Source: a virus
Taxonomy: Duplodnaviria > Heunggongvirae > Uroviricota > Caudoviricetes
IMG/VR virus record: IMGVR_UViG_2563366997_000002
Length of the DNA: 21,588 bases
Reading direction: 5' to 3' (one strand)
Part shown: piece by piece, positions 1 through 21,588 of the stretch
Layout: every line of letters starts with the position of its first letter
Position numbering within the stretch: position 1 is the stretch's first letter
Made by a program: the position numbers and the translations under genes
Notes under the pieces: generated by a model
Database searches by the model: none
Seen by the model: the letters and a program-made list of their open reading frames with translations, nothing else
What the model was told of the DNA's origin: nothing

Positions 1-393
1 TCATATTACTGGATAATCATCATCATCCTTCCCTATCCGATTGATAACGAATGTCACTACCCCGACAACTGTAACATCATCCAGGGCCTCACCTTCCAAC
101 GCTTCACCGTCTCGTGTAATAAATGCCCGGCCCATAATTTTTGCAAAATCAGTGCCGCCGCCGTATTGAATTAAAACGGTATCTCCTTGCTTTGGTTTTA
201 CGAAGCAATCCACTACGGCATAGCCGGTTTCTGTTTGTACTATCCGAGTATTGGGGCCGGTACCGCAGAGTGAATCAACGGTCAGACGCCGTTCAACATA
301 GTCAGCAGCTGGCGACGGAAATCCCACGTTATAGCCCTCCGTTTGGGTTGTATAACTGGAACGTGAGCTCATCGCCTTCCTGCGTTGAGACAT
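1..393 (-). CDS. UmuD/ImpA-like S24-family protein (SOS mutagenesis accessory-like)
   Basis: 130-aa ORF whose stop codon is the first 3 bases of the window. Contains GFPSPAADYVE, matching the UmuD/MucA N-terminal cleavage-site region (E. coli UmuD has CGFPSPAADYVE), and a C-terminal VVGVVTFV-type strand pattern like UmuD. The canonical GDSM serine motif is not evident by eye. Nine nt downstream of the preceding small ORF. Confidence 0.6.
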   Translation of the reverse strand: MSQRRKAMSSRSSYTTQTEGYNVGFPSPAADYVERRLTVDSLCGTGPNTRIVQTETGYAVVDCFVKPKQGDTVLIQYGGGTDFAKIMGRAFITRDGEALEGEALDDVTVVGVVTFVINRIGKDDDDYPVI

Positions 394-402
394 CCCGGAA
401 TG

Positions 403-561
403 TCAGTGCTCTATCCACTGGTTAGCCTGGCGCGGTGACCATATCCAGTTAACTTTTGCGAGTTCCCGGATAAAACCGGACGTTGTCACGGTGCGACGGC
501 CATTAGGCTCAATGACAATTGCCTGACGCCAGGCTATTTCGATATCTGAGTTTCGCGGCAT
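403..561 (-). CDS. small hypothetical protein (52 aa), first gene of an SOS-box operon
   Basis: ORF track gives 403..606, but that start would place the LexA box inside the coding region. The internal ATG at 561..559 has a strong SD (GGAGGTG, 5-nt spacer) and lies just downstream of the box. Gene order recalls impC-impA; that is inference. Confidence 0.4.
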   Translation of the reverse strand: MPRNSDIEIAWRQAIVIEPNGRRTVTTSGFIRELAKVNWIWSPRQANQWIEH

Positions 562-579
562 AACTTCACCTCCCGAAAA

Positions 580-599
580 TACTGTTTTTATATACAGTA
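580..599 (-). promoter_or_regulatory. LexA (SOS) box
   Basis: Minus-strand sequence TACTGTATATAAAAACAGTA is a perfect CTGT-N8-ACAG LexA operator with AT-rich spacer, about 20 bp upstream of the 52-aa ORF start. Confidence 0.7.
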
Positions 600-1103
600 G
601 ATTCATTAAGAGATCTGATCAATACAGGTTCCAGCTATCAATCAGGAACACTGAGGAGGAAACCAGTCACCTTTTAGCCTCTGATATTGGTTTCACTTAG
701 TGATTATGTTGTCTATGTGCCAACTATGAACTATCTTTTCTCAAAACCTGCTACTGCAAAATGGATATAAGATGTCACAGACGGACTTGCTGATTGTTGT
801 TTTTACTCTGGGCATTTTAGCCTTTGGCTATTCCATATGGTTCATTTCGAACAGAATACTTTGCTCTATATTTCATAGACTTACAAAGAATATATGAATT
901 GGGATGGTATAGACCCAAATTCATGGTCATTGCCCCTCGACGTCGGAAGGTACTTACAGATCATCTTCGCTCTTAACCTATCACATCGGCACCTACTCCA
1001 TGATGTAACAGCTCAGACCAGAAATATCTGGAAGCTTTAGGCATATTCTTGGAAGATAGACGAGCGCAAAGACGCACACAGCAATGATGTTATGTAGTAT
1101 TTT

Positions 1104-1135
1104 CCCCTTGAGTGTGCCTGCTCAAGGGGGTTTTT
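1104..1135 (+). terminator. putative Rho-independent terminator
   Basis: ccccttgag / loop tgtgcctg / ctcaagggg gives a 9-bp GC-rich stem, followed by TTTTT. The U-tract is present only in the plus orientation. Confidence 0.45.
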
Positions 1136-1150
1136 ATCGCCGTATTGTAC

Positions 1151-1219
1151 TGGCAAATATTTGTAAATAGTCTTCACCCCCACGCCTGTCACATCGGCCA
1201 CACGCGACTGGACAGGCGG
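1151..1219 (-). pseudogene. remnant of a serine DNA-invertase C-terminal HTH (second copy)
   Basis: In frame immediately after the stop of the 1220..1414 ORF, the minus strand reads PPVQSRVADVTGVGVKTIYKYLP. This is about 80% identical at nucleotide level to the HTH segment at 3160..3215 and has no start codon or catalytic domain. Confidence 0.35.
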
Positions 1220-1419
1220 TTAGTCCGGTATGTTTCTCGCGCTACTACTGCTTACGTTAACGTCTGGTAATGATCTAGCGGCGCGACGTAAAGCGGCGTT
1301 GAAAGCAATTATAGTGACCGGCCGGCATTGGTACTTCACACGGTTAGAATGGCTCTGAAATAAAAAAACATCTTCTGGATAGCGTTCTCTTCTACGAGCA
1401 ATGATCCCCTCCACTGGAG
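1220..1419 (-). pseudogene. tyrosine-recombinase-like gene, 3' part (split by IS4)
   Basis: Joining 2846..3079 to 1220..1419 across one copy of the 11-bp target duplication restores a continuous frame (...KSTPPVE-GIIARRRERYPEDVFLF...). The joined protein has an integrase-core-like segment HTGLSAGRLLSIRYDDIDGD...VKS but no downstream HxxR...Y catalytic region. Confidence 0.5.
1409..1419. repeat. IS4 target-site duplication, left copy (CTCCACTGGAG)
   Basis: Identical 11-mer at 2846..2856 directly flanks the other IS4 end. Confidence 0.85.
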
Positions 1420-2845
1420 TAATGCCGATCAGTTAAGGATCAGTTGACCGATCCAGTGGCTGTGTAAGAATCCGGAAACGCTCACTCGTTTCCGGATTTT
1501 TTTATGCACATTGGACAGGCCCTTGATTTGGTATCCCGTTACGATTCTCTGCGTAACCCACTGACTTCTCTGGGGGATTACCTCGACCCCGAACTCATCT
1601 CTCGTTGCCTTGCCGAATCAGGTACTGTAACGCTACGCAAGCGCCGTCTTCCCCTCGAAATGATGGTCTGGTGTATTGTTGGCATGGCGCTTGAGCGTAA
1701 AGAACCTCTTCACCAGATTGTGAATCGCCTGGACATCATGCTGCCGGGCAATCGCCCCTTCGTTGCCCCCAGTGCCGTTATTCAGGCCCGCCAGCGCCTG
1801 GGAAGTGAGGCTGTCCGCCGCGTGTTCACGAAAACAGCGCAGCTCTGGCATAACGCCACGCCGCATCCGCAATGGTGCGGCCTGACCCTGCTGGCCATCG
1901 ATGGTGTGTTCTGGCGCACACCGGATACACCAGAGAACGATGCAGCCTTCCCCCGCCAGACACATGCCGGGAACCCGGCGCTCTACCCGCAGGTCAAAAT
2001 GGTCTGCCAGATGGAACTGACCAGCCATCTGCTGACGGCTGCAGCCTTCGGCACGATGAAGAACAGCGAAAATGAGCTTGCTGAGCAACTTATAGAACAA
2101 ACCGGCGATAACACTCTGACGTTAATGGACAAAGGTTATTACTCACTGGGACTGTTAAATGCCTGGAGCCTGGCGGGAGAACACCGCCACTGGATGATCC
2201 CTCTCAGAAAGGGAGCGCAATATGAAGAGATCAGAAAACTGGGTAAAGGCGATCATCTGGTGAAGCTGAAAACCAGCCCGCAGGCACGAAAAAAGTGGCC
2301 GGGACTGGGAAATGAGGTGACAGCCCGCCTGCTGACCGTGACGCGCAAAGGAAAAGTCTGCCATCTGCTGACGTCGATGACGGACGCCATGCGCTTCCCC
2401 GGAGGAGAAATGGCGGATCTGTACAGTCATCGCTGGGAAATCGAACTGGGATACAGGGAGATAAAACAGACGATGCAACTGAGCAGGCTGACGCTGAGAA
2501 GTAAAAAGCCGGAGCTTGTGGAGCAAGAGCTGTGGGGTGTCTTACTGGCTTATAATCTGGTGAGATATCAGATGATTAAAATGGCGGAACATCTGAAAGG
2601 TTACTGGCCGAATCAACTGAGTTTCTCAGAATCATGCGGAATGGTGATGAGAATGCTGATGACATTGCAGGGCGCTTCACCGGGACGTATACCGGAGCTG
2701 ATGCACGATCTTGCAAGTATGGGACAACTTGTGAAATTACCGACAAGAAGGGAAAGGGCCTTCCCGAGAGTGGTAAAGGAGAGGCCCTGGAAATACCCCA
2801 CAGCCCCGAAAAAGAGCCAGTCAGTTGCTTAACTGACTGGCATTA
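1420..2845 (+). mobile_element. IS4 insertion sequence, complete copy
   Basis: 1426 bp; imperfect terminal inverted repeats (left TAATGCCGATCAGTTAAGG, right end reverse-complement TAATGCCAGTCAGTTAAGC); single 442-aa transposase ORF; flanked by an 11-bp direct repeat. Confidence 0.95.
1504..2832 (+). CDS. insG: IS4 transposase
   Basis: 442-aa [23 protein letters not shown]..., recognised as the IS4-family transposase; it occupies almost the whole IS. Confidence 0.95.
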
Positions 2846-2856
2846 CTCCACTGGAG
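2846..2856. repeat. IS4 target-site duplication, right copy (CTCCACTGGAG)
   Basis: Exact direct repeat of 1409..1419. Confidence 0.85.
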
Positions 2857-3079
2857 GGGTTGATTTAACACGTAGCTCCTTCAGGTGACCCTGTTTTCGT
2901 ATCAGTATCAAGTCACCATCAATATCATCATATCGAATACTCAGCAGCCTTCCAGCGCTTAAACCCGTGTGAAAAATTAACGCCCACAAGTCAGCCCATG
3001 TATCTGAGATGGAAACAAGATTGCTGTTAATAGTTAAAAATTGCTCAAAACTTATTGTTTTCTTACCGTTCACGAACAA
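2846..3079 (-). pseudogene. tyrosine-recombinase-like gene, 5' part (split by IS4)
   Basis: N-terminal 78 codons (apparent TTG start at 3079); the reading frame runs into the IS4 end where a stop occurs. See 1220..1419. Confidence 0.5.
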
Positions 3080-3156
3080 ACCAAACTGTTTTCAAAGCTG
3101 AATGAATTGATTAAGCCAAACGTAACATATCAGGAAAAGTAGTGAAATCTTTGCCT

Positions 3157-3369
3157 TCAAGTCGCCGGGAGGTACTTGTAGATTGTTTTCACGTCCACGC
3201 CTGTCACATCAGCCACCTGCTGCCGGGTAGCGCCGTTCTCCAGCATTCTGCGGCACCGCTCCACCACTTCTTCAGTCATTATCCGGCGGCGGCCGCCGAC
3301 TCTCTCCTGCTCCATCGCTGCGGACCGACTCGGATGCATTCGGCAAATTCTAGGCCGTGATTTTTCCAA
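3157..3369 (-). pseudogene. serine DNA-invertase (Hin/Gin/Pin/Cin family) C-terminal HTH remnant
   Basis: C-terminal 45 aa, GGRRRIMTEEVVERCRRMLENGATRQQVADVTGVDVKTIYKYLPA, aligns by eye with the Hin C-terminal DNA-binding domain. The N-terminal about 140-aa catalytic domain is absent and the 5' end overlaps the upstream 266-aa gene. Confidence 0.6.
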
Positions 3370-4150
3370 TCCTCTCCATCAGATATGCCAGGATGACATC
3401 CAGTGTGCTGGTCCCATATGCATATTTGCCGGGGAAAACCAAACATTCTGACAAAACGGATGTTAACGGAGACACTGAACCATTGCCTGCTCCGCCAATA
3501 CTCATTTTTTGAGACGGGCTATACGCTGGGATTGTATAGCCCGTCACTTGTCGGCTGGTCACTGCAGACTGATCTGACCGCTGGTATGCAATTGCATAGG
3601 ATCCAGCAGCCTTGTTAGAGCACATAACTACAGCGCAGAATAAAGATTGCCCTATATTGTTAGGAGTAAATGCCAGATCGGCCTCGATCCCTCCATTCAG
3701 AAAAATCGGGAATGAACCTGCTGACGTTGTACGAATGCCGACGCCATGAGGTGTGCTTTCCTGGGTTGCGATAACCGCTCTGTCCTGTGGCGTAGCCGGA
3801 AGCGCCCCACCTGGCAGCTGATAGATGAATGCAAAAGTATTGATGTTTGCGTCCATAACCACCGCCGTATCACCAGCCATGCCGGATGCACCGGAGAAAT
3901 TAAGCCCCTGCAAAACAGAACCATTCAGCTTTGTGGATGGCTCGAGGGTCTCCAGTGACTTGAAAAGTCCGCCATCTAATCGGTTAGAGATAGCTACTAC
4001 TTTTGCACCAGACCCCATTTTTAGAAACTCTGTCTTCACTGGTGTCCATACTGATGGGGATAGTTCTGAGATCGCTTTCTCTGCCGCTGTTTGTGAGTAC
4101 ACAGGGAGTAAGGGGTTATTCAGTCCAGTTAGTGTGTAAATCAGTCTCAT
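3350..4150 (-). CDS. hypothetical protein (266 aa), probably tail-associated
   Basis: Starts 7 nt after the esterase-domain gene stop with a GAGGAT SD; Gly/Ser/Thr/Ala-rich composition. No family recognised. Confidence 0.5.
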   Translation of the reverse strand: MRLIYTLTGLNNPLLPVYSQTAAEKAISELSPSVWTPVKTEFLKMGSGAKVVAISNRLDGGLFKSLETLEPSTKLNGSVLQGLNFSGASGMAGDTAVVMDANINTFAFIYQLPGGALPATPQDRAVIATQESTPHGVGIRTTSAGSFPIFLNGGIEADLAFTPNNIGQSLFCAVVMCSNKAAGSYAIAYQRSDQSAVTSRQVTGYTIPAYSPSQKMSIGGAGNGSVSPLTSVLSECLVFPGKYAYGTSTLDVILAYLMERIGKITA

Positions 4151-4159
4151 TTTTTATCC

Positions 4160-6223
4160 TCAGAAAACGTTAATACGAAAAGCGGGGAGCCAGTCGTAAA
4201 GAGTCACGGATGTGTCATACACCCATATGATTCCAGCGGAAGATCGAACACACCCTCTTGCACCAAGAGTCCGCCCGGAAGGTTTTACAGATGCGCCGCT
4301 CTGAAGTGGGTTTTCTGCTGTCGCATAGGAAACGCGCCCAAAACGTCCAGAGGGGGCGGTCGCCAGGTTAATCAGCACGCCCTTGCCGTCCGAGCTGATC
4401 GCGATGCTCGATATAGCAGGTGGAGCACCAGTCTCATCCGTGTAGCTAAAGCCGTAATTGGCCAGACCGGAGGTGTTGATCGTAGTCGTGTCCAGCACCA
4501 GGTTCGTATACGCTGGGACATTGATTTGTATCTGCGTGGGTGAGTTCCACACGAAACTGGTCGGAACCATCCCTGACCAGCCGCTCGTAAACCACTCCTG
4601 GAGAAGCGCTCTCGCCACAGCTGCTCCGCGCCGGTTCTGGCCCGCACACGTCAAGTGCAGACCGTCTGAAATAAAATCGTACTGGTACAAACTATTGACC
4701 AGCCTGAATTGCTCTTTTCCGTGCAATCGCGTCGACGCCAGTCGCGCGTACTGGCCTGTAAATGCACCATGCCCGTCATTGACATACCCCAGCTGGGTAA
4801 TGGCGATAATCGGCGGTTCGTTTTGACCCGTTCTTGCGATGATGTCGCTGGTGATTTGTCTCTGGTACTGCCTCATCCGTGATTCATACATTCCTTCTCG
4901 TAATCCTGACCAGTCCTCGTCGGACTCTCCCTGCATCCAGTCAACGCAGAGAACAATCGGCAGCCAGCCGCGTGCTTTACAGGCCGTTACGCAGTCTTCG
5001 ATTGAATCGAGCAGATACTGATATACCTGGTTACCCCGTTTCTGGTACTCGTAAGCCTGACCAGACTGCGCACATACGATTGATAGCGTGCGCGGCATGA
5101 TTCCGGTAGCTGCAGCCATATCGCGAATGAAGGTGTTCGCGAGGCCGCTTGCGGCCGTTTCTTTATCTGTCCCACTTACTGCCTCAACCAGTGGCACCAG
5201 AGTAGTGCTGCGTGTCCCTGTACGCCTAACCCCGCCGCTGAGCATGAAAGCGTTATCAGGATATATCGGCGTTGCTGCGACAATGGTTTGATCGGCGTCA
5301 GGACAATATCCTCGAGCGTTGGATTGCCCAGCAGTCACAAAGATAAAACATACAGGCACTGTCTCTGAGTAGGGGTACACAGTAGACCCTGACAAATGAA
5401 GTCCATACTCAGGGAGCTGGTTGGCATCATCGTCGCCACCACCACCGCCATTTCCGTTATTAACAGCTACCAGGCCACCGTCTGAGTAAATCCAGTGCTT
5501 CCCACCAACCGTATAAGCTTCAACGATCTGGTTTGTGGTTGAATCAACCGTCATCCGCCACACTTTTTCACCGCCAATAAACTGCGGTATAGAACCCTCC
5601 CGGCCCAGCGCATAGAGTTCGGATTCTTGTTGGGTTAAAAGTTCGTAATATTTTCCGTCAGGACCGATTTGAATTAATCTGCCGCTTGTATTTAAAAATG
5701 GAGCCACGCGGGAAGTCTCCGGATCATATGCTGCCAGGGTCACGCTGTCTGGCGATACCTGGTATGCGTAGTCGTCACGAACCATCCGCCGTCCGGTTGG
5801 CTGCAGCGTTCCAGCGAGGTTGATATACTCATCGGCCAGAGAGCTTCCGTCCTGACTGCGGACATAGGTTGTTGAACCTGCCGGAATATTCGCAATATCC
5901 GCCTGCGCCGCCGCCAGCGTCATGTACTGCCGGCTGAGAGGGATCAGGTTTTGGCGGGCTTCATCAATAACAGCGTCGGTAGCAGCTGCCATTTTTTTAG
6001 TAGCCCCAATTATCGTATCCTGGGCGTTACCAAAACGATCTATAAAAGTATCGCTTTCGCTGTTCAGGAAATCATCGTACGCCAGGGCGTTATCATTCAG
6101 ATCCTTCATGCTATTTGAAGGTCTTGGATTGCCGGTATTATATCTTTTGTCCATACCTGTTCCTGTCTTCATCTTTTCAATGAAGCAATTAAGATTGACG
6201 CCCCGCCCCTTCAGGGCTAACAT
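4160..6223 (-). CDS. tail-region protein with SGNH/SASA-type esterase domain (putative receptor-modifying tailspike or fibre)
   Basis: Up to 687 aa. Central domain has an SGNH-hydrolase nucleophile block VTAGQSNARGY and a distal DGLH block, as in sialate-O-acetylesterase-like proteins; a fibre-like N-terminal region and a C-terminal beta-rich region flank it. The true start is probably an internal Met (6172, 6154 or 6109), because 6218..6223 overlaps the -10 element of a divergent promoter. Confidence 0.7.
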   Translation of the reverse strand: MLALKGRGVNLNCFIEKMKTGTGMDKRYNTGNPRPSNSMKDLNDNALAYDDFLNSESDTFIDRFGNAQDTIIGATKKMAAATDAVIDEARQNLIPLSRQYMTLAAAQADIANIPAGSTTYVRSQDGSSLADEYINLAGTLQPTGRRMVRDDYAYQVSPDSVTLAAYDPETSRVAPFLNTSGRLIQIGPDGKYYELLTQQESELYALGREGSIPQFIGGEKVWRMTVDSTTNQIVEAYTVGGKHWIYSDGGLVAVNNGNGGGGGDDDANQLPEYGLHLSGSTVYPYSETVPVCFIFVTAGQSNARGYCPDADQTIVAATPIYPDNAFMLSGGVRRTGTRSTTLVPLVEAVSGTDKETAASGLANTFIRDMAAATGIMPRTLSIVCAQSGQAYEYQKRGNQVYQYLLDSIEDCVTACKARGWLPIVLCVDWMQGESDEDWSGLREGMYESRMRQYQRQITSDIIARTGQNEPPIIAITQLGYVNDGHGAFTGQYARLASTRLHGKEQFRLVNSLYQYDFISDGLHLTCAGQNRRGAAVARALLQEWFTSGWSGMVPTSFVWNSPTQIQINVPAYTNLVLDTTTINTSGLANYGFSYTDETGAPPAISSIAISSDGKGVLINLATAPSGRFGRVSYATAENPLQSGASVKPSGRTLGARGCVRSSAGIIWVYDTSVTLYDWLPAFRINVF
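6195..6223 (+). promoter_or_regulatory. putative sigma70 promoter for the HTH/acyltransferase cassette
   Basis: TTGACG, 17-bp spacer, TAACAT, located 9-33 bp upstream of the first plus-strand starts. Confidence 0.4.
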
Positions 6224-6231
6224 CGCCTTAC

Positions 6232-6519
6232 GTGTTTAAACGGTTAAATAAGAGAATGATTTTAATAAATAAATACACCCCTCCAACGCAGGAAGATTTA
6301 GCCAGACTGAAATCCGCACTAAATTACTCCGGAAACCAAATGGCAGGGCTCGCAGGTGTAGCCAGCGATAGCCAATGGCGGAAATACACTGGCGGAGAGA
6401 GCCCCAGGGTAATGTCAAGACACATACTGTTTTATATTGCAGCTCAGCTTGTTCTGTCTGATGAGCAACTTAACAATGTAATAAATAAAATGCGCGATAT
6501 TGGCGCGGAGATAAAATAA
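6232..6519 (+). CDS. small XRE-like HTH protein (putative regulator), coupled to the acyltransferase
   Basis: 95 aa from a GTG start (87 aa from ATG at 6256). The segment LNYSGNQMAGLAGVASDSQWRKYTGGE resembles a Cro/C1-type helix-turn-helix. Its stop overlaps the acyltransferase start (ATAATG). AT-rich. Confidence 0.5.
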   Translation: MFKRLNKRMILINKYTPPTQEDLARLKSALNYSGNQMAGLAGVASDSQWRKYTGGESPRVMSRHILFYIAAQLVLSDEQLNNVINKMRDIGAEIK

Positions 6520-7610
6520 TGCTTGGCCTAATAAGGTTTTTTTTGGCATCGTGCGTCATTGCTTTTCACTTAACGGCTCGCATACCTGCACTTGGCAACT
6601 TTGCAGTGAATTGCTTCTATGTTATTAGTGGTTTTTTAATAACATACATTTTGCATGAAACATACAAGTTCAACTTCTCTATGTTTTGGAAAAATAGAAT
6701 ACTGAGGTTATTCCCGGCATATATATTTTTTCTCGTCATGGGCTTTCTTATTATAAAATTAATTCCATCCGCAAAGGAATTCCACTCAAACTGGACAGGC
6801 AATTTCTTACCTGGAGATTTATTAGGAAACCTCTTAATCTTCCCCTGGGCTTTCCTTTCTGATAATGCTGTAGCAAATCCATTCGGTGCCTTTTCATCCA
6901 TTTATCACTTTGCTATTGATGGTAATAGATTCAGAATAGTCACATCATCATGGTCAGTGGGTGTTGAGATAACATGTTATTTTTTATTGTGGCTTTTCAT
7001 AGCCCGAAATAAATTTACAGCCATTACGTCGATTCTGCTTTCACTGCTTTATCATGCTTACGTATATGTAGTACACCATTCTTTTGATATGGCGTATTTC
7101 CCATTCCTTGCTGCAACACTTCCTTTTAGCATGGGTTCTCTGGGTTATTTTGCCCATAGAAAGTTCAAAGCTATGTATCTTTCTCCACACAAAGCTTTTT
7201 TAATAACATTTATTTGCATCGGGATTTTTATTACCAATTGGCATTTATATACAATTAATCCATTAGGTCAGTACAACATAATACTTTACTACACCAATAA
7301 TGTAATAGCATTGTTTACAACCCTGGTATTATTAAAAATAAAGACAAACATACATCTTGAGAAAATACTCAAGTGGTTTGGTGACCTGGCCTATCCAATT
7401 TTTCTTTGTCAATATTTTGGTGGATTTCTAGCATGGCTTGCTATTGGTGGTGAAAATCGTGGCTTATCCATCTTTTTATTAGGCTACCCAATATCAATTG
7501 CACTTGGGATCGTTTGTGTAATATTAATAGACAAGCCACTAATTAAAATTAGAGCAAAAATAAGGGCGGACGCTCAAAGCAAAAATAATCAGGAAAACTC
7601 TTCAAGGTAA
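6519..7610 (+). CDS. acyltransferase family 3 (OafA/Oac-like) integral membrane O-acyltransferase
   Basis: 363 aa, strongly hydrophobic with multiple predicted TM segments. N-terminal region FHLTARIPALGNFAVNCFYVISGFLITY is typical of AT3 acyltransferases. Markedly AT-rich relative to flanks; opposite strand to the structural genes. Confidence 0.8.
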   Translation: MLGLIRFFLASCVIAFHLTARIPALGNFAVNCFYVISGFLITYILHETYKFNFSMFWKNRILRLFPAYIFFLVMGFLIIKLIPSAKEFHSNWTGNFLPGDLLGNLLIFPWAFLSDNAVANPFGAFSSIYHFAIDGNRFRIVTSSWSVGVEITCYFLLWLFIARNKFTAITSILLSLLYHAYVYVVHHSFDMAYFPFLAATLPFSMGSLGYFAHRKFKAMYLSPHKAFLITFICIGIFITNWHLYTINPLGQYNIILYYTNNVIALFTTLVLLKIKTNIHLEKILKWFGDLAYPIFLCQYFGGFLAWLAIGGENRGLSIFLLGYPISIALGIVCVILIDKPLIKIRAKIRADAQSKNNQENSSR

Positions 7611-8374
7611 ACTAAACCATTCGCTCCTTTTCCTGATGAATAGTTACCATTCCCCCCGGCACCACCTGAGCCGGGGAAACCGCCATCATCGCCAGAACTA
7701 CCGAAGTGGCCATTGCCACCCGTTGATGAAAATGCAGATCCTCCAGCCCCGCCAATAAAAGCATCAGAACCATAATACAGACCACCTTGAGATATTCCGC
7801 CAGTAATATTTAAAATGTTCCCGCCACTTCCGATACCTCCAGCAGGAACTGTAGCCCCGCCACCACTCCCTCCAGTAGCTGAGATTAAACTCCCGAACCT
7901 TGTATCACCACCATTCCCGCCTTTAGACGAGACACCAGCAGCAACAGCACTGCCACCAGTACCTATCGTCACAGATATAGTTTCGTTATCAGAAATATTA
8001 AATAACCCTTCCGAAAATCCACCAGCACAACCTCCAGATGCGCCCACACTAACTGGAGCATTCTGGCCACCTCCCCCCGCTCCCCAAACTTTCACCCGCA
8101 CTCTTTTCGTCCCTTTAGTTGGAGTGTAAGTCCCTGACTTAGTAAAGGTGACAATATTAAGCAGGCGACCGCCACCAATCGCTTTAAGAACCTGTGAATC
8201 ATCATCAGGATCAAGCTCAAGCCCCGCGCCCTCAACAACGTTTACCAGCTCACGCTGAAAGGTATTCATCATCTCAGCATTAATTATTGTCGGTGAAATA
8301 CCATTAGCGACATTACCATTAGTGTATTCACCATTAGCATCAGCGGTGTCAGTTGTACTGCCAACTTTTCTCAT
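7589..8374 (-). CDS. glycine-rich tail fibre protein
   Basis: 261 aa. N-terminus (NAEMMNTFQRELVNVVEGAGLELDPDDDSQVLKAI) resembles the conserved tail-fibre attachment domain, followed by GGxGG-rich repeats. Directly downstream of the baseplate genes. Confidence 0.65.
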   Translation of the reverse strand: MRKVGSTTDTADANGEYTNGNVANGISPTIINAEMMNTFQRELVNVVEGAGLELDPDDDSQVLKAIGGGRLLNIVTFTKSGTYTPTKGTKRVRVKVWGAGGGGQNAPVSVGASGGCAGGFSEGLFNISDNETISVTIGTGGSAVAAGVSSKGGNGGDTRFGSLISATGGSGGGATVPAGGIGSGGNILNITGGISQGGLYYGSDAFIGGAGGSAFSSTGGNGHFGSSGDDGGFPGSGGAGGNGNYSSGKGANGLVYLEEFS

Positions 8375-8400
8375 ATAAACCTTCTTTTTAAATGTCTGAA

Positions 8401-9075
8401 TTAAACGTAACCGGAAGCGATATCAAATATTTTGGCAAACTCAGGCGTGACTTCGTAAACCCCCTCATCGTTAAAACCGAAATAGATATAGCCGAATTTG
8501 ACCAGGGTGTATGAGGGGGCGAGGGCATTAATCCGGCATTCAAGCTGACGATTACCCCAGGAACGTAATGGATCGCCACAATAACTCAGACCTGCACGGG
8601 CATAAGTTATCGTTGTGTCTTCCGCCTCTACCAGCCAGACAAATGGCCAGTCATCCCCATTTAGCCCGTCACCACATACCGATAAGCCAGCACGCGCCTG
8701 CCGGTATTCCTTAATCGAAATCGTATAACCCATTGCTGCGGCAATACTGATGAAATAGCTCTTTGACTGCCCGCCGGTACTGATGAGTTTCGATACAATG
8801 TCAGACTGACGCTTCGCAATCGTATCCACTTCGCCAATCGAGCAATCATCAGGTAAGCCGAGTGTTTTTTCCCACTCGGTGAGCATAATCGTCGCAGTTT
8901 TTGGAAAGGCACCGCGCAGCAATGCAAGTGCGTCGTTATCACTTCGCTGGAAACTGGCCGCAATGGCCCGCAGTACAGCGGCCTGAACAGCTTTTGGATC
9001 CCGTGTCCACGCTCGGCCGGTGGGGATAAGCGCCTGCAGTGCCTTCTGATAATCGTCTGTTGAGAAAAGGCTCAT
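8401..9075 (-). CDS. Mu gp48-like / P2 gpI-like baseplate protein (DUF2313-type)
   Basis: 224 aa; start overlaps the upstream J-like gene stop (ATGA-type coupling); size and position match the baseplate wedge partner. Confidence 0.65.
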   Translation of the reverse strand: MSLFSTDDYQKALQALIPTGRAWTRDPKAVQAAVLRAIAASFQRSDNDALALLRGAFPKTATIMLTEWEKTLGLPDDCSIGEVDTIAKRQSDIVSKLISTGGQSKSYFISIAAAMGYTISIKEYRQARAGLSVCGDGLNGDDWPFVWLVEAEDTTITYARAGLSYCGDPLRSWGNRQLECRINALAPSYTLVKFGYIYFGFNDEGVYEVTPEFAKIFDIASGYV

Positions 9076-10220
9076 GTGTAGTTCACCTCACCACGAACAG
9101 CCAGCTCCCCAACTCCCGGCTCAATATTCGCAGAAGGCGACACAAGGATATAACCTGAAGTACCGGCAACATCCCCTATCGCACGGTTGAGATCTGAAAG
9201 GTAAATTTTCCCTGTGCCGAGCGGGTTAGCGGATTCAAACAATACCCCGTCAATCGCATCAGCAATGGCCGCAGTCGTTGCGCTGTCGGCATCAGATATC
9301 CCGCCTATTTCAAAATCGATAACGCGTTCGATGGGAGAGCAGACATAGTTAAGGGAAGTAACCGGCGCAAGCGGATACATATAATCGGCAACTCTCCCCT
9401 GATCCCCGGTGGCTTTTACAGCCCCCCACTCTTCCAGTTGAGAGACACCGTCAGTTCCTACAGGGAATCCATGATTGGTTTTATCATCGCCGTCGCACAT
9501 GATGTAAATCACCACGGTACCCGGCCCCATCCCCCGGCGCCGTATCCATGCCCTGGTAATCCCCGACACGGATAAAGCCCAGCTTTTATAATCAGTGTCA
9601 CTCCCGCCCTGCGGGGGATTCTGATACGCCAGCAGACCACGTAATCGGAAATCCTCTTCACTTTCAATGTTGGCGCCGCCGGTGGCGGGCTCAATCAGCG
9701 TAACCGAGCTGTCTATGCCGGGGGCATTAGCATCCAGTGTAAGAATGGTGCCAGCATCGGCATTTCCGGAAGCGCCTCCTCCTGTCACATCGTCTGTGAT
9801 ATCCGGCAAAACCGCTGTTACAGCAACCGACGCACTGCCAGCAGTGTTTATCGTTATGGCATCATCGGTTGTGTACTGGTAACCATCATCACGGTTTAAC
9901 ACCGCCCCTTTTGACAGTGTTTTCCCCGGCGTTCCGGTAACGGTCGCCGCCGGAGAGCGTGCTGCCGTTGCGGCTTTTCGGTAAATCTGCTTTAGCGCCA
10001 TCCATCCGGCAAGCCACTCATCGGTAGAGGTGAAAGGCGTGCTCTGACGGGCAATATAATCCAGGTAGGCGTAGTGCAGATGGGCCATGCCCGCATCCAT
10101 ATCAGCGAGCACCTTAAGGTTGCCAAACCGTAACAGCGCGCCAACACTTTCAAGCTCTGCCTGCATAAACTGGCGATTCTCCTGCCGGAGCTCGCTCAGT
10201 GTTTTCCGCTTAAATGGCAT
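9072..10220 (-). CDS. baseplate J-like protein (Mu gp47 / P2 gpJ family)
   Basis: 382 aa; size and position after the gp46-like gene; translationally coupled to both neighbours. Confidence 0.75.
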   Translation of the reverse strand: MPFKRKTLSELRQENRQFMQAELESVGALLRFGNLKVLADMDAGMAHLHYAYLDYIARQSTPFTSTDEWLAGWMALKQIYRKAATAARSPAATVTGTPGKTLSKGAVLNRDDGYQYTTDDAITINTAGSASVAVTAVLPDITDDVTGGGASGNADAGTILTLDANAPGIDSSVTLIEPATGGANIESEEDFRLRGLLAYQNPPQGGSDTDYKSWALSVSGITRAWIRRRGMGPGTVVIYIMCDGDDKTNHGFPVGTDGVSQLEEWGAVKATGDQGRVADYMYPLAPVTSLNYVCSPIERVIDFEIGGISDADSATTAAIADAIDGVLFESANPLGTGKIYLSDLNRAIGDVAGTSGYILVSPSANIEPGVGELAVRGEVNYT

Positions 10221-10659
10221 TATTCAGTTGCTCCCATAGCCAGAAGAATTTGAACTCCTGCCAGTCCCCCGCCGGCGGCAAATACCGGATGATGAGGTTC
10301 AGCCTATTCGGGAAAACAATCTCTGACTGAGCCTCTATCGCTGCTGCAATACCATCCGACTTCATCCAGGCCAGAGCCTCTTCGGCATAATCTTCAGCTC
10401 TCATCGCCACTTCGCGCGTCAGTTTTTCACGCCGCAGTAGCCACAGCCTTGAGCCAATATTCCGGTCGTTGTCCAGATCCCCCCACCAGCCGCGGCGGTC
10501 AGTTCCTTCATAATCATCATCAGCGCGCGCCAGTCCGTCAGTAAACAAACTGATAATTATGGCCGTGTGCATATCATTCTCAGATGTCAGTACGCCGTTA
10601 CCGGTTTGCCAGTCAGCATGAATGGCATCCACATCCCAGAATGAGGAAATATCACTCAT
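10210..10659 (-). CDS. Mu gp46-like baseplate protein (GP46 family)
   Basis: 149 aa, acidic, between spike and J-like genes; overlapping start and stop with neighbours. Confidence 0.65.
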   Translation of the reverse strand: MSDISSFWDVDAIHADWQTGNGVLTSENDMHTAIIISLFTDGLARADDDYEGTDRRGWWGDLDNDRNIGSRLWLLRREKLTREVAMRAEDYAEEALAWMKSDGIAAAIEAQSEIVFPNRLNLIIRYLPPAGDWQEFKFFWLWEQLNNAI

Positions 10660-11237
10660 ACCTGACTCTCTGTTTTTTCGCTTATGATCGTGCTATCGCC
10701 GGACTGAACTTTTTTAACGTCATGGTCATGATCGTTGTGAGCATCCCGCAGCGCTTTGAGCGTTGAATTGTTCGTCTCGCAGTTATCGATGATGTCACCC
10801 GTCACCAGGAGTTTGGGGGTAACCAGCTTTACCTGTTCCGTTGCCGTCGCGGTGATGTTTCTGGCATTATTGATCTCTACATCTTTGCCTTTCGCATCAA
10901 TGAAAATTCCCTCCTCGGTCAGATGAATATTCATCCCCTGCTGGTTATAGACCACGGTTTCGCCTGGCTTAAGCCCGGTATACCGGAAGCTTTGATGGTT
11001 AGAGGCAATGACGACAGGACTGGAGCGGTCCCCGCCGAGAAAGGCAATAAGCACATCCGATCCCGCCGGTAACCCCGATGAAAAACCAAAATCAGAGAGC
11101 CGTGGGGCGCTGGCCACTTCCAGCGGAGTCTGGTACTGGATTTCCTGCACAACCCCGCTATCTTTCTGCGTGGTAATACGGCCAATGCCCAGCATGCCGG
11201 CGATGCGCGTGGCCGATTTCTTTAAATTTTGATTCAT
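10656..11237 (-). CDS. baseplate spike / assembly protein V (Mu gp45, P2 gpV-like)
   Basis: 193 aa; C-terminal His-rich apex HNDHDHD as in metal-binding spike tips; position after the hub gene. Confidence 0.75.
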   Translation of the reverse strand: MNQNLKKSATRIAGMLGIGRITTQKDSGVVQEIQYQTPLEVASAPRLSDFGFSSGLPAGSDVLIAFLGGDRSSPVVIASNHQSFRYTGLKPGETVVYNQQGMNIHLTEEGIFIDAKGKDVEINNARNITATATEQVKLVTPKLLVTGDIIDNCETNNSTLKALRDAHNDHDHDVKKVQSGDSTIISEKTESQV

Positions 11238-12319
11238 TGGTTTAGTCCGGGTATTTGCTGGTAGAAAGCATAAGGCTGGACAGCGAAAGCCTCCGGGGGC
11301 ATCAGATAAAGGCGCGCATGGGTGCCGTCACTGTCTCTGATATAAGTCACCTCTGCGATAAGCAATTCGGTGTCAGGCAGCTGCAGACTCGGGATGTTGA
11401 CCGGGATAAGCGTATTCGGCTCCCATAATTTCCCGGATTTATCGCGCCAGGAATCAATCGTCACCGTTAACTGACGGGAACGGCCGTATCGGCGGTTCAT
11501 CTCCCAGTCAATCGCTCGCTGAGCCTGTTGTGAAGCCATCAGTGTACTTTCAACAATAATGATCCGTTTTCGGTAACGCATACTGGCCGCCTCAGGATCG
11601 CGGGCCGTCGCCAGCGTCACCGAATCATAAGCCGTATCTGGCGAGAATCCTGCAATCGGCGAAATGCTCATCGATACGCCGACGTAATCAGAAAAGCGGT
11701 CAGCCATCGAACGGCGGTAATAAGCCTGTTCGATATTTACCCCTTCTGCGATACCGCTGGCCGCGCGCTTTGTCCCCACCCGGGTCAGAAATAAGTTACC
11801 GTCAGGCTGATCGTAATAAAGCAATGCCGACCAGCGGGAGACACGATCAAGTATTTCCTGTGGCGATTCCCCCCAGTTCAGGGAAAATTGCGGAACTTTC
11901 ACCAGATCATCAACGTCTGTACTTACGCCAATGTTGTAATGGGATGCGAGGCGGGAGGCTATATCAAGCGCATTACTGTTATTGATGACGTTATTTGGCC
12001 ATTCAGCAGAGCAATCAACGAGATCTGCGCACTTACTGCGGCCTGAGGCTCTGACTTCATGGCGCGAACGGGAAATAGCAGGCGACCAGTCATCAACATA
12101 CCCCGTCACTACCAGGTCGTTACCAAGCTTTACCTGACAAGGCATCCCTTCCTTTACCAGCTGCTTCTGGTCACTTCCCGGAAAATAATCCATCAGTCCC
12201 AGGTCAAAATCGGAGGGAAAACGCTCAATGCCACGGGTCACCCGCACAGAGTCCCATCCTTCAATGATTTTTCCGCCCACTGTCAGGGAGACAATATCCT
12301 GATCATTATCCGTACTCAT
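11234..12319 (-). CDS. baseplate hub protein (Mu P/gp44, P2 gpD late-control-D family)
   Basis: 361 aa; size, order (hub, then spike, gp46, J) and general resemblance to the phage tail protein D family. It does not resemble a major capsid protein. Confidence 0.7.
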   Translation of the reverse strand: MSTDNDQDIVSLTVGGKIIEGWDSVRVTRGIERFPSDFDLGLMDYFPGSDQKQLVKEGMPCQVKLGNDLVVTGYVDDWSPAISRSRHEVRASGRSKCADLVDCSAEWPNNVINNSNALDIASRLASHYNIGVSTDVDDLVKVPQFSLNWGESPQEILDRVSRWSALLYYDQPDGNLFLTRVGTKRAASGIAEGVNIEQAYYRRSMADRFSDYVGVSMSISPIAGFSPDTAYDSVTLATARDPEAASMRYRKRIIIVESTLMASQQAQRAIDWEMNRRYGRSRQLTVTIDSWRDKSGKLWEPNTLIPVNIPSLQLPDTELLIAEVTYIRDSDGTHARLYLMPPEAFAVQPYAFYQQIPGLNQ

Positions 12320-12702
12320 TGTCTCAACACCTTCATCGTCGTCGGCATAAATGCCGGATGCGGTACGCTGGCCTCCTGTATCAGTTCATTTGCCCGCGAG
12401 GCATCCTGATACAGGCGGTTGGCCAGTACCAGGGCAGGAACCGGCACCGCAGTATTGATTTGCATCAACTCACTCAGTCCGGATGAAGTCTGAGCCATGG
12501 TATTCAGAAAAGCGGTTCTCACGTCCATCAATGCCGTATAAAGATCATCATCGCCACGGTCGCCCGCCAGTAGTAACGCGGTATCCAGTTGCCCGGCCAC
12601 GCGTTGAGTGATTTCTTCGGCCTCATTACGACTGGTTGGGTTGTAATCTGCAGCAGCATCCGTCATGGCTCCGGTACATAGCACTACGATCAGCGTGTTC
12701 AT
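12316..12702 (-). CDS. hypothetical protein, possibly the 3' remnant of a DNA-circulation (Mu N-like) gene
   Basis: 128 aa from the first ATG; an internal ATG at 12666 has a GGAG SD. Its stop overlaps the hub start (ATGA). It overlaps the decoration-protein ORF by 41-77 nt in another frame, consistent with a deletion junction. Confidence 0.4.
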   Translation of the reverse strand: MNTLIVVLCTGAMTDAAADYNPTSRNEAEEITQRVAGQLDTALLLAGDRGDDDLYTALMDVRTAFLNTMAQTSSGLSELMQINTAVPVPALVLANRLYQDASRANELIQEASVPHPAFMPTTMKVLRQ

Positions 12703-13135
12703 GGTGCCAGCCAGTTGCTGGCTGCTTTCGGAACGCTGGTAAAGGTGCCTGGGCGCTGTCTTTCAGGAAGATGGCCAGCGGACGTAGTGCTGTTTTCAGT
12801 TCCGGCGCAGTCCAGGAATCGTCAAAAATAATATGATTCTGGTTGAACTCGCCCATCAGGTACAGGCCGCCGGACTGATCGCCATGGGTGGAAGCGTCAA
12901 CATCATCAACCAGAATGGCCGCTGGCGTCTCGCTACCATCCGTTGCGGTTTTCACACTGGCTGTATATTTGCCACTGGCGGTGATCATGCCAAGCACAGT
13001 GCCACGCTTATACACACCGCCGGTGATCGTGCCGGTGTCAGTGACCAGTTGCAGCGTACCGGCAATTAACTGATCCGGCACAAACACTGAACTCTTCATG
13101 CCAGGTGCAAAGGCATTCTGACCAAATTGATCCAT
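12626..13135 (-). CDS. head decoration protein (lambda gpD-like) with aberrant 3' extension
   Basis: First about 125 aa fit the head-decoration pattern (...AAILVDDVD...GLYLMGEFN...LKTALRPLAIFLK). The last about 40 aa (PLPAFRKQPATGWHHEHADRSAMYRSHDGCCCRLQPNQS) look like out-of-frame read-through. Start overlaps the scaffold-like gene stop (TAATG). Confidence 0.6.
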   Translation of the reverse strand: MDQFGQNAFAPGMKSSVFVPDQLIAGTLQLVTDTGTITGGVYKRGTVLGMITASGKYTASVKTATDGSETPAAILVDDVDASTHGDQSGGLYLMGEFNQNHIIFDDSWTAPELKTALRPLAIFLKDSAQAPLPAFRKQPATGWHHEHADRSAMYRSHDGCCCRLQPNQS

Positions 13136-13725
13136 TATTTCTCTCCTTTAATGGAGTTGTAGAGGCCGGTCATCTGGTTTACCAGTGCCGATTTACCGTT
13201 CTCTTTCTTGCCGCCATCCGGATTCAGACGGACATCATGGCTTTCCTGCATGCGCTGATCGAGAGAGCGCCCGCGCGTTGCCTTTGGTTGCAAGGCTGGC
13301 GCCGTGGATGCCAGAACATCGATAGCGGCGGTAGAGCTCATCCCGGTATTGAATGCGAGTGAAGCGGCCAGTGACGGATTCGCCGCAGCGTGCTTACTGC
13401 CGAAGATACGGGCGCAACGTTTACGCTCGGCGGCGCGGGCATTTTTCACCGCTTTGCTTTCTTTGCGGTCATCGTCGCCGTCATCTTCGGAATCGTCATC
13501 GTCTTCAGCCGCATCCAGGTCGTCACCGTCATCTTCAGCGTCATCATCACGATCGTCGTTTTCCGCGTCATCTTCGCGTTCATCGTCCCCGGCATCATCT
13601 TCGCGCTCATCCTCTTCCGCGCGACGGCCTTTCGCTTTTTTGGCCTTTTTGTCCTCTTCCTCTTCGGAAGCAGTCGCGCCACGGCCAATAAGATGAGCAA
13701 AACTAAAAGTCTTTTTCTTCGCCAT
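13135..13725 (-). CDS. acidic scaffold-like head protein (Nu3 position)
   Basis: 196 aa from ATG at 13725, one nt after the protease stop; extremely D/E-rich central tract. Position between protease and decoration protein. Confidence 0.55.
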   Translation of the reverse strand: MAKKKTFSFAHLIGRGATASEEEEDKKAKKAKGRRAEEDEREDDAGDDEREDDAENDDRDDDAEDDGDDLDAAEDDDDSEDDGDDDRKESKAVKNARAAERKRCARIFGSKHAAANPSLAASLAFNTGMSSTAAIDVLASTAPALQPKATRGRSLDQRMQESHDVRLNPDGGKKENGKSALVNQMTGLYNSIKGEK

Positions 13726-13726
13726 T

Positions 13727-14593
13727 TCAGGCTCCTGTTTTTTCAAGTAAGTTTCTGAACGCAGCATCAGGAGGACACACCTCATCAGCCAGTCCAAGTT
13801 CCACACCATCAGCAGCCATAAAACAGGCAGCCTGAGTACTTTTGATAACCTTTGCGCTAATCCCCCGATTTCTGGCGACGGTATTCACAAACAATTCGCC
13901 CATGGTGTTGATGTCCTGCTGAATAGCCGCCAGCGCTTCATCTGACAGCTCTCTCAGCGGTGCCCCCTCAGCCTTACGGGAACCGTAGGTGATGATGGTG
14001 ACTTTGAGGCCGTCATCTTTTATCCGCTGGGTCCAGTCAAGGTGCATAGTGATCACACCAACTGAACCCACACCACCGGTTCGGGGAACAGAAATCCGGT
14101 CCGCCGCACTGGCAATCGCATAGGCGGCGGAATAGGCGCTTTCCGTCAGAATGGCATGGATGGGCTTTTTCCCGCGGGCGCCATAAATGACATCGACCAG
14201 ATCGAAACATCCGGCGACCTCGCCTCCTGGCGAATCAATATCCAGGCAGATCCCTGTAATATCGGGGTCTTCCATCGCAGTCAGGAAGGCCTGACGAATG
14301 CCGTCATAGCCTGTCATGCCACTGTATGGGCGCAGGCTACCCAGCTTCTGCACCAGGGTCCCACATATCGGGATGACAGCGACGCCCAACACATTGTCAT
14401 AACCCGGGTCGCTACGGGATTCCCGCCCCCTGTTATCGTCGTATCCATACCAGTCATCATCCATGGCAAGAGAGGATTCGATTTTACTGATGCCAAACCG
14501 GTCCATAACGGATGCCATGATGACTTCAGCTTTACTTGGGTGCAGCGCCAGCGGTGTATTAAAAAGGCGCTGGGCCAGATGAGGTAGATTCAC
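13727..14593 (-). CDS. head maturation protease (S49/ClpP-like, lambda gpC family)
   Basis: 288 aa; recognised by eye as the S49/ClpP-like prohead protease family by overall sequence pattern, size and position after the portal; start overlaps the portal stop. Confidence 0.85.
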   Translation of the reverse strand: MNLPHLAQRLFNTPLALHPSKAEVIMASVMDRFGISKIESSLAMDDDWYGYDDNRGRESRSDPGYDNVLGVAVIPICGTLVQKLGSLRPYSGMTGYDGIRQAFLTAMEDPDITGICLDIDSPGGEVAGCFDLVDVIYGARGKKPIHAILTESAYSAAYAIASAADRISVPRTGGVGSVGVITMHLDWTQRIKDDGLKVTIITYGSRKAEGAPLRELSDEALAAIQQDINTMGELFVNTVARNRGISAKVIKSTQAACFMAADGVELGLADEVCPPDAAFRNLLEKTGA

Positions 14594-16224
14594 TTTTCCT
14601 CCGGATCGGTAATTGTCTGGCTGGCGAACTGGTCCGCCTGCGCCCAGCTAGGTAATGGAAGTCCGCGCTTCAGGCAGGACTCAATTTCCCGCTGGCGCTG
14701 ATCAAGTATCTCTTCCCAGTCCTCACCCACGTTTTCACCCACTTCAATTTCGAGAGTGGAAAGGCCGGCATCGAGGCCGAGAATGGCGCCTTTTTTCTCT
14801 GCCACCGGATCAACCCATCCTCGCCCCGGCCCCATCCAGCGCGCACGGGAATACGCTGCCCGGGCATCAACAAAATCAGGGGCATCATTAGGTAGAGGTA
14901 AATCCTCGTTATCGTGAACTTCCTCCACAAAGGCCGTCAGAAGCGGCTGAGCGGTACCCATGGAGAAATCATCACGTCGGCGGGTGAGCGTTTTCCATGC
15001 CTCCAGCAAGGAAGATCGCGCAGAGCTGTAATTCACATCAGACCAGTCCTGTGTAACCTGCTGAGGAGATAACCCCGTACCGGATGAGAAATTACGCAAT
15101 ACTGCAGACTCGAAAACCTCAAAGTTGCTGTAAGGGCGGGCAGCGTTGACCGTTGTTATTCTCTCCCCTGGATAAAGGATCGGCATACGGGCGCCATTCT
15201 GCAGCGTCAAACGGCGATCATTATGAAACTCTGCACGACCATCCTGGTATGCTCCCAATCCCTCTTCGAAGTTTTCCCCCAGCGCGGACTGGATCATTTC
15301 GGGATCGTATGGAGACTCAATATACGCGGCGAAGATAGCATTCAGAATTGCTGCTTCCAGCTCGCTCTGGTCGTACTTCACCAGCATCTTCAGACGTTGC
15401 ACTACTGGAGTCAGAATGCCATTCCCCCGATGCTGAGCTCCACGCTCATGGTCAAAGTCGTGCACAACGTGCGGGCGCCCCCATGCGGTTTCGCGCGGGA
15501 TTCGTCGCCATGTCATTGTTTTGGCGCCACTCCACCAGTCACCGATATGTGCTTCACGTATGTGATAAGCCACAGGTGCGCCGTCAGCATCAATTTCAAC
15601 GCCGCCGCGGATATTCGGCATATCAAAATTCTGCTGCGGGTTACTGAGTCTGTCGGGATCAACAACCTGCACCGTCGTGGCATAACGCCCCTTACCTGGT
15701 CCAAGGCGATCGGTGCGATACTGAAGCACCATCAGGGCATCGCCATCAATCAGCTTGTGGCGAAAGGCCAGACGCAACATTTGTGGAACGGTTAGCTTGC
15801 GCTCAACGTCACAATAACGGCCTGTGTCGTATGCCCAGGTTCTCCAGTGGGAAGCGAGTGCTTTTCCGTACTCTTCCGCCCATACTGCGTCAAAACTTTT
15901 ATTACCTGTCATCATCCGTAATACACGATAGTCAGGCTTCATGATCGGACGGAAATTGGCGCCGACCGCATTATCAAGCAGGCGAGTTATGGCACCATTG
16001 GCCCATCCATCATTTCGGACCAGATCCCGCGCACGGGAAACTATACGGTCACGGTAGATATTAATTTCGTTATCCGGTGACCATAGTGCGGGCTGCCAGT
16101 TCGCCAGTTGATCGCTGAAGGAATCCCCGGCGTCATATGGCACCCGGCTACCGCCCGTCAACATGCTGGGTTTTGGTGCCTGATAAGGTCTCCCGTCAGG
16201 ACCAAGGATTTGCACTTTATTCAT
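14590..16224 (-). CDS. portal protein (lambda gpB family)
   Basis: 544 aa; size and position between gpW-like and protease genes. Confidence 0.9.
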   Translation of the reverse strand: MNKVQILGPDGRPYQAPKPSMLTGGSRVPYDAGDSFSDQLANWQPALWSPDNEINIYRDRIVSRARDLVRNDGWANGAITRLLDNAVGANFRPIMKPDYRVLRMMTGNKSFDAVWAEEYGKALASHWRTWAYDTGRYCDVERKLTVPQMLRLAFRHKLIDGDALMVLQYRTDRLGPGKGRYATTVQVVDPDRLSNPQQNFDMPNIRGGVEIDADGAPVAYHIREAHIGDWWSGAKTMTWRRIPRETAWGRPHVVHDFDHERGAQHRGNGILTPVVQRLKMLVKYDQSELEAAILNAIFAAYIESPYDPEMIQSALGENFEEGLGAYQDGRAEFHNDRRLTLQNGARMPILYPGERITTVNAARPYSNFEVFESAVLRNFSSGTGLSPQQVTQDWSDVNYSSARSSLLEAWKTLTRRRDDFSMGTAQPLLTAFVEEVHDNEDLPLPNDAPDFVDARAAYSRARWMGPGRGWVDPVAEKKGAILGLDAGLSTLEIEVGENVGEDWEEILDQRQREIESCLKRGLPLPSWAQADQFASQTITDPEEK

Positions 16225-16487
16225 CAGAATCTGAACCTCACTGGCTTCCGTGGCCGGGCGACAATTCCCAGTTGCGCCTGCAGCAACTGAATCAGCGCCA
16301 GCAGGTCGGCGAGAGAGCTTTGCTGATAGGAGACAGAGCGCGTCCCATCACCCTGCGTATAGGAGAATGAGACGCCACGGCTGCCGGTAGTCAGGTCGAT
16401 ATAAGCCTGCTGCGCTTTCTGCAGAGCGTCTCTGAGCTGCTCATCAGTCATCCCACCAGCAAGTAAGCTCGTGTTTCGGTTAAACAT
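16224..16487 (-). CDS. head-tail joining protein (lambda gpW-like)
   Basis: 87 aa (75 aa from the internal Met); small protein between terminase large subunit and portal, as in lambda. Confidence 0.7.
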   Translation of the reverse strand: MFNRNTSLLAGGMTDEQLRDALQKAQQAYIDLTTGSRGVSFSYTQGDGTRSVSYQQSSLADLLALIQLLQAQLGIVARPRKPVRFRF

Positions 16488-16495
16488 GGTTTTCC

Positions 16496-18628
16496 TTATT
16501 GCGGCAGGAGTTTAGAAATGTTCTTACGCTTAACAGGAGCCATAGCCTCATCCACGATGGCACCCGGTAATTCGTAATTGATTTTTTCTTCTGGCTCGGC
16601 TGGCGCCGGCAGGAACTTATCGGGATCGGCCTGAAGGTTAGCGGCCCGAACATTGAGTTTTAATCCCATATGTTTCAGCCCACACAACGCGGCATAGCTG
16701 TAAACGAGGCAGTCGAGTGCTTCGTTCGCCCGTCCGGGGATAGGCTCCCAGACACTGAATCGCTGACCGGCCACCACTTTATAAACCAGTCGCTCGGCCA
16801 GCAGCTGGTTGAAATAGCCGAGGTCACGATCATCCGGGAAGTGCATATAGCCCGCACCGGCAGTACCTAAAGCTGGCGGTTCAAGATGCAGACGACCACG
16901 GACAACATCTTTCGCAGAGTTCACGCCAAGTATAATTGGCCTGAAGCTGGCTTTACTTTTTGATGTCGGTCGCTTGGTTGGCCAGACGGGGTTGCGTTTC
17001 CCACCCTGCGCAGATTCGCCCTTGATAGCCCAGACGCGGCGCCCAAGGCGATCTTTGCAGAACTCATAAACCTTTTGCGTGTGGTGACCGCCGGAGTCCA
17101 TACATGCAGCCAGAATATTCAGCCCTCGCCCGTCGCCGCGTCGCCATATCTGTTTCAGGTACGCATCGAGGCGCTTCCAGGGTTCCTCAGTCTCCAGATC
17201 GCCATAAATGACGTCATGCGCAACTGACCACGATTCCTCGTCCCGCCCCCAGCCAGTGATCGTGATTTCGAATCGGTCATCCTGAGTATCGACGCCCGCA
17301 GTTAACAATGCCACGCCATCAGGAACGACGGCCGGGAAGACTTCACGGCGCGCCAGCAGGACATCAACCGGGAGCTGTTTCCCGTGGTTAGGCCGGTGCG
17401 GCAACCCCATCTGGGTGTTCCACCAGGCCTGTTCCTTATCCGGATCCCCTTTCGCATCGAGGTATTTCTTTGCAATGTCCGATGGCTTGTCTTTTTGCCA
17501 GGGACTGAAGAGTTTTGACGCCTGGTACCCGGCGTGGTGATTATCCAGCGCCTCGGCCCCGCAGTCCGGGCAAATCGCCCGGTATACGGCATGCCGTTCC
17601 GACTCTGACCAGCGCCAGACGGCATCAACACTGCCCTCGTCTCCTTCATGCCATTTCTGGTCGTATTCCATTAATGGTGAATGGCGGGAACCACAACATT
17701 CAAACGGTTTGGTCTGATGCCAGCGGATTGTCTGTAATGCCCGCAGACGCTCACCCTCTGACCAGCCAGCACCACAACATTCACAATGGATCATGGCCGC
17801 TTTGGTCAGGTGCTTATCACCTTCTTTTGGCCATTGAACATGTTTGAAGAAATCAAGGAACTGTCGGTGCCCGCAATGGGGGCAAACTACAGAGGCCCGC
17901 CGCTGATCTGAATCTTCGTAACTGTCAGCAATCCGGCTTTCATCTTCGATCGTCGGCGAACAAGCCCGCACGGACAGCCAGTTAAGGCCAAATGTGGCGG
18001 TTCGCTCTTCCGCCAGAGCGATGGGATCGCCCTCACGGGTAATCGGATATTTATCCACCTCATCTGCCAGCAGAACACGGATCGGACGGCGCGCAAGGTT
18101 ATCTGGACTACCGGCGCCGGCCAGCGCCAGAAATCCGCCGGTGAAAGCTTTATACAGAATGGTTTCTTTTGAACTCTTCTGCTTTGAGTCACCTATGATG
18201 TTACGCAGAACTGGCGTTACCCTAACCAGCGGGCTGATGCGTTCTTTGGAAAACTGCTCAGCGGCCTCTTCCTTCGGCTGCAGGAGCAAAATCGGACATG
18301 GGTCGAGGTGCGCAAAATAACCAAACAGGTTTTCCAGCAGCGCGGTTTTCATTAACTGGGTACAGCACATCACGGTGATAATGTGGACGCCCGATTCCGT
18401 CGCGGCCAGCATAGGACCGCGGGCAATTTCAACCGTTGATGTTTCCCAGTTCCCGGAGGTACTGCCAGCTTCTTTCGCCAGCTTCCGGTAGTCATCGGCC
18501 CATTGCGGGACGCTGATCCGCGGCGGCGGTGTCCACCCTTTCCGGACACTCAGTTGAAGACGCTCAATCTTCCGCTGGGTTAAACTCTGGTTCTCCGAGG
18601 ACTGAGATATGTTTGTGGACATGTTCAA
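16496..18628 (-). CDS. terminase large subunit (lambda gpA family)
   Basis: 710 aa; contains the VDTQDDRFEITITGWGRDEESW segment I recognise from gpA-type terminases; 5' end overlaps the small-subunit gene as in lambda. Confidence 0.9.
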   Translation of the reverse strand: MNMSTNISQSSENQSLTQRKIERLQLSVRKGWTPPPRISVPQWADDYRKLAKEAGSTSGNWETSTVEIARGPMLAATESGVHIITVMCCTQLMKTALLENLFGYFAHLDPCPILLLQPKEEAAEQFSKERISPLVRVTPVLRNIIGDSKQKSSKETILYKAFTGGFLALAGAGSPDNLARRPIRVLLADEVDKYPITREGDPIALAEERTATFGLNWLSVRACSPTIEDESRIADSYEDSDQRRASVVCPHCGHRQFLDFFKHVQWPKEGDKHLTKAAMIHCECCGAGWSEGERLRALQTIRWHQTKPFECCGSRHSPLMEYDQKWHEGDEGSVDAVWRWSESERHAVYRAICPDCGAEALDNHHAGYQASKLFSPWQKDKPSDIAKKYLDAKGDPDKEQAWWNTQMGLPHRPNHGKQLPVDVLLARREVFPAVVPDGVALLTAGVDTQDDRFEITITGWGRDEESWSVAHDVIYGDLETEEPWKRLDAYLKQIWRRGDGRGLNILAACMDSGGHHTQKVYEFCKDRLGRRVWAIKGESAQGGKRNPVWPTKRPTSKSKASFRPIILGVNSAKDVVRGRLHLEPPALGTAGAGYMHFPDDRDLGYFNQLLAERLVYKVVAGQRFSVWEPIPGRANEALDCLVYSYAALCGLKHMGLKLNVRAANLQADPDKFLPAPAEPEEKINYELPGAIVDEAMAPVKRKNISKLLPQ

Positions 18629-19127
18629 TCAGCACCTCTGTCATCCTGTCCGCCGGCACATTCAGATCGGCGGCTATCAGCGGTGCCACGCGTGAAGGCC
18701 AGTTCAGCCAGGCATCACGCTGCTGGCGAAAGGCGTTAAACAGAACCTCCTCGGCGATGGCCAATTCAATTGTCTGGCCGCTGTCTTTTTCATACTGGAG
18801 CTTTGCCTGCAGGGCCATGTAATTTTCACGGATCCGCGCGGCCTCTTCCCTGGAAAGGACTGCACCTTCTGTAAGCATTATCTGGCGAACGGTTTCATCA
18901 ATTTCATCGTCGCCATCATTCCGGGGTGCTGGGGCTTTTTTCTTCTTCGCGTTTGATGCCCGCGGATCTTTTCCATCACGGTTTTTCTTCAGCGCGGCAT
19001 CGCTCGCCTCAACATCAATCAGGTCGCCATCCATGACGATAAACCGACCAGCCTTGATCCATCGGCCAATAGTCTTGCGATCGACGCCTGAATGTTGCGC
19101 GTACTGACTCTGGTTCATCGTGGTCAT
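18564..19127 (-). CDS. terminase small subunit (lambda Nu1-like)
   Basis: 187 aa; N-terminal HTH-like segment (DRKTIGRWIKAGRFIV) like Nu1; immediately downstream of a repeat-rich putative cos region. Confidence 0.8.
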   Translation of the reverse strand: MTTMNQSQYAQHSGVDRKTIGRWIKAGRFIVMDGDLIDVEASDAALKKNRDGKDPRASNAKKKKAPAPRNDGDDEIDETVRQIMLTEGAVLSREEAARIRENYMALQAKLQYEKDSGQTIELAIAEEVLFNAFRQQRDAWLNWPSRVAPLIAADLNVPADRMTEVLIEHVHKHISVLGEPEFNPAED

Positions 19128-19273
19128 GGGACATCACCTGGGACATTTTTGGGGTGGGACATTTACCTGGGACATTTTTTCAATGTCCCACACGAATGTC
19201 CCACTGGAATAAATGGAATAATCCGTGCTGGCTCTGGCGTGGCTGGCGATCCCTTGGGGTGGGACATGGGACA
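19128..19273. repeat. putative cosB-like terminase-binding repeat cluster (TGGGACAT motif)
   Basis: TGGGACAT direct copies at 19139, 19155, 19168 and 19260 (plus GGGACAT at 19128), and inverted copies ATGTCCCA at 19183 and 19196, all within 150 bp upstream of the small-terminase start. Confidence 0.45.
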
Positions 19274-19374
19274 CAAAATAAAAGTTTGTAGCTAGGAAAA
19301 CACTGCGGCGCGCAATGCCCGTGCCTTACAAAAGTCTCAGGAAGGACCCAAACCCTATGGGGTAGGTATTCAGG

Positions 19375-19899
19375 TCATTTTGCCGTTCGAATCGCTTCCT
19401 CAATCGCCCTACTCAGCGCGCCGGGCATTAAGCCGGCTGCCATTGACCGTGAGCGGTTCATGTAGTCAAGCGTAGGCGTAACAGGTAGAGCATCACCAAA
19501 CCTCACCAGCAGCTTAGGAGCACGCTGTTTCCGCTTTGGTCTGCGCGTACCATTCGCTGAGCGCCGGGCTCGTTTCTTTTTCGCCTTCTTCGGTTTACGC
19601 CTCTGCCAGACAGCATCAACACCATTGACCTCACCTACGAACACATTCGGCTTCGCTTTCAACTGCGACAGCTTATTTCGCGGCATGTTGCCGTATTTGT
19701 TCAGTTTGATGTTCTTTGGATTGAGCAGCGCCTGGCTGTTCAGTTTATGTTCACCACCAAATTCAAAGGGTTCGAGATATTCAGCGGCGACATCGCGCAC
19801 AAAGACTTTTGCGCGGAGGTTGTTCTTTCTGGCGCCAGCAGAGCCCACTGAGTTGACGGTGAACGGCGTCGGCGATTCCAGTTTTCGCCCCAGTGCCAC
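19375..19899 (-). CDS. hypothetical highly basic protein (174 aa)
   Basis: Long ORF between the integrase remnant and the cos-like region, same strand as the late operon; Lys/Arg-rich tract RRKPKKAKKKRARRSANGTRRPKRKQRAPK; no Cys. No family recognised; could be spurious. Confidence 0.35.
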   Translation of the reverse strand: MALGRKLESPTPFTVNSVGSAGARKNNLRAKVFVRDVAAEYLEPFEFGGEHKLNSQALLNPKNIKLNKYGNMPRNKLSQLKAKPNVFVGEVNGVDAVWQRRKPKKAKKKRARRSANGTRRPKRKQRAPKLLVRFGDALPVTPTLDYMNRSRSMAAGLMPGALSRAIEEAIRTAK

Positions 19900-20495
19900 C
19901 TTTTGCGCTGCGGCGATATCAGCGTGGTTATGTACCAGGTAATCCGTGTGTTGGTGTCGATAAGTTTCCTAAACCCCAGCGCGACCGCTACATAACTGAT
20001 GAAGAGTACATAGCTATCTTCACTCATGCGACACCTGCAGTTAAAGCCGCGATGGAAATTGCGTATCTTTGCGCTGCAAGGGTATCTGATGTTCTTAAAA
20101 TGAACTGGAATCAGATTCTTGATAAAGGAATTTTCATACAGCAAGGTAAAACTGGTATTAAACAGATCAAAGCCTGGACTGAGCGTCTTAGTGCGGCTGT
20201 GGATATTTGCAGGGAATGGGGACAGGATGGCCCTGTTATCAGGACAATGTATGGTGAGCGTTATTCATACAAGGGATTTAATGAAGCATGGAGAAAAGCG
20301 AGAAACGCGGCTTCTGAAGAACTTGGTAGGCCACTTGATTGCACCTTCCATGATCTAAAGGCTAAAGGGATCTCAGACTATGAAGGATCTGGCAGGGATA
20401 AGCAAAAATTCAGTGGTCATAAGACAGAATCACAGGTACTTGTTTACGACAGGAAAGTTAAAATCAGCCCAACGTTGAACAAGAAAATGAGATGA
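19893..20495 (+). pseudogene. tyrosine integrase, catalytic C-terminal domain only (5'-truncated)
   Basis: 200-aa ORF with an integrase catalytic-domain pattern (HDLKAKGISD ... SGHKTESQVLVYDR with the nucleophile Tyr). The frame is closed by a stop at 19860..19862 and no upstream frame encodes an integrase N-terminal domain. Ends 112 bp from the tRNA 3' end. Confidence 0.8.
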
Positions 20496-20607
20496 TTCTT
20501 TGGCGTCGGAGCATGCTTCGGCGCTAGAATTTTTCTCAGTGGATTTTCTCAATTTTTCTCATCGGGATGCAGGTCACTGAAAGGGAATGCTGTAAGTGTT
20601 TGAATAG

Positions 20608-20697
20608 TGGCGGAGAGAGGGGGATTTGAACCCCCGGTAGAGTTGCCCCTACTCCGGTTTTCGAGACCGGTCCGTTCAGCCGCTCCGGCATCTCTCC
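20608..20697 (-). tRNA. serU: tRNA-Ser (anticodon CGA)
   Basis: The reverse complement is a 90-nt class II tRNA (GGAGAGATGCCGGAGCGGCTGAACGGACCGGTCTCGAAAACCGG...GGGGGTTCAAATCCCCCTCTCTCCGCCA) with a 7-bp acceptor stem, CGA anticodon, long variable arm and encoded CCA. Confidence 0.93.
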
Positions 20698-20790
20698 GTT
20701 CAGATGGTTGCCATGATGCCAGGAAATTTGGCATTTTAACAGTCCCTGTCCGTGCAATTTTGTTCAAGTGACGAGTTTGCGAGCAAAACG

Positions 20791-21588
20791 ATGATTAAGT
20801 GGCCCTGGAAAGTACAAGAATCAGCACATCAAACTGCCCTTCCCTGGCAGGAAGCACTATCGATCCCCCTTTTAACGGGTCTGACGGAACAGGAACAAAG
20901 CAAATTAGTCACTCTTGCCGAACGTTTTTTACAGCAAAAGCGGCTTGTTCCTTTACAGGGCTTTGAACTGGATTCATTAAGAAGCTGCCGGATAGCACTT
21001 CTATTTTGCCTACCCGTTCTGGAGTTAGGACTGGAATGGCTGGATGGTTTTCATGAAGTCTTAATTTATCCTGCGCCATTTGTGGTCGATGATGAATGGG
21101 AAGACGATATCGGTCTGGTGCATAACCAACGTATTGTTCAGTCAGGTCAGAGCTGGCAGCAAGGGCCTATCGTTTTGAACTGGTTGGATATACAAGATTC
21201 TTTTGATGCTTCTGGTTTTAACCTGATTATTCATGAAGTCGCTCATAAGCTGGACACCCGTAACGGCGATCGCGCCAGCGGAGTTCCCTTTATTCCGTTG
21301 CGTGAGGTTGCTGGCTGGGAACACGATCTTCATGCTGCAATGAACAACATTCAGGAAGAAATCGAATTGGTTGGCGAGAATGCGGCGAGCATTGATGCTT
21401 ATGCTGCCAGTGATCCTGCTGAATGTTTTGCCGTACTTTCTGAATATTTCTTTAGCGCCCCAGAACTTTTTGCTCCTCGTTTCCCTTCATTGTGGCAACG
21501 TTTCTGCCAATTTTATCAACAAGATCCTTTGCAGAGACTGCATCGCACTAATGATACAGACTCGTTTTCGGCGACGAATGTTCATTAA
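20791..21588 (+). CDS. mtfA: Mlc titration factor A (zinc-dependent peptidase family)
   Basis: 265 aa from ATG at 20791 ([23 protein letters not shown]...); the ORF track starts at 20752 on an upstream in-frame codon. HEVAH zinc-binding motif present; the stop codon is the last 3 bases of the window. Confidence 0.9.

Follow-up and report, generated by a model that had tools for sequence, protein, structure and literature searches.

The window analyzed here, a stretch of 21,588 nucleotides from the IMG/VR virus record IMGVR_UViG_2563366997_000002, almost certainly holds the 3' remnant of an integrase gene (int) of a cryptic prophage, made by one illegitimate deletion that leaves the gene dead and the element without a means of excising itself. 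The integrase is truncated at codon 133, at a junction with a late gene of the phage; the excisionase gene (xis) and the early, regulatory and lysis genes are lost, and the att repeats are intact. The fragment is presumably not expressed and the element presumably does not excise. An earlier note on this DNA had already described an integrase reduced to its catalytic domain beside a tRNA-Ser gene. The features on which the analysis rests are collected in Table 1.

Table 1. Features in and around the integrase remnant (positions of the window)
Feature	Position	Strand	Evidence
Small terminase subunit gene (terS)	18564..19127	-	phrog_57 (E 1.7e-34), annotation
5'-truncated late gene, phrog_1924 'minor tail protein', no Pfam family	19375..19920	-	DY612 alignment, PHROG (E 5.5e-59), PGAP partial
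Open-frame leader, not integrase-derived, holding the sole possible start, GTG 19893	19863..19916	+	three-way junction alignment
Proposed deletion junction, 4-nt microhomology TATC common to both parents	19917..19920	.	three-way alignment
Integrase pseudogene, codons 133-324 and stop of a 324-aa lambda-like tyrosine integrase	19917..20495	+	tblastn, DNA alignment to 13P484A, Pfam, lambda Int structures, PGAP
Terminator-like hairpin, 13 pairs then a T run, right after the int stop	20499..20528	+	sequence
Three direct copies of TTTTCTCA, between int and tRNA	20531..20561	+	repeat count
attL, one copy of the 64-bp repeat, made up of the 3' 62 nt of serU and 2 further nt	20606..20669	.	HS reference repeat, K-12 empty-site homology
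Intact tRNA-Ser(CGA) gene serU, identical to K-12	20608-20697	-	ARAGORN, K-12 comparison
Host gene mtfA, chromosomal side of attL	20791..21588	+	Pfam, annotation

The int frame is open on the plus strand from 19863 to the TGA stop at 20493-20495 and, as the earlier note had it, is closed upstream, the stop being a TGA at 19860-19862 (ORF listing and sequence). The earliest possible start in this frame is GTG 19893; an in-frame ATG first appears 54 codons downstream of it. The comparison with full-length integrases that the note had proposed was carried out by tblastn with a 324-aa relative: residues 133-324 matched 19917-20492 with 100% identity (E 9e-132), the break falling at 19917, and residues 1-132 had no match in any window frame (best E 0.85). 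Its statements that only the C-terminal catalytic half is encoded, and that no other frame supplies the arm-binding or core-binding domains, are thus borne out, and its observation is far above chance. The interval given for the gene, 19863-20495, stands only in part, since 19917-20495 is integrase and 19863-19916 proved to be the antisense strand of the adjoining truncated late gene in the junction alignment. The missing 132 residues cover the arm-binding-like N-terminus together with nearly the whole core-binding domain, the portion kept being the last ~10 core-binding residues and the full catalytic domain.

The ORF matches the Pfam family PF00589 (Phage_integrase) over profile positions 3-167 of 172 (E 3.2e-10, 40.5 bits, the curated cut-off being 27.1 bits), and the whole catalytic domain is kept. 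The full-length relative matches phrog_1 (integrase) with an E value of 2e-52 and the best PDB matches are lambda Int structures (E 3e-12 to 1e-9). Lambda Int (PDB 1z1b, 1z19, 1p7d, 5j0n and 1ae9) has the same catalytic-domain layout as the serU integrase. In full-length numbering, the active-site residues found in the remnant are R187, K210, H277, K280, H300 and Y309, all encoded inside 19917-20495; the tyrosine nucleophile, Arg I, the beta-hairpin Lys and both His are present. Residues R187, K210, H277, H300 and Y309 align with lambda R212, K235, H308, H333 and Y342, and column counts show them conserved in 95-100 of 100 family representatives, which were chosen at 50% identity. The second Arg of the Arg-His-Arg triad (R311, Arg II, in lambda) is not present in the remnant, which has a Lys at this place (K280) in the motif HDLK, encoded at window 20334-20345 (codons 277-280). 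Because this column holds Lys in 73 of the 100 diverse full-length representatives (Arg in 26) and in 77 of 80 close IMG/VR relatives, the Lys is a family trait and not decay, an Arg-His-Lys triad being natural in a large clade of lambda-like integrases. A 2026 paper (PMC12884075) describes the same Arg to Lys substitution in two integrases of Pseudomonas and efficient DNA integration by one of them.

A library-wide phmmer search with the fragment returned 1,882 relatives. The short, catalytic-only form is not a natural architecture of the family, because the median number of residues N-terminal of the breakpoint column is 140 among the 100 full-length representatives. By Pfam, the catalytic domain of the full-length protein spans residues 158-311 and the core-binding domain ~55-144, the latter with sub-threshold matches (Phage_int_M, 24.1 bits for a cut-off of 27; SAM_4, 19.9 bits). 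Its N-terminal PKGVFFRPSGYYWKP stretch bears a resemblance, and only that, to the arm-binding N-terminus of lambda Int. The full-length protein is shorter than lambda Int (324 vs 356 aa), and the window copy, unlike lambda Int, lacks the first 132 residues.

Among 5,426 complete E. coli genomes int is present in 32, being full-length, at the same site, in 26 and truncated in six, namely four assemblies of strain HS and two clonal O9:H10 pig isolates. In 13P484A, a 975-bp int that encodes 324 aa (WP_047633075.1) is found at the equivalent position relative to serU; the window DNA is identical to this gene from 19917 on save for one synonymous base, and unrelated to it before 19917. This integrase and that of strain MIN9 (WP_115799539.1) have the same 192 residues as the remnant, with 100% protein identity, and the same int-serU spacer and tRNA are found in both strains; however, both integrases are complete (324-330 aa), whereas the window copy lacks codons 1-132. 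In MIN9 a DUF4224 excisionase gene precedes int, whereas the window has no xis. The arrangement of the full-length serU relatives is also that of lambda, where xis lies just upstream and int is transcribed toward att. The serU element of 13P484A (L002; NZ_CP019280.1 2153304-2170196) is a remnant complementary to the one in HS: int is full-length there and some of the early region (ParB, RacR, YmfL and Dam) survives, with an IS5 insertion; the element shares its left end and an acyltransferase gene with HS, and lacks the whole baseplate-to-terminase block, which HS keeps.

Upstream of the breakpoint the window is occupied by the late gene. In the DY612 prophage this gene is complete (212 aa) and occupies the opposite strand, with the lysis genes to one side of it and cos/terS to the other; in the window it is without the first 31 of its 212 codons, showing 97-98% DNA identity to DY612 L004:20476-21114, and window 18900-19917 is 97% identical to the DY612 prophage. 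In a three-way alignment the window tracks the late-gene parent as far as ...GCGATATC and the int parent beginning with TATCAGCGTGG..., the two 5'-truncated genes meeting head-to-head at TATC, which lies within 15 nt of partial similarity (19906-19920). When an internal deletion joins two divergently oriented genes, just such a layout results, a head-to-head pair in which each gene has lost its 5' end. As terS and terL (16496-18628) show, late genes now adjoin the int remnant directly. Immediately upstream of the small terminase gene, at 19130-19270, there are several direct GGGACAT-containing repeats, for example ACCTGGGACATTTTT and TTGGGGTGGGACAT, each present twice; a cos site, with repeats bound by terminase, would be expected at this place.

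The earlier note had allowed for a sequencing frameshift upstream of 19860 that hides a full-length int. This is ruled out, since the DNA in question is another gene on the opposite strand, with 97-98% identity to its phage counterpart, and the same junction recurs in six assemblies: by megablast, window 19100-20800 is 100% identical to E. coli HS (NC_009800.1) and to five other complete assemblies, three more of HS and those of the two pig isolates. Misassembly or any other artefact of this kind has nothing but its a priori possibility on its side, and the encoding of residues 1-132 in no window frame, together with an identical junction in four independent HS assemblies, leaves it a vanishingly small probability. 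PGAP labels window 19917-20495 as 'tyrosine-type recombinase/integrase, incomplete, missing N-terminus' and window 19375-19917 (minus strand) as 'hypothetical protein, incomplete, missing N-terminus'; both partial pseudogenes are already marked in RefSeq/PGAP.

The undeleted layout can be seen in MIN9, where serU is occupied by a related prophage whose int is full-length. The genes of this prophage run in the order baseplate/tail, head, portal, gpW, terL, terS, late ORF, Rha, lysis, DUF1133 and DUF968, followed by RusA, Dam, YmfL, Cro/CI, a LexA-like repressor and ParB, and then by several small ORFs, DUF4224, int, serU and mtfA. Window 19379-19920 corresponds to MIN9 L007 21089-21630 and window 19906-21588 to L007 36143-37823; because these flanking matches sit ~14.5 kb apart in MIN9, about that length is missing from the window. 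Between the two breakpoints MIN9 carries lysis, regulatory, replication and immunity genes, the excisionase and the 5' half of int. The DUF4224 protein encoded just upstream of int belongs to the PHROG excisionase family phrog_1266 (E 1e-29), of which the window has no homologue. The view of the earlier note that the element is locked in place is therefore a sound one, the integrase being truncated and the excisionase that precedes int in intact relatives being gone as well. A further candidate for the intact parent, L37, was rejected, as the 3' end of its int and the flank differ and no serU follows.

The two sides of the junction are not equally close to the same relative: the late region shows 98% identity to DY612, vs about 90-92% to MIN9, and the int-serU region is 99% identical to MIN9. 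The exact parent is for this reason absent among sequenced genomes, and the deleted length is an estimate. These values could also be taken to mean that the junction arose by illegitimate recombination between two elements, for example with a tandem or superinfecting relative, with the late block and int of different origin, the more so as the DY612 prophage is integrated elsewhere and has another integrase. We consider this improbable, however, because a deletion in a MIN9-type prophage at serU would give precisely this order and orientation, the left end and attR are 100% identical to those of 13P484A, a carrier of full-length int, and lambdoid mosaicism alone accounts for uneven identities. 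Under a two-element origin, too, the integrase is a truncated pseudogene, and no evidence contradicts the reading as a deletion.

A deletion within one prophage almost certainly took the following course. A prophage integrated into the 3' half of serU, with a lambda-like ancestral order of tail, head, terL, terS, cos, late ORF, lysis, Q/nin-like, replication and immunity genes, continuing with early genes, xis, int and attL/serU. A single illegitimate recombination at TATC removed ~14.5 kb, with one endpoint at late-ORF codon 31 and the other at int codon 132, joining two 5'-truncated genes head-to-head. The int remnant was left without promoter, ribosome-binding site, arm-binding domain and essentially without core-binding domain; with int crippled and xis deleted the element could not excise by its own means and would be inherited as chromosomal DNA. 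Read in this way, the junction would be a base-pair-level record of prophage fixation, in which one microhomology-mediated deletion takes the early region and cuts into int. The deletion is recent.

Expression of what is left appears unlikely, because the native upstream region has been lost, a search of 19100-20800 gave no sigma-70-like promoter and no Shine-Dalgarno sequence is visible upstream of GTG 19893. The arm-binding and core-binding domains of lambda Int are needed for assembly of the recombinogenic complex, and the catalytic domain on its own retains only a weak topoisomerase-type activity in vitro; because of the latter, the fragment, if made, is not necessarily chemically inert. 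We read the gene as dead since its promoter and ribosome-binding site are gone together with the arm-binding domain and essentially all of the core-binding domain, although sequence decay cannot confirm non-function, as only one synonymous base differs from the intact gene. In a published assay a 'heavily truncated' tyrosine integrase showed no recombination (PMC12884075).

Could the fragment nevertheless work as a catalytic-domain-only protein, made from GTG 19893 or an internal start, with a topoisomerase-like or dominant-negative role that shields serU from related phages? An ORF of 200 codons with a GTG start exists in the remnant and is intact, all catalytic residues are present and a terminator-like hairpin follows the ORF, which would suit such a protein. 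We nevertheless hold it to be very improbable: besides the deleted upstream region and the missing promoter-like site and Shine-Dalgarno sequence, the junction is limited to one strain lineage and one clonal pair, the near-zero divergence from the intact gene makes the intactness a matter of youth and not of selection, and the core-binding domain required for specific DNA binding is missing. There is equally little reason to expect that a low-level product of the ORF hinders incoming serU-targeting phage integrases, for example by non-productive mixed assemblies at attB; if it did, the remnant would be a relic giving site-specific exclusion of lysogeny. In practice, gene callers and prophage predictors that score mobility should leave this ORF out of the integrase count; beyond correct annotation, the significance of the finding is slight.

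The chromosomal context was established by comparison with HS and K-12. In HS the locus reads yodB, the element, serU, mtfA, asnT and yeeJ; in the empty site of K-12 serU comes directly after yodB, and homology of the window to this site starts at 20606, 2 nt beyond the 3' end of the tRNA. ARAGORN finds one tRNA only in the window, tRNA-Ser(cga). The int stop is separated from the tRNA 3' end (20608) by a spacer at 20496-20607, in agreement with the 112 bp stated by the earlier note. A repeat search found no far att repeat within the window, which begins 271 bp inside the element, so that attR lies outside, 271 bp beyond its left end. The search for the att core beyond the window, also suggested by the note, was successful in the HS reference, where a 64-bp perfect direct repeat is found at L001:2005-2068 (attR) and L001:21507-21570 (attL). 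The repeat reaches the anticodon region of serU, and its attR copy, labeled 'tRNA-OTHER' by PGAP, comes directly after yodB-serU spacer sequence as in K-12. The left end of the element together with attR is common, with 100% identity, to the HS-type element and 13P484A. The attachment site is thus the 3' half of a tRNA gene, vs an intergenic site for lambda.

The octamer TTTTCTCA occurs nine times in 41.7 kb of HS, for 1.85 copies expected, and five of these nine copies lie within about 110 bp of the att cores. Apart from the three on the int side, which are also present in MIN9, there are two near attR (HS L001:2108-2115, minus strand, and 2171-2178, plus strand), one of them inverted, within 110 bp. 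By analogy with lambda attP, these copies are plausible candidates for arm-type integrase binding sites, on the P' side for the three between int and the tRNA; the five copies flanking both att cores, three on the int side and two on the far side, are reminiscent of the five arm-type sites of lambda attP.

As to excision, a complete int together with xis is lacking in the remnant and the att sites are there. Self-excision is presumably precluded because int is crippled and xis deleted. Both attL and attR look intact, and for this reason a related phage that provides Int and Xis might excise the element in trans. The serU element of HS-type E. coli strains is thus a dead remnant with its att sites still intact.

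The element as a whole is a cryptic prophage remnant, combining a lambda-type head/terminase module with a contractile tail, with Citrobacter phage phiNP and Serratia phage BZS1 as relatives. Like other cryptic defective prophages of E. coli, it is flanked by att sites at a tRNA gene, lacks regulatory, replication and lysis genes, and contains an IS and frameshifted genes; unlike these in general, it has a deletion endpoint inside int itself. Known examples of such defective prophages are the cryptic prophages of K-12 and the defective prophage pool of O157 Sakai. Compared with MIN9 and DY612 there is a second loss, of 7.8 kb of head/tail genes (a DNA-circularisation gene, tape measure, tube, sheath, head-tail joining and major capsid), with its junction at window 12737-12741, where a short microhomology, TGGT, was observed.

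A complete IS4 of 1426 bp is present at 1420-2845, with an 11-bp target-site duplication (CTCCACTGGAG; 1409-1419 and 2846-2856), terminal inverted repeats TAATGCC...TCAGTTAAG and a transposase of 442 aa (1504-2832; Pfam Nterm_IS4 and DDE_Tnp_1). None of the complete E. coli genomes searched, including the four HS assemblies, has IS4 at this position; therefore the window comes from an HS-like genome outside that collection. The insertion splits an ORF of 140 aa, WP_024186700.1 (window 1220-1419 and 2846-3079, minus strand; HS L001:3558-3980), which older PGAP versions call 'hypothetical' and newer ones 'site-specific integrase'; it has no Pfam match, a match to phrog_19751 (unknown function) and a weak match to phrog_1. 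We considered this ORF as the home of the missing N-terminal half of int and rejected it, as it is unrelated to residues 1-132.

Other relics are found toward the left end. An ORF for an S24/S26 peptidase (UmuD-like) occupies 1-393 on the minus strand, and a frameshifted DNA polymerase V gene lies at about 330-560. A 44-nt repeat is present at 1158-1201 and 3173-3216 with 84% identity between its copies, and at 3157-3321 (minus strand) the C-terminal HTH_7 part of a resolvase remains, the relic of an invertase close to the tail-fibre genes.

What the first reader, a model, noticed from the sequence alone, without database searches (positions are those of the whole stretch)
19375..19899. Unassigned, highly basic 174-aa ORF between the integrase remnant and the cos-like region
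A long ORF on the late-operon strand with a 30-residue Lys/Arg-rich tract and no recognisable family occupies the position where lysis or early genes have been lost. It could be a nucleic-acid-binding protein, a fusion created by the deletion, or a spurious ORF (a 105-aa ORF overlaps it on the other strand).
Basis: inference. Interest (0 to 1): 0.4.

Follow-up and report, generated by a model that had tools for sequence, protein, structure and literature searches.

The report
Truncated phage tail-completion gene remnant
The basic 174-codon reading frame is the beheaded leftover of a real phage gene, a distant relative of lambda's tail completion protein Z, stranded in a defective E. coli HS prophage by a large deletion; it is an ordinary gene remnant.

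Summary
The ORF exists as described: window 19375-19899, minus strand, 174 codons, pI 11.4, 18 Lys/Arg in 30 residues. It is not unassigned and not complete. It is 99% identical to residues 39-212 of a 212-aa prophage protein, and its GTG "start" is that protein's internal Val39 codon. A deletion with its junction at 19917-19920 joined codon 33 of this gene to the 3' part of an integrase gene. That removed the early, regulatory and lysis genes. RefSeq already marks both pieces as pseudogenes in E. coli HS.

The minus-strand frame is the selected one: 33 nucleotide differences from one relative cause no amino-acid change. The overlapping 105-aa plus-strand ORF is an antisense artefact.

The gene's position is unusual. 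It is always the last gene before cos and the small terminase subunit gene.

The parts
19375..19917 (-). Remnant of the gpZ-like (phrog_1924) gene: codons 33-212 plus the stop of a 212-codon gene. The native start and the first 32 codons are deleted.
   Evidence: 99% identical to residues 39-212 of DY612 WP_029394712.1. Homology to DY612 DNA ends at 19920. RefSeq pseudogene ECHS_RS10380, 'missing N-terminus'.
19375..19899 (-). The 174-codon mechanical ORF of the finding. Its GTG at 19897-19899 is the internal Val39 codon of the full-length gene.
19513..19602 (-). Lys/Arg-rich tract (ORF residues 100-129; residues 138-167 of the full-length protein). It is a surface loop between two beta strands at the apex of the fold. 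In the family its length is variable and its net charge is always positive.
   Evidence: 18 of 30 residues are K/R. The loop is 6-39 residues long with net charge +1 to +17 in 91 homologues. It is modelled as coil with pLDDT 75-78. It falls in a variable alignment block.
19917..19920 (.). Deletion junction. The sequence to the left matches the late region of related prophages and the sequence to the right matches an intact serU-type integrase gene. The overlap is ATC, inside an imperfect 15-nt microhomology.
   Evidence: Three-way alignment of HS, DY612 and strain 127. BLAST match ranges 1-821 and 807-1401.
19917..20495 (+). 3' remnant of a tyrosine integrase gene, lacking about 133 N-terminal codons.
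   Evidence: Pfam Phage_integrase E 3e-10. RefSeq pseudogene ECHS_RS10385. The intact 324-aa homologue is in strain 127.
19625..19942 (+). 105-aa antisense ORF. It is an artefact of the open frame opposite a coding region, not a gene.
   Evidence: No family hit. The same nucleotide differences cause 6 amino-acid changes in this frame and 0 in the sense frame against D53-1. The frame carries 1-3 stops in relatives.
19307..19318 (-). cosN-like 12-mer GCATTGCGCGCC, identical to the annotated cohesive end of Serratia phage BZS1. It lies 56 nt downstream of the ORF's stop codon.
   Evidence: Exact match, plus a flanking alignment with the joined BZS1 ends. cosL is annotated in MT843275.
19127..19274 (.). 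Eight copies of TGGGACAT in both orientations between cosN and the small terminase gene. This is a likely cosB-type array of terminase binding sites.
   Evidence: Repeat families D1-D6 and inverted repeats I1-I10. The function is inferred.
18564..19127 (-). Small terminase subunit gene (Nu1-like).
   Evidence: phrog_57 E 1.7e-34
16496..18628 (-). Large terminase subunit gene (lambda gpA type).
   Evidence: Pfam GpA_ATPase and GpA_nuclease
20608..20697 (-). tRNA-Ser(CGA) gene, the prophage attachment site next to mtfA.
   Evidence: ARAGORN; RefSeq annotation

Best explanation
The ORF is the non-functional 3' remnant of a phage structural gene in a defective prophage of E. coli HS, integrated at the tRNA-Ser gene next to mtfA.

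A deletion, most simply a single one, ran from about codon 133 of the integrase gene to codon 33 of this gene. It removed the excision, immunity, replication, antitermination and lysis genes, together with this gene's start codon and its late promoter. The 174-codon ORF exists only because an internal Val codon (GTG) can be read as a start.

The intact 212-aa protein belongs to a large family (phrog_1924). I interpret this family as a divergent branch of the tail completion proteins: lambda gpZ, HK97 gp10, SPP1 gp16.1 and 80alpha gp51.

By analogy with 80alpha gp51, I infer the following. One copy sits in the lumen of the head-tail neck. [quoted passage not shown] Its apex faces and caps the end of the packaged DNA. 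The Lys/Arg-rich apex loop supplies the positive surface that contacts the DNA end.

Shown here: the truncation, the junction, purifying selection on this frame, family membership, the fold match, and the conserved position just upstream of cos. Inferred: location in the virion, DNA-end capping, and the role of the basic loop.

In strain HS the remnant most likely does nothing. The first three quarters of the N-terminal helix are missing. No promoter-like site or good ribosome-binding site precedes it. The prophage also lacks capsid, sheath, tube and tape measure genes.
For: Truncation:
- The ORF aligns with residues 39-212 of the 212-aa DY612 protein at 99% identity and with the 213-aa phiNP protein at 75%.
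- The junction is at 19917-19920.
- RefSeq annotates both flanking pieces as partial pseudogenes.
- The junction is found only in four HS assemblies and two O9:H10 pig isolates among 5,426 genomes.

Real coding frame:
- Against D53-1 there are 33 nucleotide differences, 30 of them at codon position 3, and 0 amino-acid changes.
- dN/dS is 0.06-0.10 in the pairs where it can be measured.

Family:
- phrog_1924, E 6e-45 for the remnant and 1.5e-58 for the full-length protein.
- 1,264 representatives at 50% identity reach E<1e-3.

Link to tail completion proteins:
- 15 of 94 diverse members hit Pfam Minor_tail_Z, best E 2.4e-7.
- hhalign of the family against a lambda gpZ alignment gives 77.8% probability and E 1.9e-5.
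- Lambda gpZ hits phrog_1924 at E 1.9e-4.
- Some database sources name members 'minor tail protein Z' or 'HK97 gp10 family'.
- The AlphaFold2 model has pLDDT 93.5 and pTM 0.81, with long terminal helices and a beta-rich middle.
- Named BFVD hits are HK97 gp10 family proteins and tail components.

Mechanism by analogy: 80alpha gp51 is a monomer inside the neck that caps the DNA end, presents a positive surface to the DNA and binds tape measure protein N-termini (10.1101/2024.12.10.627806).

Basic loop: net positive in all 91 homologues examined.

No expression signals: no promoter-like site on either strand in 19000-20600.

Defective prophage: the head decoration gene is fused to a baseplate hub fragment, with the capsid-to-tape-measure genes missing (compared).
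Against: - The E. coli protein itself reaches no Pfam or NCBIfam model.
- Sequence searches of the PDB find nothing, and Foldseek against the PDB gives no significant match.
- The profile-profile match to gpZ covers only the N-terminal 72 columns.
- hhalign of the family profile against a single HK97 gp10 sequence finds nothing.
- The gene is not where tail completion genes normally lie, between the head-closure and tail-terminator genes. It lies upstream of cos and the small terminase gene, next to the packaging genes, which would equally suit a packaging factor.
- No virion proteomics or genetics for any member was found.
- BZS1 p09 and p11 in the head-tail cluster remain unassigned, so a second tail completion protein in these phages is not excluded.
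- Expression of the remnant in HS was not measured.
Confidence: 0.72

Rival explanations
1. The intact family is not a virion tail completion protein. It is instead an accessory factor of lambda-type cos packaging, for example a cos- or terminase-associated DNA-binding protein that shares an ancestral fold with gpZ. The window copy is still a truncated remnant.
For: The gene always lies immediately upstream of cos and the small terminase gene, and it travels with the Nu1/DUF1441 - GpA - gpW - portal module. This holds in close relatives (73 of 75 loci). It also holds in homologues of 29-36% identity from Alphaproteobacteria phages and metagenomes, whatever the tail type. The protein is very basic throughout the family, with pI 10.0-11.9.
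Against: The only strong structural match is a protein located inside the neck of a virion. Sequence links lead to gpZ, a tail protein. The head-linked position can also be explained by contacts of a tail completion protein with the DNA end and the head-tail connector, as seen in 80alpha.
Confidence: 0.2
2. The 174-aa ORF is expressed from the internal GTG and has been kept by E. coli HS as a new small basic nucleic-acid-binding protein.
For: The frame is intact over 543 nt. Its four differences from DY612 are all synonymous. It carries a 30-residue tract with 18 K/R.
Against: Divergence from DY612 is under 1%, so intactness says nothing about selection since the deletion. No promoter-like site is found. 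The sequence before the GTG offers only AAGG directly abutting the start codon. The N-terminal helix that pairs with the C-terminal helix in the model is mostly gone. The junction occurs only in HS and two close isolates.
Confidence: 0.05
3. The ORF is spurious and the real gene is the 105-aa ORF on the opposite strand, or the ORF encodes a chimeric protein made by the deletion.
For: A 105-aa ORF overlaps it on the plus strand. That antisense frame shows a moderately low dN/dS of 0.16-0.26.
Against: The antisense frame has no family match. It takes 6 amino-acid changes where the sense frame takes none. Its low dN/dS is what a frame whose most variable positions coincide with those of the true frame would show. 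Upstream of the junction, the sense frame has 17 codons without a start and then a stop, so no integrase-derived peptide is fused to it.
Confidence: 0.02

Closest known systems
Phage lambda gpZ (Pfam PF06763 Minor_tail_Z; phrog_27 'tail completion or Neck1 protein')
   Same: Similar length (192 aa against 212 aa). It belongs to a cos phage with a Nu1-gpA-gpW-portal head module. It is detectably related in sequence: 15 of 94 family members hit PF06763, hhalign gives E 1.9e-5, and gpZ hits phrog_1924. According to the 80alpha paper, gpZ has a beta domain at the apex between long terminal helices, as in the model here.
   Different: The E. coli HS and DY612 protein does not itself reach the Pfam model. 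The similarity is confined to the N-terminal third. The gene lies upstream of cos rather than between FII and U. The family carries a long, variable, basic loop.
Staphylococcus phage 80alpha gp51 (PDB 9mu2 chain P; HK97 gp10 family tail completion protein), with HK97 gp10 and SPP1 gp16.1
   Different: Only 12% identity. The protein here is twice as long, with an inserted beta domain and basic loop. 80alpha packages DNA by the headful mechanism and has a non-contractile tail. The aromatic residues that cap the DNA in gp51 were not mapped onto this family.
phrog_1924 ('minor tail protein'), including Rhodobacter phages RcCronus, RcRhea and RcSaxon, Dinoroseobacter phage R4C gp49, Citrobacter phage phiNP_029 and Serratia phage BZS1 p72
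   Same: This is the family the remnant belongs to (E 6e-45). Its members hold the same position as the last gene before the right cohesive end.
   Different: The window copy lacks the first 32 codons and the native start. The enterobacterial members have the most highly charged loop (+17 against a family median of +6).

Membership tests
phrog_1924 (annotated 'minor tail protein') | Significant match to the family profile over most of its length | tested here: met
   The remnant scores E 6.2e-45 over profile positions 48-237 of 237. The full-length homologue P0005 scores E 1.5e-58 over positions 8-237.
phrog_1924 (annotated 'minor tail protein') | Complete gene with its native start codon | tested here: not met
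   The window copy begins at codon 33 of 212, and the first possible start is the internal Val39 GTG. It is a pseudogene copy of a family member.
Tail completion proteins (lambda gpZ PF06763 / HK97 gp10 PF04883 superfamily) | Match to the Pfam models at their curated thresholds | tested here: not met
   No Pfam or NCBIfam hit for the remnant, the full-length E. coli protein, or the phiNP and BZS1 homologues, even at E<=10.
Tail completion proteins (lambda gpZ PF06763 / HK97 gp10 PF04883 superfamily) | Remote sequence homology at profile level | tested here: inconclusive
   15 of 94 diverse family members hit Minor_tail_Z (best E 2.4e-7). hhalign against a gpZ alignment gives 77.8% probability and E 1.9e-5, but over only 72 N-terminal columns. 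Lambda gpZ hits phrog_1924 at E 1.9e-4. There is no signal against a single HK97 gp10 sequence.
Tail completion proteins (lambda gpZ PF06763 / HK97 gp10 PF04883 superfamily) | Fold: a long bent N-terminal helix, a loop and beta region, and a long C-terminal helix | tested here: met
Tail completion proteins (lambda gpZ PF06763 / HK97 gp10 PF04883 superfamily) | Gene located between the head-closure (FII-type) and tail-terminator genes | tested here: not met
   In DY612, phiNP, BZS1, R4C, phiAP1 and metagenomic homologues the gene lies directly upstream of cos and the small terminase gene. No gpZ or gp10 model hit was found in the BZS1 head-tail cluster.
Tail completion proteins (lambda gpZ PF06763 / HK97 gp10 PF04883 superfamily) | Present in the virion neck lumen, contacting the DNA end and the tape measure protein; loss gives poorly infectious particles | not testable with these tools
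   This needs virion proteomics, cryo-EM or genetics. The papers on phiNP and the Rhodobacter phages do not address this protein.

The most novel reading that the evidence does not exclude
The intact phrog_1924 family may be a distinct, head-module-linked class of tail completion protein. It would be encoded as the last gene before the right cohesive end. It would be inherited together with the lambda-type Nu1-gpA-gpW-portal packaging module, regardless of whether the phage has a contractile Mu-like tail or a long non-contractile tail. Its hyper-basic, length-variable apex loop would grip or thread alongside the single-stranded cos end in the neck. The tail completion protein would then be matched to the DNA end and the connector rather than to the tail.
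Probability: 0.3. Interest if true: 0.4.

Novelty: new member of a known kind. Interest (0 to 1): 0.15.

Why it matters
For this window it matters little. The finding is a dead gene fragment. It helps to date and delimit the deletion that disabled the E. coli HS prophage at the tRNA-Ser gene.

The wider point is about annotation. A family of more than a thousand sequence clusters is labelled 'hypothetical' by NCBI and is missed by Pfam and NCBIfam. It can be assigned with reasonable confidence to the tail completion proteins (gpZ / HK97 gp10).

Its constant position next to cos and the terminase genes, across phages with different tail types, suggests that this protein co-evolves with the DNA end and the head connector. 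That idea is modest but testable. It is also timely, because the location of tail completion proteins in virions was only recently seen for the first time, in 80alpha.

Tried and rejected
Searches that found nothing useful:
- Pfam and NCBIfam scans of the remnant and of the full-length homologues gave no hit.
- Single-sequence and profile searches of PDB sequences gave only noise.
- hhalign of the family profile against single lambda gpZ and HK97 gp10 sequences was weak (E 7e-4) or null. A gpZ alignment was then built.
- The search for related loci with the 91-sequence alignment failed for lack of a conserved block. A 12-sequence alignment worked, but only relatives of 71% identity or more were kept.
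- The literature on the Rhodobacter RcA phages and on Citrobacter phiNP gave no statement about this gene.

Readings considered and rejected:
- An HNH endonuclease, the usual accessory gene next to terminase genes in HK97-like cos phages. There is no HNH match, and the fold is different.
- A fusion with the integrase.
- An antisense gene.
- A lysis or early gene. In intact relatives the lysis cassette lies upstream of this gene.

Not resolved: whether one deletion inside a single prophage made the junction, or recombination between two elements did. The closest intact late region (DY612) sits at a different attachment site with a different integrase.

Full report
**Where the window comes from.** The window is part of the E. 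coli HS chromosome, with 100% identity to NC_009800.1. It covers a prophage integrated at a tRNA-Ser(CGA) gene next to mtfA. Reading down the minus strand from the finding, the genes are:
- a cos-like region;
- a Nu1-like small terminase gene (phrog_57);
- a gpA-type large terminase gene;
- gpW, portal and S49 protease genes;
- Mu-like baseplate genes.

**The observation.** The ORF at 19375..19899 on the minus strand, 174 codons with a GTG start, is real. Its product would have pI 11.4. It contains a 30-residue window with 18 Lys/Arg, at ORF residues 100-129. A 105-aa ORF overlaps it on the plus strand at 19625..19942. The description is therefore accurate.

**The ORF is a beheaded gene.**
- Related E. 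coli prophages carry a 212-codon gene at this place. The HS ORF is 99% identical to residues 39-212 of the DY612 protein WP_029394712.1 and 75% identical to the 213-aa protein of Citrobacter phage phiNP.
- The GTG "start" is the Val39 codon of the full-length gene.
- The homologous frame continues upstream to 19917. Beyond that there are 17 codons of unrelated sequence with no start codon, then a stop.
- A three-way alignment places the break at 19917-19920. To the left, HS matches DY612. To the right, it matches an intact 324-aa integrase gene at the same tRNA-Ser site in strain 127. The overlap is ATC inside an imperfect 15-nt microhomology.
- In intact relatives the order is integrase, early genes, Q, lysis cassette, this gene, cos, terminase. 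The simplest history is therefore one deletion from integrase codon ~133 to codon 33 of this gene.
- RefSeq already marks both pieces as partial pseudogenes.
- The junction is found only in four HS assemblies and two O9:H10 pig isolates among 5,426 complete genomes.

**Which strand codes.**
- Against strain D53-1, the 543 nt differ at 33 positions. Thirty of these are at codon position 3 of the minus-strand frame, and there are no amino-acid changes.
- The same differences cause 6 changes in the frame of the 105-aa plus-strand ORF and 29 in each of the other two antisense frames.
- Against JNQH498, dN/dS is 0.06. Against phage BZS1 it is 0.10.
- The antisense ORF has no family match. Its intermediate dN/dS of 0.16-0.26 is what a frame whose most variable positions coincide with those of the true frame would show.
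- The minus-strand frame is the gene and the plus-strand ORF is an artefact.

**The family.**
- Pfam and NCBIfam give nothing.
- PHROGs places the remnant in phrog_1924, "minor tail protein", at E 6e-45. The match covers profile positions 48-237 of 237, which again shows the missing N-terminus.
- An exhaustive search finds 1,264 representatives at 50% identity with E<1e-3, mostly 200-230 aa.
- Conserved motifs include Q-x-P-F-A, P-T-P-F-T, Y-L-x-P, G-G, Y-G-N, G-V-W-Q-R and L-K-L-L.
- The Lys/Arg tract lies between the G-V-W-Q-R and L-K-L-L motifs. That segment varies from 6 to 39 residues and is not conserved in sequence, but it has a net positive charge in all 91 homologues examined (+1 to +17, median +6). 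The enterobacterial version is at the extreme, +17.

**Relationship to tail completion proteins.** Several independent lines agree:
- 15 of 94 diverse members hit Pfam Minor_tail_Z, best E 2.4e-7.
- A profile of the family aligns with a profile of lambda gpZ homologues at 77.8% probability and E 1.9e-5, over the N-terminal 72 columns.
- Lambda gpZ hits phrog_1924 at E 1.9e-4.
- Some database sources already name members "minor tail protein Z" or "HK97 gp10 family".
- An AlphaFold2 model of the full-length protein is confident: pLDDT 93.5 and pTM 0.81. It has a long N-terminal helix (residues 4-44), a beta-rich middle with the basic loop as coil, and a long C-terminal helix (residues 184-211).
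- Foldseek against the PDB was not sensitive enough.
- Foldseek against predicted viral structures returns HK97 gp10 family proteins and tail components among the named hits.

**How the intact protein most likely works.**
- In the 80alpha/SaPI1 neck, a single gp51 molecule sits in the lumen just below the end of the packaged DNA. [quoted passage not shown] The authors equate it with lambda gpZ, HK97 gp10 and SPP1 gp16.1, and they note that gpZ has an extra beta domain at the apex (10.1101/2024.12.10.627806).
- By analogy, I infer that the phrog_1924 protein is the DNA-end plug of these phages, and that its basic apex loop contacts the DNA end.
- This is an inference. No proteomic or genetic data on any member were found.

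**An unusual position.**
- Tail completion genes normally lie between the head-closure and tail-terminator genes. This family does not.
- In the DY612 prophage, phiNP, BZS1, Acetobacter phage phiAP1, Dinoroseobacter phage R4C and the Rhodobacter RcA phages, it is the last gene before cos and the small terminase gene.
- In 73 of 75 close viral contigs a gpA-type large terminase gene follows on the same strand.
- Three metagenomic homologues of only 31-36% identity show the same order: this gene, then Nu1 or DUF1441. One of them (P0251) also has GpA, gpW, a portal and an S49 protease downstream.
- The linkage holds both for phages with contractile Mu-like tails (BZS1 and phiNP) and for phages named as siphoviruses (vB_DshS-R4C).
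- In HS, the 12-nt cohesive end annotated for BZS1 (GCATTGCGCGCC) is exactly conserved at 19307-19318, 56 nt after the ORF's stop codon.
- This position is the main argument for the rival reading, that the protein is a packaging accessory factor. I give that reading about 0.2.
- No gpZ or gp10 model hit was found in the BZS1 head-tail cluster. However, two proteins there (p09 and p11) remain unassigned.

**State of the copy in HS.**
- It lacks the native start and most of the N-terminal helix.
- No promoter-like site is found on either strand between 19000 and 20600.
- The bases before the GTG offer no properly spaced Shine-Dalgarno sequence.
- The prophage has a second internal deletion that fuses the head decoration gene to a baseplate hub fragment. 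That removed the capsid, sheath, tube and tape measure genes (compared).
- That the frame is intact says nothing about selection, because HS and DY612 differ at only four synonymous sites.

**Verdict.** It is wrong on "no recognisable family" and on the fusion and spurious-ORF alternatives. The object is an ordinary pseudogene remnant of a divergent member of the tail completion protein class. The only mildly interesting aspect is the family's constant cos-adjacent, head-module-linked position together with its hyper-basic loop.

Noticed in passing
window 19307-19318 (minus strand): The 12-nt cohesive end annotated for Serratia phage BZS1 (GCATTGCGCGCC) is exactly conserved here, with similar flanks. 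This pins cosN of the defective HS prophage 56 nt downstream of the ORF's stop codon.
   Followed up: yes
window 19127-19274: There are eight copies of TGGGACAT in both orientations between cosN and the small terminase start, probably a cosB-type array of terminase binding sites. BZS1 has a different repeat (GGTAACA) at the same place.
   Followed up: partly
window 12316-13135: There is a second internal deletion in the prophage. A head decoration gene (12626-13135) overlaps a 128-aa fragment matching the C-terminus of a baseplate hub / DNA circulation protein (12316-12702). The major capsid, head-tail joining, sheath, tube and tape measure genes seen in DY612 and BZS1 are missing.
   Followed up: partly
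window 1504-2832 (+): An IS4-family transposase gene (Nterm_IS4 plus DDE_Tnp_1) lies at the far end of the prophage.
   Followed up: no
window 4160-6223 (-) and 6519-7610 (+): A 687-aa protein with a SASA carbohydrate esterase domain and a 363-aa Acyl_transf_3 acyltransferase lie beyond the tail fibre region. They are likely surface-polysaccharide-modifying cargo. BZS1 carries OafA-type O-acetylase genes at the equivalent place.
   Followed up: no
L097:6001-12308; L094:1079-3916; L096:375-1816: Homologues of only 31-36% identity keep the same position directly before the small terminase gene (Phage_Nu1 or DUF1441). In L097 the GpA terminase, gpW, portal and S49 protease genes follow. The linkage of this family to the lambda-type packaging and head module is therefore old.
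   Followed up: partly
L098 (E. coli DY612, NZ_CP047469.1 1938000-1956200): The closest intact late region belongs to a prophage integrated beside a DUF72 gene near yecN. It has a different, 419-aa integrase. The late module is therefore mosaic with respect to the integration module, and the HS ancestor cannot be reconstructed from DY612 alone.
   Followed up: partly
window 18564-19127 (-): The small terminase subunit matches phrog_57 (E 1.7e-34) but does not reach the Pfam Phage_Nu1 model. RefSeq calls it a hypothetical protein.
   Followed up: no
L011:7559-7981 and L011:8322-8864 (Serratia phage BZS1 p09 and p11): Two proteins in the head-tail joining cluster have no functional assignment (phrog_28439 and phrog_6774, both of unknown function). 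p11 is annotated 'ATP-binding tail sheath protein' in GenBank without support from these scans.
   Followed up: no
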